DNA from: an uncultured Chloroflexia bacterium
Lineage (GTDB): Bacteria > Chloroflexota > Dehalococcoidia > Dehalococcoidales > RBG-16-60-22
NCBI GenBank assembly: GCA_963739395.1
Contig: CAVUAE010000001.1
Span: 1,386,930-1,450,929 of the forward strand
DNA: 64,000 nt
Direction of reading: 5' to 3'
Shown: positions 1 to 64,000 of the stretch, piece by piece
How the letters are laid out: each line of letters begins with the position of its first letter
How positions within the stretch are numbered: position 1 is the first letter of the stretch
Notes under the pieces: model-generated
Databases searched by the model: none
Told to the model about the DNA's origin: nothing
What the model saw: the letters and a program-made list of their open reading frames with translations, nothing else
Translations under genes and position numbers: made by a program

Positions 1-1
1 C

Positions 2-922
2 AATACGATTGCCAGGCTGGCGGCGGGTATTGCTGATGACATGTTGAGCACGGTGGTATTGGCGACCAAAGCGCCGGTGATTATCGCGCCAGCCATGAAC
101 GATTTAATGTACAGCAATAAAGTCACGCAGGAAAACATCGCCAAACTTAAGGCGCGAGGTTTCAGTTTTATCGAACCGGAGTACGGTCGGCTGGCATCGG
201 GGAAAATGGGTAAAGGACGATTGCCGGAAACAAGCACGATTATTGAAGCCATCGAGCGGGTACTGGGACAAAAGAGAGATTTGGAAGGCAAGCGAATCGT
301 GGTGACGGCGGGTGGCACGCGCGAGCCAATCGACCCAGTCAGGCATATCGGCAATCGCTCGTCGGGCAAAATGGGTTACGCTTTAGCCGAGGCGGCGCGG
401 GATAGAGGGGCTAAAGTGACTCTGATAGCAGCGAATGTTTCGCTGGCAGAGCCGGCTGATGTTGAGGTGATTAAAGCGCCGACGGCTCAAGAGATGAAAA
501 ACGCGGTAGCGAGTGCGGTGAAAAAAGCGGACGCTCTACTCATGGCGGCAGCAGTAGCGGACTACCAGCCGGAAGTAATCGCTAAAGACAAGATAAAAAA
601 AGAAACGAAGCAAAACTTGACGCTTAAACTGGTTAAGACGCCGGATATTTTACGCGAAGTAAAAGGGAATTTTCTCCGTGTGGGGTTTGCCGCCGAGAGC
701 GAAAACCTAATCGCTAACGCTAAGAAGAAACTGACCGAGAAAAAACTGGACTTGATAGTCGCTAATGATATCACTAAAGCTGACAGCGGCTTTGATGTGG
801 ACACCAACCGCGTCGTAATTATAGATAAAAAGGGCAAGATGGAAGAACTGCCTTTAATGAGCAAGCGCGAAGTGGCGGATAAAATACTGGATAGAGTGAA
901 GGTGTTGGTGGGGAGAAAATGA
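2..922 (+). CDS. coaBC: Bifunctional phosphopantothenoylcysteine decarboxylase/synthetase, 5'-truncated by window edge
   Basis: Frame is open from base 2 (NTIARLAAGIADDM). Motifs APAMN, VTAGGTREPIDPVR, NRSSGKMG, GFAAES, IVAND. Confidence 0.95.
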   Translation, partial: NTIARLAAGIADDMLSTVVLATKAPVIIAPAMNDLMYSNKVTQENIAKLKARGFSFIEPEYGRLASGKMGKGRLPETSTIIEAIERVLGQKRDLEGKRIVVTAGGTREPIDPVRHIGNRSSGKMGYALAEAARDRGAKVTLIAANVSLAEPADVEVIKAPTAQEMKNAVASAVKKADALLMAAAVADYQPEVIAKDKIKKETKQNLTLKLVKTPDILREVKGNFLRVGFAAESENLIANAKKKLTEKKLDLIVANDITKADSGFDVDTNRVVIIDKKGKMEELPLMSKREVADKILDRVKVLVGRK

Positions 923-1209
923 AAAGCATAATAATAACGCTACAACCTGCATATATGAAATATTTTTATATACGTATTCCGGTTAAATTTATGAATTGGT
1001 TTCCAAATGAAGGAATGAAAGTTCAGATAAAAACTGATGACTTAGGAGTACTAGATACTAGTTTTTATACTAGAGAAGAATCTGGACCCGGGATTCATAG
1101 AGAAGGGGTACGTCAGTGGTTAAAAGTACATCCCGAACTTAAGAAAGGTAGCCAAATCAGGATAACCGTAATCAACCCAAAATATTACAACCTAGAAATA
1201 GTAAAGTAA
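919..1209 (+). CDS. Hypothetical small beta-rich protein, AT-rich
   Basis: 96-aa ORF overlapping the coaBC stop (ATGA) with a GGGAG RBS. No family recognised with confidence. Confidence 0.6.
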   Translation: MKSIIITLQPAYMKYFYIRIPVKFMNWFPNEGMKVQIKTDDLGVLDTSFYTREESGPGIHREGVRQWLKVHPELKKGSQIRITVINPKYYNLEIVK

Positions 1210-1210
1210 C

Positions 1211-1630
1211 ATGATGAAAATTCTCCCATATCAACCTGAATATGAAAGTGCTGTTATTGAGTTGTGGAAGAAGTGCAACCTTACACGGCCGCAAAATGAC
1301 CCCAAGAAAGATATCCAAAGAAAGCTAAAGGTCAACCCGGAGCTGTTTTTAGTGGGGGTTGAGAAGAATAAAGTAATCGCCACGGTAATGGGCGGTTATG
1401 ATGGGCATCGGGGGTGGGTTTATTATTTAGGCGTTGACCCGGATTATCAAAAGAAGGGACTGGGTCGACAGATGATGGAAACAATCGAGAAAAAACTTAA
1501 AGCGGCAGGATGCCCCAAAATTAACTTGCAGGTAAGAACGGATAATCTGGGGGCAGTTAAGTTTTATGAGAGAATCGGTTATAAGATGGATGAAACTGTA
1601 CAGTTGGGCAAGCGGTTGATACCGGATTAG
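1211..1630 (+). CDS. GNAT acetyltransferase (YpeA-like)
   Basis: MGGYDGHRGWVYYLGV, QKKGLGR acetyl-CoA motif, KINLQVR..N..AVKFYE. Confidence 0.9.
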   Translation: MMKILPYQPEYESAVIELWKKCNLTRPQNDPKKDIQRKLKVNPELFLVGVEKNKVIATVMGGYDGHRGWVYYLGVDPDYQKKGLGRQMMETIEKKLKAAGCPKINLQVRTDNLGAVKFYERIGYKMDETVQLGKRLIPD

Positions 1631-1643
1631 AAACTAACCTTAA

Positions 1644-1787
1644 TGTCATACCTGCGAAGGCAGGTATCCAGAAAGTCTAATGAATTCGTAAATGGAGGGA
1701 TTTATATCCTGAAATAATAGGGGAGAAGCAAGGGGCTGGATTCCCGCCGATGTTTACTCCGTACTACGATACGGAGCGGGAATGACA
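1644..1787. repeat. Palindromic repeat doublet, family A (TGTCAT...ATGACA), with nested family-B hairpin at 1748-1776
   Basis: TGTCATACCTGCGAAGGCAGGTATCCAG ... CTGGATTCCCGC[CGATGTTTACTCCGTACTACGATACGGA]GCGGGAATGACA; the two halves are inverted. Confidence 0.85.
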
Positions 1788-1808
1788 AAAAGAGAGAAAG
1801 AGATAATT

Positions 1809-4496
1809 ATGACTGATACGCCGGAAAAACAAGATGAAATGCCCAAGGCTTACGAGCCGGGTAAGGTGGAGGAGAAGTGGTATAAGTTCTGGATGGATAA
1901 GGGCTATTTCACGCCGAAGATAGATAAAAAGAAAAAGCCCTTCGTCATCATTATGCCGCCGCCCAATATCACCGGCGAGCTGCACCTAGGTCACGCTCTG
2001 GAAGCCGCCCAACAGGATAGTTTGATACGCTGGCATCGCATGCTGGGCGAGCCTTCGTTATGGCTGCCGGGCGTCGACCATGCTGCTATTGCCGCCCAGG
2101 TGGTGGTGGAGAGGGAGCTGGCAAAAGAAGGAACAGACCGTCATAAGCTGGGGCGTGAAAAATTTCTGGAACGGATGTATAAATGGGTGGAGGACTGCCG
2201 CCAGACTATCATGCAGCAACATACCAAACTGGGTGTCTCCTGCGATTGGACGCGACTACGCTTTACCATGGATGAAGTTTCCACTCGGGCAGTACGCATT
2301 ACCTTCAAACGCCTGTATGATAAGGGGCTGATTTACCGCGGGGAACGCATCATCAACTGGTGTCCGCGCTGCGGTACCGCGCTTTCCGACCTCGAGGTTG
2401 AACATAAAGAAGTTAAGGGGCATCTATGGTACGTACGCTACCCGATTGTAGGAGAAAATCCCTCGATTTCACTCGGGATAAAGGACAAGTATATTACCGT
2501 CGCTACCACGCGACCCGAAACGATACTCGGCGATACGGCCGTGGCGATTAATCCTAAAGATAAACGCTATAAAGGGATGGTAGGTAAGAAAGTGTTGCTG
2601 CCCGCCGTCAACCGTGAGATTCCGATTGTTGCTGATGAAACGGTAAGTATGGAGTTCGGCACGGGCGCGGTCAAAATCACTCCGGCGCACGACCCGGTGG
2701 ACTTTGAAATAGCGCAAAGGCAAAACCTGCCCCAGGTTAATATCCTCAATAACGACGTGACCATGAACGAAAACGCCGGTCCGTATAAGGGCATGGATAG
2801 GTTCGCCGCCCGCAAAGCCATCCTCGCCGACCTGGAAAAATCCGGGCAGCTGGTGAAAACCGAGGACTATACTCATGCTGTGGGACACTGCGAGCGCTGC
2901 CACACTATCGTGGAACCTATTGCGAGTGAACAATGGTTCGTAAAAATCGCACCTTTAGCCAAGCCCGCCATCAAAGTAGTCAAAGACGGAGACATCACCA
3001 TCCTGCCGGAGCGCTTTACTAAAGTCTACCTCAACTGGATGGAAAATATCCGTGACTGGTGCATCAGCCGACAGCTCTGGTGGGGACACCGCATACCGAT
3101 TTGGTACTGTAAGGACTGCAAAGGGCTGACGGTAGCCATAGATACTCCAGAAGTTTGCACCAAGTGCGGTTCCAAGAAAATTGAGCAGGACCCCGATACC
3201 TTGGATACCTGGTTCAGCTCCGGTCTCTGGCCCCATTCCACGCTGGGCTGGCCTGACGACACAGAAGACCTGCGCTATTTTTATCCTACCTCGGTCATGA
3301 ATCCCGGTTATGAAATCCTGTTTTTCTGGGTAGCGCGTATGATTATGCTAGGTATCGAGAACACCGGAAAAATACCTTTCCATACCGTCTACCTTCATGG
3401 GCTGATACGCGATGAAAAAGGCGTGAAAATGAGCAAGACCAAGGGCAACGTGGTCGACCCGCTGGACGTGATGAAGCAATATGGCACGGATGCCTTGCGG
3501 TTTGCCTTAACGACCGGCACCTCTCCCGGCAACGACTCGCGGTTGTCTTTGGAAAAAGTCGAAGCCAGCCGCAACTTCGCTAACAAACTCTGGAATGCCG
3601 CCCGCTTCGTCATCAGAAGTCTCGAAGCCGGCGTTGCCAGCGATTATACGATTAAGCAGGATAAGCTAATAACCGAAGACAGATGGATTTTATCAAGGCT
3701 GAACCGGACAATCGGCGAGGTTACTAGACTCTTAAATGAATATCAATTCGGCGAGGCACAACGGCAGACACATGACTTCCTCTGGGGCGAATACTGCGAT
3801 TGGTATATCGAGTTAGCCAAGGTAAGACTGCAGGCTAACGATAATTCGCCTTTGCCGGTATTGTTACACGTTTTGGAAGTATCCTTAAGACTCCTCCATC
3901 CCTTTATGCCGTTTATTACCGAGGAACTTTGGCAGCACCTGAAGAAATATTTAAAAGATACTGCCGTCGAATCTATCATGATTACCCCGTATCCGGAAGT
4001 TAATGAGAAGCTTTTCGACCCGGCGGCGGAAAAAGAGATAGAAAGCGTCAGCGAAATCATACGCGCTATCCGTAACGCCCGCGCTCAATATAAAGTGGAA
4101 AGCACTCGCTGGATCGAGTCTAAGATATACATCGTCCCGACACAGCATGCGATGATTTCTCATTACACTGATGCGGTTAAAACGCTGGCGCGCGCCAATC
4201 CAGTAACTTTCATTAAAGGTGAGACAAAAGATACATCAAGCGATAATACGCTGGTGATATCTTTAACACAGGCTACCGTGATTATTCCTATGGCTAGCAT
4301 GGTCGACCTAGAAGCGGAAAAGAAGAGGATTGAAAAAGACCTGGAACAAACACAAGCCGAAGTCAGTCGTTTGGAAGCCAGACTGAAAGACCAATCGTTC
4401 CTGACTAAGGCGCCGGCGGCGGTAGTTGAAAAAGAAAAACAGAGACTTTATACTTTGCATGAAAAACTGGAAAAACTAAAGCAACAAAAGTCTTAA
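1809..4496 (+). CDS. valS: Valine--tRNA ligase
   Basis: PPPNITGELHLGH (HIGH), DWCISRQLWWGH, KMSKT, C-terminal coiled coil. Start moved to ATG 1809 because ATG 1782 lies inside the repeat. Confidence 0.97.
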   Translation: MTDTPEKQDEMPKAYEPGKVEEKWYKFWMDKGYFTPKIDKKKKPFVIIMPPPNITGELHLGHALEAAQQDSLIRWHRMLGEPSLWLPGVDHAAIAAQVVVERELAKEGTDRHKLGREKFLERMYKWVEDCRQTIMQQHTKLGVSCDWTRLRFTMDEVSTRAVRITFKRLYDKGLIYRGERIINWCPRCGTALSDLEVEHKEVKGHLWYVRYPIVGENPSISLGIKDKYITVATTRPETILGDTAVAINPKDKRYKGMVGKKVLLPAVNREIPIVADETVSMEFGTGAVKITPAHDPVDFEIAQRQNLPQVNILNNDVTMNENAGPYKGMDRFAARKAILADLEKSGQLVKTEDYTHAVGHCERCHTIVEPIASEQWFVKIAPLAKPAIKVVKDGDITILPERFTKVYLNWMENIRDWCISRQLWWGHRIPIWYCKDCKGLTVAIDTPEVCTKCGSKKIEQDPDTLDTWFSSGLWPHSTLGWPDDTEDLRYFYPTSVMNPGYEILFFWVARMIMLGIENTGKIPFHTVYLHGLIRDEKGVKMSKTKGNVVDPLDVMKQYGTDALRFALTTGTSPGNDSRLSLEKVEASRNFANKLWNAARFVIRSLEAGVASDYTIKQDKLITEDRWILSRLNRTIGEVTRLLNEYQFGEAQRQTHDFLWGEYCDWYIELAKVRLQANDNSPLPVLLHVLEVSLRLLHPFMPFITEELWQHLKKYLKDTAVESIMITPYPEVNEKLFDPAAEKEIESVSEIIRAIRNARAQYKVESTRWIESKIYIVPTQHAMISHYTDAVKTLARANPVTFIKGETKDTSSDNTLVISLTQATVIIPMASMVDLEAEKKRIEKDLEQTQAEVSRLEARLKDQSFLTKAPAAVVEKEKQRLYTLHEKLEKLKQQKS
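2457..2483 (+). repeat. Family-E hairpin inserted in frame in valS (encodes NPSISLGI)
   Basis: AATCCCTCGATTTCACTCGGGATAAAG resembles the intergenic copies at 21080, 28705 and 47216. Confidence 0.65.
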
Positions 4497-4512
4497 TCGT
4501 AGGAGGTGAGCT

Positions 4513-4989
4513 ATGTTCTCAAAAGTATTGATACCGCTGGATGGTTCGAAACTTGGTGAGGCTGCTATACCGGTTATCGAGCAACTCATCAGCAAGATGG
4601 CTAAAGGAACAAAGATAGAGGTTATACTAATAGGGGTGATAACACTACTGCGACACTGGGTAGTAGTGGGCGAGGCAAGCGCCCCGGTTTCTTATACGGA
4701 AGAAGAGCTTAAACTCATTAAAAAGAATGTTGAAAAGTACCTGAATAAAGCCGGTGCGTCTTTAAAGAAGAAGGGCATAGCGATGCGGACGCTAGTGACC
4801 ACTGGCAACGCCGCCGATGAAATCATCGAAGCCATCAATGACACTGGCGCCGATTTACTCGCCATGTCCACTCACGGCAGGTCAGGTCTGCGTAAGCTGG
4901 CGTTCGGCAGTGTTACGGATAAAGTCCTTCATCGCTCAAAAGTACCGGTTTTGGTGGTACGTGCCCCTGAAGGCACGAAGAACGATTAA
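4513..4989 (+). CDS. Universal stress protein (Usp family)
   Basis: KVLIPLDGS; MSTHGRSG...FGSVTDKVL...PVLVVR; AGGAGG RBS. Confidence 0.93.
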   Translation: MFSKVLIPLDGSKLGEAAIPVIEQLISKMAKGTKIEVILIGVITLLRHWVVVGEASAPVSYTEEELKLIKKNVEKYLNKAGASLKKKGIAMRTLVTTGNAADEIIEAINDTGADLLAMSTHGRSGLRKLAFGSVTDKVLHRSKVPVLVVRAPEGTKND

Positions 4990-4997
4990 TATTACAA

Positions 4998-5092
4998 TGT
5001 CATTCCCGTGAAAACGGGAATACAGTGGGGGGTATAGGGGTGGCTGGATACCGGCTGGAGTTTACCCTGTACTACGATACAGGGTCGGTATG
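4998..5092. repeat. Family-A doublet with nested family-B hairpin at 5056-5084
   Basis: TGTCATTCCCGTGAAAACGGGAATACAG (ATTCCC-N8-GGGAAT) ... CTGGATACCGGC[TGGAGTTTACCCTGTACTACGATACAGGG]TCGGTATGG. Confidence 0.85.
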
Positions 5093-5103
5093 GTTATTAT
5101 TTC

Positions 5104-5835
5104 TTATGGCAAGCTAGAATTGGCGTCGGTGGCGAGTACTTGAGTGATTCCCTTTTGGCGCCACTGTCGTTTTAAATAGTCCAACCCCTTTTTAGTATCG
5201 CTGGCAATGCGGGCTTTCTCGTGGCGTTTGAGTCGGAATTTAAAAAGCCAATAGGTGAACTCCTTCATCTCATCAAGCGTGGTGGACTGGCTTTGCACAT
5301 GGTGTTTTTCTTCGCGGAATTTCTTTAAAAGGTCTTCTTTATCCAAATCATAAATACGGTGGTAGGCTTCATCGGTGGAATGGGCTTTCAGTCCTTGCAC
5401 CCATATTTCTTTTTCGATGGCTTCCTGCACGGAGAGCAATAGGGCTTCCTCGACGGTGACGCCATAAAAATAGTTGAGATACTGGCCGTACTTCTTCTCG
5501 CCGATAAGCTCCTTCACCTTTCCGGCATCCAGCTCTAGCGGTGGCACGCCATGAAAGAGAAGGTTGTCCCTCTCGCCTTCCGGCAGCCATTCGGCGACCG
5601 TCTCGCAGAGTCGCTCTGCTAAAAGCAGCCAGTCGAAAGCCTCCCCATCGATAAGATAAACGTAAGTGCGCTCGTTATAGTCCTCCGTCGCACTGGACCA
5701 TAAGCCGATAGCGCCCAGGAGCGAAAGATACCAGTTCTTGCCGGAGGCGATGGACTCCTTGAGATAGCGGATAGCCTCGGCGTCAGTTGCCGATGAGGTA
5801 TCGGTGGGGACTAAACGACTTTCTTCGCTGGGCAT
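5104..5835 (-). CDS. Hypothetical protein
   Basis: 243-aa ORF with host-like composition; no family recognised. Confidence 0.75.
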   Translation of the reverse strand: MPSEESRLVPTDTSSATDAEAIRYLKESIASGKNWYLSLLGAIGLWSSATEDYNERTYVYLIDGEAFDWLLLAERLCETVAEWLPEGERDNLLFHGVPPLELDAGKVKELIGEKKYGQYLNYFYGVTVEEALLLSVQEAIEKEIWVQGLKAHSTDEAYHRIYDLDKEDLLKKFREEKHHVQSQSTTLDEMKEFTYWLFKFRLKRHEKARIASDTKKGLDYLKRQWRQKGITQVLATDANSSLP

Positions 5836-5899
5836 AAAAACGGTACGACCTCACTACATTCGTTTCGCTCAGTACAAGCCTCTTGGTCTCCCTCTCCGT

Positions 5900-6196
5900 T
5901 TACAGAGAGGGAGAGGAATTCACGGCATGTCTCTCAGGGAACTCCGCCTTGAGCTTTTCATAAAAGGCGAGTTTTCCGGTACTGACAATCTCGGTAAGCT
6001 TTTTGGTGATTGCCTCGCCGGCACCGAGGATTTCCTTAAGCCGCCCCTCCGCCACCAGGTTAGCCACCGGCTCCTTAAGCTCATTAATAGACTTTGCTAC
6101 TTTTTCATAAGCTCGGATTTTAAAGATATTATCTTTCTTAAGCCTAAGCATAGCAGCGATATCGGCGAAGATAGCGGAAATTTCAGCGTTGGTCAT
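5900..6196 (-). CDS. Stand-alone PolX N-terminal helix-hairpin-helix (8 kDa) domain protein
   Basis: MTNAEISAIFADIA..L....DNIFKIRAY...A; L.EI.G.G..I..K..EI..TGKL..YE.L. No polymerase or PHP domain follows. Confidence 0.8.
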   Translation of the reverse strand: MTNAEISAIFADIAAMLRLKKDNIFKIRAYEKVAKSINELKEPVANLVAEGRLKEILGAGEAITKKLTEIVSTGKLAFYEKLKAEFPERHAVNSSPSL

Positions 6197-6212
6197 TTTT
6201 AATTACTCAATC

Positions 6213-7034
6213 TTATATAGCACGTTTTACATCTGAAAACAGATCTTTCCAATGACCCTGTTTGATTCTAAATTTGGTGCCATGATTATGCCCTGTTCTA
6301 GCATCAAAATCTATGAGGACAACACCATTTTCTATACATTTTATAAAATCTTCGGATGAGAAACCAGAAAGAATGTATAATTCTTTGTAAAGGAAAAATT
6401 CGTGCCCATTTTCAACCTTACTATCGGCTACAACATAAAAACTGTTCTTTATTTTTTCACCGATTGCATATTTAAGATCCTCGATTCCCCAATATGGTTC
6501 AGGAAAAATGGACCCGAGACCTACTCTATTTTTTACTGATTTCAGCCAAGTAGCAATTTCAGGGTCACTCACATTTGTCTTAGAAGAATCAAATATAAAT
6601 CTGACTTTTTGTTGGTTTTTGTCGACCAATATTGTGAATCCTCTTGAGGTATGTTCGGTTGCAGATGTAGTTGACCTAAAGCTCATCTCTGTAATTGGAT
6701 ATTTTTTGCCTGCTTCCTTGTGTTCCCAACCATATAGAGGAAGCAATATGTTACTTACTATTTTTGCAGCCTTAGGTGATGGTTCAATATGCTTTAGCGT
6801 CACTAAAGAACTAGAATGCGACCTTTGCCCTTTTAGTTCCCACTCTTGAGTATTTGGTAATGGTAAGTTGTTTTCTTTTATACCTAAGAGATTTTCAATA
6901 GTATTTCCTACTGCGCCATCATTACGTGTATCACGGGTTTCTTTTACACTTTTATGCCAACCTTGCTGGAATATTTCCCTAATTACGTCAATGAGTTGCT
7001 GCTTTGTATATAACTTCATTTTGGTGGTCTCCAA
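6213..7034 (-). CDS. MvaI/BcnI-family restriction endonuclease
   Basis: RNDGAVGNTIENLLGIKENN..LPN...WELK, C-terminal IDFDARTGHNHGTKFRI; AT-rich; overlaps the MTase gene. Confidence 0.8.
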   Translation of the reverse strand: METTKMKLYTKQQLIDVIREIFQQGWHKSVKETRDTRNDGAVGNTIENLLGIKENNLPLPNTQEWELKGQRSHSSSLVTLKHIEPSPKAAKIVSNILLPLYGWEHKEAGKKYPITEMSFRSTTSATEHTSRGFTILVDKNQQKVRFIFDSSKTNVSDPEIATWLKSVKNRVGLGSIFPEPYWGIEDLKYAIGEKIKNSFYVVADSKVENGHEFFLYKELYILSGFSSEDFIKCIENGVVLIDFDARTGHNHGTKFRIKQGHWKDLFSDVKRAI

Positions 7035-7903
7035 AAATCAAGTAGATATTCAAAAGTTACACCCATAGTTATATAATTACTTGGCCAACCAAATATACCT
7101 ATTCCATTAACAACGTTTGTCCTGTCCCAAATGATAATATTCCGCAGTTCATACCCGCGTTTTCTCAATTCTTCTACCAAAGCAACATGAATAGTAATCC
7201 TTTTGTTCTCCCACCACATATCAGGCACATTTATCACACAATGACTTTTTGGACGAAGAAGCAAAAGTAGAGATTCATATATATCTCCCATGGCATTTGT
7301 GTATTCATCAAGCGCCATTATCCCAAGGTCTCTCGGGTCTTGTGAATATTGCTCAATTTTCCCCAATTGCTCGTTATTTCTTACCCTTCTAGATTTGTTT
7401 TTTCGTACCCTATTAAGGAGATTTGCATAAGGGGGGGAGGTAAATATAAGGCTTACTGTCTCTGGCTTTAAATATTCATATATATATCTAGCATCATCTT
7501 GAATAGGTAGCTGTTTTGCCTGTCCCAGTAAACTGCCCTGGGCAAGTCGTTTTGTACATAAATCAACATATTCTTTCTTAAGATCAAAGCCGACAGCATT
7601 TCTATTGATATCTTTTGCCGCTACTAAAGTAGTACCACTACCAACAAATGGATCAAGAACAAGCTCACCTTCATGAGAGAATAGCTCAATAATTTTCTTT
7701 GCTAATGAAATAGGAAAAGTTGCTGGATGTATTTTCTTATCACGAATATCACGCGACTCATACCTAAACTGCCAGACTCCGAGTTGACTCTTCATCCATT
7801 CTTTAGGGATCATACAGTTTATATGAGTTGGTGCACAATCGCATGTCCTTTGATATCCAATATCCAGTTTTGTCCTACTTGGCGCATCGATTGTAACAAC
7901 CAT
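7016..7903 (-). CDS. DNA amino-methyltransferase (N4-C/N6-A), probable cognate of the adjacent endonuclease
   Basis: HPATFP and VLDPFVGSGTT (motif I) precede FTSPPY (motif IV). Confidence 0.9.
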   Translation of the reverse strand: MVVTIDAPSRTKLDIGYQRTCDCAPTHINCMIPKEWMKSQLGVWQFRYESRDIRDKKIHPATFPISLAKKIIELFSHEGELVLDPFVGSGTTLVAAKDINRNAVGFDLKKEYVDLCTKRLAQGSLLGQAKQLPIQDDARYIYEYLKPETVSLIFTSPPYANLLNRVRKNKSRRVRNNEQLGKIEQYSQDPRDLGIMALDEYTNAMGDIYESLLLLLRPKSHCVINVPDMWWENKRITIHVALVEELRKRGYELRNIIIWDRTNVVNGIGIFGWPSNYITMGVTFEYLLDFWRPPK

Positions 7904-7926
7904 TTCAATTACTCCCTATATTTTAG

Positions 7927-10887
7927 TTACTTCCCATGGCAGTGCTTATATTTCTTGCCGGAGCCGCAGGGGCAGGGGTCGTTACGGCCGACCTTTTTAT
8001 TGCCGGAGACGGTGGGTTTACTATCGCCCGAGGAGCCCATGTTCGCTTGAGCCATCGGGGAGACAGGAGCTTGAGCGCCGCGTTCCACCAGGTTCACGTG
8101 GAAGATAACGTTAGCCGTCTCATGCTGGATATTCTCTTTCAGCTCTCCAAACTTCTGGTGACCTGATATTTTATACGCATCAGCCGATTTCATTTGACGC
8201 AAAGTCTGCCAACCTGCCTGGAGTCGCTCGTGCTCCATCGCCGTGAGGTGCTCTATCCAGAGTTTATCGATTATCTGGAGCATGACCAGCCGCTCGAGCA
8301 GTCGCGATTTTTCGGGTCCCAGTTGTTTTTCGCGCTCTTCATAAAGCTTAATCGCTATTTCATCAAACTTTTGCTCGATGTCTTTTTCACCCATGCCATT
8401 AAAGGCTTGGTCATTCATTTCACGCGGAAGGGGCATCAGGCGGCTGACGTCCTTTAAGAGACCAGCGATATTGCCGTCCTCGCCGAACTCGCCGCGGGGA
8501 TGAGAGCCGATAATGTACCCGATTTCCTTATGCACCATATCCAGGATGTTGCTCTTTAGATCGAAGCCAGAGAGGATTTTATTTCTTTCCTTATAGATAA
8601 GGTCGCGGTGAGTGTTGACCACATCATCGTACTCGACGAGGTTTTTACGAACATCGAAGTGATAGCCCTCGACGCGTTTCTGCACGTCGGTAATCATATT
8701 AGTAACAATTTTATTTTCGATGGGGGTTTCTTCATCCATGCCTACCCAGCCCAGAACAGTCTTCAGGCGGTCGCCCCCGAAGCGGCGCATAATATCGTCC
8801 TCAAGCGAGATATAAAAACGCGATTCACCGGGATCGCCCTGACGACCGGCACGACCGCGCAGCTGGTTATCGATACGGCGGGCTTCATGCCGTTCTGTGC
8901 CGACGATGTGAAGTCCTCCCAACTCGATTATTTTATCATGGGCTTTTTGCCAGTCTTCCAGTTCTTTTTCGTATCTCTTCAGCGCTTCTGCGTCCCCGTC
9001 TTCCGGCTTCTCCGGCTGGCGCCCTCCCAGCACGATATCCACACCGCGACCAGCCATGTTGGTTGCCACGGTGACCATCCCCGTCTTGCCGGCATAAGCC
9101 ACGATTTCACCTTCGCGGGTATGTTCTTTGGCGTTAAGCACCTGGCAATTTATACCCTGCCGCTTGAGTATACCGCTTAAAAGTTCTGATTTTTCGATAG
9201 ATACTGTACCAATCAGGACAGGTATGCCTTTTTCATGAAGCTCTTTAATGTCTTTGGCTATGGCGCGGAACTTGCCGGCTTCGGTTTTATAAATAAGGTC
9301 GGACAGGTCTTCCCGTATCATGGGTTCGTTGGTGGGAATCTCGGTGACTTCCAGTTTATAAATCTTAAAAAATTCTTCTGCTTCGGTAGAGGCAGTGCCG
9401 GTCATGCCTGCCAGTTTTTCATACATACGGAAATAATTCTGGATGGTGATGGTGGCATAGGTAAGCGACTCACGCTGAACTCTAACATGCTCTTTAGCTT
9501 CGATAGCCTGGTGCAGACCCTCTGAATAGCGTCGACCGTACATTTTGCGTCCGGTGAATTCATCGACGATTACTATTTCATTATTTTCCACCACATACTG
9601 GCGGTCTTTATGGAATAACGCATGGGCGTTTAAAGCCTGGCGGAAAGCCATCTGAATATCATTAAGTTTTCTGGCTTCTTGTATACTTACGTCATGGCTT
9701 TCTTGAACAGTCTCGCCGCCGAAAAGCTCCTCCGCTCTCATGCGGAAAGCCCGCGCTATTTTTTCCTGACCTCGCGTTGTAGGTTCAACATAGTGTTCCT
9801 TCTCATAAGCCACGTAGTCGACTTGCTGTTTTAGATTTTCCAACTCCCCTTTATCCTGGTCGAACCGAGGCTTGGGTTCATAAGGCAGAACCTTACCATT
9901 CATACGGCTGACGACGTCATTGACGGCTTTATAAAGCTGCCCCGTATCTTCGGCTGGGCCGCTGATGATGAGAGGAGTGCGGGCTTCATCGATTAAAAGG
10001 TTATCCACCTCATCGACGATGGCGTAATACAGAGGACGCTGGACGCGCTTCGATAGTTCAACAACCATGTTATCTCTTAAATAGTCGAAACCAAATTCGG
10101 CGGAAGTGCCATAAATGATATCGGCTTGATAGGCTTCCTGGCGGGAGATGGGACGGAAATGGCGCCAGATATCCTTTTCTTTGCCGGAGTCGAAGGAGGG
10201 GTTGTAAAGGCGGGCAGGTGTATGCTCATCGGGTGACTGCATGGGGTAGATACTGGAGACGCTAACTCCGAGGGCGTGGTAAATAGGCCCCATCCAGTAG
10301 GGGTCGCGCCGCGCCAGATAATCGTTAACAGTGACGAGATGAACACCACGACCGGTTAAGGAATTGAGGTAGAGGGGGAGGGTGGCGACCAGTGTTTTAC
10401 CTTCACCGGTTTTCATTTCGGCTATTTTGCCCTGGTGCAAAGCCACGCCGCCGATTAGCTGTACATCATAATGTCGCTGTCCGATGGTGCGATGAGCGGC
10501 TTCACGGACTGCGGCAAAAGCCTCGGGGAGGATTTCTTCTAAAGCGTCTTTTTCCAGTTTCTGACGCTCTTTTTCAATCTGTTTTATCTTATCTTCAACG
10601 CGCTTAAGCTCTTTATCCGCTTCATCTTTTTCAATATCCCAGGTAGCGCTGGTGGCATGTTGCCTTGCCTCATCCAGTTCTTGCTGTGCGGCTTCGAGTT
10701 TGGGCGTAATGCTACGAGTAGCCTCAGCTATTTGGCCCTTAAATTCAGCGGTTTTGGCTTTAAGGTCCTCATCGGCGAGTGCCTGATACTTCGGCTCAAG
10801 CGAATTTATACCATCAACATAAGGCTGGAGGCGTTTAACTTCTTTTTCGTTAGAATCGAATAAACTGCCGAATAATTTAACCATCAC
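7927..10887 (-). CDS. secA: Preprotein translocase ATPase SecA
   Basis: EMKTGEGKT, IVDEVD, ATNMAGRG, GRAGRQGDPG, C-terminal SEC-C CPCGSGKKYKHCHG. Confidence 0.98.
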   Translation of the reverse strand: MMVKLFGSLFDSNEKEVKRLQPYVDGINSLEPKYQALADEDLKAKTAEFKGQIAEATRSITPKLEAAQQELDEARQHATSATWDIEKDEADKELKRVEDKIKQIEKERQKLEKDALEEILPEAFAAVREAAHRTIGQRHYDVQLIGGVALHQGKIAEMKTGEGKTLVATLPLYLNSLTGRGVHLVTVNDYLARRDPYWMGPIYHALGVSVSSIYPMQSPDEHTPARLYNPSFDSGKEKDIWRHFRPISRQEAYQADIIYGTSAEFGFDYLRDNMVVELSKRVQRPLYYAIVDEVDNLLIDEARTPLIISGPAEDTGQLYKAVNDVVSRMNGKVLPYEPKPRFDQDKGELENLKQQVDYVAYEKEHYVEPTTRGQEKIARAFRMRAEELFGGETVQESHDVSIQEARKLNDIQMAFRQALNAHALFHKDRQYVVENNEIVIVDEFTGRKMYGRRYSEGLHQAIEAKEHVRVQRESLTYATITIQNYFRMYEKLAGMTGTASTEAEEFFKIYKLEVTEIPTNEPMIREDLSDLIYKTEAGKFRAIAKDIKELHEKGIPVLIGTVSIEKSELLSGILKRQGINCQVLNAKEHTREGEIVAYAGKTGMVTVATNMAGRGVDIVLGGRQPEKPEDGDAEALKRYEKELEDWQKAHDKIIELGGLHIVGTERHEARRIDNQLRGRAGRQGDPGESRFYISLEDDIMRRFGGDRLKTVLGWVGMDEETPIENKIVTNMITDVQKRVEGYHFDVRKNLVEYDDVVNTHRDLIYKERNKILSGFDLKSNILDMVHKEIGYIIGSHPRGEFGEDGNIAGLLKDVSRLMPLPREMNDQAFNGMGEKDIEQKFDEIAIKLYEEREKQLGPEKSRLLERLVMLQIIDKLWIEHLTAMEHERLQAGWQTLRQMKSADAYKISGHQKFGELKENIQHETANVIFHVNLVERGAQAPVSPMAQANMGSSGDSKPTVSGNKKVGRNDPCPCGSGKKYKHCHGK

Positions 10888-11107
10888 CTTTACTCACAAT
10901 TAATTCTTTAGCTTTTTTCGCTAGAGATTCTAGAACCATGACTTTTACCTCGCCCATACCATCCATGGTTAAAACATGGACGGAGGGGGCAGCATTAGAC
11001 CTTAAAAAACAGGGGATATGAAAACTTTCCAGCAGGCTTTTGATAACCTGCGCTTCCATGCTGTTGTTGGCATGGTAAACTTCCACCATTTTTTCGTTAC
11101 TTTTCAA
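10877..11107 (-). CDS. DUF2007-like putative signal-transducing small protein (start uncertain)
   Basis: EAQVIKSLLESFHIPC...GMGEVKVMV....AKKAKELI pattern. Confidence 0.7.
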   Translation of the reverse strand: MKSNEKMVEVYHANNSMEAQVIKSLLESFHIPCFLRSNAAPSVHVLTMDGMGEVKVMVLESLAKKAKELIVSKGDG

Positions 11108-12041
11108 ACATGGCTCCCACGGACTGGCCGGTGTGAATGCGTTTGATGGCCTCACCCAGCAGCGGCGCGATGGAGATTATCTTTAGTTTCGCGAGTCTCT
11201 TATTGGCGGGTATCGGCACGGAATCGGTAACCACGACCTCTTTAACCTCGCATTTTTTAAGGTTAGCGATGGCATCGTCGGAGAGGATAGCGTGGGTGGA
11301 GCAGGCGTAGATATCCTTGGCGCCGCGTTTCTTTAACGCTTCGACGACGCTAAGCAGCGAGCCGGCTGTATTTATTTCTTCATCAACAATGAGGGCGGAC
11401 TTGCCCTGTACATCGCCGATAACGTTAAGCAACTCGGCTTTATCTTTGTTCCCGACACGCCTTTTTTCCATGATAGCCAGGGGTTTCTTCATCCAGGAGG
11501 CGATATCTCTAGCCTGCTTGGTAATGCCGAAATCAGTAGCGACTACTACCAACTTATTTATTTCTTTCTTTTTAAAATAGTCGGTCAACAGGTGAAAAGC
11601 GGTAAGCTCATCGACAGGGATACTGAAGAACCCCTGAATCTGGGCTTTATGCAGGTCGACGGTAAGGACGCGGTTAGAGCCAGCCACGGTAAGCAGGTCG
11701 GCTATCAGGCGGGCGGTAATGGGGACGCGGGGCTGGTCTTTTTTATCCGAACGCCCGTAAGCGTAATAGGGAATAACGGCGGTAATCCGGTGGGCGGAGG
11801 CGCGCTTCATGGCGTCGATCATAATGAGGAGCTCCATCAAATGGCTGTTAACCGGCGATGATATGGGCTGGACGATAAAAACATCCCGTTCTCTCACGTT
11901 TTCCAGGATACGGACGAAGGTGTTTTCGTTGCTGAACTCCATGACCTCGCAGTTGCCTAGGTGTATACCAAGATAATTTGCTATCTCCTTAGCCAGTTTG
12001 GGATGAGCATTGCCGGTAAAGACCTTGAGTTTGTCGTTCAT
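11097..12041 (-). CDS. prs: Ribose-phosphate pyrophosphokinase
   Basis: VIPYYAYGRSDKK, DLHKAQIQGFF, IVDEEINTAGS. Confidence 0.95.
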   Translation of the reverse strand: MNDKLKVFTGNAHPKLAKEIANYLGIHLGNCEVMEFSNENTFVRILENVRERDVFIVQPISSPVNSHLMELLIMIDAMKRASAHRITAVIPYYAYGRSDKKDQPRVPITARLIADLLTVAGSNRVLTVDLHKAQIQGFFSIPVDELTAFHLLTDYFKKKEINKLVVVATDFGITKQARDIASWMKKPLAIMEKRRVGNKDKAELLNVIGDVQGKSALIVDEEINTAGSLLSVVEALKKRGAKDIYACSTHAILSDDAIANLKKCEVKEVVVTDSVPIPANKRLAKLKIISIAPLLGEAIKRIHTGQSVGAMFEK

Positions 12042-12152
12042 GAAAAATCTCCTCTTAAACCAAGCTTTTCCGCATTCTTATTATAGCACTAAATAGAGGC
12101 AAGCTCACGTATAAATAATGAATTAATAGGAGAAAAAATTTTAAGGTTTTAC

Positions 12153-12644
12153 CTATATTAATATATCTCGTAGGGTTTTAAGGTTGACGACGTCTTCCTT
12201 ATTATATTCACAGAGCTTGTTCAGGGCGTCCAGGTCGAAAGAGTCAACGTATTGCCACCAGAGTTTAACGGCTTCCCGACCGTTCATATCCGGCAGATTG
12301 CGATTAATACCAAGCTGAACTTCAACCCCCTTTAACCCCCCGTGCAGGTTCTTGCTCCAGCAGTCGTACATCAAATCGCGGTGGGGAAAAAGGGCGGCTA
12401 AATCGAGGCCGAACTGCGACCTAATAAAAGGTAAATCGAAGCGACTGCCGTTATAGGAATAAATGACTTCCACGCCTTCGAGAGCTTCTAAAATGGCATC
12501 GGCGGTAATATCATTACCAACAAACTGAACGAAATCAGTCTCTTCGCCGCGGCAGATATAAATGCCGACCACAGTAATTTCACTGGCGCCGTAAATAAGT
12601 CCAGTGGTTTCGATATCGATATAGGCTTCGACTCTATTTTGCAT
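12153..12644 (-). CDS. RNase H-like (YprB/RNase_H_2) 3'-5' exonuclease domain protein
   Basis: YIDIETTGL, SYNGSRFDLPFI, GGLKGVE, YNKEDV. Confidence 0.85.
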   Translation of the reverse strand: MQNRVEAYIDIETTGLIYGASEITVVGIYICRGEETDFVQFVGNDITADAILEALEGVEVIYSYNGSRFDLPFIRSQFGLDLAALFPHRDLMYDCWSKNLHGGLKGVEVQLGINRNLPDMNGREAVKLWWQYVDSFDLDALNKLCEYNKEDVVNLKTLRDILI

Positions 12645-12658
12645 CGCAAACTATCTAC

Positions 12659-13438
12659 TTAATAACTCATGCGAATTTTTAAACCGCGACCATGCAGGTA
12701 TTGTTTAAGCTGTTTACAGGTGTATTCGCCGTAATGCACGATAGAAGCCACCAGTGCGGCGTCGGCATGACCTTCGGTGAGTACGTCGTAAAGATGCTCT
12801 GGCTTGCCCGCCCCACCCGAGGCGATGACCGGTATACCAACGGCGTCGGCAATCATCCGCGTTAGCTTAAGCTCATAGCCTTCTTTCGTGCCGTCGGCGT
12901 CGATAGAATTGATAACTAGCTCGCCTGCCCCAAGTCGTTCCCCCTCTTTTGCCCACCACAAGGCGTCGATGCCGGTGGGTGTCACACCATCGTTAATGAC
13001 GATTTCGTAGCCGGAGGGAATTTTAGGGGTGGTGCTTACACGTCGGATATCCATTGAAAGTACCGTACTCTGGGAGCCGATGGAGTTGGCAATTTCTTTT
13101 ATCAGCTTCTTGCGCTTGACGGCGGCGGTGTTGACATTCACCTTTTCCGCTCCGGCTTCGCGTAATTTCGTGGCATCATCTACGGAGCGTATGCCGCCGC
13201 CGACGGAAAAAGGGATGAAAATTTGCGAGGCGGCTTTTTCCACCAGGTCGATAATGATGTTTCGGTCTTCCCGTGAGGCGGAAATATCGTAAAAAACAAT
13301 CTCGTCGGCGCCGTCTTGGTAGTACTGGCGGGCTTTAACGACGGGGTCGCCGATATCTTTCGTGTCAATAAAACGGACGCTTTTAGCCAGCTTATTGCCG
13401 CGGACATCGAGGCAAACAATTAAGCGTTTACTTAGCAT
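12659..13438 (-). CDS. hisF: Imidazole glycerol phosphate synthase cyclase subunit
   Basis: [45 protein letters not shown]. Start at MLSKRL. Confidence 0.93.
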
Positions 13439-13440
13439 GT

Positions 13441-14055
13441 TTATTTCCCCTCCCACCCCTTAAACCTCTCTAATAACTCCAGTCCCAAACGCCCGCTTTT
13501 TTCCGGGTGGAATTGGGTGGCGAAAAGGTTTTTGTATCCTAACGCGCAGCAAAAATCGCCGCCATAGTCAGCAACGGCGTAAATGTTTGGCTTATCCGAT
13601 GGATTGGGATAATAGGAGTGGACGAAGTAAAATTCATCGCCTGGCTTAATCCCTTTCAGTAAGGGGTGGGGTTTAACCACCTTAACCTCGTTCCAGCCCA
13701 TGTGAGGTATCTTAAACGATTTATTCTTAAGCTTAAAACGGACGGTTTTGCCCGGCACTACGCCGAGGCATTTTGTCGGTCCTTCCTCGGAAATTTCGAG
13801 GACGATTTGGGCACCGAGGCAGATGCCTAATATCGGGACGCCGGACTTAAAAGCATCTTTAATGGCTTTATCGAGTCCCATCTTTTTTAAGTATTTCATG
13901 GCGCTGGGCGCCGCGCCGACGCCTGGAAAAATTATCTTATTTGCGTTAGCCACGAGCTTGGGGTCGCTGGTGATAATGGCGTCAGCACCCACCTCTTTAC
14001 AGGCGCGCAGGACGCTCCTGATATTGCCCGCATTATAATCAATAATGGTTATCAT
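13441..14055 (-). CDS. hisH: Imidazole glycerol phosphate synthase glutaminase subunit
   Basis: IDYNAGN, FPGVG, LGICLG, PHMGWN, YFVHSY, QFHPEKS. Confidence 0.93.
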
Positions 14056-15089
14056 TTTAGTTCTTCAGCAAGTTTTAAAGCATACTGGTCGGTCATGCCG
14101 GCGATATAGTCCACTACTCCTCGTTCTGTCGTATCGGCGTGAAGGCGGTACTCCGCCGGTAGTTTTTCCGCGTGTTTGTTAAAATATTTCCAAAGAAATA
14201 CAACCACTTTTTTAGCATTAGTAGCTTCGGCACGTTCTGTTCTCGGTGTATAAACCCGCGTGAAAAGAAAGTCGCGTAATTTTTCAGCGGCAGCAAGCAC
14301 CGCGTGACTCATCTTTATTGCCGATCGCTCTTTAATTATATCACTTACACGTACATTCCAAGAACTTTTAACGATGTCGCTGACCATGGTGTTGATACGC
14401 TGCGAGTGAGAGTTACCGAGTACTTTAATAGCTTCATGTGGTAAATCTTTTTCAGTAAGAATGCCTGCTCGAACAGCGTCGCCGATATCGTGGTTGATAT
14501 AAGCCACCATGTCCGAGATTTTAACGACTTCTCCTTCTAGAGTGCCTACCTCGCCCCAATCTTTACCGAGGACGGCTGTTTGCGACTTTGAGTGATTGAT
14601 GATGCCGTCCCGCACCTCCCAGGTTAAATTGAGTCCCTGACCATCTTTTTCCAGCAAGTCGACGATACGCAGACTCTGCTCGTTGTGGCGGAAGCCTTCG
14701 CTATAAAGTTCGTTTAAAATATCCTCCCCCCAATGTCCGAACGGCGTATGACCCAGGTCATGTCCCAGGGCGATGGCTTCGGTCAGGTCTTCATTCAGGT
14801 TCAATGCCCGGGTAATGGTACGGGCGATTTGCGATACTTCCAGCGTGTGGGTGAGACGGGTAACATAATGGTCGCCGAGAGGAGCGATAAAAACCTGCGT
14901 CTTGTGCTTCAAACGCCGAAAGGACATGCAATGGATAATGCGGTCGCGGTCGCGCTGGAAGCAGGTGCGGATGGGGTCCGGGTCTTCAGGACGCTGTCTG
15001 CCTTTGGATAGCCGGCTTTTTGTGGCAAGTGGAGAGAGGTTTTCTTCCTTCTCTTCGGTAAACTGGCGGACGTTTAGTTTTTCTATCAC
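14052..15089 (-). CDS. dgt: dGTP triphosphohydrolase-like HD protein (start uncertain)
   Basis: FQRDRDRIIH, RLKHKTQV, TRLTHTLEV, GHDLGHTPFGH, DYIAGMTD. Confidence 0.9.
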   Translation of the reverse strand: MIEKLNVRQFTEEKEENLSPLATKSRLSKGRQRPEDPDPIRTCFQRDRDRIIHCMSFRRLKHKTQVFIAPLGDHYVTRLTHTLEVSQIARTITRALNLNEDLTEAIALGHDLGHTPFGHWGEDILNELYSEGFRHNEQSLRIVDLLEKDGQGLNLTWEVRDGIINHSKSQTAVLGKDWGEVGTLEGEVVKISDMVAYINHDIGDAVRAGILTEKDLPHEAIKVLGNSHSQRINTMVSDIVKSSWNVRVSDIIKERSAIKMSHAVLAAAEKLRDFLFTRVYTPRTERAEATNAKKVVVFLWKYFNKHAEKLPAEYRLHADTTERGVVDYIAGMTDQYALKLAEELK

Positions 15090-15136
15090 TTTCGATATGC
15101 TATACCACCAATCATAAAAAGGCAATCAAAATAAAC

Positions 15137-15162
15137 AGGGGCGGATTTTTAAGTCCGCCCCT
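15137..15162 (-). terminator. GC-rich hairpin after ppsA (terminator or GTAG-REP-like)
   Basis: AGGGGCGGA-TTTTTAAG-TCCGCCCCT followed by a U-rich run on the minus strand. Confidence 0.6.
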
Positions 15163-15187
15163 ATATTAGCGTAAACAACCATAATGT

Positions 15188-17437
15188 CTATTTGATACCC
15201 AGCTTTTTTTCGGCTTCGGCGATAATGTCGCGGGTGATGTCAATCATGTCCGGGCTGACGCTGATGCTTGTGCAGCCCCATTCCACTAGCTTTTGGGTGA
15301 TTTCTGGATAGACGCTGGGCGCCTGACCGCAAATGGAACAGGTGACGCCCAATTGTTTGCATGTCTTAACCACTTTCTCGATGGAAATCATTACCGCTTC
15401 GTTGCGCTCGTCAAAACTGGCGGCGAGCTTGGCGCTATCTCTATCGATACCGAGCGTTAGCTGGGTCAGGTCATTAGAGCCGATGGATATGCCATCGATG
15501 CCCGTGGCGATGAATTTCTCTAGTAAAATAACGTTAGAGGGCACTTCGCACATCATCCAGAGCTTAAATGTCGGCGAACGCTTAAGTCCTTCCTCTTCCA
15601 TGATTTTAATTGTGCCTGCCATTTCTTTAACCGTTCGTACGAAAGGAATCATTACCCAGAGGTTATCGTATTTTTCCCTCACTTTTTTAATGGCGTCAAG
15701 TTCTAGTTTGAAGGTGGCGATATCCGTAATGTATCGTGAAGCACCTCGGTAACCAATCATCGGGTTTTCCTCATCCTGTTCGTACTTATCGCCGCCCTTG
15801 AGGGCTTTATATTCATTGGATTTGAAATCATTGGTGCGGTAGACCACCTGGCGGGGATGAAAGGCTTTGGCGAATTTGGTAAGGCCGACGGCCAGTTTAT
15901 TCACGAACTCCTGTCCGCGTCCCTGTTCAATCATATAGCTGGGGTGCTCGCCGATTTCGGCGACCATGAACTCAGCGCGTAAGAGACCAATGCCGTCGAC
16001 ATCTCTCATGGCGATGCGGTCGACGATTTCCGGCTGGGCTAGATTAGCCAGGAGTTTGGTCTTGGTTTTGACCTCGCCGCGGGCGCGTATTTTAAAATCG
16101 GTCTTAACCTCTATCTTGCCGGGGTAGACCTTACCATTACTGCCGTCTACGGTAATAATCTGCCCGTCCTTAAGTGTAGCAGTGGCTTTTTCACAGCCCA
16201 CGACGCAGGGTATGCCCAGCTCGCGGCTGACTATGGCAGCGTGGGCCGTTCTACCGCCGCGGTCGGTGACGATAGCTGCGGCGCGCTTCATGGCGGGGAC
16301 GAAGTCCGGCGTCGTCATTTCCGCTACCAGGATATCGCCTTCGAGCACTTTATCAATCTGAGAGGGGTCGGGGACAATTTTAACAGGACCGGAAGCGACA
16401 CCTGGACTGGCAGCCGCGCCAGATAAAAGCACTGGGGCGTCGATATCATGTGAGGTTACTTTACTTTTATTCATGGTGGTTACGGGGCGGGTCTGGACGA
16501 TATAAATTTTACCGCCTTGTTTAGCCCACTCCACGTCTTGTGGGTGGTCGTAATGCTTTTCTAACGTTTTACCTATTTTAGCCAGAAAGAGGATATCATC
16601 ATCGGTGATTTTTTGTTTTTCCTGTTCTTCTTTGGTCAGGATAACTTTTTTATTTTCATCTTTGCCGTGGGCGCCGGCTTCTTTGACCAGTTTCCATTCC
16701 TGTTTCTTAATTTCCTTGGAAAGGATTTTCACGCCTTTTTTATCGACCGTATAATGGTCAGGGGTGACGTCCCCGGAGACAATCATTTCACCGAGACCGA
16801 GCACAGCTTCGATGGTGATTTTTTCTTTATCGCTGGTGGTAGGCTCGATTGTGAACATGACGCCGGAGGATTCCGACTGCACCATACGTTGCACCGGCAC
16901 CGCGATACCGACCTTAAAATGCTCGAAACCCTGCTCCTGCCTGTAGAAGATAGCGCGAGCGCCGAAGAGCGAAGCCCAGCAGTCCTGCACGGCTTTGACG
17001 ACGTCCTTTTCTCCTTGGATATTGAGGAAAGTTGCCTGCTGCCCGGCGAACGATGCTTCCGGCAGGTCTTCGGCTGTGGCAGAGGAACGCACTGCTACCA
17101 GCCCTTTACCCATTTTTACGTATGCCTGCTCGATGGCTTTGGCGGTTTCTTTGGGCATCGGGGCATCGGTAATGAGTTTTTGTACTTTGAGGGCAACTTC
17201 CTGGAGCTGTTTGCTGTTTTGAATGTTAAGGGGGTCGAGGAGGGATTTGATTTTGTCATGAAGGTTGGCTTTTTCGATGAAATCGTAGTAGGCAGAGGCG
17301 GTGACGATAAATCCGGGTGGTACGGGGATGCCGGCATTAGTCATTTCGCCGAGATTAGCCCCTTTACCCCCCACAAGTGGTATATCTTTCTTGGTAACTT
17401 CGGTGAACCAGACTACCGCCTTGGAACTCTGTCGCAT
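15188..17437 (-). CDS. ppsA: Phosphoenolpyruvate synthase
   Basis: VGGKGANLGEM, AVRSSATAEDL, GGRTAHAAIVSRE, SIGSNDLTQ. GGAGGA RBS before MRQSS. Confidence 0.96.
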   Translation of the reverse strand: MRQSSKAVVWFTEVTKKDIPLVGGKGANLGEMTNAGIPVPPGFIVTASAYYDFIEKANLHDKIKSLLDPLNIQNSKQLQEVALKVQKLITDAPMPKETAKAIEQAYVKMGKGLVAVRSSATAEDLPEASFAGQQATFLNIQGEKDVVKAVQDCWASLFGARAIFYRQEQGFEHFKVGIAVPVQRMVQSESSGVMFTIEPTTSDKEKITIEAVLGLGEMIVSGDVTPDHYTVDKKGVKILSKEIKKQEWKLVKEAGAHGKDENKKVILTKEEQEKQKITDDDILFLAKIGKTLEKHYDHPQDVEWAKQGGKIYIVQTRPVTTMNKSKVTSHDIDAPVLLSGAAASPGVASGPVKIVPDPSQIDKVLEGDILVAEMTTPDFVPAMKRAAAIVTDRGGRTAHAAIVSRELGIPCVVGCEKATATLKDGQIITVDGSNGKVYPGKIEVKTDFKIRARGEVKTKTKLLANLAQPEIVDRIAMRDVDGIGLLRAEFMVAEIGEHPSYMIEQGRGQEFVNKLAVGLTKFAKAFHPRQVVYRTNDFKSNEYKALKGGDKYEQDEENPMIGYRGASRYITDIATFKLELDAIKKVREKYDNLWVMIPFVRTVKEMAGTIKIMEEEGLKRSPTFKLWMMCEVPSNVILLEKFIATGIDGISIGSNDLTQLTLGIDRDSAKLAASFDERNEAVMISIEKVVKTCKQLGVTCSICGQAPSVYPEITQKLVEWGCTSISVSPDMIDITRDIIAEAEKKLGIK

Positions 17438-17736
17438 ACGTTGTCCTCCGTTATTACTTAGGGATTGGTACAAGGCAGGGTGATGATTCATTATAGCAAT
17501 TTTATTCATGGTCTTTCAACCTCACCTTTTAAAAAATGAGCTAGCGTTGACATTATGGGGACGGGTGATAAAAGGGACAATCAAGTAGTCCCTAGATTGT
17601 TTAACATAGAACACCAATTTTCTTCGTAAAAGCAGGTTTAGGACAAAATTTTTATGAATTTTTTATTTGACAGGGCTGATATTTCGGGTTTAGAATTAAA
17701 ATTACCGAGGTAATAAGGGGTAAGGGAGGTCTGCCT

Positions 17737-18288
17737 ATGATTGAAATGACAATTGATAGTATCCGAGTCAGCCTGATGAACTACCAGCGCGTGGTAATTC
17801 TCAAGGAGAAAGTATCAGACCGTTATTTGCCTATCTGGATAGGTCCGGCCGAGGCAGACGCGATTGCCGTCAAACTCCAGGGAGTGGCCGTGCCCCGCCC
17901 TTTAACCCACGACCTGCTGAACTCGGTTATCGATACTCTGGGTGGCGTGGTCAACTCCATCGTCGTCAACGACCTTAAAAATGATACCTTTTTCGCTAAA
18001 GTAATCATCGATACGTCCGGTAAGCAGATGGAAGTCGACTCCCGTCCCAGTGACGCTCTTGCCCTCGCGGTGAGAACAGGCGTGCCCATCTATGCCGACG
18101 AATCGGTACTGGATAAAGCCGGTATCCTGCTGGACGGCGAAACGGGTAAACCTATCTTCGACGAGAGGGAGTTGCCTGAAGGCAAAGTCGCCAAGGTCAC
18201 TGATGAAGATATGAAAAAGAAGATGTCTGCCTTCTACGACTTCATCAATACGCTTGATTTAGACGATTTTGACAAACGCAAATCCTAG
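17737..18288 (+). CDS. Bifunctional nuclease family (DUF151) protein
   Basis: LPIWIG..EA.AI, RPLTHDL, DSRPSDALALA. Confidence 0.92.
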   Translation: MIEMTIDSIRVSLMNYQRVVILKEKVSDRYLPIWIGPAEADAIAVKLQGVAVPRPLTHDLLNSVIDTLGGVVNSIVVNDLKNDTFFAKVIIDTSGKQMEVDSRPSDALALAVRTGVPIYADESVLDKAGILLDGETGKPIFDERELPEGKVAKVTDEDMKKKMSAFYDFINTLDLDDFDKRKS

Positions 18289-18313
18289 CTGATAGTTAAA
18301 ATATTTGGTTTTT

Positions 18314-18342
18314 AAGAGCCCCGAGTATTTCGGGGCTCTTTT
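18314..18342 (+). terminator. Rho-independent terminator
   Basis: AAGAGCCCCGA-GTATT-TCGGGGCTCTTTT. Confidence 0.8.
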
Positions 18343-18412
18343 GATTTGACATTAACGCGGTGTGATGATAATATTTTTACACCTTTCAAAATAAATAACA
18401 TGGAGGATTGAC

Positions 18413-18709
18413 ATGGCTATCGACGGCACCTATAAAATTGAGATTGACACCCCGATGGGAAAACAGGAAGCTACAATGACTTTTAAGACAGCCGGTGATA
18501 AAGTCAGCGGTTCGGCGGAAAGCATGATGGGCAAGAGCGACTTTACCGGTACAGTCAGCGGTGATACCGTAAAATTCAAACAAGATATATCCAGTCCGAT
18601 GGGGCAGATGGTATTGGAATATACCGGCACAGTAACGGGCGATAATATCGCTGGAGAGGTTAAAGCCGGTAATTTCGGCTCGTCCCCGTTCAAAGGTAAG
18701 AGAGTATAA
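18413..18709 (+). CDS. Hypothetical small beta-strand protein
   Basis: 98-aa ORF with a GGAGG RBS and an upstream TTGACA-N17-TAATAT promoter. Confidence 0.75.
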   Translation: MAIDGTYKIEIDTPMGKQEATMTFKTAGDKVSGSAESMMGKSDFTGTVSGDTVKFKQDISSPMGQMVLEYTGTVTGDNIAGEVKAGNFGSSPFKGKRV

Positions 18710-18905
18710 ATTTTACTTTGCTATTCATCGTAATAACATAGTAGCGGTATAGTGAAGCATATTTGGCTTGGCTATTTAGTACGACTATGAAAGTAACGTA
18801 CATTCATTTTTCCAAATGTCTGCGTTTTTAAAGCATCCTTCAGACTTTGACCCTTGACGCTAGATTCTGCTATGATACTTCTGTATTAGATACAGCGAGG
18901 TCGGT

Positions 18906-19121
18906 ATGGATAAGTGGATACCGGCGTTAAGGCTGACAGGTATTGGTTTTTACATCGTTATCTGCATCGTGGGGTGTACGTTTGTCGGTTGGTGGCTGGG
19001 TGATAAAAAGCCAATTTTCATTATTGTGGGCTTGGTCGTGGGTTTAATACTAGCTGTTTACGGGGTCTACCAAATGGTTCGCGGTGTTATCAATGAGCAG
19101 AAAAATAAGGGGAACAGCTAA
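18906..19121 (+). CDS. AtpZ/AtpI-family ATP synthase gene 1
   Basis: Two TM helices, first gene before atpB. Confidence 0.8.
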   Translation: MDKWIPALRLTGIGFYIVICIVGCTFVGWWLGDKKPIFIIVGLVVGLILAVYGVYQMVRGVINEQKNKGNS

Positions 19122-20092
19122 TGACTAATTCAAAGAAACGCGGTTTCCTGGGCTGTTCTTTCCCTATATTAGTTATCATTGGCATTATTGCTCTAGCTAT
19201 ATTCATCATCGGTTTTCTGGCGGGTCCCATCGGGCAGGGCATAATGGAACGATTAGGCATCCATATTGAGTTTCCTTCCTGGCTGGTGGTGGCACAACCG
19301 GAAATCAAACTGGCGGCGCCGCACCTTTTCACGATAGGTGGCTTTCCTATTACCAATACCATGCTCGCTGGCTGGATAACGGTGATTGTCCTTGTTCTCG
19401 GCAGCTGGCTGATAACCCGCCGTATGAAGCTGGTTCCCGGCAAAGCACAAATGGTCTTCGAATTTGCCCTCGGTTGGGTTTACAACCTTTGTGAAAGCGT
19501 TGCCGGTAAAGAAAACGGACGTAAATTCTTCCCGGTGGTTTGCACCATTTTTCTCTTCGTGGCTTTTAACGCCTGGTTAAGCCTGATTCCCGGCTATGGC
19601 TCTATTTTAATCAATACTGGCGGCGGCGAGCATGAGTTATTACGCGGGGCTAATACCGACCTGAATACCCCGCTGGCTTTAGCCATTGTCTCTTTTGTCT
19701 TTGTAACTTATTTCGGACTTCGCTCGCTCGGAACCGGCTGGATAAAGCAGTATTTCAATATCGGGCCGCTTTTTAAGAGCATCGGCAAGATTTTTAAAGG
19801 CAAATTTAACTTCATGGAAATTTTTACCAGCTTGATTAACATCTTCGTAGGCGGACTGGAGTTCGTGAGTATGTTAATCCGCCTTGTAAGTTTTACCTTC
19901 CGTCTCTTTGGCAATATGACAGCCGGTGAGATATTAGTACTTATTATTGCCTTCTTGCTCCCGATGGCATTTAGTTGGTTGGTTTATGGCTTTGAATTAC
20001 TCATTGGTTTCGTACAGGCTCTCGTCTTCGGTATGTTAACTCTTGTCTTCGCCAGTATGGCGGTAACTAAACATGAAACTGAGTCGCATTAA
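19121..20092 (+). CDS. atpB: F0F1 ATP synthase subunit a
   Basis: SFTFRLFGNMTAGE, FELLIGFVQALVF. Confidence 0.96.
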   Translation: MTNSKKRGFLGCSFPILVIIGIIALAIFIIGFLAGPIGQGIMERLGIHIEFPSWLVVAQPEIKLAAPHLFTIGGFPITNTMLAGWITVIVLVLGSWLITRRMKLVPGKAQMVFEFALGWVYNLCESVAGKENGRKFFPVVCTIFLFVAFNAWLSLIPGYGSILINTGGGEHELLRGANTDLNTPLALAIVSFVFVTYFGLRSLGTGWIKQYFNIGPLFKSIGKIFKGKFNFMEIFTSLINIFVGGLEFVSMLIRLVSFTFRLFGNMTAGEILVLIIAFLLPMAFSWLVYGFELLIGFVQALVFGMLTLVFASMAVTKHETESH

Positions 20093-20134
20093 GACTTTGA
20101 AGTAAATAATTATTAATTAAGGAGGGAACTATAA

Positions 20135-20365
20135 ATGGATGCAGAAAGTATGAAGATGCTAGCTGTTGGTCTGGTGTTGGGTCTGGGAGCATTGGGACCT
20201 GGCATTGGCATCGGTATTATCGGCTATGGCGCGATGCAGGGTTTGGCGCGTAATCCCGAGGCAAGAGGTCCCATCTTTACCAACATGATATTTGCCGTTG
20301 CCATGGCAGAAGCTATCGCTATTTACGCTTTAATTGTAGCCATCATGCTTGGTTTCGTGTTCTAG
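20135..20365 (+). CDS. atpE: F0F1 ATP synthase subunit c (H+-type signature)
   Basis: GPGIGIG, ARNPE, AEAIAIY; the Na+ ligands (Q...ES/T) are absent. Confidence 0.96.
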   Translation: MDAESMKMLAVGLVLGLGALGPGIGIGIIGYGAMQGLARNPEARGPIFTNMIFAVAMAEAIAIYALIVAIMLGFVF

Positions 20366-20395
20366 GTTGCGAAATAGGTATTATTGGGGGTAAAT

Positions 20396-20512
20396 ATGGA
20401 AAATGAAGGATTACCTAATTTCATATCGATTATCATCGGCGCGGTAATCGTCGGCATTCTGGTCTTTGCCGGAATCATCCTACATGCCGTCATAACGATG
20501 CCGAAAGGATAA
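20396..20512 (+). CDS. Unannotated 38-aa single-TM protein inside the atp operon
   Basis: Read by hand: MENEGLPNFISIIIGAVIVGILVFAGIILHAVITMPKG*. GGGGGT RBS 4 nt upstream; fills the atpE-atpF gap. Confidence 0.7.
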   Translation: MENEGLPNFISIIIGAVIVGILVFAGIILHAVITMPKG

Positions 20513-20547
20513 AAACTCCGTTACGATAATCAACCAAGGGGGTTCAT

Positions 20548-21057
20548 ATGGGTGGAATATCTGAATTGGGCATAAACTGGGGAGTGCTTATAACGCAGAT
20601 AGTCACTTTCGTTATCTTGCTGGTGCTGCTGCGCTTCGTTGCTTACAAACCTTTAATGCGTATGCTTGATGAACGCTCCAACAAGGTCAAAGACAGCCTG
20701 GAACAAGCCGAATCTGTGATGAAACAATCGGCGAAAACGGAAGAAGAGCTGAAAAAACAGCTGGAGCAAGCCAGTCGCGAAGGACAGGAAAGGATCGCCC
20801 GCGCGATGAAGGCAGGCGAGGAAATCAAGTTAGAAGCGGAGGAAGACGCTAAACGAGAAACGGAAAAGCTCATCCTCAAAGCGCGCACAGAAATTAAGCA
20901 GGAACGCGACTCAGCTGTTGAGGATGTACGCCGTGAGTTCGCGGACTTAACGGTGCTGGCGGCGGGCAAGGTTATCGAAAAATCACTGGATAAAGAAGAA
21001 CACCGCGAGCTTATCGAGAAAGTATTGGAAGAAAGCACTTCTATGAAGAAGGAGTAA
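20548..21057 (+). CDS. atpF: F0F1 ATP synthase subunit b
   Basis: N-terminal TM, YKPL..ML.ER, coiled coil. Confidence 0.95.
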   Translation: MGGISELGINWGVLITQIVTFVILLVLLRFVAYKPLMRMLDERSNKVKDSLEQAESVMKQSAKTEEELKKQLEQASREGQERIARAMKAGEEIKLEAEEDAKRETEKLILKARTEIKQERDSAVEDVRREFADLTVLAAGKVIEKSLDKEEHRELIEKVLEESTSMKKE

Positions 21058-21063
21058 TACTAA

Positions 21064-21161
21064 TGTCATTCTTAGGGAGCCCCTCGTTTACCCTCGGGGT
21101 AAATTCCGCGACCGAAGAATCTGTGAATGGTTACGGATCTTTCGCAACGCTCAAGATGACA
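21064..21161. repeat. Family-A doublet with nested family-E hairpin at 21080-21107
   Basis: TGTCATTCTTAGGGAG[CCCCTCGTTTACCCTCGGGGTAAATTCC]GCGACCGAAGAATCT ... GGATCTTTCGCAACGCTCAAGATGACA. Confidence 0.85.
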
Positions 21162-21182
21162 TTGTTGTAATAGGTATAACGT

Positions 21183-21728
21183 ATGACGAAAAAGGCAAAT
21201 GAACGGCGCTACGCTCAAGCGGTATTTGAAATAGCGCTGGAGAAAAACGAACTGGAACGATGGCAGACCGACCTGCAGAAGGTTGTGGATGTTATTAGTG
21301 AAGGTGATTTATTTGCCGCGTTAGAAAGCCCTAAAATAAAGCTTGAGGATAAATCGCGTTTTCTAAAAGAACGATTGGGCAAGATCAATCCTTTGGTGAT
21401 AAACCTTGCCTTGCTTTTAATATCTCGCTCGGCTATCGGCATCATCAGTGAAGTCGCTCAAGAATATAAACGTTTGCTGAATATCCATCGTGGCATAAAA
21501 ACAGCCGACATTATCACGGCTGTTCCTATTGATGAAGTCGAGAAAAATAAACTGGCAACTAAGCTGGGTGAGATGATGGATGCCAAGATAGAAATATCGG
21601 CACAAGTTGACCCGGCTATTTTGGGCGGAATGGTCGTCAGAGTAGACGGCAAACTGCTCGACGGCAGCACTAGCGGTAAATTATTAGCTTTGAAAAAGGT
21701 ATTGGAGGTTGGGGGGAGGAAGCGCTAA
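21183..21728 (+). CDS. atpH: F0F1 ATP synthase subunit delta
   Basis: RRYAQAVF, VDPAILGG.VVRV...LLDGS. Confidence 0.95.
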   Translation: MTKKANERRYAQAVFEIALEKNELERWQTDLQKVVDVISEGDLFAALESPKIKLEDKSRFLKERLGKINPLVINLALLLISRSAIGIISEVAQEYKRLLNIHRGIKTADIITAVPIDEVEKNKLATKLGEMMDAKIEISAQVDPAILGGMVVRVDGKLLDGSTSGKLLALKKVLEVGGRKR

Positions 21729-21743
21729 AAGGAGGCAACGCCT

Positions 21744-23255
21744 ATGCCAAAACGGGGCGAAGATATCGTTAAAATAATAAAAGAGCAAATTTATGAGTTT
21801 GGTACGGCAGTAACCATGGTGGATGTCGGCACTGTTATTGAGGTTGGTGACGGCATAGCTAGAATTCATGGTCTGGCATCGGCTAAGTATAATGAACTAT
21901 TACAGTTCCCGAATGATATTATCGGCATCGCCTTAAACCTTGAAGAGGATAGCGTCTCTGCTGTTATTTTAGGCGACTATAGCGGCATTAAAGAAGGCGA
22001 CGAGGTCAAGTGCACCGGGCGCATTGCCGAAGTGCCTGTGGGTGAAGCCATGATGGGTCGTGTTGTCGACCCGCTCGGTCGTCCTCTGGACGGCAAAGGA
22101 GCCATAAAGACGGAAAAAACCCGCCCCATCGAGCGTGTTGCTCCTAACGTCGTTTTGCGCGCCCCGGTGGATACGCCGGTGCAAACTGGCATAAAAGCGG
22201 TTGATAGCATGTTCCCCATCGGCAGGGGACAACGTGAACTAATCATCGGCGACCGTTCTACTGGTAAAACCGCCATCGCTTTAGATGCTATCATCAATCA
22301 AAAAGGCGGCGACTTAATCTGTATTTATGTGGCTATCGGCCAGAAGAATTCGCAGGTGGCGCGAGTGGTGGCTACTTTAAATAATTACGATGCCATGGAG
22401 CATACCATCGTCGTTACCGCCAGCGCGTCGGAGTCGGTGGCTTTACAATATTTGGCGCCATACGCCGGCTGCGCCATGGGCGAGGAGTTCATGGAGCAGG
22501 GCAAGGATGTCTTGATTATTTTCGATGACCTTTCCAAGCACGCCTGGGCTTATCGCCAGCTTTCACTGCTCTTAAGACGTCCCCCGGGTCGCGAGGCTTA
22601 CCCCGGCGATGTTTTTTACCTACACAGCCGCTTGCTGGAGAGGGCAGCCAAATATGATAAAGAGTACGGCGGTGGTTCGATGACGGCGCTGCCGATTATC
22701 GAGACGCAGGCAGGCGATGTTTCTGCCTATATCCCCACCAACGTTATTTCCATCACCGACGGCCAGCTTTACGTGGAGTCGGACCTGTTTAACGCCGGTA
22801 TTAAACCTGCCTTGAACGTGGGCATCTCCGTTTCGCGTGTGGGCAGTAAAGCCCAGACTGCCGCGATGAAAAAAGTGGCGAGCCGACTTAAGCTGGATAT
22901 GGGACAGTACCGCGCCGTGGCGGCTTTCGCCCAGTTTGGCACTACCGAACTCGATAAAGCTACGCGTGACCAGCTGGAACGCGGCGAGCATATCCAGGAA
23001 GTCTTAAAACAGGGGCAGTTCGTCCCCGTATCGCTGGAGAGACAGGTAATGATTCTTTATGCCGTCACCAACGGCTATTTAGACGATATCCCGCTGGACA
23101 AAGTCGCCGCCTTTGAGAGCGATTTCTACCGGTACATTGAAGCCAGTTATAAAGATGTCGGCGCGTCCATCGCCAAAACCAAAGACCTGACCGCCGACAC
23201 TGAAGAAAAACTAAAGAAAGCCGTCACAGAATTTAAACAGGGGTTTGTTAAATAA
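21744..23255 (+). CDS. atpA: F0F1 ATP synthase subunit alpha
   Basis: [40 protein letters not shown]. Confidence 0.98.
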
Positions 23256-23257
23256 CA

Positions 23258-23294
23258 TGTCATTGCGAGGAGCGAAGCGACGTGGCAATCTCAT
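23258..23294. repeat. Family-A single unit
   Basis: TGTCATTGCGAGGAGCGAAGCGACGTGGCAATCTCAT immediately after the atpA stop. Confidence 0.8.
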
Positions 23295-23330
23295 CGTATG
23301 AACCTCCCTGATGACAGAAAGCAGAAAGTT

Positions 23331-23681
23331 ATGAAAGAAAAAGAAATGGCTTATTGCGGTATCGTGTGTGCTGAATGCGGCGCATATATCGCCACTATGA
23401 AAAACGATGATAAACTGCGACAGGCGCAGGCGGAGAAGTGGGCTAAACAATATAATATACCCATTATGAAAGCCTCTGATGTTAACTGCACCGGCTGTGA
23501 TTCCAAAGGTGTTAGAATGGGTCATTGCGCCGTGTGCCAGATACGCACGTGCGCTAAAGAAAAAGGCTTGAAAAACTGCGGGTATTGTTTAAACTACCCG
23601 TGTGCCCAACTAGAGTTCGTTATTAAGCACTATCCAGTCGCCAGAGAGAGATTAGACGCTATAAAGAAGGGGAAGAAGTAA
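23331..23681 (+). CDS. Cys-rich DUF3795-like protein inserted between atpA and atpG (start uncertain)
   Basis: AYCGIVCAEC, CTGC, C..C.IR.CA.EK...NCGYC..YPC. Confidence 0.8.
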   Translation: MKEKEMAYCGIVCAECGAYIATMKNDDKLRQAQAEKWAKQYNIPIMKASDVNCTGCDSKGVRMGHCAVCQIRTCAKEKGLKNCGYCLNYPCAQLEFVIKHYPVARERLDAIKKGKK

Positions 23682-23684
23682 CCC

Positions 23685-24539
23685 ATGCCGGATATTCGTA
23701 AGGTAAAGCGCCGTATTAAGGGCGTCCGGAACATCGCCAAGATAACTCGGGCGATGGAGATGATTGCTGCCTCCAAGATGAAAAAGGCGCAGGAGCAGGG
23801 TTTACAGGGGCGGCCTTACGCCGAAAAAATCGAACAGGTCATTGCCGACCTGGCGGCGCTACCGGATATCGGTTTACAGCACCCGCTCTTGCAGCGTCGG
23901 GAGATAAAGAAAATCGCCGTCGTGCACATCACCCCAAATAGGGGACTTTGCGGTGGACTTAACGCTAACCTGAACCGTCAGCTGGCTAATTTTATCCTCC
24001 AGCAAAAAGTGCCGGTCGAGGTAGTCGCAGTGGGACGTAAAGGACGTGATTTCTCGGTTCGCAATACCTGCAAGTTATGCGCCGAGTTTACCCAGTTGAG
24101 TGACCAGCCCAGCTATCTGGATACCCTCCCTGTCTCCAATATCGTGATTCAGGAATACACCGAGGGCATCATCGATATGGTATATATTTCTTATGCCCGT
24201 TTTATTTCCACATTGGTCCAAAAGCCTGTGATGAAGCAGCTCTTACCCGTGCAGCCGGCTCAAATCCCCGGCGGGCAAAACGTCGACTATATTTACGAGC
24301 CGGATGCGGAGGCGGTATTGGGCAGTCTGCTGCCCCGCTTCGTTGAGATGGAGATTTACCATGCAATTCTGGAATCCATCGCCAGCGAGCAATCGGCGCG
24401 TATGGTGGCGATGCGTAACGCTACCGATAGCGCTAACGAACTTATCGGTGACCTGACGCTGCTTTATAACAAGGCAAGGCAGGAAAGTATTACCCGCGAG
24501 CTTTTGGATATTATCGGTGGGGTTGTGGCTTTAGAATAA
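23685..24539 (+). CDS. atpG: F0F1 ATP synthase subunit gamma
   Basis: ITRAMEMIAASK, RGLCGG, SEQSARMVAMRNATD, NKARQESIT. Confidence 0.97.
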   Translation: MPDIRKVKRRIKGVRNIAKITRAMEMIAASKMKKAQEQGLQGRPYAEKIEQVIADLAALPDIGLQHPLLQRREIKKIAVVHITPNRGLCGGLNANLNRQLANFILQQKVPVEVVAVGRKGRDFSVRNTCKLCAEFTQLSDQPSYLDTLPVSNIVIQEYTEGIIDMVYISYARFISTLVQKPVMKQLLPVQPAQIPGGQNVDYIYEPDAEAVLGSLLPRFVEMEIYHAILESIASEQSARMVAMRNATDSANELIGDLTLLYNKARQESITRELLDIIGGVVALE

Positions 24540-24551
24540 TTTTAGTTAAAA

Positions 24552-24727
24552 CGTCATTCCCGCCCCGTATCAGGGTACGGGTTCACCCTGAACGGTTCAC
24601 CGTGAACGGGGTAAACTCCAGCGGGAATCCAGGGGAGGAGAAAAGGGGCGGATTCTGGCCCTCGTGCTGAACTCGGGACTCGGACAGAAGGCTCGGCCTG
24701 AAGGCTGAAGCCTTCGTCAGAATGACA
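24552..24727. repeat. Family-A doublet with three-level nested hairpin insertions
   Basis: GTCATTCCCGC[CCCGTATCAGGGTACGGG{TTCACCCTGAACGGTTCACCGTGAACGGG}GTAAACTCCA]GCGGGAATCCAG ... GGATTCTGGC[...GGCCTGAAGGCTGAAGC]CTTCGTCAGAATGACA. Confidence 0.85.
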
Positions 24728-24731
24728 GTGA

Positions 24732-26562
<1,831 letters not shown>

Positions 26563-26594
26563 TAAATATCTCCACTCATGATAAGTTTAAATAT

Positions 26595-26940
26595 CCGCTC
26601 ATGGTGAGCCTGTCGAACCATAGCCGCAAGGAATGTGTGGTGAGTTTCTGGGTTTATATTCTAAAGTGTTCCGATGGGAGTTACTACACCGGCCATACTG
26701 ATGACCTTGAAACACGTATTGCACAACACCAACAACACACGATTAAGGGTTATACATCCACACGGTTGCCAGTAAAATTGGTATTTTGCGATGAATTCCC
26801 AACTCGTGATAATGCTTTTGAGAGAGAAAGACAGATAAAAGGCTGGACGCGCCGGAAAAAAGAGGCATTAATTAAAGGAGATTGGGACAAATTGGTAGAA
26901 TATTCTAGAAGTCATCCTTCGACAAGCTCAGGATGAGCGG
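26595..26940 (+). mobile_element. GIY-YIG gene bracketed by inverted hairpin repeats (candidate autonomous unit)
   Basis: Left CCGCTCATGGTGAGCCTGTCGAACCAT (26595-26621) and right CATCCTTCGACAAGCTCAGGATGAGCGG (26913-26940) are inverted copies with compensatory stem changes. Confidence 0.6.
26640..26936 (+). CDS. Stand-alone GIY-YIG nuclease (UPF0213-like)
   Basis: WVYILKCSDGSYYTGHT..L..R..QH, YT..RLPV.LV, A..RERQIKGW.R.KKEALI. GTG start with AAGGAA RBS. Confidence 0.92.
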   Translation: MSFWVYILKCSDGSYYTGHTDDLETRIAQHQQHTIKGYTSTRLPVKLVFCDEFPTRDNAFERERQIKGWTRRKKEALIKGDWDKLVEYSRSHPSTSSG

Positions 26941-26950
26941 TGTTTTTTAG

Positions 26951-27475
26951 TTAAGCCTTCTTCATTCTTAAATATTTCAGTGCCTTCTTGGTAATTTCCT
27001 TGACCATGGCGTCTTTGCCGTCCATATAAAGCTGCCGGTCGTTATTGAGTTTCTCCGCCAGTTCCCACTTATGCTTACTTAATCTTTCCCGATCTTTTTT
27101 ATGGGTTTTCATGTAGTCGCGGAAAGCAGTTTCCTTTTTCAGTTCAAAGCTATGTTTCGAGCAAACATATAGGTGGTGAAGAGGTAGAATTGATTCATCG
27201 GTTAATCTGAAGACCTCTCTGTCTTTGATACCTTGGCCACCTCGATAGTAATAGCCGCGTCCTTCCAGTAAAAGTTTCATTTCTTCCCAGCGTTCTGGCT
27301 CGATGACGATAATGATATCTATTATTGGTTTAGCTATCATGCCTGGGATGGATGTGCTGCCAACGTGCTCAATGCGGATGGACGCTTTCGCTACCTTTTC
27401 GCCGAGGAATGTTTTTATCTCCTCGAACCACTTGGGCCATTGCGGATTATATTTTTCTACCAGCGTTACGGGCAT
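26951..27475 (-). CDS. GrpB-family nucleotidyltransferase-fold protein
   Basis: IEHVGSTSIPG..AKPIIDI, HHLYV, FRDY, Y..GK. Confidence 0.9.
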   Translation of the reverse strand: MPVTLVEKYNPQWPKWFEEIKTFLGEKVAKASIRIEHVGSTSIPGMIAKPIIDIIIVIEPERWEEMKLLLEGRGYYYRGGQGIKDREVFRLTDESILPLHHLYVCSKHSFELKKETAFRDYMKTHKKDRERLSKHKWELAEKLNNDRQLYMDGKDAMVKEITKKALKYLRMKKA

Positions 27476-27500
27476 AAAGAATATCCTTATATAAAAGCCT

Positions 27501-27528
27501 AAAGCCCCGAGGTATTCGGGGCTTTTTT
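27501..27528. terminator. Bidirectional-type terminator hairpin
   Basis: AAAGCCCCGA-GGTAT-TCGGGGCTTTTTT. Confidence 0.7.
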
Positions 27529-27634
27529 GATTGTTGTTCTTCTGTGTGCCTGTTCAATTTCCAAGGTGCAGGCGGTATTTTTTTTCAGGGAGTTTTAACT
27601 CCCCACTCCCCCTTTAAGGGTGTTGGGGGAAAAG

Positions 27635-27862
27635 TTACATTATTTCTAGTCTTACTCTGGTTTGGGCTTTAGCGGCTTTTACCCTAAGCAAAGTGCGCAT
27701 TGCCTGGGCAATCTGGCCTTGCTTACCGATGATTCTGCCTTTGTCTTCATCAGCCACGCGTAGTTTTAGCGTGATACCCTCTTCGTTAGTCTCCTCGTCG
27801 ACATTCACTGCGTCCGGGTTGTTTACGATGCTTTTGGCGATGTACGTAACTAGGTCTTTCAT
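27635..27862 (-). CDS. khpA: KH-domain RNA-binding protein
   Basis: DKGRIIGKQG GxxG loop; follows rpsP. Confidence 0.9.
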   Translation of the reverse strand: MKDLVTYIAKSIVNNPDAVNVDEETNEEGITLKLRVADEDKGRIIGKQGQIAQAMRTLLRVKAAKAQTRVRLEIM

Positions 27863-28128
27863 GCTTTCTCCTTGACCGGTTTGAATTTTTCCAGGATACC
27901 TGCCTTACCTAGTAGTCTGGCAGTGGTGCCTGTCGGCTGGGCGCCCTGTTTAAGCCAGTGCAGGGCTCTTTCTTCTTGGATATTGATGGTGGCTGGTTCG
28001 GTTCTCGGGTTATAATGCCCGATGATTTCTACGAATGCCCCGTCCCGGGGTGCCCGGCTATCAACGATGACCATTCTGTAGCTGGGTTGTCCCCTGGCTC
28101 CTGTACGGCGAAGTCTGATTTTTAGCAT
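27859..28128 (-). CDS. rpsP: 30S ribosomal protein S16
   Basis: MLKIRLRR.G, YR.V..DSR.PRDG, GHYNP, GAQPT. Confidence 0.97.
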   Translation of the reverse strand: MLKIRLRRTGARGQPSYRMVIVDSRAPRDGAFVEIIGHYNPRTEPATINIQEERALHWLKQGAQPTGTTARLLGKAGILEKFKPVKEKA

Positions 28129-28354
28129 GAACTCCTTGATTTTCTAGTATAAAACTTTTCCGTCCCCTATTATGCACTATAACGTAATATCTGTCAATGG
28201 TGGCACATTAATATATTTAAATTACGTGTCTTTTAGCTTTAAATTTAGTCGTTTATTGCACTTTTGGCATTTTAACTTTTCTTTCGTCCGCTTGACACCC
28301 TTTCCTCTCATGTTGTATACATAGGGCGTATCTATCGATAGAAAGAAGGCTGGT

Positions 28355-28678
28355 ATGGGTGTTTTTTCTTTTCTTAAAAAAGTATTCGCCGGGGAGAGCG
28401 CGGACGAAGAAGAATTGGATGCCGCCCGCAGGCGTCACGGCATTGTGCTGACGGGAAAGGAAAAACTGGAGGCAAGAAGACCGACGACGGAAGCCGAGCG
28501 CTTTGCCGCGGAATTTGACGTCTGGGAAGAGCTGAAGAACTACCGCTGGAATTTCTTTGTGGGTAATTGGGTGGCGCGTAAAATTCACCCCGTCGGCGAG
28601 GAGAAGGTTAAACGGGACTTGGAAAGACTCGAGAAAAAACGACAGGAAGAAGCAGAAAGGAAAAAGAGGGAGCAATAA
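28355..28678 (+). CDS. Hypothetical protein
   Basis: 107-aa ORF with its own TTGACA/TATACA promoter and an AGAAGG RBS. Confidence 0.7.
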   Translation: MGVFSFLKKVFAGESADEEELDAARRRHGIVLTGKEKLEARRPTTEAERFAAEFDVWEELKNYRWNFFVGNWVARKIHPVGEEKVKRDLERLEKKRQEEAERKKREQ

Positions 28679-28704
28679 ACTCCCTCCCTGCCTTTACCCC
28701 CCCC

Positions 28705-28737
28705 CTTATCCCGAGTGAATGAAGTGAGTCGAGGGAT
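28705..28737 (-). repeat. Family-E hairpin
   Basis: Minus strand reads ATCCCTCGACTCACTTCATTCACTCGGGATAAG. Confidence 0.7.
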
Positions 28738-28744
28738 TGTTTAG

Positions 28745-29215
28745 CTAAAGTTCTGTTAGCTTATCTATAAAAATCACCAGCGGCGCGATAACGCTTACTG
28801 CCCCCACAGAAATCAGAATTATAGCGAAGAGATTGTACCTCGTTTCGTAGCCTTTAAAAATCGAGCCGTCATAATACTGCGCTACGCCGGCGTCTTTATA
28901 GAGTTTCACCAAGCCTCGGTTGAGTTTCGCCCGCTGCTTTTTATTCTTCAAAAGCGTGAGTACGGAGTACCAGATAACAGCGACGGTAGCCAGAATGCTT
29001 ATTACCATGATAATCGTGGGGGCGACATTGAAGGTCGTCTTGGTTTTTAAAGCGCCCAAAATGTTGGTTATCGAGCCGGTGGAGCTCTCGGCAAAAATCA
29101 TGGCGATGGTGAAGAGTATTAACGAAACAACAATAGCGATAACGGCGATTTTGGTGTCTAGCCGGGTTGCCTGCTTAAGCTCATTACTGATTTGCTCGTG
29201 AATACGCTCTTTCAT
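28745..29215 (-). CDS. Hypothetical membrane protein (3 TM)
   Basis: Three hydrophobic segments; AAGGAGG RBS. Confidence 0.8.
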   Translation of the reverse strand: MKERIHEQISNELKQATRLDTKIAVIAIVVSLILFTIAMIFAESSTGSITNILGALKTKTTFNVAPTIIMVISILATVAVIWYSVLTLLKNKKQRAKLNRGLVKLYKDAGVAQYYDGSIFKGYETRYNLFAIILISVGAVSVIAPLVIFIDKLTEL

Positions 29216-29272
29216 ATATACCTCCTTGCGACTTTAGAGTTTGGATTATAATAGGCTTTTCTAGAGGGTTTG

Positions 29273-30121
29273 TCAAACGGTCTTTAATTTTCGCCGGAGA
29301 GCTATCAGTAATATGCCTGGTCCCGTGTGGACTCCCAGCGCCGGTCCCAGCTGGGCTAGCTTTATCTGGGCTTCATCAAATATAGCACCCAGGCGTCTGA
29401 CCAGGGCTTGTCCTTCTTCCAGTGTAGTGTTATACACCACCGCTAAATCCTGGATTTCCGGCGTATTTTTCACATAGTCGAACAGGATGTCGATGCCCTT
29501 GACGCGACTGCGCACCCGGCCGGTCGGCGCCAGTACCCCGTCTTTAACGGTCAGCATCGGCTTCACATTCAATAACGAGCCTAATAGCGCCTGCATTTTG
29601 CCGATACGCCCGCCCAGCGCCAGGTATTTGAGTGTATCGAGGAGTCCCAGTATATGGATGCTGGGAATCATTTGCCTTACTTCTTTGGCAATCTGTTGCA
29701 GACTCCTGCCGGACTGCGCCATCTCATTGGCGGCGAGAACCAGTAACCCTAGGCCCATCGTCACTACCTGTGAGTCGATTATCTCGATGGGACATATATT
29801 GCCTACCGCTTTCTTGCCGAGTAACGCCGAGTTATAGGTGCCGCTTAGCTTACTGGTTACATGAATCGAAAGAATCCCGTCGGCGCTTTTAGCCAGCTCC
29901 TGGTAGACGTTAATAAAATCCTGCGGCGACGGCGCCGAAGTGCTGGGATGTATGGGACCGTTAATCAGCCGGCGGTAAAATTCATCCTGGCTGATGTCCA
30001 CCACGTCGCGGAAGACCTCATCTCCAAAACGCAGATAGACCGGCACCACGGTAATACCGAGCGCCTTAGCTAACTGCGGTGGAATATCGGCACAGCTATC
30101 GGTAACGATTTTTATGGTCAT
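29273..30121 (-). CDS. DegV/FakB fatty-acid-binding protein
   Basis: IVTDSCAD, STSAPS, SKLSGTYNSA, L..GGRIG, GVHTGPG. Start moved to MTIKIVTDS. Confidence 0.93.
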   Translation of the reverse strand: MTIKIVTDSCADIPPQLAKALGITVVPVYLRFGDEVFRDVVDISQDEFYRRLINGPIHPSTSAPSPQDFINVYQELAKSADGILSIHVTSKLSGTYNSALLGKKAVGNICPIEIIDSQVVTMGLGLLVLAANEMAQSGRSLQQIAKEVRQMIPSIHILGLLDTLKYLALGGRIGKMQALLGSLLNVKPMLTVKDGVLAPTGRVRSRVKGIDILFDYVKNTPEIQDLAVVYNTTLEEGQALVRRLGAIFDEAQIKLAQLGPALGVHTGPGILLIALRRKLKTV

Positions 30122-30311
30122 GTCAGAAAACTCCCATCGAAAATTAGATTTGATGCGAATCGTAGATGCTACAGTATAACAAAAAAACTGGCGGGTGTAA
30201 ATTAGGTTTAACAAGCGTGAGGAAAAGGATAAGAAGAAGAGGAGGTATTGGATTGCTAGTGAATGCATTCCTGCATAAAGACATTCTTGTGAAAATGACT
30301 TCAATGTACAA

Positions 30312-30788
30312 TTACACAGATGATTTTAAATTTGGTTTAATGTATTTTTCTATTAATTTTGATAAATAATCACAATTGTTTTTTGCTGCTTTAAAATGTG
30401 ATGTAAATTGTTCAAAAATTACTTCAACGTTCATTCTTGATTTGTCTGTAGCCTTATTTAAATCGTAATCCTGCGTTTGAACTGCAAAATACTCTACACG
30501 ATTAGTGATGAACGTAATGCTATAATCAATTTTACTCAAAAAATTCCGGGCACTTAATCCGTAATTTTTCGAGTTGAAGTCTAAATCAGTATATTCTCTT
30601 GTCCCATCTTCCTTAATATAGTCTTCAATAAATATATCCTCAATTTTTTCTGGACAGATATTACTACATAATTCGTACAGTAGATATATTCTTTCTAACA
30701 TAACCTCGGTATTTAACCCTAACTCTCTTAAATACGGAAGGAATTTCATGAAATCTTCATTATCATATTTTAGCTTTGGCATTTTCAT
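30312..30788 (-). CDS. Hypothetical protein, AT-rich, coupled to the upstream RelA/SpoT-like gene
   Basis: 158-aa ORF overlapping 30763-31575. Confidence 0.7.
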   Translation of the reverse strand: MKMPKLKYDNEDFMKFLPYLRELGLNTEVMLERIYLLYELCSNICPEKIEDIFIEDYIKEDGTREYTDLDFNSKNYGLSARNFLSKIDYSITFITNRVEYFAVQTQDYDLNKATDKSRMNVEVIFEQFTSHFKAAKNNCDYLSKLIEKYIKPNLKSSV

Positions 30789-31575
30789 TCTCCTTTTCTC
30801 TAATATCTACAATCATACCTTCCACATAATGTAAAATATGACCTAAGTAATTAGTAGCAAATTCATCACTCCTATAGTCCCATTGCCATGACTTCTCTGT
30901 TCTATCTACTATCTTGATTCTTCTTTCTTCGTAATATTTATGTAACAATTTTCTTATTACTTCCTGTAATTGTGTGGTTATCTGAATTTCGATATCGGTA
31001 TCAACTCTGTAGGTATCCCAGTCTATTTTCGGAATTTCAAAATTATCTCTTGTATATAAGTGTACTGCATAATAACCTACTTCTCTAGCTTCAAAATAAC
31101 AACTAAAATCCTTGTTATTTCCTTCACATAATAATTTTATCTTTTGTACTAAAAAATCAACACCGTCGAGATATTTAACTACCAATGTTGTTCTTAAAAT
31201 ATCATTTATATATAAGTACCAATTTTCTGGAAGAATCCATCCTGTGATTGGTGGGTTTGGATAGTTTTCATTCTCTATTATATTTTTTCTATATGTTTTT
31301 TCAATGATAGATTTAAATGGTTTTGTTGATATTTCGGGAGTATTCATATCTTGAAACAAATGATATTGTTTATCTATTAGGTATTCGTCATTATATTCAC
31401 TAATATTTTTAACCAGTTGTTTCCAAAAATCCGAGATAATGAATTGTTGCTTCATTTTTTCTGTGACAGATTCGTAATGGTTCTTGATTTTATCAGATAA
31501 ATCAATTTTATGGTTTTCTTTTAACCATTTTTTGTATTCAGTTATATCCTTTGGTTTTTCTTCCACAACATTCAC
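30763..31575 (-). CDS. RelA/SpoT-like nucleotidyltransferase (small alarmone synthetase-like), divergent
   Basis: KPFKSIIEKTYRK, INDILRT, GYYAVHLY and IEIQITTQLQ echo the synthetase motifs K...S...K, D..G.R, GY.S.H and E.QIRT. Confidence 0.7.
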   Translation of the reverse strand: MNVVEEKPKDITEYKKWLKENHKIDLSDKIKNHYESVTEKMKQQFIISDFWKQLVKNISEYNDEYLIDKQYHLFQDMNTPEISTKPFKSIIEKTYRKNIIENENYPNPPITGWILPENWYLYINDILRTTLVVKYLDGVDFLVQKIKLLCEGNNKDFSCYFEAREVGYYAVHLYTRDNFEIPKIDWDTYRVDTDIEIQITTQLQEVIRKLLHKYYEERRIKIVDRTEKSWQWDYRSDEFATNYLGHILHYVEGMIVDIREKENENAKAKI

Positions 31576-31667
31576 CTATTAATACCAAATTCACCAAAGG
31601 TAAATAGCATTCCGTCTAGCTAGATTATCAAAGTGGATTATAAACCTTTAATCCGACTATATCAAGA

Positions 31668-31817
31668 TTATTTCCTCCTCTTCTCCACCGCATCCCGGTA
31701 TATCTTCGCCAAGCCCTTGCTGTGCTGCTTTATCTTCTGCTTCTTTTTACGCAGCTTTTCCTCGCGTTTATCCTGGCGGGTAGGCTCGCTATCGTTTACG
31801 GGTAAACTGCTGTCCAT
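31668..31817 (-). CDS. Unannotated 49-aa basic protein overlapping the uvrB end
   Basis: Read by hand: [57 protein letters not shown]. Confidence 0.5.
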
Positions 31818-33798
31818 CTTCAATCACCATTTCCTTGCGCAGTTCAACGATTCTGTCTCTTATAAGCGCCGCCTTCTCAAACTCTAAGGCTTTAGCGGCT
31901 TGTTTCATCTCTGTCTCCAGGTCTCGCACCAGCCGCGCCATATCCTCGCGGGAGGCAGGCGTTCCGACAACGTACTCGCCTTTCTTTTCCGCCACCACCG
32001 CTATTTTCACGCGCTCCGTGATGTCCCTAATCGCCTTACGTATGCCCTGTGGCGTGATACCGTGCTCTTTATTAAAGTCCTCCTGTATCTTGCGCCGCCG
32101 CATTGTTTCGTCGATGGCTTCCCGCATGCTCTTTGTAATCTTGTCCGCGTACATAATCACGTGCCCGTCGATATGGCGCGCCGCCCGGCCCATCGTCTGG
32201 ATTAACGACCACCTCGACCTCAAGAAACCCTCTTTGTCCGCATCGAGGATGGCGACTAGACTCACCTCCGGCAGGTCGAGTCCCTCCCTCAACAGGTTGA
32301 TGCCGACCACGACGTCATACACGCCCAGGCGCAGGTCTCTTAAGATTTCCACCCTCTCCAGCGTGTCCACGTCCGAATGCAGGTAATGCGTCTTGATGCC
32401 AGCTTCGACGAGGTAATCCGCCAGCTCCTCCGCCATACGCTTGGTAAGCGTGGTCACGAGGCAGCGGTTACCTTTATCTACCCGACTCCTTATTTGCTCC
32501 AGCAGGTCGTCGATTTGACCCTTGGTTGGTTTGATTTCAATGGTTGGCTCCAGCAGACCGGTGGGACGCACTAGCTGCTCTACCACCTGCTGACTATGCG
32601 TATATTCGAACTCCGCCGGCGTCGCCGAAGTATAAATCACCTGGTTGACGCAAGCCTGAAACTCCTCGAAGTTAAGCGGGCGGTTATCCAGGGCGGAGGG
32701 GAGACGGAATCCGTAGTCCACTAGCGTTGTTTTTCTTGAGAGGTCGCCGCGGTACATGCTTCTTACCTGCGGTAGGGTCATGTGCGATTCGTCGATGAAA
32801 AGCAGGAAATCCTTGGGGAAATAGTCCAGCAATGTTGACGGCGAACTGCCCGGTGGCCGACCCGACAAATGCCTCGAGTAGTTCTCGATACCGGAGCAGT
32901 ACCCAGCCTCAACCATCATTTCCAGGTCGTACTCGGTGCGGGCTTGGAGTCGCGCCGCCTCGACGATTTTGCCCTGCGCGTTCAGCTCTTTAAGCCGCTC
33001 CACCAGCTCCACGCGTATTGTCTCGATGGCTTTAGTCATCATCTCGCGGGAGGTGACGAAGTGCTTGGCGGGATAAATACTTACCTCGTCCATCTCTTTT
33101 AAGATTTCTCCGGTCAGCGGGTCGAGGGACATGATTTTCTCGATGTCGTCGCCGAAGAATTCGATGCGCAGCGCTAGCTCCTCGTAAGCGGGCTGAATCT
33201 CAAGAGTATCGCCACGGATACGGAACTTGCCGCGGGATAAATCCATCTCGTTGCGACCGTACTGCATATCCACGAGCTGACGCAAAAGCTGCTGCCGACC
33301 ATAATGCTGTCCCTTCTTAAGCGTGGCGACGAAGCCTTGATACTCGCCCGGTTCGCCGAGACCGTAGATGCAGGAGACCGACGCCACGATGAGAACGTCC
33401 CGCCGTGAAAGGAGGGCGTGGGTGGCGGCATGACGCAGCTTATCGATTTCCTCATTGATGTCGGAGTCCTTTTCGATATAGAGGTCTTTTTGCGGGATGT
33501 ATGCCTCCGGCTGGTAGTAGTCGTAATAGCTTACGAAGTACTCCACAGCGTTTTCCGGGAAAAACTCTTTGAACTCGCTGGCAAGCTGCGCCGCGAGGGT
33601 TTTGTTATGGCAGATGACCAGCGTGGGACGCTGCACCTTCTCGATAACGTTCGCCATGGTGAAGGTCTTGCCGCTGCCGGTCACACCGAGGAGGGTTTGG
33701 TGCTTAAAGCCCTTGCCCAGCCCCTCCACCAGTTTATCCACCGCCTGGGGCTGGTCTCCGGTCATCTTGAAGTCGGATACAATCTTAAATTCTGGCAC
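31789..33798 (-). CDS. uvrB: Excinuclease ABC subunit B
   Basis: [34 protein letters not shown]-terminal UVR domain. Confidence 0.98.
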
Positions 33799-33804
33799 GA
33801 CTAT

Positions 33805-33823
33805 ATTATAGCACAGGAGTTCT
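33805..33823 (-). promoter_or_regulatory. LexA box (1 mismatch) abutting the -10 of a leaderless uvrB promoter
   Basis: Minus strand AGAAC-TCCT-GTGCT overlaps TATAAT, 6 nt before the GTG start. Confidence 0.65.
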
Positions 33824-33839
33824 AAAGTAAGAAGTATAG

Positions 33840-33967
33840 GTCATTCTGAGGGAGCGACTTGCCAACTGCCCAAGGTTTCGGCTGGCGATAGCGACCGAAG
33901 AATCTCGTAATGGGGCGTCAATCACCTGCCTTCTCCTACGAGACCCTTCGCTTCGCTCAGGGTGACA
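33840..33967. repeat. Family-A doublet with an internal insertion flanked by GCGA
   Basis: GTCATTCTGAGGGAGCGA[CTTGCC...GCTGGCGA]TAGCGACCGAAGAATCTCGTA ... TACGAGACCCTTCGCTTCGCTCAGGGTGACA. Confidence 0.85.
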
Positions 33968-34072
33968 GACCAAAAACGAGGGGCGGCGCCTTGCCAGGGT
34001 TACCTCATTTTTAATTTTAGGTCCTGGAGTTTGCGCCGTCCCTCTACGCTAAGGAGACAGTTATTAAATTGA

Positions 34073-34318
34073 CTATTTCATACTATCGAGTTCGTGCCAG
34101 AGTTTAGCCGCTTCGAGGTCGTCTTTAGATGTCGCCAGCATGCGGTAAACATTGCGGAACTGCCAGTCGTTTTTTACCTTGCCATCTGCCACTATCTTAC
34201 GTGCCTGGATGACTGCCCAGCGAGTTTGCAGGGGCTTAAGGATGTGCACGCTGAAAGCGATTACTGCCCAGAGGCAAAACAGCACGAAGATAGCAAAGAG
34301 CAGATAAGTTGACGACAT
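34073..34318 (-). CDS. Small membrane-anchored hypothetical protein
   Basis: N-terminal TM; GGGGGA RBS. Confidence 0.65.
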   Translation of the reverse strand: MSSTYLLFAIFVLFCLWAVIAFSVHILKPLQTRWAVIQARKIVADGKVKNDWQFRNVYRMLATSKDDLEAAKLWHELDSMK

Positions 34319-34522
34319 CTAATCCCCCGATGCGAGTATATTCTAATTAAAGTATATCGGCGGGGGGTTAAGGGGACAATGGGGTTAACACGTATTTTAG
34401 TAAGGGTTACTTTCTATGCCAAACTATATCAAGATGTGTCATGGTGTTGCGGTGTAACGGACTGAAATTAATAAGATGTTTGTATTTATATAAATTTTAT
34501 AAGAAAAGTCATATATTATTCA

Positions 34523-34636
34523 AAATCCTCCTTAGTCCCCCTTTTTCAAAGGGGGACAAACGTGAGGTTTGAGATGATGATTGAAAAAGTAAAATGACAT
34601 CGTCTCCCTTTCGTAAAGGGAGATGGAGAAGGATTT
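34523..34636. repeat. Inverted doublet of CCCCCTTT-N-AAAGGGGG hairpins (family F)
   Basis: AAATCCTCCTTAGTCCCCCTTTTTCAAAGGGGGAC ... TCTCCCTTTCGTAAAGGGAGATGGAGAAGGATTT. Confidence 0.7.
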
Positions 34637-34718
34637 TATCACCCCCGCCCCTTTACCCCCCAAAGAGCAGGAGGTAGAGGGAAGGTTGCTTTATGTTTAT
34701 TATGAAGGAACATAGAAA

Positions 34719-35492
34719 TCAAGTTTGTTTAGATTTCAATGATTTTACCTTTTGTATAGTCATATAAGCAAGCTTATGAACACCAATTTTTCTTATATCT
34801 AAATAACCAATAGTTGCAGGAATACCTGGTATTTCTGTGTCATCTAATTTAACTGGAAGAATATATTCTCTATTTTCTTGAATCGCACGTGCTTGAGCTG
34901 ATTTACGTTCATGATTTGTCCACACTTTTTGGGCATAATATTTTGAGATAAAAATCACACAAAATAACGCCTTTTTTCTATATACATCATCAAGTTTTTC
35001 ATAGAGGTCTTTTCCCCACGAATCAACCTGTTCATACTCATCATAAAAAACTGATATTCTTCTTGGAGAAAGTGTATCTACATATTGCTTAACAATATCT
35101 CTATCTTCGCCAGCAAATGATACGGCGATATCATACTCATACTTAGGAAGTCTTGGTGTTTGAGGAAAAGAAGCTTCATTTATATGTGTCTCTGTTGTAT
35201 TAATGATTGGTTTTTTTAAAAGACCAGTTCCCTTACAAGCAGGGCAAACATCGTCAATATTCATTGTATCTAAATGAGTGGTACCTTTACCTTGACAATA
35301 TTTACATTTGATTAGCCCGGCTGACATTTTCTCAATATAAAATTTCCCAGCTCCTTTACAGGCAGGACATACATCTCCAGCTTCACCCTTTAGTACTTTA
35401 AGTACATTAAGTCCGGGAAAATGCCCAGTACCTTTACAAACTTTGCATTTATACATTTTATATGGTTTATATGGTTTAGGTGACATATTCAC
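34719..35492 (-). CDS. DnaJ-type zinc finger (4x CxxCxGxG) fused to a TIR domain
   Basis: CKVCKGTG, CPACKGAG, CKYCQGKG, CPACKGTG; TIR motifs YDIAVSFAGEDR, VFYD, FISKYY..KVWTNHE, ILPVKLD; AT-rich. Confidence 0.88.
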   Translation of the reverse strand: MNMSPKPYKPYKMYKCKVCKGTGHFPGLNVLKVLKGEAGDVCPACKGAGKFYIEKMSAGLIKCKYCQGKGTTHLDTMNIDDVCPACKGTGLLKKPIINTTETHINEASFPQTPRLPKYEYDIAVSFAGEDRDIVKQYVDTLSPRRISVFYDEYEQVDSWGKDLYEKLDDVYRKKALFCVIFISKYYAQKVWTNHERKSAQARAIQENREYILPVKLDDTEIPGIPATIGYLDIRKIGVHKLAYMTIQKVKSLKSKQT

Positions 35493-35929
35493 ATCTCCAT
35501 CAAACTAAACCCGCTCTTTTTATCCGGCAGGCGCTTAACACTAGCCCCCAGTATCTCGTAAATAAGCGCCTCCCCCACCAGCCAGGTCTTAACGCCCGGG
35601 CGCAGACAGCCGGTCAAAGTCTTGCCCCCTCGCCCCAGAGAAGCATGGATATGCAAAACGGGCTTGCCGTCTTTATCCGGCGCGATAATGCCTAAACCCT
35701 CAACCTCATGCGCGCCGTCCACAGGGAGGAGGACGGGTTCAGGAGGCATTTCATCTGACTTACGCGGTCCCACGACCACCTGACCTCCCCCAATTCCCCC
35801 GATTAAGATGACATGCCCCACCTTTATCGCATTTTTGGCGGCAAATTTCTCGATACAAGCCGGCACGATATCGCCGTCCTCAAGTCTTAAGACAAATACC
35901 CGCCCGATTTTACCTTCCGATGATTTCAT
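35489..35929 (-). CDS. PPC/DUF296 DNA-binding domain protein
   Basis: GRVFVLRLEDGD, IGGI, HIHASLG, TGCL. Confidence 0.88.
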   Translation of the reverse strand: MKSSEGKIGRVFVLRLEDGDIVPACIEKFAAKNAIKVGHVILIGGIGGGQVVVGPRKSDEMPPEPVLLPVDGAHEVEGLGIIAPDKDGKPVLHIHASLGRGGKTLTGCLRPGVKTWLVGEALIYEILGASVKRLPDKKSGFSLMEM

Positions 35930-35948
35930 GAGACTCCTTATTACGTTT

Positions 35949-36045
35949 TGTCATTCCAGCGAAAGCTGGAATCCAGGCGTGGCAAAGGGGGTATGGATTC
36001 TGGCCTTCGGGCTGAACTCTGGCTGAAGCCTACGCCAGAATGACA
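35949..36045. repeat. Family-A doublet with a nested TGAA-type insertion
   Basis: TGTCATTCCAGCGAAAGCTGGAATCCAG ... TGGATTCTGGCCTTCG[GGCTGAACTCTGGCTGAAGCCTACG]CCAGAATGACA. Confidence 0.85.
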
Positions 36046-36057
36046 GGGTAACGAAGG

Positions 36058-36642
36058 TTACTTACTTCCCAGGAACTGTAAAGCCAGCTTCACCTTTTCT
36101 TCCAGCTTAAGCTTCGCGTCGGTGGGTAAAGACGCTACGGCTTTTACTGCCTCGCCGGCGGAGTAGCCTAGAGTCGTTAGCGCCGCCAGCACGTCTGCGT
36201 TTTCCTGCGTCACCTGTGTGGCTGGCGAGATGACCCACCCCGCGCCGATTTTCTCCTTAAGCTCCAGGATAATGCGGCTCGCCACTTTCTTGCCGATGCC
36301 GGGTATCATGTCCAGCATGTCGGCGCTGCCGGTGGCGATAGCCATCGTTATCTGCTCGGGGGTAAGGGCGGAGAGCATTGCTAAAGATAGCTTAGGACCT
36401 AATCCTGTCACGCCCAGCAGCGTCTCAAAAAGCCAGAGTTCCTCGCTGGTAGGGAAGCCGTAAAGCGCGATGTTGTCCTCGCGTACGTGCATATGTGTAT
36501 AGACTTTCACCATATCGCCCGTCTTGCCGATAGTGGCTAAGGCGGAGGTGGGCATAAAGACCTTAAACCCCACACCCCCCACGTTGATAATCGCCGCGTC
36601 GCTGGTTAAATTCTCTAGTTTGCCGTCCAAACTGGCTATCAT
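36058..36642 (-). CDS. ruvA: Holliday junction branch migration protein RuvA
   Basis: MIASLDG, HVRED...LYGF, GLGPK, IPGIGKK.A.RI.LEL. Confidence 0.96.
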   Translation of the reverse strand: MIASLDGKLENLTSDAAIINVGGVGFKVFMPTSALATIGKTGDMVKVYTHMHVREDNIALYGFPTSEELWLFETLLGVTGLGPKLSLAMLSALTPEQITMAIATGSADMLDMIPGIGKKVASRIILELKEKIGAGWVISPATQVTQENADVLAALTTLGYSAGEAVKAVASLPTDAKLKLEEKVKLALQFLGSK

Positions 36643-36651
36643 TATCGCTCT

Positions 36652-36682
36652 CCCTTCAGGGTGAACCTTCAGGATGAACCCT
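36652..36682. repeat. 27-bp family-C micro-insertion with CCCT duplication; supplies the ruvC stop
   Basis: CCCT-TCAGGGTGAA-CCT-TCAGGATGAA-CCCT; near-identical copy at 53745. Confidence 0.8.
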
Positions 36683-37172
36683 GTTTCGTCAGTAGGTTAT
36701 TTATGTGTATTTCCTGCGCGTGGCAGATAGCTACCGCTAAAGCATCCGCGGCGTCATTGGGCTGGGGTACTTCCGTTAGATTGAGCTGAAGACGCACCAT
36801 TTCCTGGATTTGCTCTTTGCTGCTGGCGCCGTAGTTGGCGACCCGCTGCTTGACCTGGGCGGGGGTGTATTCGAAGGTGGGGATGCCTTTACTGGCGGCG
36901 GCGAGTAAGGCGATTGCCTGCGCGCGACCGATAGCCAGCGCCGTTCTCACGTTCTTGGCGACGAATGGCTGTTCCACGGCGACGACATCAGGCTTATGAA
37001 ATTGGACAACTTTGAGGAGTTCGATATAAAGGCGATTAAGTCTTTCGCCCATGGGGGATTTTTCAGAGACGGTTATGGCACCGAAATCGACCAGGGTAAG
37101 TTCAGCATCCTCGCACTCTATAATACCGTAGCCCATCACCACCGTGCCTGGGTCGATTCCTAAAATTTTCAT
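36669..37172 (-). CDS. ruvC: Holliday junction resolvase RuvC
   Basis: ILGIDPG, AVEQPF, YTPAQVK, DAADALAVAICH. Confidence 0.96.
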   Translation of the reverse strand: MKILGIDPGTVVMGYGIIECEDAELTLVDFGAITVSEKSPMGERLNRLYIELLKVVQFHKPDVVAVEQPFVAKNVRTALAIGRAQAIALLAAASKGIPTFEYTPAQVKQRVANYGASSKEQIQEMVRLQLNLTEVPQPNDAADALAVAICHAQEIHINNLLTKQGSS

Positions 37173-37186
37173 TTCATGTTCTTAAA

Positions 37187-37942
37187 TTATGAGGCGGACT
37201 GTATGGTAGATAGGAGCGAATCGGGGATATCGGCGTTGCTGTAAACGTTTTGCACGTCGTCGATTTCCTCCAGCTTCTCTAATAACTTCATCGTCTGCGT
37301 AGCGCCCTTTTCATCGAGGGTGACTAGGGTTTCCGGCACCATTTGAAGTTCGCTGGACTCAACCTTCAGTTTTGCCGCTTCCAGCGCCGCCCGTACTTTT
37401 TCCAGAGTGTCTGGTCTGGTATAAACCTCCATAACCCCGCCTTCGACATTCACATCCTCCGCGCCGGCATCGATGGCGGCTAACTCCATGTCATCGGCAT
37501 TGGCTTTTTCAGCGTTGACGGTGATAACGCCGCGGGACTTGAACATCCAGGAGACACAGCCGTTTTCGCCTAACGCGCCGCCGTGCTTGGTAAAGGAACT
37601 TCGTACTTCTTGGACAGTACGGTTGTGGTTATCGGTGAGGGCGCTGACTAAAATGGCTACGCCAGAGGGACCATAACCTTCCAGGGTCATCTCGGTAAGA
37701 CTGCCGCCTTCAATATTACCGGTGCCTTTCATAATAGCCCGGTCGATGTTTTCCATGGGCATATTACTGTCGCGAGCTTTCTGGATGGCGAGACGCAGGC
37801 GGAAATTGGTGGCAGGGTCGCCGCCGCCTTCTTTAGCCGCGATGATGATTTCTCGTGTGAGTTTGGTAAAGAGGTTGCCTCTTTTGACGTCGTCAACACC
37901 TTTTTGGTGCTTTATTTTTGACCATTTAGAATGACCAGACAT
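37187..37942 (-). CDS. yebC: YebC/PmpR family protein
   Basis: MSGHSKW..IKH.K, EGYGP.G, TDN.NRT; AGGAGG RBS before 37942. Confidence 0.95.
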   Translation of the reverse strand: MSGHSKWSKIKHQKGVDDVKRGNLFTKLTREIIIAAKEGGGDPATNFRLRLAIQKARDSNMPMENIDRAIMKGTGNIEGGSLTEMTLEGYGPSGVAILVSALTDNHNRTVQEVRSSFTKHGGALGENGCVSWMFKSRGVITVNAEKANADDMELAAIDAGAEDVNVEGGVMEVYTRPDTLEKVRAALEAAKLKVESSELQMVPETLVTLDEKGATQTMKLLEKLEEIDDVQNVYSNADIPDSLLSTIQSAS

Positions 37943-38022
37943 AGTTTTGTTCCTCCTTGATTCCTCGAGTCCCCCAAGTGATAATTCTAGCATAAAAAGG
38001 CAAGCGGTCAAAGAGGCAAGGG

Positions 38023-38631
38023 TCAAATGAGTTTTTGTTTCAAGGCTTCTCTTAGTTGCTGGACATGCTTTTGGAATGCCGGTGATATTAATATGTCGGT
38101 GGACATGATGACGGCATCCTCGCGGTTATCCAGATAGTAGCCGCGGCGTAAGCCCATCTGCACAAAGCCGTATTTACCATAGAGATGCTGTGCCACAATA
38201 TTCGAAACTCTTACTTCCAGCGTCATAAAACTAGCTTTAAGTTCGGTAGCAAGGTCGATGGTGGCTAAAAGCAGCAGCTCACCGATGCCTTTGCCCCGAT
38301 ACGCCTGGCGTACCGCGAGATTGGTCACGTGGGCTTCACCAGCCATTAGCCAGATGCCGGAAAAACCCACGACATAGTGATGAGGGATTAGTAAAGGAAG
38401 GCGTTTTTGTCGCGGCAGCAGCCGGGAAAAGAACCTTAGTTTATTTCTTGGTGCAACCAATGGAGTATCGGTTGTTTTCGTGTCGTCATAAGCGACGAGG
38501 TAAAAAGCTATTTTATTTTGCAGTTCCTGCCGGTAATTGGCGGGCGGCCATTGGGAAGGGAAAGCTTCATGGTCGATTTCGTTTATCTGGTCGATATCTT
38601 CTTTAGTCATGGGGCGTATAGAATAGGTCAC
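38023..38631 (-). CDS. rimI: RimI-like N-acetyltransferase
   Basis: EAHVTNLAV...RGKGIG, TLEVRVSN..A..LY..YGF...G.R.GYY.DN.EDA. Confidence 0.88.
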   Translation of the reverse strand: MTYSIRPMTKEDIDQINEIDHEAFPSQWPPANYRQELQNKIAFYLVAYDDTKTTDTPLVAPRNKLRFFSRLLPRQKRLPLLIPHHYVVGFSGIWLMAGEAHVTNLAVRQAYRGKGIGELLLLATIDLATELKASFMTLEVRVSNIVAQHLYGKYGFVQMGLRRGYYLDNREDAVIMSTDILISPAFQKHVQQLREALKQKLI

Positions 38632-38749
38632 TACTGTATCTCCAGTTTAAAAGACTTATTTGTTGTGCCATTGTAGCATATTTTTAATAAGACGCAAACA
38701 CAATTTATTATTGGTTGCCAATGGTTTCTGGCTATGTCTATAATCAAGT

Positions 38750-39436
38750 ATGGAAATTCTTCACCGCCACAGCTGGCAGGTCACTCCCAAGCAAGCAATA
38801 GCAATTCAAACCCAGCTGGCTAGCGAGGTTTCCAGAATTAGTGACGGAAAAACCCCGCGTTTTATCGCCGGCGTTGATATTTCACTGAATAGATTTAACA
38901 AAATGGGCGCTGGAGCGGTGGTCGTATTAAGCTATCCCGACTTGGAAATTGCGGAAATACAGGTGGTGACCAGCCGTGTTGATTTTCCTTATGTGCCGGG
39001 ACTGTTATCATTCCGGGAAGCTCCGTTACTATTGGCGGCTTTTGAAAAACTAACACTTGTGCCCGATATCATTATGGTAGATGGACAGGGCGTCGCTCAT
39101 CCACGTCGTTGCGGCATTGCTTCGCATCTGGGACTTTTGCTGAGCATACCGACCATCGGTTGCGCTAAATCACGTTTATGCGGTGAACATGAAGTGCCAA
39201 GTGCTGAAGTCGGAAGTTATGCAGAACTTAAGGATAACGGTGAAGTTATCGGTGCGGTACTACGTACCAAGTCTGGTGTAAAACCGCTTTATATATCCAT
39301 CGGTCACAAGATTGATTTGTTCGCAGCAATTAAGTGGGTATTGGCGTGCTGTCGGGGTTATCGTTTACCTGAACCTACGCGATTGGCCCACCAGGCGGCA
39401 GGAGCCAGTTTAAAGACAAAACTGGCTTTACGATAA
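38750..39436 (+). CDS. nfi: Endonuclease V, probably leaderless
   Basis: AGVD, FPYVPGLLSFRE, VDGQG.AHPRR.GIA.H, GCAK, RLPEPTR.AH; TATAAT 5 nt before ATG. Confidence 0.95.
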   Translation: MEILHRHSWQVTPKQAIAIQTQLASEVSRISDGKTPRFIAGVDISLNRFNKMGAGAVVVLSYPDLEIAEIQVVTSRVDFPYVPGLLSFREAPLLLAAFEKLTLVPDIIMVDGQGVAHPRRCGIASHLGLLLSIPTIGCAKSRLCGEHEVPSAEVGSYAELKDNGEVIGAVLRTKSGVKPLYISIGHKIDLFAAIKWVLACCRGYRLPEPTRLAHQAAGASLKTKLALR

Positions 39437-39471
39437 CGGGAATGAGATAATAGTTTTAGAGAAGAGGGAAT

Positions 39472-40573
39472 ATGTCGGATTTAACCGAAAAGCTCAAGGA
39501 CTTACAGAAACGGGTCGCAATGGCCCTGGAGTATCTTTGACATCGCCAATGTTGAAAAAGAAATTATTAAGCTGGAAGAGCAATCCGCCAAGCCCGATTT
39601 CTGGCAAGACCAAAACAATGCCCAGGGCGTAATGCGCCAGCTCGCTGAAAAGAAGAAAACGGTGCAGCGGTGGCGGGGATTGGAGAAAAAGCTGGCGGAT
39701 ATCGCTGAACTTATATCAATCTCACAATCAGATGAGTCTTTGCTAAAGGACTTGGGTAAAGAAATAGATGACCTCACAGCCCAAGTTAATGATTATGAGT
39801 TTCAGTTAGCTTTCAGTGGCGAATATGACGCGCGTAATGCAATTTTAACGATACATGCGGGGGCGGGGGGCACGGAGTCGCAGGATTGGGCGGAGATGCT
39901 GATGCGTATGTATTTACGTTGGGCAGAGCGCCGCGGCTTCGAGACCGAAATTTTGGATACCTCACATGGCGATGAAGCAGGCATAAAGAGAATAGTTATT
40001 GCCGTCAAAGGCGAGTACGCCGACGGTTATTTAAAGTCGGAACATGGCGTGCATCGATTGGTGCGGCTTTCGCCTTTCGACTCCGACCACGCGCGGCATA
40101 CATCGTTTGCTTTAGTCGAGGTTATGCCTGAAGCTGAAAGCGATATTGAGGTCAACATCAAGCCGGAAGATATTAAGGTGGAGACTTTTCGTTCCAGCGG
40201 ACCTGGCGGACAGCACATGCAAAAGACAAGCAGCGCCGTCAGAATTACGCACCTGCCGACGGGCACCGTCGTTTCCTGTCAGAGCGAGCGCTCGCAGCAT
40301 TTGAATAAAGAATTCGCCTTCAAGATATTAAGGTCACGCCTGCTGGAGCTGGAGATTGAAAAAAGGGAAAAAGAACAGGCTAAAATAAAAGGGAAGCGTA
40401 TCGATGCGGGGTGGGGCAGTCAAATCAGGAGTTACGTTTTACATCCGTACCGCATGGTCAAGGACCACCGCACGGACTACCAAACCAGTAACACCGAAGC
40501 CGTACTTGACGGTGAACTGGATGATTTTATCAACGCTTATTTAAGGTCAACAATGGGTAAGAAGGCTAAATGA
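39472..40573 (+). CDS. prfB: Peptide chain release factor 2 with programmed +1 frameshift
   Basis: First frame MSDLTEK...EYL ends at CTT TGA C (39535-39541) with an internal GGAG SD. The +1 frame continues into the SPF and GGQ motifs. Confidence 0.96.
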
Positions 40574-41679
40574 AAAAGATAGTATTTATAGTCCTGGCGT
40601 TAATATCGCTGGTGTTTTTCTTGGTCCCCGGCAATGTACAGGCTGATAGCGGCTTAGTTGTGTCCCCCAGCCTGGCGACAGTGAATTTTCCCACGAGCAT
40701 CATTATCAGCATCTCAGCCGAAAGCGATGTTAATATCACCGATATCCGCTTGCACTATACCGTTGCGCGGAAGAGTTACGCGCAAGTAATTGCCGAAGCC
40801 GTTATTGCCTTTACACCGGCCAAAAAGGTAGAAACACAATGGGTATTGGACATGAGAAAAGTCGGTTCGCTGCCATCTGGCACCGTGATAACTTACTGGT
40901 TAACCGTGACCGATGCCTCGAGCAGTCAAGTTGAGACATTACCGACTGCCGTTCATTTTGACGATAATCGCTATAGTTGGAAATCAATCCACGAAGGGCA
41001 GATAACAATGCACTGGTATACCGGCAATGATTCATTTGGGAGTGATTTGATGGCGACGGCGCAAGCGGTGTTGAACAAACTAGCGGAAAACACCGGGGCG
41101 GAATTAGAGGACGCCGTAGATTTTTATATCTATAACAGCTCCTCAGATTTGCAGGGGGCGATGATAAATCCGCAGGAGTGGATGGGTGGGGTAACTCTTT
41201 CCGAATATAACACTATTGCCATCGGTATCGGCACAACCGAAGATGAAATTACCTGGGGCAAACGCGCCATCGGTCACGAACTCACCCATATGGTATTGTA
41301 TCAGGTTACTTCAAATCCTTATAACTATATCCCATTATGGCTTAACGAGGGTATGGCGATGTATTCCGAGGGTGATTTGGAGATAGCCTTTGTCGTGGCG
41401 TTATCCAACGCCGAAACCGATAAAGCGTTTTTATCGGTGCAAAGCTTATGCAGTCCGTTCCCCGCCGATTACAATCAGGCGATACTTGCTTATGCTGAAA
41501 GTTATAAAATCGTGTCTTATCTGATTAACGAATACGGGCGGGAAAAAATGTTGGAACTGCTTAATGTTTTTAAACAGGGCAGCGATTACAATGAGGCTTT
41601 ACTGAAGGTATATGGCTTTGATATGGAAAAGCTAAATACACTATGGCGTACTGAACCAACAACGGTATATAGTAGTTAA
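40570..41679 (+). CDS. Secreted peptidase MA-like (gluzincin) protein
   Basis: Signal peptide; HELTH...WLNEGMA. Confidence 0.85.
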   Translation: MKKIVFIVLALISLVFFLVPGNVQADSGLVVSPSLATVNFPTSIIISISAESDVNITDIRLHYTVARKSYAQVIAEAVIAFTPAKKVETQWVLDMRKVGSLPSGTVITYWLTVTDASSSQVETLPTAVHFDDNRYSWKSIHEGQITMHWYTGNDSFGSDLMATAQAVLNKLAENTGAELEDAVDFYIYNSSSDLQGAMINPQEWMGGVTLSEYNTIAIGIGTTEDEITWGKRAIGHELTHMVLYQVTSNPYNYIPLWLNEGMAMYSEGDLEIAFVVALSNAETDKAFLSVQSLCSPFPADYNQAILAYAESYKIVSYLINEYGREKMLELLNVFKQGSDYNEALLKVYGFDMEKLNTLWRTEPTTVYSS

Positions 41680-41693
41680 AGCCTGTTTTATTT

Positions 41694-41903
41694 TTAGCTC
41701 TTCGGGGAGACGGCGGTAAGGGGTTTAGCGACTGCTTGGTCAGCAGGTTTTTCACTCTTCTGAAAGTCAGTGAGTTTAAGGTCGTTTTTACTCCAGGTTG
41801 CGCCGCACTGAATGCATTCGATATAAACACCGTAAATATCACACTCTATCGAGAGGTCCCCACCGCATCTTTTACAGGCTTTAGAGCGTATTAAACAAAG
41901 CAT
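41694..41903 (-). CDS. Small zinc-ribbon protein
   Basis: CKRCGGDL...CIQCG; AAGGAG RBS before MLCLI. Confidence 0.7.
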   Translation of the reverse strand: MLCLIRSKACKRCGGDLSIECDIYGVYIECIQCGATWSKNDLKLTDFQKSEKPADQAVAKPLTAVSPKS

Positions 41904-42114
41904 TTTTTGCTCCTTGAATTTTTGATTTTTACTTATTCTGATAATATAGATTTCAGTGCCTTTTATAAATCTAGGAAACACCTAATTTATTGATAACGCA
42001 CCATCAAATCGATTGGTGGTTTCCACTCAATGTTCACCCTAAGAAAGCTAGTAGTTGATAGTTGAAAAGACGAATCTTGCTTTGTTTATAAGCGAGGTGA
42101 TAGACTAAGGCATT

Positions 42115-42825
42115 GTGAAAAAGCAGGATTCTATTAAGCCTAAATCGATGACAATTCACGATTTACCGGTGGCGGACCGACCCCGTGAAAGACTGCAAAG
42201 AATAGGGGCGGAGGCTTTATCCGCCCAGGAGATTTTGGCGCTGATATTGGGACGCGGCATCTCCGGCGAATCGGTTATGGTAACGGCGCAGCGACTGCTT
42301 AAGCAGTTCGGGGGACTTAAAGGAATTGCGGCGGCGTCGCTGGAGGAGCTGGCACAGATTAGGGGCATCGGCATCGCTAAAGCCTCCCAGATAAGAGCCG
42401 CTGTGGAGCTAGCCAGGCGTGTCGAAGGTTATTCCGAAGCATTAGACAAAACACCTTTAAAGACGCCTGAAGCTATCGCCAACCTGGTGATGGGCAGGCT
42501 TAAAGACAAAAAGAAGGAATATTTCCTGGCGGTACTTCTCGACACCCGAAACCAGCTTATCAAGGTGGCGGAAATTTCTATCGGTAGCCTGGATACCAGC
42601 ATCGTGCATCCCCGGGAGGTCTTTAAAGAAGCGATTTCTGCCAGCGCGGCAGCGGTAATCTTCGTCCATAATCATCCATCGGGGGATACCGAAGCTTCCG
42701 AAGATGATATTGCCTTAACGAAAAGACTGACACAGGCAGGAGAAATAGTTGGTATAGACGTTCTCGACCATTTAATTATCGGCGGGAAGAACTATACCAG
42801 CCTCAAAAGACTGGGCTTGTTTTAA
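42115..42825 (+). CDS. radC: RadC/JAB-domain protein
   Basis: RPRERL, HhH, VHPREVF, HNHPSGD..S.ED, DHLIIG. Confidence 0.95.
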   Translation: MKKQDSIKPKSMTIHDLPVADRPRERLQRIGAEALSAQEILALILGRGISGESVMVTAQRLLKQFGGLKGIAAASLEELAQIRGIGIAKASQIRAAVELARRVEGYSEALDKTPLKTPEAIANLVMGRLKDKKKEYFLAVLLDTRNQLIKVAEISIGSLDTSIVHPREVFKEAISASAAAVIFVHNHPSGDTEASEDDIALTKRLTQAGEIVGIDVLDHLIIGGKNYTSLKRLGLF

Positions 42826-42845
42826 ACTCTCCCGCCGATATTAGT

Positions 42846-43301
42846 TTATTCTCTCATAACCGGCTTGGTTTTATCTTCCGGCACGCGAACATACTTCGAT
42901 GTTAACGCGATATCCATGAAAACAATAGGTTTGCGGATTATTCTGAACTCTAGCGGCGTGTGAACCATGCCTGCTGGAACGTAAACGAAAGAAGACTCGG
43001 TGATAACCAGTTTTTCCTGCTTGCCTTTTTCGCCCAGATAAAGCCAGACCTCGGCATCGAAATCATTAACATGGGTGGCATCGGCGTTCTGGAAGGCTAA
43101 AAATTGGTCGAAATCATGGGTATGGGGGTCGTTTATCATCAGGAATGGCTCGGTGACACAGAACCAGTCCATGCGATAGCCGGAGTCCCACTCTTTACCC
43201 CAGATATGAAAAGATTTGGCGGTAAGCTGCGGATAGAGCTTGGTGAAATCTGCCACCGGCTTAGCTTTATAGTATTTAGCATACTCCTTAGGAATCGTCA
43301 T
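42846..43301 (-). CDS. Cupin-fold hypothetical protein
   Basis: PHTHDFDQ...YVPAGMVHTPL. Confidence 0.7.
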   Translation of the reverse strand: MTIPKEYAKYYKAKPVADFTKLYPQLTAKSFHIWGKEWDSGYRMDWFCVTEPFLMINDPHTHDFDQFLAFQNADATHVNDFDAEVWLYLGEKGKQEKLVITESSFVYVPAGMVHTPLEFRIIRKPIVFMDIALTSKYVRVPEDKTKPVMRE

Positions 43302-43409
43302 ATCATGCTCCTTATCTAGTATTGTTTGCTAATGATTATATGTTGAAGACTGAAATAATTCAAATGTAGTATGGATTATGATATATTGATTTTAGGAAGT
43401 TACTTTAAG

Positions 43410-45053
43410 ATGACGATGCAAAAATTTAAGACCGCGGATAAAGCCCTCTTTATATCTATTATATGTCTAACGATTGCCCTGATATGTTTGCTTGTTTTAT
43501 ATGTTCGCTCGTGTCTTCCAACGACTACAGAAACACAAACACTAACACCAACAATTACCGGCGGCGGCACGTTAAGACTATTCGGTACCGACCCCACTAC
43601 GCTCGACCCGGCATTATCGGCTGACGCTGGTTCTCATCAATATGTCATCCAAATATTTTCCGGTCTGGTAAGACTCGGCGATAATCTGGAACCGACACAG
43701 GATATTGCGAAAAGCTGGGATATCAGTGACGATAAATGCACATTTACTTTTCATCTGCGGGAGGATGTGGTTTTCCAGGATGGGCGGAAGGTAACCGCAG
43801 ATGACTTTAAGTATTCTTGGGAGCGCGCCTGCGACCCGGCGACCGGCTCGAGGGTGGCTAGCACTTATCTCGGCGATATTGTAGGCGTGAAAGAAGTCAT
43901 CGAGGGCAAAACTAAAAAAATCAGCGGCGTCCAGGTGATTAACGATTACACGCTACGAGTTACTATCGATGCCCCTAAATCGTATTTCCTCTCTAAAATG
44001 GCTTATCCTACGGCGATGGTAGTAGATAAAAATAACGTGGCTCAAGGCGTAAACTGGTGGCGTCAACCTAACGGTACCGGACCATTTAAGCTTAAGGAGT
44101 GGCAGCAAAGCAGTCTACTGGTACTGGAAAGAAATAATAGGTACTACGGTCAGGTGTCTAGCCTGGAATTTGTGGAAGTCCAAATGTATACCGGTGATGA
44201 AATGACTTTATATGAGACTGATAAAATCGATGTCGCTAATGTTAGTGTTGTCGATATTGATAGGATTACGGATAAAGAGGGACCCTTTTATAGCCAATAT
44301 CACATATCACCTTCATTGAGCTTTAATTGGATAGGTTTTAACATTACCAAGCCGCCTTTCGATGATGTGAATGTGCGTAAGGCTTTTATCATGGCTATCG
44401 ATAAAGACAAGATAATTAACCTGATATTTCGTAATCTGGTGCAGCGAGCTAATGGTATCTTACCGCCTGGTATCCCCGGTTATAATGAAAACCTAGTCGG
44501 AGTGGAGTATAACGTTGAAAAAGCCAAAGAGCTGATTGCCGCTTCTAAATATGGGAGCGTGGCAAACCTGCCCCCGATTATCTGGACGACATCAGGTTAT
44601 GGCGGGCAGATATCACAAGCATGGTCGGCGATTATTTCGCAGTGGCGTGAGAATCTTGGGGTAGAGGTAAAGGTAAGACAACTCGAACCCGACTATTTTC
44701 TCTATTACATTAAAGATGAGGTGGATAACATATATGATTTGGGCTGGATAGCCGATTATCCTCACCCACAGGACTTTACCGAGGTGCTTTTCCATAGCGG
44801 CGTCGAATATAACTATGGCGGATATTCTAATCCAACTCTAGACGCTTTACTGGATAAAGCGGCGGTAGAGCAGGACGCCGCGAAAAGCTTACAGATGTAT
44901 CAACAGGCGGAGCAAATGCTGGTGGATGATGCCGCCGTGATACCGTTATGGTTCGGGAAGAATTATCTGTTAGTCAAGCCCTACGTTGAAGGCTACGAAC
45001 TTAACGCGATGGGCAATTTAATGTTCAATAAAGTGAAGCTTAAGGAACACTAG
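43410..45053 (+). CDS. Peptide ABC transporter substrate-binding protein (family 5; start uncertain)
   Basis: TLDPA, FTFHLR..V.F.DG..VTA.DF.YS, GTGPF, GWIADYP. Confidence 0.9.
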   Translation: MTMQKFKTADKALFISIICLTIALICLLVLYVRSCLPTTTETQTLTPTITGGGTLRLFGTDPTTLDPALSADAGSHQYVIQIFSGLVRLGDNLEPTQDIAKSWDISDDKCTFTFHLREDVVFQDGRKVTADDFKYSWERACDPATGSRVASTYLGDIVGVKEVIEGKTKKISGVQVINDYTLRVTIDAPKSYFLSKMAYPTAMVVDKNNVAQGVNWWRQPNGTGPFKLKEWQQSSLLVLERNNRYYGQVSSLEFVEVQMYTGDEMTLYETDKIDVANVSVVDIDRITDKEGPFYSQYHISPSLSFNWIGFNITKPPFDDVNVRKAFIMAIDKDKIINLIFRNLVQRANGILPPGIPGYNENLVGVEYNVEKAKELIAASKYGSVANLPPIIWTTSGYGGQISQAWSAIISQWRENLGVEVKVRQLEPDYFLYYIKDEVDNIYDLGWIADYPHPQDFTEVLFHSGVEYNYGGYSNPTLDALLDKAAVEQDAAKSLQMYQQAEQMLVDDAAVIPLWFGKNYLLVKPYVEGYELNAMGNLMFNKVKLKEH

Positions 45054-45060
45054 CCTTTAC

Positions 45061-46038
45061 TTAAGTGTATTTGCTTCTTAAAGTCTCGCCGGAGTGGGGA
45101 CTATACAGCGCTGGCGGGATATCCAACATCGTAAAAGCGCCCTTATGGCCCGATTCCTTAAGGCGGTAAGCAGCTCGGGCGCAGGCGACGAGGACACTGC
45201 CGGTAAACTCCGGGTTACTAGCCAGCTGGCAGCGGTATTCAATTATCTGTTTATTCTTTTCCCCGGTAACCCCGGAAGTCATTACAAAACCACCGTGAGG
45301 GTACTTGTTGTGTTCTTTCGCCATTTGCTCGCGGCTGATGAACTTCACTTCTGTATTGTAATCGGAAAAATAGTTGGGCATACTGGTAATAGCTTCTCGG
45401 ATTTTCTCCTTATTGGCCCCGTCTTCAGCAACAACGTAGACTACGCGCTTATGTTTTCCCCGGCTGGTGAATTCCGGTGTTTTACCATCTCTAACCTGTT
45501 TCAGGGCGGATTCGATGGGATGGGTGTAGGAGCGGGCATCAATAACTCCTTTTATCGTCCGGGCGGCGTCGGAATGTCCCTGACTAACGCCGGGTCCCCA
45601 GAAAGTATAGCCCTTGCTACCGGGAAGAAAGGCGTTACCTAAAACCCTTTCCAGCGAAAAGATTCCCGGGTCCCAACCGGCAGAAATAACAGATACATTA
45701 CCCTTTTCTTTAGCGATAGCGTCCATCTTATGGAAATAGTCGGGGATATTGGCATGAGTATCGAAGCTATCGACGGTGCTATACCAGCGGGCGAAAAGAG
45801 GACCCTGTACTGGCACATCATCTTTTGAGCCACCGCAAAGAATGACGACGTCGATAGTAGTAGACGGCTTCGGAGCATCTTTCTCTATCTTCAGTACCGG
45901 ATTATCCTTGATTTCTTTTTGTACCGCTTCCGGACGGCGGGAAAAAACGGCGGTTAGCTTCATATCAGGATTATTTTTAATGGCGTTTCTCACGCCACGT
46001 CCGACATTACCAAAACCCGCGATGGCAACATTAATCAT
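45061..46038 (-). CDS. ddh: meso-diaminopimelate dehydrogenase
   Basis: GFGNVG, CGGS..D, TVDSFDTH, GWDPG, FWGPGVSQGHSDA, NPEFT. Confidence 0.93.
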   Translation of the reverse strand: MINVAIAGFGNVGRGVRNAIKNNPDMKLTAVFSRRPEAVQKEIKDNPVLKIEKDAPKPSTTIDVVILCGGSKDDVPVQGPLFARWYSTVDSFDTHANIPDYFHKMDAIAKEKGNVSVISAGWDPGIFSLERVLGNAFLPGSKGYTFWGPGVSQGHSDAARTIKGVIDARSYTHPIESALKQVRDGKTPEFTSRGKHKRVVYVVAEDGANKEKIREAITSMPNYFSDYNTEVKFISREQMAKEHNKYPHGGFVMTSGVTGEKNKQIIEYRCQLASNPEFTGSVLVACARAAYRLKESGHKGAFTMLDIPPALYSPHSGETLRSKYT

Positions 46039-46053
46039 ACTTTTCTCCTTCGA

Positions 46054-47124
46054 TTATATAAAGAAAAAGGCGATGGCAATTAATATATACACGGCGATAA
46101 GTTGGGCGCCCTCAAGCCAGTGGCATATGCCGTCGGCGCTAATGTAGTTAGCAATCATCGCCGTCATCACTAGTGCGGCTAAGGCGAATGGACTGAACTC
46201 AAGGTTAAGTGTGGTGCCGATTAGTGGGGTGCTTACCAGTATCAACACTGGCACCACGAACAGGGCAATCTGTAGAGCGGAACTCATGCCGATTTCCAGC
46301 GATAGCGTCATATTGTCCTGTCGGGCGAAACTAATGGCGCTGACATGCTCCGGTAAATTGGTAATGATAGCGATGATGACCAGCCCAAGAAACGTCTGGC
46401 TCAAGCCCATATCAGCGATATGCAAGGTGATGGTATTGACCAACAGGGAAGCCTCGAAACTGCCCAATCCCACCGCAATAAGCAGGAGAATAACGGCGAT
46501 AGGTAATGGCCAGGGACGGTATTGTGGTTTGGGGGGTGCTTCGCGTTCGACGACGAAAAGGTGTTTATGTGTCACTAACGTATAGAGCAAACTCAAGAGG
46601 TAAATAATACCCAATACTATAGAAACAGCCAGACTCATGGTATGAGTAGGATTAGTCACCAGCATGCTGTACATGGAAGGCAGGACCAGACCAGCCACAG
46701 CGATAATCAACATCGTTGAAGAAAGCCCTGCCGAATCTTTGTTAAAGCGTTGTTCTTTGTATTTCAATCCTCCGAATAACATCGAGAGACCAATGAGTAA
46801 TAACACATTTAGTATTATTGAGCCGATAATAGAAGCCTTAACCATTTCCAGCAGTCCGGCGCGCAGGGCAAAGATAGCGATAAAAAACTCAAAGACATTA
46901 CCAAAAGTAGCATTAATAAGCGCAGAAACAGTTGTGGAAACCCGCTGGGCGATAATGCCGGTCGTCTCAATAATAACGTGAGAAATCCCGACAATAGCCG
47001 ATGCGGTGGTGATAAATGTCAGCAATGGGTGGAGGTTAAGATAATAAAAAGCAGCCGAAAGTGGAATAAAAATAAGAAAGGCATCGAGGATATGAAAGCG
47101 GGACTGCGTATTTTTTAACGGCAT
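46054..47124 (-). CDS. Ca2+/H+ antiporter (CAX/ChaA family)
   Basis: NATFGN..E and N.PEH alpha-repeats; about 11 TM helices. Confidence 0.9.
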   Translation of the reverse strand: MPLKNTQSRFHILDAFLIFIPLSAAFYYLNLHPLLTFITTASAIVGISHVIIETTGIIAQRVSTTVSALINATFGNVFEFFIAIFALRAGLLEMVKASIIGSIILNVLLLIGLSMLFGGLKYKEQRFNKDSAGLSSTMLIIAVAGLVLPSMYSMLVTNPTHTMSLAVSIVLGIIYLLSLLYTLVTHKHLFVVEREAPPKPQYRPWPLPIAVILLLIAVGLGSFEASLLVNTITLHIADMGLSQTFLGLVIIAIITNLPEHVSAISFARQDNMTLSLEIGMSSALQIALFVVPVLILVSTPLIGTTLNLEFSPFALAALVMTAMIANYISADGICHWLEGAQLIAVYILIAIAFFFI

Positions 47125-47190
47125 ATAATATTATACCGTTTTACAAGCGCTTTTCCATAGTAAGGGGTGGGATTATGCTTTTGACTTGTT

Positions 47191-47354
47191 AAGTTTTCTT
47201 GATTTATGGGTAAACCCCTCGACTCGCTGCGTTCGCTCGGGGTAAATCCCTCGACTAAATAAGTTTTCTTGATTTATAGGTAAAACCCTCGACTCGTTAA
47301 AATTTCTTGAAATATGGGTAAACCCCTCGACTCGCTACGCTCGCTCGGGGCAAG
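47191..47354. repeat. Three ~36-bp degenerate direct repeats interleaved with family-E hairpins
   Basis: AAGTTTTCTTGATTTATGGGTAAACCCCTCGACTCG-like units at 47191, 47261 and 47299; CCCCTCGACTCGCT..CGCTCGGGG hairpins. Confidence 0.8.
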
Positions 47355-47441
47355 CGGAGGGGGTGGGATTCGAACCCACGGTCGGCTTGCACCGACAACG
47401 GTTTTCAAGACCGTCACCATAGGCCACTCGGACACCCCTCC
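47355..47441 (-). tRNA. tRNA-Ser (anticodon TGA), long variable arm, CCA not encoded
   Basis: GGAGGGG acceptor stem, ACGGT-CTTGAAA-ACCGT anticodon arm, GTCGG-TGCAAG-CCGAC variable arm, GGTTCGAATCC T arm. Confidence 0.95.
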
Positions 47442-47506
47442 GATGTACCTAATTTGTAGCTAAATTAATCTTAAACAACTCGTTTATCAAATATACATAA
47501 TACTTT

Positions 47507-47528
47507 TAGCTAACGGATAGCTAACGGA
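47507..47528. repeat. Tandem 11-bp direct repeat, probable integrase arm-type sites
   Basis: TAGCTAACGGA x2, overlapping the integrase stop. Confidence 0.6.
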
Positions 47529-48699
47529 CACTTTCAGCGGCTGATTCATTATACTTTGTTGTAAATGCCTCGTCAAAGCGTTTGGCCGCAGCTTCCTGAA
47601 GCCCCGGTGACACGTGCGAGTAAGTGTCCAGGGTAATCGTTATACTAGAATGGCCGAGGCGCTCTTGGACAATCTTTGGGTGTATCCCTTGCTTTAGCAT
47701 AATTGAAGCGTGAGTATGCCTGGCATCGTGAAGGCGTATAACCTTAAGGCCGGCACGGGCAGTTAACACAGTCCAGGCGTGGGTGATGGTATTGGGGCGT
47801 AAGGGCTTACCGTCCACGGTACTGAATACCAAGTCATCATCTTTCAGCAGTGTTTCCAACTGGGCCCGGGTAGCTTCCTGCTGTTCCTTATGCTCTCTAA
47901 GGACTAAGGTGACAGATGGTGAAAGCGCAATCATCCGGCGCCCCTTAGCTGTCTTAGGCGCTCGGTAGACAATGCTTCCATCCCGAAGCTGGTGAAGGCT
48001 ACGGTTAACATATACCTGGCATAAGAGCAGGTCAATATCAGACCACTTCAGAGCTAGGAACTCAGACCGTCTCATGCCAGTGAAAAGGGCAGTGTAGAAT
48101 AGCGCATAATAGGGTGTGTCCTTGGCAGATTCAAGGAAGCGGGTTATATCATCTTCACTCCAGGTATGCATTTCTGGACGTTCAGCGTGGGGTGGTCTAA
48201 CAGCATCAGCAGCATTTCGTGATAATAACCCCCACCCTACAGCAGTTTGAAGGGCTTTATGTAAGGCGGTATGGTGGTGTCTTACCGTCTGGGCACTCAA
48301 TCCGCACGAGCTATCACAGCGACCACTATGTAACATCTCAGAATAATACTGTTGGAGATGCTCAGGTTTAAGCTGTGTCAGAGTAATATTGCCAAGTTTG
48401 GGGGTAAGGTGCTGACGTATGATAGACTCATAACCTTCAGCCGTCCTGGGGGCAAGGTAGGGCCAGGCGTAATCCTTTAGCCACCTCTCAAGGTATTCTG
48501 CCAGTGTCGTTTTGCTAGGCTTTATAAAGGTGCCGGTATCTAGCTGGTGAAGCATATCAGCAAGCCTCTTTTCAGCCTCTTTTTTAGTTCCTTTAACAGT
48601 AATCCATTGTTGCTTACGCTTGCCTGTAGCCGGATCAGTACCTAAGTTCAAGACGATGTTATAGGAATCCTCATACCGCTTGATTATATGTCCTCTCAT
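47521..48699 (-). CDS. Tyrosine integrase (ICEBs1/phage-like, with arm-binding and SAM-like domains)
   Basis: TGMRRSE, PKT, RLHDARHTHAS, RLGHS, TLDTYSH. Confidence 0.95.
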   Translation of the reverse strand: MRGHIIKRYEDSYNIVLNLGTDPATGKRKQQWITVKGTKKEAEKRLADMLHQLDTGTFIKPSKTTLAEYLERWLKDYAWPYLAPRTAEGYESIIRQHLTPKLGNITLTQLKPEHLQQYYSEMLHSGRCDSSCGLSAQTVRHHHTALHKALQTAVGWGLLSRNAADAVRPPHAERPEMHTWSEDDITRFLESAKDTPYYALFYTALFTGMRRSEFLALKWSDIDLLLCQVYVNRSLHQLRDGSIVYRAPKTAKGRRMIALSPSVTLVLREHKEQQEATRAQLETLLKDDDLVFSTVDGKPLRPNTITHAWTVLTARAGLKVIRLHDARHTHASIMLKQGIHPKIVQERLGHSSITITLDTYSHVSPGLQEAAAKRFDEAFTTKYNESAAESVR

Positions 48700-49469
48700 T
48701 TTTGTACCTCCTCGGGTTTAACTTCAACACTTTCATCAACAACTTTGTTGAATGCTTCCATTAGCCTCTTTTTTTCTTCCGGTGTTCGTTTTTTAGGAAC
48801 CGGACCCTTAAAAGAACGAAGATATTTCGTGCACAAATTCAAATAATAAGTATGGTCGATCTTTGCATCCTGAGGCTTTATTAAGTAAATAGGCGTAAGA
48901 ACCCATATTTTCGATTTCTCGGGTTCGCCTTTTGATTGAAATAAGTCTAAGTCTAATTCGAACGTTTCAAAATCTTTTAGATTACCGTGTTTGATTTGGT
49001 ACATTTGCTCCATCGTACAATATTCGTGAACCCACCAAGAAAGCCACCAGGTGATGTTGAGAGGCTCTTTGCCTTCGTTCAAATACAATATTATGGGGTA
49101 CAACCTGGATACCCAGATTGCTTCGCGTCTGCTCATAGGCGTAAGTTTTTGTTCCATACAGTAAATTTGCATTTTTAGCAGCATTGCTAAAGAGTCTGGG
49201 GAAAGCGGGAAATGCTCTAAGCTCCCCAAAGTCCAGGGTTTTTCTTGAGGGCTAGCCCACATGTCCCGTAAGTTAGAAATATTATCGGCTACTATTTTTT
49301 GAATCGATCTTTTTTGAGGTATTTCTTCTTGCTTCAAACCATATTTGTCGTGCTCCCTGAGTAGATGGTTACGGATCTGATTAGCGGAAAAGTTACAGTT
49401 ATCTTTCTTCACCCTCACGACTGCATCTTTAACGTGATTCTCTATATTGCTGGAATGTCCCCTTGACAT
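48696..49469 (-). CDS. Hypothetical protein, possible N-terminal HTH regulator
   Basis: FSANQIRNHL...PQKRSIQKIV; divergent from the excisionase. Confidence 0.65.
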   Translation of the reverse strand: MSRGHSSNIENHVKDAVVRVKKDNCNFSANQIRNHLLREHDKYGLKQEEIPQKRSIQKIVADNISNLRDMWASPQEKPWTLGSLEHFPLSPDSLAMLLKMQIYCMEQKLTPMSRREAIWVSRLYPIILYLNEGKEPLNITWWLSWWVHEYCTMEQMYQIKHGNLKDFETFELDLDLFQSKGEPEKSKIWVLTPIYLIKPQDAKIDHTYYLNLCTKYLRSFKGPVPKKRTPEEKKRLMEAFNKVVDESVEVKPEEVQK

Positions 49470-49643
49470 ATTCGCACCTCTTAAGAAGAATTCATGCGCA
49501 CTTTCTTGTAATTATACTTCATATCAAATAATGCGCATATTAGTAAATCTAGCTACATCAATGGCGCTCATTGGCAAATAAAGTATGCACATTTATGGTA
49601 TTTTAATACTAAGAAGGGTTTAAGTCAATAGGGAGGCACGGAA

Positions 49644-49856
49644 ATGGTGGAAGACAGATTAACCTTGTCGGTAGAAGAGTGTGCGAGACGGCTTGGGATA
49701 GGGCGCAATTCGGCTTATGAGGCTGTAGCCAGGGGCGAAATCCCGGTGATCAGAGTTGGCAAACGCATGCTAGTGCCGAAGGCACAACTGGACAAGCTCT
49801 TGGCTGGTGAAATTCCTTCGGTCAAATCCCCCCAAAAAGGAACGGTCGAGTCTTAA
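49644..49856 (+). CDS. Excisionase-like HTH_17 protein
   Basis: LSVEECARRLGIGRNSAYEAV.RGEIP.IRVGKR.LVP. Confidence 0.9.
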   Translation: MVEDRLTLSVEECARRLGIGRNSAYEAVARGEIPVIRVGKRMLVPKAQLDKLLAGEIPSVKSPQKGTVES

Positions 49857-50027
49857 CAGAACCGGCAAAGGGAATGGTTAACACTTTTTTCTCATTATTC
49901 GTAGTGAAAATGATCCGGCTGAGTGCGTTAGTTATCCATGCTTGGCTACATAGCCAGGAGAGGCCATTATTGTCGATTAGTCTTAGGGTGAAACAGGCGT
50001 GCAAGCATCACGATTAGGAGAAACGGT

Positions 50028-50792
50028 ATGCGACGAAAGGAATCCATAAAACCCTTACAGAATGTTGGAAGAGCTATCAAACCAGATCGAGCCTACCTGG
50101 AACCTGATGAAGTGGCACGCCTGGAGGAGTCAGCTACCAACCTCAGGGATTGATTGCTTATCAGGCTGCTCTTCCATCTTGGGTGTCGCATTAGTGAAGC
50201 CTTAGCTCTTGAGGTAAAGGATATAGATTTTACTCAAGGCATGGTTACCATCGAGCACCTTAAATCACGCATCAAGCTAGCATGCCCTAAGTGCGGCGCC
50301 CGGTTAGGGAAGAGCCACAAATTCTGCCCACTCTGCGGCAATGGCGTCGAGAAGGCATTGGCTCAAGAGCAAGAGCACCGCCGAATGAGAAAACTACCTC
50401 TGGATGGGGATACCTTAGAAATGCTGAAAGATTACATCCAGCGTGGTGGGCCAATTCTAAGAGAAGGCAAAAGACTCATTTTCGGTATTAATCGGCATCG
50501 CGGCTGGCAAATCATTCGAGAATGTGCCCAGAGGGCAGGCTTACCCAGACTGATTAATTCCGAGACTGGGAAGATACACAATGTGAGCCCTCATCGATTG
50601 AGAGATGCTTTCGCCGTTCACGCAGTAAAACTTGATGATTCTGGAGATGGATTACGTATGTTACAAGAACACCTTGGTCACGCCAGCTTCAACACAACTG
50701 CGAAATATCGTAAAGTCGCCGGTGAGGAACTGAAGTCTTGGTATGAAAAGCTTTGGGGGAAATCCGATGGTTCTGAAATCGCTAAGACCTAA
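50028..50792 (+). pseudogene. Tyrosine recombinase with zinc-ribbon insertion, interrupted by one in-frame TGA (50151-50153)
   Basis: ATG 50028 (AGGAG RBS) reads ...YLEPDEV..LEE..TNLRD*LLIRLLFHLGCRISE; then CPKC/CPLC, HRLR, LGH, TTAKY. Confidence 0.8.
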
Positions 50793-51282
50793 ACGTGGGG
50801 GATTCCTTCGACTAATTGGTTTAGGCTTATTTATCCGGAACTACCTCCTCGGTAGGGGACCGTTAGGAGCGCAGCGGATTGATCCGGCCGAAGGTTCATA
50901 TCAAGCCGATATCTTCTACCAATATAAAATGGCATTGATTCGAACCACCGCTGTTGACCGAGCCACTAGGTTAGAGGAAAAGCGTGCGAAAAAAGAGAAA
51001 CGGGTTATAGACCCAATCCGAATTGAACAACTGACCGAAAGGCTCATCGCCCGTATGCCTTACAAGGCACAGGGCTGCCGTTCCCACAGTTTTACTACTT
51101 ACTTTTCAACCATCCAGAAGTTGGGCTGGGTGGAAGCTACTGGCAGGGAAGAACCGTCGGCCTTCCAAGAGCATTACCCAGCGGGCCAGCCCCGCAAGTA
51201 TTTCAGGCTCACTCAAGCTGGGTTAAATGCAAGTGACGATGACTGGGCGAATCCTCATCGTGCGCTCTACGGACGGAGCTAA
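50767..51282 (+). CDS. Hypothetical protein with winged-helix-like C-terminus
   Basis: TYFSTIQKLGWVE...PRKYFRLTQAG (PadR-like wing); GGGGGA RBS. Confidence 0.7.
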   Translation: MVLKSLRPKRGGFLRLIGLGLFIRNYLLGRGPLGAQRIDPAEGSYQADIFYQYKMALIRTTAVDRATRLEEKRAKKEKRVIDPIRIEQLTERLIARMPYKAQGCRSHSFTTYFSTIQKLGWVEATGREEPSAFQEHYPAGQPRKYFRLTQAGLNASDDDWANPHRALYGRS

Positions 51283-51523
51283 AGCCGGAACTGGCAGGTT
51301 CAGCTTGGTTAAGCCAGCAACTATCAATCTCTAAAATCCCTCATTTTTCAAGACCCTTCTCCAGACCTCCTTGGTCTCATGTAAATATAGGTTCATTTTG
51401 AAATATCACTTTCCTTCCTTTTGTTGGATGATAAGGCTGGAGAACCGAGCACCTTAACAATTGAATATAGTCAAACCTGAACGCTTGCCTCACAGGGCAA
51501 ATAAGCTCAAAGGGGGTCAAGCG

Positions 51524-52282
51524 ATGGTAACGGCGGTAATATCACTAGCACCTGCACCGCAAGGGCATTGTAACCGATGCGGTAAGGTCTGGACACTACA
51601 GGAGAGGCAGGGCGTTTGCCGGTGGTGCGGTAAGACTGCTACTTGTCAAAGCTCCACTTCAAAGCCCCGCCATATCAAGTCTAGCCGACGGCGAAAGCAA
51701 AGGCAAGCTGACGGCAACGGTAACGGCTATGACCAGCTTAACGGCGAATGGCTAACCTATTATAAGATAGCTTCCCGATTTAACCACAAAGCAAAGGCAG
51801 GGGATAGAGAGGACTTACTCCATGACATCATCTTGACCCTTGCCGTAGCCGAGCGGAATAACGGTCATAAGCCCTTCACGGAAGCGACCATGCATCGGAT
51901 AGCTAGCCGAGCGCAAGCCGACTACTGGAGAGCACAATACAAGCTCAATAGCGGCTTAACGTGCTGTAGCTGTAGCAAGGCACAACGGCAAAAGTGTAAA
52001 GAGGACTACCTATATACCGAGTGTCCGAAGGCTATCAAGATTGAGAGCCTGAATAAGCCCATACTTGACAGTGAAGGCAATACCACGGAACTCGGAGAGT
52101 TGATAACCGATGATAATGCGATTGACCTTGCCGATTGGGTGAACATCAAGACCTTTTTGTTAGGGTGTCCCGATAGGCTACTATTCATAGCCGATAAGAT
52201 ACGACAAGGGGAAGCATTAACACCAGTTGAGCATAACTACCTTTGGCGATTTCGGAAACGAGAGCAAAATTCTTTGTTTTAG
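51524..52282 (+). CDS. Zinc-finger plus sigma-70 region 2-like protein
   Basis: CNRC..CRWC; DREDLLHDI...MHRIASRAQADYWR; internal Cys cluster; ESLN.P...EG...ELGELI.D. Confidence 0.6.
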   Translation: MVTAVISLAPAPQGHCNRCGKVWTLQERQGVCRWCGKTATCQSSTSKPRHIKSSRRRKQRQADGNGNGYDQLNGEWLTYYKIASRFNHKAKAGDREDLLHDIILTLAVAERNNGHKPFTEATMHRIASRAQADYWRAQYKLNSGLTCCSCSKAQRQKCKEDYLYTECPKAIKIESLNKPILDSEGNTTELGELITDDNAIDLADWVNIKTFLLGCPDRLLFIADKIRQGEALTPVEHNYLWRFRKREQNSLF

Positions 52283-52422
52283 GGTATTAGATTTTAGCCC
52301 ATTTCCACGACTTATATAGTGGCAGTACCGTTAAGGCTAGCGTCTCGCAGCTTAACGGAAGCTGACTACTAGGTGAAGCTGGCAGATTTGCCCACTAGCC
52401 AGATAGCCAATAAGGGGGTTAA

Positions 52423-53622
52423 GTGGAAAAACTTAATATTGTGGGCAAGCGTTCAGGTAACGGCTTTGTAGCTCATAGAGCTACGCTGGTAAACGCCCTG
52501 TCCAGAGCATTAGCAGAAAGGCTGATGCTGGTGGACTTTACCATTGGGCGGAAAGGATTACTCGGTTACCTTAAGGCGATTGCGGGGTCAAACGTGGTCA
52601 AGGTTGTCCCTGCCAATGGTGCTGATAGCGAGTCGCATGGCATCGGGAAACGCCTCAAGGTAATTTGCGGTAGTAATACCAGTTACCTTGAGGACATGGC
52701 ATGGGTGGGGGATAAAACCCCCATGACCCTAGCCGAGGTTAGGGTAAGCCCTAACAACGCTGTCAAGCCTAACATCGGGAATGTTGAGCTTGCCGAGGCA
52801 CTTAACAGAACGCTACCCTTCACCGCTACCGAGGACAATAGACCTGTGTTACAGTGTGTGTTGTTCAAGGCTGGTGAGGGGATGCTAAAGCTGGTAGGTG
52901 CTGATGGTTTCAGGCTGGCAGTCCAGAGCATAGACTTTGACGGTGAGGGACAAGCCCTGATTAACCGTGACGACCTGTGGGGGATTGCCAACGCCCTGCG
53001 TAAAGCAAGGCGAGTGAACGTTAGCTTTGAAAAGAGCGGTGAGAGCCTTGACGGAATGAAGCTGATTATTGATACCGAAGCAATTCGGTATAGCTTCGTA
53101 AGTGCCGATGGCACTTTCCCCGATTATGAGAAGCTCATTCCGAAAGAGGCAAAAACCGTTGTCCACTTTGACACCGTTGAGGCTGGCAAGGCGATAAGCT
53201 CCCTTAAGGTGCTCGCCGATAGCAAGTCCTACCCGATAGACCTCACTTTTGATAACGGCATGGTGATGCTGTCTAGCCCCGATGATAAGGGGCGGGCGGT
53301 AATGCCAGCCGATATTGAGGGCGAGGTCAATAAGGTGCGTCTTGACGGCAAGTATCTCGCCGATGCCTTAAGAGCCTGTAGCGGTATGGTGGAATTGAAG
53401 CTCACCGATAGCAGGTCGCCAGTCCTCTTTCAGGTTGACGGTTATTTGCTTGTTACCATGCCGATGCTGACCAACGCCGATAAGCCAATCGAGCCGAAAG
53501 CCGAGCCAGCGCCAGCCGAGGCAACCGAGGTTGCCGAGGCAATAGCCGAAGCCGAGGAAATCACCAAAGCCAAGAAGCCAAAGCGGAAGCGAAGCAAGGC
53601 AAAAGAACCAGTAGCCGTATAG
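52423..53622 (+). CDS. DNA polymerase III beta-clamp-like protein, divergent N-terminus, Ala/Lys-rich tail
   Basis: DNRPVLQCV, GADGFRLA, GTFPDYEKLIP, LDGKYLADAL, MPM. Confidence 0.8.
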   Translation: MEKLNIVGKRSGNGFVAHRATLVNALSRALAERLMLVDFTIGRKGLLGYLKAIAGSNVVKVVPANGADSESHGIGKRLKVICGSNTSYLEDMAWVGDKTPMTLAEVRVSPNNAVKPNIGNVELAEALNRTLPFTATEDNRPVLQCVLFKAGEGMLKLVGADGFRLAVQSIDFDGEGQALINRDDLWGIANALRKARRVNVSFEKSGESLDGMKLIIDTEAIRYSFVSADGTFPDYEKLIPKEAKTVVHFDTVEAGKAISSLKVLADSKSYPIDLTFDNGMVMLSSPDDKGRAVMPADIEGEVNKVRLDGKYLADALRACSGMVELKLTDSRSPVLFQVDGYLLVTMPMLTNADKPIEPKAEPAPAEATEVAEAIAEAEEITKAKKPKRKRSKAKEPVAV

Positions 53623-53639
53623 CTTAAGCCGAAAACTTG

Positions 53640-53658
53640 TCCCGTACTTGATACGGGA
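53640..53658. repeat. Free family-B hairpin
   Basis: TCCCGTAC-TTG-ATACGGGA preceded by CTTG. Confidence 0.65.
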
Positions 53659-53688
53659 TTGAACGCTTGACCGAACAGAAAGCCACGC

Positions 53689-53721
53689 AAAAGAGGCGAG
53701 GGTTTACTCTCGCCTCTTTTT
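53689..53721 (+). terminator. Rho-independent terminator
   Basis: AAAAGAGGCGAGGG-TTTA-CTCTCGCCTCTTTTT. Confidence 0.8.
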
Positions 53722-53744
53722 GTCTTTTTCAGGGGTAATCGTTC

Positions 53745-53775
53745 CCCTTCAGGGAGAACCTTCAGGGTGAACCCT
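53745..53775. repeat. 27-bp family-C micro-insertion inside a CGTTCCC/GGGAACG hairpin
   Basis: CCCT-TCAGGGAGAA-CCT-TCAGGGTGAA-CCCT. Confidence 0.8.
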
Positions 53776-53988
53776 ACGTGGGAACGGCTACTCCTTTTTT
53801 GTTTGTGGCAGAAAAGGCAGGAAGCGCCGATGCCCGATGGCAGTGCAGGGCACGATGGCAGGGATACTACCGGCGGTTGCGTACTTAATGGAAGTCCACT
53901 TGGACAGATGCATAGTACGAATTACAACCAAAAAGAGTAGGCGCTCCTAGGAATTCACAGGAAATTTATTTGAAAAGGAGGAGCCAAT

Positions 53989-54177
53989 ATGGCAGACAAG
54001 GACACTATCTTTGTCCTCAGTAGGGAAGATGTCATCGGGTGTGCCAGAGAGATGGGTATCCCCAAAGAAGCGATAACCGATGACATTCTTGCCCAGGTGA
54101 AGAAGGGCGTGGAGTGGGGACTGGAGTGCTGGTCTGAGGTCGTGAAGGAAGCCATCAGCATGTCTCTCAAGAGCTAG
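53989..54177 (+). CDS. Hypothetical protein
   Basis: 62 aa; AGGAGG RBS. Confidence 0.7.
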   Translation: MADKDTIFVLSREDVIGCAREMGIPKEAITDDILAQVKKGVEWGLECWSEVVKEAISMSLKS

Positions 54178-54282
54178 CCTGTAATCCTTTCACTCTGACG
54201 CCTAATTCGGTTAAGCGTCAGAGATGAGCGGGTTACCGCTCAAATCTACAGGGCTACCTATGCCCTGGGAAGGAGTGATATT

Positions 54283-54615
54283 GTGCCTATAAAATGGAGC
54301 GCCTTGAAGATGAGCGAGGCAGCCGACAAGATTGAAGAACTCATCAACCAGGCAGCGGAGCCACTAGAACAAGCCAGGATTGTTGCCCTAGAGGCCCAGA
54401 AGATAGACAGCCTGCCTCAGTACATCGAGCAGGGACTCAACTCTATCCTTGCCGAAATTGAGAGAGTCACTGGCGGCGAGGTTTCCTGGAGCAAAGAGCA
54501 TCAGGATGGCAGTATCAAACGAGCCATTGACAGGCTTCGCGACGATATACCGAAAGATGCCATACAGTCCGACCAGGCCAGCCAGAAGTATGGCAGCACA
54601 CAAGCCTTTGTCTAA
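54283..54615 (+). CDS. Hypothetical helical protein
   Basis: 110 aa; AAGGAG RBS. Confidence 0.7.
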   Translation: MPIKWSALKMSEAADKIEELINQAAEPLEQARIVALEAQKIDSLPQYIEQGLNSILAEIERVTGGEVSWSKEHQDGSIKRAIDRLRDDIPKDAIQSDQASQKYGSTQAFV

Positions 54616-54710
54616 AACTGTCTCGAAGTGATGCATTTTGATGTAAATTGTATCACTTCCAGGGGCTACCCATGCCTGAAATGGGAGATTAAAAGAAAGG
54701 ATGATAACGA

Positions 54711-55202
54711 TTGACAACTGAAAAACAGATTGATAAAGGCATCTCCGATATCGTGGGTGTCTTTACTGACCCTATTCTTGTTTTTCCTGGGGGATGGGGT
54801 GATAGCCTTCCCGACTGGCTCAAGGGAGCTATCACCATGGAGCGGCTGATGATGAACTTTGGGGTACTCAAGGGTGAAGCGATGACTGGTACGGATGCCG
54901 AGGCCTGCGCCTATCTCATGACGGTTTCACTGACCCAACCCATGGACAGCGACTGGTCAGAAATCTACCTCTACGTCGCTGGCAAGACATACTCACGCCA
55001 TAAACAAGGCGGTCTACCAGAGGATATCCGGGTGGAGTCGCTGCGGGATGACCAGATGAGAGACCTCGACCAGCTGAAGGCATGGCTCTATCGGCAGCGA
55101 ACAACAATAAGGCTGGAGCGGGACCGCGCCGATCGACGGGAGCGCAAAGAGATAGCCGTGGCTGAAAGGGAGGCGTTGCAGCCGGTGTTGTTTGAGTTCT
55201 AG
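54711..55202 (+). CDS. Hypothetical protein
   Basis: 163 aa; AAGGA RBS; ends QPVLFEF. Confidence 0.75.
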   Translation: MTTEKQIDKGISDIVGVFTDPILVFPGGWGDSLPDWLKGAITMERLMMNFGVLKGEAMTGTDAEACAYLMTVSLTQPMDSDWSEIYLYVAGKTYSRHKQGGLPEDIRVESLRDDQMRDLDQLKAWLYRQRTTIRLERDRADRRERKEIAVAEREALQPVLFEF

Positions 55203-55224
55203 AAACAACTAGTATCTACTTGGA

Positions 55225-55260
55225 AAGAGGGCTGGGGGGTTGTCCCCCAGCCCTCTTTTT
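55225..55260 (+). terminator. Rho-independent terminator
   Basis: AAGAGGGCTGGGGG-GTTGT-CCCCCAGCCCTCTTTTT. Confidence 0.85.
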
Positions 55261-55368
55261 GTGCCTATTACACAAAACAAGCTTTTGTGACTTTTAGTAA
55301 ACAGAATTAACTGTTATTAAAGCAAGTAATACACTAGACTGATTCTCACAAGTAGTAGTTTAAAGAAG

Positions 55369-55402
55369 TTCAGCCCCCAGAATGTGATAGCTGGGGGCTG
55401 AA
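55369..55402 (-). terminator. Terminator hairpin for the surface-protein genes
   Basis: TTCAGCCCCCAG-N10-CTGGGGGCTGAA. Confidence 0.7.
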
Positions 55403-55419
55403 AATGTCTAATTGTTCAA

Positions 55420-57786
55420 TTAGCCTCTTTTTTTGGCAAAGATAAAGATAGCCAAGCCTATGATTACAATCCCTCCGATAATCCCTCCAACCAACGGCCA
55501 ATTGAAGCCCTTACCCTCCGATGTTTCTGTTGGAGTAGGTGTGGGTGTAGGCGTTGGAGTAGGTGTGGGTGTAGGCGTAGGTGTGATTGTTGGCGTTAGA
55601 GTAGGTGTAGGCGTTGGCGTAGGTGTGGGTGTTGGTGTTGGTGTTGGCGTAGGTGTAGGCGTTGGTGTAATGGTGCCGATCATGGCGAAGGTGGAAAAGT
55701 GGGAGATGTCGCCCATTACGCAGTTGACTTCCGAGTCGCATGTGCATTCACATGTTACCCATTTGCCAGCATTCGCATCGTAGTACGCTATGGCCAAGTC
55801 TGCCTCGACTGTCCCTTCAGGTAAAGCATCATGGGTGTATTTCCATTCAAAGGTTATGTCTGGGACAAAGGTGACACCATTAGGTCCGAAGTTATAAGCT
55901 AGCCCAATGATATTGGCATTCGTGGGTGGGGCCGGCGGGTTAGAAAAAACTTCCGCCGTCATGCTTGTAGGCGGGTTGCCATATTTATCCAGGACTTTGG
56001 AGCCCTTAGGAATGGTGATGGTTAATTTGCCATCTGGTGACGTGGCTGTAAATGTCGCCTGTACTATACCACTGCTATCAACCTTGAAACTCGATTGGGT
56101 TCCAAAGAAGTTTATTGCGACAGTCGTTGTACCACCTCCCCCACCTCCTCCACCCCCTCCACCGCCACCCCCGCCATCACTTGCCCTGGTCACGGTTATG
56201 GTGTAAGTCTTTGTGGTGGTAGTGTCCTGGGCAGTAACCACCACAGTGATGGTATTGTCGCCAACGCTCAAGCTGATAGCCCCGGACGCACTGCCGCTGG
56301 CAACCGTAGTGCCGTTAACTTTAATGGTAGCGTGGCTTTCAGTAGCCGTTGGCGTAACGGTGATGGAGCTTACGGTGTTAGCGACGCTATCAGTGTAGGT
56401 GATGGTGCCGGAAGCAAAGGCCGGGGTAAGCGTGCCGGAACTGATGGTAAGATTGCTCAGAGTGGCGTCACTAGATCCCAGTGCTGCCCTGGTCACGGTT
56501 ATGGTGTAAGTCTTTGTGGTAGTAGTGTCCTGGGCAGTAACCACCACAGTGATGGTATTGTCGCCAACGCTCAAGCTGATAGCCCCGGACGCACTGCCGC
56601 TGGCAACCGTAGTGCCGTTAACTTTAATGGTAGCGTGGCTTTCAGTAGCCGTTGGCGTAACGGTGATGGAGCTTACGGTGTTAGCGACGCTATCAGTGTA
56701 GGTGATGGTGCCGGAAGCAAAGGCCGGGGTAAGCGTGCCGGAACTGATGGTAAGATTGCTCAGAGTGGCGTCACTAGATCCCAGTGCTGCCCTGGTCACG
56801 GTTATGGTGTAAGTCTTTGTGGTAGTAGTGTCCTGGGCAGTAACCACCACAGTGATGGTATTGTCGCCAACGCTCAAGCTGATAGCCCCGGACGCACTGC
56901 CGCTGGCAACCGTAGTGCCGTTAACTTTAATGGTAGCGTGGCTTTCAGTAGCCGTTGGCGTAACGGTGATGGAGCTTACGGTGTTAGCGACGCTATCAGT
57001 GTAGGTGATGGTGCCGGAAGCAAAGGCCGGGGTAAGCGTGCCGGAACTGATGGTAAGATTGCTCAGAGTGGCGTCACTAGATCCCAGTGCTGCCCTGGTC
57101 ACGGTTATGGTGTAAGTCTTTGTGGTAGTAGTGTCCTGGGCAGTAACCACCACAGTGATGGTATTGTCGCCAACGCTCAAGCTGATAGCCCCGGACGCAC
57201 TGCCGCTGGCAACCGTAGTGCCGTTAACTTTAATGGTAGCGTGGCTTTCAGTAGCCGTTGGCGTAACGGTGATGGAACTCACGCTGTTAGCGACGCTGTC
57301 AGTGTAGGTGATGGTGCCGGAAGCAAAGGCCGGGGTAAGCGTGCCGGAACTGATGGTAAGATTGCTTAAGGTGGCGTCACTGGATGGAACCGTCAGGTTG
57401 AGATGGGTTATGCCGCCATAAGCAAAAGTTCCAGTTTGCGCTGCGGTGGTGCCAACGTAGAATTGAATGGTGTCACCGGCAACCCCACCTTCTTTTACTG
57501 CTGACGTGTCCGGGTCATCGGCAGGCACCTGAAAGTTATAGTTGCCTGAAGAATCTACGGTCGTTGTCGCATATTGGACGCCAGTTATATTGGCTGTGAT
57601 TACGGTCTCCGTTGGTGCCTGAACATCACCAATTGTCACACTGCCATAAAACTGGTGTGGCATAGTCGGCACTGCCAGAACTGGAGTGCTAGCAAAAAGG
57701 CAGAGGGTTAGCAGGAGCCCTAAGGCTCCTGCTAACCGACCGGCGATTCTCTTATTTATTTTATGTCCTTTTAGCCGATTTTTCAT
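55420..57786 (-). CDS. Cell-surface protein with 4 cadherin-like beta-sandwich repeats, Gly linker, PT stalk and C-terminal TM anchor
   Basis: Signal peptide; SSDATLSNLTISSGTLTPAFASG...KTYTITVTRA x4; (PT)n; WPLVGGIIGG...KKRG. Confidence 0.9.
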   Translation of the reverse strand: MKNRLKGHKINKRIAGRLAGALGLLLTLCLFASTPVLAVPTMPHQFYGSVTIGDVQAPTETVITANITGVQYATTTVDSSGNYNFQVPADDPDTSAVKEGGVAGDTIQFYVGTTAAQTGTFAYGGITHLNLTVPSSDATLSNLTISSGTLTPAFASGTITYTDSVANSVSSITVTPTATESHATIKVNGTTVASGSASGAISLSVGDNTITVVVTAQDTTTTKTYTITVTRAALGSSDATLSNLTISSGTLTPAFASGTITYTDSVANTVSSITVTPTATESHATIKVNGTTVASGSASGAISLSVGDNTITVVVTAQDTTTTKTYTITVTRAALGSSDATLSNLTISSGTLTPAFASGTITYTDSVANTVSSITVTPTATESHATIKVNGTTVASGSASGAISLSVGDNTITVVVTAQDTTTTKTYTITVTRAALGSSDATLSNLTISSGTLTPAFASGTITYTDSVANTVSSITVTPTATESHATIKVNGTTVASGSASGAISLSVGDNTITVVVTAQDTTTTKTYTITVTRASDGGGGGGGGGGGGGGGTTTVAINFFGTQSSFKVDSSGIVQATFTATSPDGKLTITIPKGSKVLDKYGNPPTSMTAEVFSNPPAPPTNANIIGLAYNFGPNGVTFVPDITFEWKYTHDALPEGTVEADLAIAYYDANAGKWVTCECTCDSEVNCVMGDISHFSTFAMIGTITPTPTPTPTPTPTPTPTPTPTPTLTPTITPTPTPTPTPTPTPTPTPTETSEGKGFNWPLVGGIIGGIVIIGLAIFIFAKKRG
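56182..57384. repeat. Four tandem 303-bp repeats, near-identical
   Basis: Units start at 56182, 56485, 56788 and 57091. Confidence 0.95.
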
Positions 57787-57801
57787 TTCATTCCTCTAAT
57801 C

Positions 57802-60744
57802 TTATGGGTAAATCGTTCCGGCTGTCGTTACTGCAAGCCAGAAACCTTCACCTGGGTTCATATTTGTTCCACTTACTACTACTGTGTATCCTCCAGTGAT
57901 ATTGTTCAATCTATAGAGCCTGACAATGCCGGTTAAGCCTGCCAAGTAAGTAGTGTCTAACTTTGCCGTGGTTGACGTAATGCCAATCATGTTCCAGCCA
58001 GGATACACGGGATAAGCTGATGGCAGTGCTGGTGGAAGCGGCGCGGCAGTGCCAGTGGCAACAAGTGTTGCCGGTGCTGACATTTGCAGCAAGTAAGCCT
58101 TGCCGTCCGTCATCGTAGTCAGCGAAGGACTTGGCAGACCCGGTGCCCAGCTTTTCCAGGCAGCAGGACTGACCGAGGTATCGTAGTACCAGACAGCCAG
58201 GACATTGGCGGAAATGCCACTCAATACCGTGCCAATAGCCGAGTTGGTGGGTACCAGAGGCAGGGAAATAAGGTTCCAGCCCGTCCCCAGCGCGATTTGA
58301 GATGCATTGGTTGCTGGGAATACTGCGGTTACCACACCTGAGTTGGCCGGGTTGGTTACTGTTGTTGCTCCGGCTACGGTGAAGGAGTTCGCAGCCACGC
58401 CTATTAAGGTATATCCTGCTCTGGCTGTCAGCGTGATGGTTGCCGTGTAGGTTGTTCCTCCCGCAAAAGTAGCAGCAACAGGACTCCATGTTACGGTTCC
58501 GGTGTATTGAGCTATTGCTGTAACTGTCGTCACTGGGGTCCCACCGGTTACTGGTGCGGTTACTCCAGCGATGGCTAAAGTACTGATGGTAGTTAAGGTT
58601 GCGGGGAATACTGCGGTTACCACACCTGAGTTAGCCGCGTTGGTTGTTGTTGCTCCGGCTACGGTAAAGTAGTTCGCAGTCACACCCGTTAAGGTGTATC
58701 CTGTTGCGGGTGTCAGTGTGATGGTTGCCGTGTAGGCTGTCCCTCCCGCAAACGTAGCAGCAGCAGGACCCCATGTTACGGTTCCGGTGTATTGAGTTGC
58801 TGCTGTAATTGTCGTTACTGGAGTTGCACCGATTACTGGTGCGGTTACTCCAAGGATGCCTGCAGTAGTGATTGGTAACGTTGCGGCTGCTGGGAATACT
58901 GCGGTTACCACACCTGAGTTGGCCGGGTTAGTTACTCCTCCTGTTGCTCCGGCTACGGTGAAGGAGTTCGCAGCCACACCCGTTAAGGTATATCCTGCTT
59001 TGGGTGTCAGTATAATGGTTGCCGTGTAGGCTGTCCCTCCCACAAACGTAGTAGTAACAGCAGGACTCCATGCTACGGTTCCGGTGTATTGAGTTGTTGG
59101 GGTAATTGCCGTTACTGGGGCTACACCGGTTGCTGGTGCGGTTACTCCAGGGATGGCTGTAATACTGACTACCGCTAGAGCGGTTGCTGGGAATACTGCG
59201 GTTACCACACCTGAGTTGGCCGGGTTGGTTACTGTTGTTGCTCCGGCTACGGTGAAGGAGTTCGCAGCCACGCCTACTAAGGTATATCCTGCCCCAGCTG
59301 TCAGCGTGATGGTTGCCGTGTAGGCTGTCCCTGGCGCAAACGTAGCAGCAGCAGGACTCCATGTTACGGTTCCGGTGTATTGAGCTATTGCTGTAACTGT
59401 CGTCACTGGAGTGTTACCGGTTACTGGTGCGGCTACTCCAGCGATGGCTGTAGTACTGACTACCGCTAGACCGGCTGCGGTTGCTGGGAATACTGCGGTT
59501 ACCACACCTGAGTTAGCCGGGTTGGTTACTCCTCCTGTTGCTCCGGCTACGAGGAAGGAGTTAGCAGCCACACCCGTTAAGGTATATCCTGCTTTGGGTG
59601 TCAGTGTGATGGTTGCCGTGTAGGGTGTCGATGCCGCAAACGTAGTAGCAGCAGGACTCCATGTTACGGTTCCGGTGTATTGAGCTGTTGCTGTAACTGT
59701 CGTCACTGGAGTTGCACCGATTACTGGTGCGGTTACTCCAGGGATGTTTAAAGTAGTGATTACCGCTAGACCGGCTGCGGTTGCTGGGAATACTGCGGTT
59801 ACCACACCTGAGTTGGCCGGGTTAGTTACTCCTCCTGTTGCTCCGGTTACGGTGAAGTAGTTCTCAGTCACACCCGCTAAGGTATATCCTGATGTGGGTG
59901 TCAGTATAATGGTTGCTGTGTAGACTGTCGATGCCGCAAACGTAGTAGTAACAGTAGGACTCCATGCTACGGTTCCGGTGTATTGAGTTGCTGGGGTAAT
60001 TGTCGTTACTGGGGCTACACCGGTTGCTGGGGCGGTTACTCCAAGGATGCCGGCAGTACTGACTACCGCTAGAGCGGTTGCTGGGAATACTGCGGTTACC
60101 ACACCTGAGTTGGCCGGGTTGGTTACTGTTGTTGCTCCGGCTACGGTGAAGGAGTTCGCAGCCACGCCTACTAAGGTATATCCTGCCCCAGCTGTCAGCG
60201 TGATGGTTGCCGTGTAGGCTGTCCCTGGCGCAAACGTAGCAGCAGCAGGACTCCATGTTACGGTTCCGGTGTATTGACCTATTGCTGTAACTGTCGTCAC
60301 TGGGGTTCCACCGGTTGCTGGTGCGGTTACTCCAGCGATGTTTAAAGTACTAATGGTTGCTGCGGTCGCTGGGAATATTGCGGTTACCACACCTGAGCCG
60401 GCTGGGTTGGTTACTCCTCCTGTTGCTCCGGTTACGGTGAAGTAGTTCTCAGTCACACCCGCTAAGGTATATCCTGATGTGGGTGTCAGTATGATGGTTG
60501 CCGTGTAGACTGTCCCTGCCGCAAACGTAGTAGTAACAGCAGGACTCCATGCTATGGTTCCGGTGTATTCAGTTGTTGGGGTAATTGCCGTTACTGGGGC
60601 TACACCGGTTACTGGTGCGGTTACTCCAGGGATGGCTGCAATATCAATTACGGCGTCTGCCGCCATTGCCGGCGCTGCCATTACCAGGCTCAAGCCCAGT
60701 ACTAGCACCAGTGCAAACAGAATGTTAAAAATTTTCCTTTTCAT
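57802..60744 (-). CDS. Secreted Thr/Ala/Val-rich protein with eight ~97-aa repeats and a GWNLIS-type C-terminal domain
   Basis: Signal peptide; GVTAP.TG..PVT...QYTGTV.WSP...YTATI.LT...GYTL...NSGVVTAVFPAT x8; LGTGWNLISLP, PGWNMIG, PGEGFW. Confidence 0.9.
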   Translation of the reverse strand: MKRKIFNILFALVLVLGLSLVMAAPAMAADAVIDIAAIPGVTAPVTGVAPVTAITPTTEYTGTIAWSPAVTTTFAAGTVYTATIILTPTSGYTLAGVTENYFTVTGATGGVTNPAGSGVVTAIFPATAATISTLNIAGVTAPATGGTPVTTVTAIGQYTGTVTWSPAAATFAPGTAYTATITLTAGAGYTLVGVAANSFTVAGATTVTNPANSGVVTAVFPATALAVVSTAGILGVTAPATGVAPVTTITPATQYTGTVAWSPTVTTTFAASTVYTATIILTPTSGYTLAGVTENYFTVTGATGGVTNPANSGVVTAVFPATAAGLAVITTLNIPGVTAPVIGATPVTTVTATAQYTGTVTWSPAATTFAASTPYTATITLTPKAGYTLTGVAANSFLVAGATGGVTNPANSGVVTAVFPATAAGLAVVSTTAIAGVAAPVTGNTPVTTVTAIAQYTGTVTWSPAAATFAPGTAYTATITLTAGAGYTLVGVAANSFTVAGATTVTNPANSGVVTAVFPATALAVVSITAIPGVTAPATGVAPVTAITPTTQYTGTVAWSPAVTTTFVGGTAYTATIILTPKAGYTLTGVAANSFTVAGATGGVTNPANSGVVTAVFPAAATLPITTAGILGVTAPVIGATPVTTITAATQYTGTVTWGPAAATFAGGTAYTATITLTPATGYTLTGVTANYFTVAGATTTNAANSGVVTAVFPATLTTISTLAIAGVTAPVTGGTPVTTVTAIAQYTGTVTWSPVAATFAGGTTYTATITLTARAGYTLIGVAANSFTVAGATTVTNPANSGVVTAVFPATNASQIALGTGWNLISLPLVPTNSAIGTVLSGISANVLAVWYYDTSVSPAAWKSWAPGLPSPSLTTMTDGKAYLLQMSAPATLVATGTAAPLPPALPSAYPVYPGWNMIGITSTTAKLDTTYLAGLTGIVRLYRLNNITGGYTVVVSGTNMNPGEGFWLAVTTAGTIYP

Positions 60745-60940
60745 TATTTTTATATCCTCCTTGAAAAATTTTTCTTTGTTAGAAACGGGCTCTTACAAAC
60801 TTCTCCGATAGTAATCACCTCCCTTTGTATTAATTTAGATATCCTTACTCCTGAACATTGCTCACCTCCTTCAAAAGCTATCCCTACCCACCGTCAAGTT
60901 CAGGCTTCTTATTTTCTGATTCTAAATTCAGCATATATTT

Positions 60941-61099
60941 TTATACCCAGTTTTTAGCGCTACTGATTTCTCCGGGAACCGAGTATTCAATGGCTACCTT
61001 CCCTGTTGTTATATCTACAAGTCGCCGGAATTCGTCTTTCGCAAAAATACCATAAGAACCGAAATAGCCCACCTGTTTCCATCCGTTCAAGTCCGGCAT
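60941..61099 (-). CDS. Small hypothetical protein (start uncertain)
   Basis: MPDLNGWKQVGYFGSYGIFAK..., GAGAGG RBS. Confidence 0.5.
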   Translation of the reverse strand: MPDLNGWKQVGYFGSYGIFAKDEFRRLVDITTGKVAIEYSVPGEISSAKNWV

Positions 61100-61187
61100 A
61101 TTACCGCCTCTTTCTCTGATAGATAATGGTTTATCTTTGGAAACTGATACTAAACTCATTACCTTCGGAATATCCTTTGAAAGATAT

Positions 61188-61472
61188 TTACGCAACTTGT
61201 TGCCTTTTACGCTCAATCAGATCCTCAATCATGGTAACCAGGTCTTTGTCCAACTCTGGGTATTTTTCTTGGATGTAATCACGAAAGTCCGGCAGCTCTA
61301 CCTGCCCATCAATATTTTGGATGAAGAACATCAAAGCCGCCGTAACCGCCGATTCAACTGCCTCGGTAAAGGTCGTTTTCCCCCTCCATTGTCCCCTTTT
61401 CTCTGTCACGGTCTCTATGAACCTGGAATAAAGCTCCTCGGATAACTTAACAAATAAGGTTTTTCTTGCCAT
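61188..61472 (-). CDS. Ribbon-helix-helix-like small regulator
   Basis: RKTLFVKLSEELY.RF...TFTEAVESAV pattern. Confidence 0.55.
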   Translation of the reverse strand: MARKTLFVKLSEELYSRFIETVTEKRGQWRGKTTFTEAVESAVTAALMFFIQNIDGQVELPDFRDYIQEKYPELDKDLVTMIEDLIERKRQQVA

Positions 61473-61966
61473 TAGAATAGTCCCGTTTTTGCCCCCCCTT
61501 TTATTTCGTCGTGCTAAACTGCTAAAATATATATAGGTGATATAATCACCTAATAATAAATAAGCGACCTAGCAGCATCAGGCTTTTTAAACGTGGCGCG
61601 TTTCGAACTGCTGGTGCATAATATCAACTCAGCGGGCTGAGTATGCCCTCCGCTGCTAGGTGCCCGTTTATGGGTATATGATTGATTTCCATGAATTACT
61701 GCTGCCTGCAAACAACGAACATCGCCTATCAGAAACAACTCCGACAGCCAGTGTTTTCCACTAACCTGCTTTCCGCAGGTCACGAAAGATTCTCCGTAAA
61801 GCAATGTTTTGTCACCTTAATAATTTATATAAGACTTTAGATATTTATGTATATGTACTTAAACATGTTTATAGCATAACAAATGATGTTTGTCAAGTTA
61901 ATTAGATAAATAGTAGTGAATAATTAGACAAATACGAAGTATTTGGCAACCTGCAATTGAACGCAG

Positions 61967-62425
61967 TTGAGGTGGGACAAATTGGAAAATAAAGAATTAA
62001 GTGAGTTTTTAACCAAGCAGTGTGAAGAGAGAGGGCTGTCTTTTCGCAGTCTATCGGTGAATGCCGGCCTCAGCCCGGGCACGGTTCATAATATCATCAG
62101 AAGAAAATACAGGCCTAACATTTCTTCGCTAAATGCGCTAGCAGACTATCTTGGTGTAAAAAGAGAATACCTCTGGCAGATGGCCGGCTTGCTTGAAGAT
62201 ATGGACTACAGCACCGAAACCACCTTTAGTGACCCTCAGGTGAGATTTCACTTTGCCCAGGTGGATAAGCTGCCTAAAGAGAAAAGAAATATCATACTGA
62301 GTGTTATTGAAGCCCTGATAGTCAACCTAAAGTCTGAAGATAATAAGATACCGACTAAAGTTGTAGAGGTAGCTGAAGCTTCTAAAAGCCGCCGAAAATA
62401 CAAATCCCGCTCGTCTGAAGATTAG
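61967..62425 (+). CDS. XRE-family HTH transcriptional regulator
   Basis: RGLSFRSLSVNAGLSPGTVHNI.R...P....L..LADYLGV. Confidence 0.85.
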   Translation: MRWDKLENKELSEFLTKQCEERGLSFRSLSVNAGLSPGTVHNIIRRKYRPNISSLNALADYLGVKREYLWQMAGLLEDMDYSTETTFSDPQVRFHFAQVDKLPKEKRNIILSVIEALIVNLKSEDNKIPTKVVEVAEASKSRRKYKSRSSED

Positions 62426-62475
62426 AATACAATCCTCGATGTTTGGTTTGGCTGTTACCGGCTACTGATTACGAA

Positions 62476-63051
62476 TTATGGCTCTTTAGCATAAACGCCA
62501 AGTAGGGTTTTAGCTATTTTAACGACGCTTTTCCGCAGTTCCTCTGGCTCAAGAATCTCGACTTCCTCACCCCACCCCAGTATCCAGGCGCGAAGGTCTA
62601 TGGCATTAGTAACCTTGAGGGTCATTATCAATGCCCCATCATCCTGAGGTGCCTGCATCTGCGAGGGATGCCACACTGTCTCAGCTATTATTCTGGCTAT
62701 CTGTGGAGAAAACTTCAGTCTGATAGTCTCAACCTCTCCGTCAACAACGATACCCCATGAAGAGCTCAGGTAATCAATAGCATCGAAATCAGGTGGAATA
62801 AAATAAGTATCATCAAGTATTTGTATATCTTCTATACGCTCAACCTTAAATATGCGAACAGCATGAACCCAGTGACTGTAAGCAATCACATAGCTGGAAT
62901 GTCCCGGTGCCGCCGGCTCAATGAAATATGGTTCGATGACACATTCGGTTTGTTCTTCCTCAGCTAATGCTTGATACTGTATCCGAACTTGATGCTGAGA
63001 TACCCAAGCTTCAGCCTTAGCCAAAAGAGAATTGAGCCTGGCTGCCAACAT
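62476..63051 (-). CDS. WYL+WCX domain protein lacking the N-terminal HTH (probable truncation)
   Basis: VRIQY, IEPY, YVIAY, RIFKVERI, WHPSQ, WILGWGEEVEILEP.ELR. Confidence 0.8.
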   Translation of the reverse strand: MLAARLNSLLAKAEAWVSQHQVRIQYQALAEEEQTECVIEPYFIEPAAPGHSSYVIAYSHWVHAVRIFKVERIEDIQILDDTYFIPPDFDAIDYLSSSWGIVVDGEVETIRLKFSPQIARIIAETVWHPSQMQAPQDDGALIMTLKVTNAIDLRAWILGWGEEVEILEPEELRKSVVKIAKTLLGVYAKEP

Positions 63052-63320
63052 GGAGCACCTTTGATATCTTTACTTACTATCCTTGGTAGTGTTGAGGAAT
63101 ACAAAAGAATCGTGACCGTAGCTACTTCGAACTATGCAAACTCTCTTGGCATGGTGGTGTTATGCCAAAATTAGATTGTAGTGGAAAACCCACAGTTGAA
63201 GTGTTATAACGCTTGCATGCTCATTGATGCACAATCCGTCAAAAAGTTACCTTCCGCAAAGCCCATTTTAGATATTACTTCTAAAAATCCCGGTTTGATT
63301 AACTCGGATTATGGCGGGTC

Positions 63321-63349
63321 TTGACAAAAGAACAAATGTTCTATATAAT
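63321..63349 (+). promoter_or_regulatory. Consensus sigma70 promoter with a LexA box in the spacer
   Basis: TTGACA (63321)-N17-TATAAT (63344); AGAAC-AAAT-GTTCT at 63329-63342. Confidence 0.9.
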
Positions 63350-63379
63350 TACTTTTGCTGTCTTTTCAAAAGGTGAACC

Positions 63380-64000
63380 ATGAGAATACTTTGTGTGCTG
63401 TTACCCCATTTTCCTTGGCAGTGCGAGGTCCGGAGAAATCCGAATATAGCTAACCGACCGGCTATAGTTGTGCAGTCGAAAGAAGCCAACAGCTCGCAAA
63501 AGCTGGTGCTGGACTGGTCGCCGGAGCTAGAGGGCCCGGCGCCGGATATGCCCCTCCAGCAGGCGCTCGCCCGCCACGATAACGCCTTATTGATACCGTC
63601 CGATATTTCTCACTACCGCGCGGCGTTTAAAGAAATACTGGATAAACTAGAGCAGGTAAGCCCGCTGGTAGAAGGCGCTGAATTGGGCTTCATCTACATC
63701 GGCGTGGACGGACTGCACCTTATTTACCCGAATGATAGCGCGCTCATTAATGCCGTAAGCGAGGTCGCGGCGGATTTTATGCCGCAGATGGGCATTGCCG
63801 GGAACAAGTTTTTGGCGTCGCTGGCGGCACGGCAAAGCCAACCGGACGACTGCAAAATTTTATACGGCGATACCGCTTCTTTCCTGAAGGAGCTGCTCTG
63901 CGACGTGCTGCCGATATCCATAAAAAGCAAGAGCAAGCTGCACGAATTCGGCATTCGCACGCTGGGGCAGGCAGCCGCTATGCTACCCGGTCCGTTACAG
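63380..64000 (+). CDS. ImuB-like Y-family polymerase homologue, runs off the window end (not in ORF track)
   Basis: Read by hand: MRILCVLLPHFP...MPLQQALAR...VSPLVE...YIGVDGL...GIAGNKFLASLAA...LHEFGIRTLGQ. The catalytic D..xFY motif is absent. Confidence 0.8.
   Translation, partial: MRILCVLLPHFPWQCEVRRNPNIANRPAIVVQSKEANSSQKLVLDWSPELEGPAPDMPLQQALARHDNALLIPSDISHYRAAFKEILDKLEQVSPLVEGAELGFIYIGVDGLHLIYPNDSALINAVSEVAADFMPQMGIAGNKFLASLAARQSQPDDCKILYGDTASFLKELLCDVLPISIKSKSKLHEFGIRTLGQAAAMLPGPLQ

Follow-up and report, generated by a model that had tools for sequence, protein, structure and literature searches.

The window, by which we mean the whole 64,000-nucleotide stretch of DNA that was analysed, comes from a Dehalococcoidales genome of 1.79 Mb in two contigs. 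Between the genes for the ATP synthase epsilon subunit (atpC) and GrpB (grpB) it carries a short gene for a GIY-YIG nuclease of 98 aa, and this gene has an inverted hairpin unit on either side (Table 1). The protein scored 70.4 bits against PF01541 in a Pfam profile search, where the curated cut-off is 22.6, and GIY-YIG is its sole Pfam domain. Searches of NCBIfam, the PADLOC models and PHROGs gave no match to the protein, and no Rfam family matched positions 26400-27100. The catalytic set of GIY-YIG enzymes, as known from I-TevI and UvrC, comprises Tyr, Tyr-x-Gly, Arg and Glu. Here Y6, Y16, G18, R26, H30 and E63 are all present, each of them also being the commonest residue at its position, in at least 96% of the 256 family rows aligned, and, judged from the sequence, the catalytic residues of the protein are intact. 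The probable start codon is the GTG at 26640, where homologues open with MSFWVYIL, and a Shine-Dalgarno-like motif precedes it. The alternative ATG at 26601, which was the choice of the ORF lister, sits within the left hairpin and would append the hairpin-encoded residues MVSLSNHSRKECV.

Table 1. Features of the atpC-grpB locus and of related hairpins elsewhere in the window; positions are those of the window.
Feature	Position	Strand	Evidence or remark
atpC (ATP synthase epsilon), left neighbour	26143..26562	+	Pfam ATP-synt_DE_N, E 2.5e-30
Possible decayed partial copy of the left unit's outer half (weak)	26568..26585		14/18 identical to 26591-26608
Left hairpin unit: 5' stem, loop TCGACAGGCTC (26606-26616), 3' stem ACCAT, then GAGCGG	26595..26625	-	Aligned in register with 87 other units
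Shine-Dalgarno-like AAGGAA, 6 nt 5' of the GTG start	26628..26633	+	Read from sequence
GIY-YIG nuclease gene, 98 aa	26640..26936	+	Pfam PF01541, E 1.6e-19
Right hairpin unit: stem TCATCCT/AGGATGA, loop TCGACAAGCTC (26919-26929), tail GCGG	26910..26940	+	In 88-unit alignment
T-run 3' of the right unit; with GCTCAGGATGAGC, terminator-like score	26941..26949	+	Consensus scan only
grpB, right neighbour	26951..27475	-	Pfam GrpB, E 1.2e-42
Solo hairpin, TCGAC..RCTC superfamily, 20-nt loop	28713..28732 (loop)	-	Pattern search of window
Two hairpins, TCGAC..RCTC superfamily, 20-nt loops (47219-47238 and 47327-47346), short repeat array	47219..47346	+	Pattern search

A sequence-only reading of this DNA had described the gene as flanked by inverted units with compensatory stem changes around a constant core, and both stems and the loop core bear this out. 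The core, TCGACARGCTC, is found exactly twice in the 64-kb window, once as the loop of each unit, against a chance expectation of 0.04; two or more copies were seen in 0/100 shuffles. The loops of the two units are alike but for a single A/G difference. In the left unit the inner stem is ATGGT/ACCAT and in the right unit ATCCT/AGGAT, a compensatory swap of GG..CC to CC..GG. Moreover, a repeat search returned inverted arms of 36 nt (26582-26617 and 26918-26953) that are 75% complementary. The right unit provides the stop codon of the gene, as had also been proposed, since the TGA at 26934-26936 lies within its 3' stem (AGGATGA). A further suggestion was that a decayed third copy of the unit lies to the left. 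The match to the left unit over 26568-26585 is a doubtful partial copy, as it concerns the outer part only, and neither a loop core nor a fold was seen in this segment. Thermodynamic folding of both window units is weak, at -3.4 to -6.5 kcal/mol with z-scores of -0.2 to -2.3, and the minimum free energy of the window units favours a small alternative 5-bp hairpin, GCTCA-NNN-TGAGC. We rejected this alternative as the structure of the family because it is not conserved, being broken by the GAACGG of most units elsewhere, whereas the long stem shows covariation between its columns 2 and 28 (T-A 19, C-G 9).

The hairpin is a dispersed family in its own genome. We defined a strict unit as the core with at most one mismatch plus at least four of five Watson-Crick stem pairs, and 26 such units were found genome-wide compared with 0, 0, 0, 0 and 1 in five Markov shuffles. 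The exact core occurs 25 times, and at least four of five flanking Watson-Crick pairs are formed at 20 of these. Among the genome copies the stems vary (ATGGT, ATCCT, ACCCT, TCCC, CCCC and TTGGC, each with its complement) and the loop is constant. The units lie mostly between genes: 18/26 fall outside ORFs of at least 120 aa, even though such ORFs cover 88.7% of the genome. The orientation of the cores relative to GC skew was not significant on contig C1, where 16/24 are on the strand other than the lagging-strand template. A looser pattern, TCGAC..RCTC, finds five hairpins in the window, two of them being the flanks of the gene, while at most one turned up in each of 20 shuffled versions of the window. 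Thus the proposal that the same core recurs in dispersed hairpins holds for the window and for the genome at large.

To describe the structure we aligned 88 units, drawn from the window locus and 80 homologous loci. The consensus has a stem of up to 9 bp, an 11-nt loop and a GG tail. Pairing was found in 76.7% of the pairing cells compared with 59.1% in shuffles, and 147 cells had changed on both sides compared with 58 in shuffles, a count reached by 0/500 shuffles; the inner 5 bp of this covariation count were, however, preselected by the unit search. The pair between columns 4 and 26, which was not selected, is formed in 72/86 units, and the outer pairs 1-3 are formed in 37-42/86. Sliding the partner column lowers stem pairing to 27-48%.

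Gene and hairpin are found together far beyond this locus. A word-indexed search gave 2,289 relatives of the 98-aa protein at E <= 1e-5, and an exhaustive search of 50%-identity clusters gave 11,260 at E <= 1e-3, 2,234 at 1e-10 and 13 at 1e-30. Linkage was scored at the best 80 of 264 confirmed loci in species-representative genomes, with protein identities of 52-69%, using a generalised unit (a 5-bp stem, TCGA, 3-26 nt, CTC) with minus as the expected orientation on the left and plus on the right. Of these best 80 loci, 68 have such a unit to the left of the gene and 69 to the right; 59 are flanked on both sides, and 78 have at least one unit. Control windows displaced by ~700 bp gave 2/57 on the left, 2/57 on the right and 0/57 on both sides. 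The strict 11-nt core is found on the left in 43/80, on the right in 40/80 and on both sides in 36/80. The flanking of the nuclease by hairpins is thus a property of its homologues, 78/80 being flanked on at least one side and 59/80 on both, against 0/57 on both sides in the displaced control. By NCBI names the loci span at least six phyla, namely Chloroflexota, Pseudomonadota, Nitrospirota, Myxococcota, Planctomycetota, Acidobacteriota and others. Furthermore, the translated hairpin forms the C-terminus of 99/120 nearest proteins, of which 91 end in ..PSTSSG, 6 in ..LRQAQ and 2 in ..FDKLR. With so many hairpin-coded C-termini, and 91 of them in one frame, the position of the hairpin relative to the ORF is therefore conserved.

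The loop itself comes in several types. At the 80 loci we counted 42 with the 11-nt loop, 18 with TCGACTTCGCTC (mostly Alphaproteobacteria), 10 with a long loop holding an inner hairpin, 4 with TCGATACCTC, 4 with other loops and 2 with none. According to record names, the 11-nt loop stands beside the gene in Chloroflexota, Pseudomonadota, Nitrospirota, Myxococcota and Planctomycetota. Mapped on the protein tree, the loop type needs 14 changes for 5 states; as this count lacks a shuffle control and is confounded by host relatedness, we do not take it as evidence of co-phylogeny.

Empty sites between atpC and grpB had been named as something to look for, and they exist. In three genomes of the same genus (G002, G012 and G006) the end of grpB follows within a few tens of bases after atpC, and at these sites there is neither nuclease gene, hairpin nor doublet. 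Similarly, in one contig from metagenome run X2 just 35 other letters separate 26565 from 26982, and the atpC side of this contig shows 3 differences in 122 nt. The cassette between atpC and grpB is therefore an insertion. Moreover, the absence of any hairpin or doublet at the empty sites of the three genomes suggests that at the window locus the whole unit arrived together. Among 40 other relatives searched, the GIY-YIG part of the query was unmatched beside the atpC match. Gene-less forms are also found, as the proposal of non-autonomous copies had it, both as solo units and as (-,+) doublets. In many contigs of runs X1, X3 and X4 the stretch between 26621-26624 and 26912-26916 is replaced by 5-22 other letters. 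These joints are gene-less doublets in which a left-type unit faces a right-type one, with the inner ends of the cassette, and a (-,+) doublet with the same inner ends is present in the host genome at C1:1322704-1322749.

Signatures of recent movement were sought at the homologous loci. At 30 loci with both 11-nt units the mean shared k-mer between the two flanks was 2.67 compared with 2.08 for shuffled pairs, and therefore there is no signal of a target-site duplication. No identical recent copies at different sites were found among the 80 loci. Cassettes that are at least 85% identical share their flanks every time, through synteny or duplicated regions, and the sphingomonad loci look syntenic. 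Therefore, no clean case of recent transposition was found in this sample.

The hairpins clearly persist without the nuclease gene. We searched 201 genomes of the class, mostly metagenome-assembled genomes that are 93-97% complete and in which repeats assemble badly, with a homologue cut-off of E <= 1e-20. Thirty of the 201 contain at least 40 exact cores, up to a maximum of 176. A homologue was found in 8 of these 30 core-richest genomes and was absent from 22, while 10 of the other 171 (G000 among them) have one, giving 18/201 overall. Five core-rich genomes without a homologue were examined with the Pfam model. In G152 and G077 the only GIY-YIG match is of UvrC size, and the small GIY-YIG genes of G134, G166 and G121 belong to other clades, their flanks being different or lacking. 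By this model, none of the five carries a gene of the window protein's cluster with TCGACARGCTC hairpins.

The sequence-only reading had recognised no characterised system of this kind. That statement is contradicted by the Ssn nucleases and their NTS/SRM hairpins, as presented in the text of Chenal 2025 (PMC11893778), and thus the kind of system is already known. According to that text, SsnA is a single-domain GIY-YIG protein of 94 aa that binds its NTS hairpin in single-stranded DNA and cleaves alongside, with no action on dsDNA or RNA. The ssnA genes carry NTS/SRM repeats as flanks, the repeats are also dispersed, and the family, CDD cd10448, is widespread (PMC11893778). The authors themselves remark on the IS-like NTS-ssnA-NTS layout and on the parallel with REP/RAYT (PMC11893778). 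Here, too, we see a single-domain GIY-YIG protein of ~95 aa, dispersed hairpins as flanks on both sides, an IS-like architecture and a distribution over many phyla. The hairpins differ, however: at our locus the 11-nt loop is conserved and the stem is variable, whereas in NTS, as described there, it is the stem that is conserved and the 3-nt loop that varies. The main text of Chenal 2025, whose supplements might list clades beyond cd10448, makes no mention of cd10456, UPF0213, YhbQ or COG2827 (PMC11893778).

We therefore placed the protein relative to Ssn by phylogeny. The exact NTS pattern occurs in 66/401 genomes of the order containing Herbaspirillum, two of the 66 being flagged as unpublished and bearing on no other result, and three small GIY-YIG genes with exact NTS flanks (L114, L116 and L117) were used as Ssn anchors, standing in for SsnA. 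The window protein is 37-39% identical to these anchors, compared with 42-66% for cp3 and cp4, two other small GIY-YIG proteins of the host genome. In a quick maximum-likelihood tree of 71 rows and 110 columns, with a UvrC root on a very long branch, the anchors, 30 homologues, cp3 and cp4 form one clade with an SH-aLRT of 100 and a stem branch of 1.55. The window protein lies outside this clade, as does every one of the 32 rows of its cluster, which themselves form an unresolved grade. The repeats divide in the same manner. No SRM pattern was found within 300 bp of the window gene, and 0/80 homologous loci have one within 500 bp of the gene, while each anchor locus has 2-3 matches to the same regular expression, and the TCGA..CTC unit is absent from 6/7 Ssn-clade loci. 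On these sequence comparisons each nuclease clade has its own hairpin. Given a protein outside the Ssn-anchor clade and a different hairpin, the window locus is therefore a sister case of Ssn, and the cassette looks like an undescribed sister of the Ssn nuclease-and-repeat systems. We found no published description of the TCGACARGCTC hairpin or of its pairing with a GIY-YIG protein in a search that lay outside most subscription journals. For GIY-YIG proteins in connection with hairpins, repeats, ssDNA or transposons, Chenal 2025 was the one relevant paper among the matches. Searches of the literature with loop 11-mers returned, among the matches listed, apparent primers or unrelated work.

All four small GIY-YIG genes of the host genome are bracketed by their own inverted repeats. 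The gene of cp3, in the Ssn clade, has an NTS-like hairpin (ATTCCGG..CCGGAATCCAG), and that of cp4, in the same clade, has TGTCATTCTGGAG.. ends. The gene of cp1 has units of the TCGAC-TTC-GCTC type and stands between two tRNA-Ser genes. As each of the four has repeats of its own, the arrangement fits the coexistence of several nuclease-hairpin pairs in one small genome. By sequence, the best relatives of the window protein in the PDB are 1zg2 (UPF0213 protein BH0048, E 9.9e-16) and 1ywl (EF2693, E 1.1e-11). It resembles the UPF0213/YhbQ proteins in being a stand-alone single domain of the same size. E. coli YhbQ, a relative annotated as 'DNA damage response nuclease', nevertheless groups with cp1 and L115 (SH-aLRT 95) and not with the window protein; among the papers listed by a literature search, none dealt with the biochemistry of YhbQ.

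The likeness to RAYT genes flanked by REPs, which the sequence-only reading had drawn, is upheld insofar as a nuclease gene lies between inverted copies of a dispersed hairpin. Further points in common with REP/REPIN-RAYT systems are the solo copies and inverted doublets, the mostly intergenic location and the absence of a target-site duplication. The enzyme, however, is of the GIY-YIG type here and not an HUH/Y1 transposase, the GTAG tag is absent, and the conserved part of the unit is the loop and not the stem. A literature search, with most subscription journals outside its reach, found among the matches listed no relevant paper linking GIY-YIG to REP or RAYT. To our knowledge, no transposition chemistry has been attributed to GIY-YIG enzymes. 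The Y1 enzyme TnpA of IS200/IS605 recognises imperfect hairpins at the ends of its element as ssDNA, and no target duplication is made. The likeness to our cassette lies in the end hairpins and the absent target duplication and is a mechanistic analogy only, as the enzyme folds are unrelated and the cassette, at about 350 bp, is far smaller. CGTC-tagged REPs, as described by Di Nocera et al. 2013 (PMC3733652), combine stems of 8-9 bp with loops of 4-5 nt; their tag is CGTC/TGTC/CCTC and their tail CCA. They are reported there without a dedicated transposase and include the Neisseria dRS3 element (PMC3733652). Both families are short palindromic repeats. In the 88-unit consensus, however, the loop measures 11 nt, the tail is GG and the CGTC tag is missing, unlike in the CGTC-tagged REPs as there described.

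Taken together, we read the ~350 bp from about 26590 to 26945 as a compact hairpin-gene-hairpin cassette that lies as an insertion between atpC and grpB. Its 98-aa product is most likely, by analogy with Ssn and NTS, a structure- and sequence-specific ssDNA endonuclease. The cognate site would be the flanking hairpin, with its conserved 11-nt loop TCGACARGCTC, a stem of up to 9 bp that covaries freely and a GG tail. We propose that the protein reads the loop and the stem geometry of the folded unit in ssDNA and nicks nearby. Gene and hairpins would be inherited and spread as one unit, and the solo hairpins and gene-less doublets may be either derivatives of the cassette or substrates acted on in trans. 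Such nicking would help the cassette to persist or spread, and perhaps the hairpins too. That the protein binds and cuts the hairpin as ssDNA is an inference, as is any part that it may have in spreading cassette or hairpins. To the combined reading, a cassette with a hairpin-specific ssDNA nuclease that serves its persistence or spread, we assign a probability of roughly 0.6.

A stronger form of this reading would have the TCGAC..GCTC hairpins and a small non-Ssn GIY-YIG protein as a second, independent nuclease-repeat partnership, that is, a ~350-bp autonomous element whose nuclease mobilises the element and also the gene-less hairpins and doublets that occur in many bacterial phyla. This is a tentative and rather doubtful proposition. 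In particular, the claim that the protein is the mobilising enzyme is weakened because there are hairpin-rich genomes without the gene, no target duplications, no recent copies at new sites and synteny of the sphingomonad loci. Several of these observations would also suit homing, in which older hairpins, spread by other means or kept by the host, are the targets of a selfish GIY-YIG gene that enters doublets, for instance by a nick and repair copying. The gene is missing from 22/30 core-richest genomes, and the five checked by the Pfam model lack a gene of the cluster. The gene-less (-,+) doublets have the inner ends of the cassette (26621-26624 to 26912-26916), and target-site duplications were not found. 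We nevertheless hold homing to be unlikely, given that the empty sites in G002, G012 and G006 contain no hairpin or doublet and that the hairpin stands in a fixed reading phase at the 3′ end of the gene (91/120), which fits one inherited unit better than repeated entry into varied doublets.

Domestication would make the hairpin-specific ssDNA nuclease a modulator of transformation, recombination or repair, carried by a cassette that no longer moves. There is precedent in the text of Chenal 2025, in which SsnA limits the integration of NTS-bearing transforming DNA and a modulating role in Neisseria is proposed (PMC11893778), and the annotation of YhbQ and the synteny of the sphingomonad loci point the same way. 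Set against these are the patchy distribution of the gene (18/201 class genomes), the polymorphism of the atpC-grpB site within the genus and the protein identity of 52-69% between loci of different phyla, which fit horizontal spread better; nor did any PADLOC model match. We regard such a host function as quite improbable. The hairpins might instead act at the level of RNA, as terminators, mRNA stabilisers or autoregulatory sites, and not be substrates of the nuclease at all. Covariation is unable to separate RNA from ssDNA, the units are mostly intergenic, and the right unit with its T-run is terminator-like. However, an 11-nt loop conserved across phyla on stems that are free to vary is no requirement of a terminator, the T-run is missing from most aligned units, the units occur in both orientations, as doublets and in arrays, and no Rfam family matched. 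An explanation by RNA elements seems very improbable to us, and we retain the cassette with a hairpin-specific ssDNA nuclease as the preferred reading.

Few unexplained features of bacterial genomes are as abundant as short hairpin repeats, and an enzyme partner has been identified for some of them only, namely RAYT for GTAG REPs and, since 2025, Ssn for NTS/SRM. At the present locus the hairpin is another one, very widespread, and its partner belongs to another clade of very small GIY-YIG nucleases. Should the protein cut this hairpin as ssDNA, the Ssn principle would extend to a second, loop-reading family, new site-specific ssDNA nucleases would be available as tools, and a protein of 98 residues with an oligonucleotide of 31 nt would allow a direct test of who spreads the repeats. 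If the mobilising reading were true, the cassette would represent a new class of prokaryotic mobile DNA, among the smallest conceivable, with a fold not known for transposition.

Lastly, we note two observations on the short repeat array at 47219-47346. The sequence beside it, from about 47355, looks by eye like a tRNA gene, and the loop type of its two hairpins is similar to that of the flanks of the cp1 gene.

The small GIY-YIG genes of the 1.79-Mb genome are all bracketed by inverted repeats of their own (4/4), which differ from gene to gene. Besides the 98-aa gene of the window, these are cp1, cp3 and cp4, of which cp3 and cp4 are included in the clade of the Ssn proteins, GIY-YIG nucleases of single-stranded DNA with NTS/SRM hairpins (Chenal 2025, PMC11893778), and cp1 groups with the small relative YhbQ of E. 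coli. In the compound repeats of this genome, the loop core TCGACARGCTC of the hairpin units is enclosed by a longer, TGTCAT-tagged palindrome (..GGGGTCAGGATGACA). The compound repeats link the hairpin family with the TGTC-tagged type that flanks cp4.

Locations of genes and repeats in the window and on contig C1 of the same genome
Feature	Location	Remark
cp1, small GIY-YIG gene	C1:152355-152642	outside window
cp3, small GIY-YIG gene	C1:587022-587357	outside window
cp4, small GIY-YIG gene	C1:1183953-1184342	outside window
Compound repeats	C1:427322, 1230603, 1283823, 1312990	
Tandem hairpin units	C1:1124098-1124195	ATGGT stem, x4, period 29 nt
Short hairpin array	window 47200-47350	repeats of ~55 nt
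tRNA-gene-like sequence	window, from about 47355	judged by eye
Terminator-like hairpin	window 27501-27525	10-11 pairs, T-runs on both strands
khpA-like gene	window 27635-27862	
grpB 5' end	window 27475	

The cp1 cassette is enclosed by tRNA-Ser(GGA) and tRNA-Ser(CGA), and about five hairpin-like repeats form a tandem array upstream of it (L001:1316-2012, the locus around cp1). At L106, a locus in G166, a hairpin-rich genome of the class, the same tRNA-like segment (GGGCCATTAGCTCAGCAGGTTAGAGCG) occurs twice, and between the copies lies a small GIY-YIG gene that belongs to a different clade; ARAGORN calls a tRNA-Ile on one side of this gene, and hairpin flanks are absent from it. Within the window, the tRNA-gene-like sequence adjoins the short array, whose repeats each carry a terminal hairpin of the TCGAC..GCTC type, its loop 20 nt long.

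Of the 401 genomes sampled from the order containing Herbaspirillum, 66 carry exact matches to the Neisseria NTS pattern, and the copy number reaches 205 in one of them; G481, G403, G360 and G352 belong to this sample. G352 has 44 NTS copies; its PF01541 matches consist solely of one small GIY-YIG gene resembling YhbQ and one match of UvrC size, and no Ssn-type gene is among them.

Lastly, a strong bidirectional terminator-like hairpin lies downstream of the khpA-like gene and just upstream of the 5' end of grpB.
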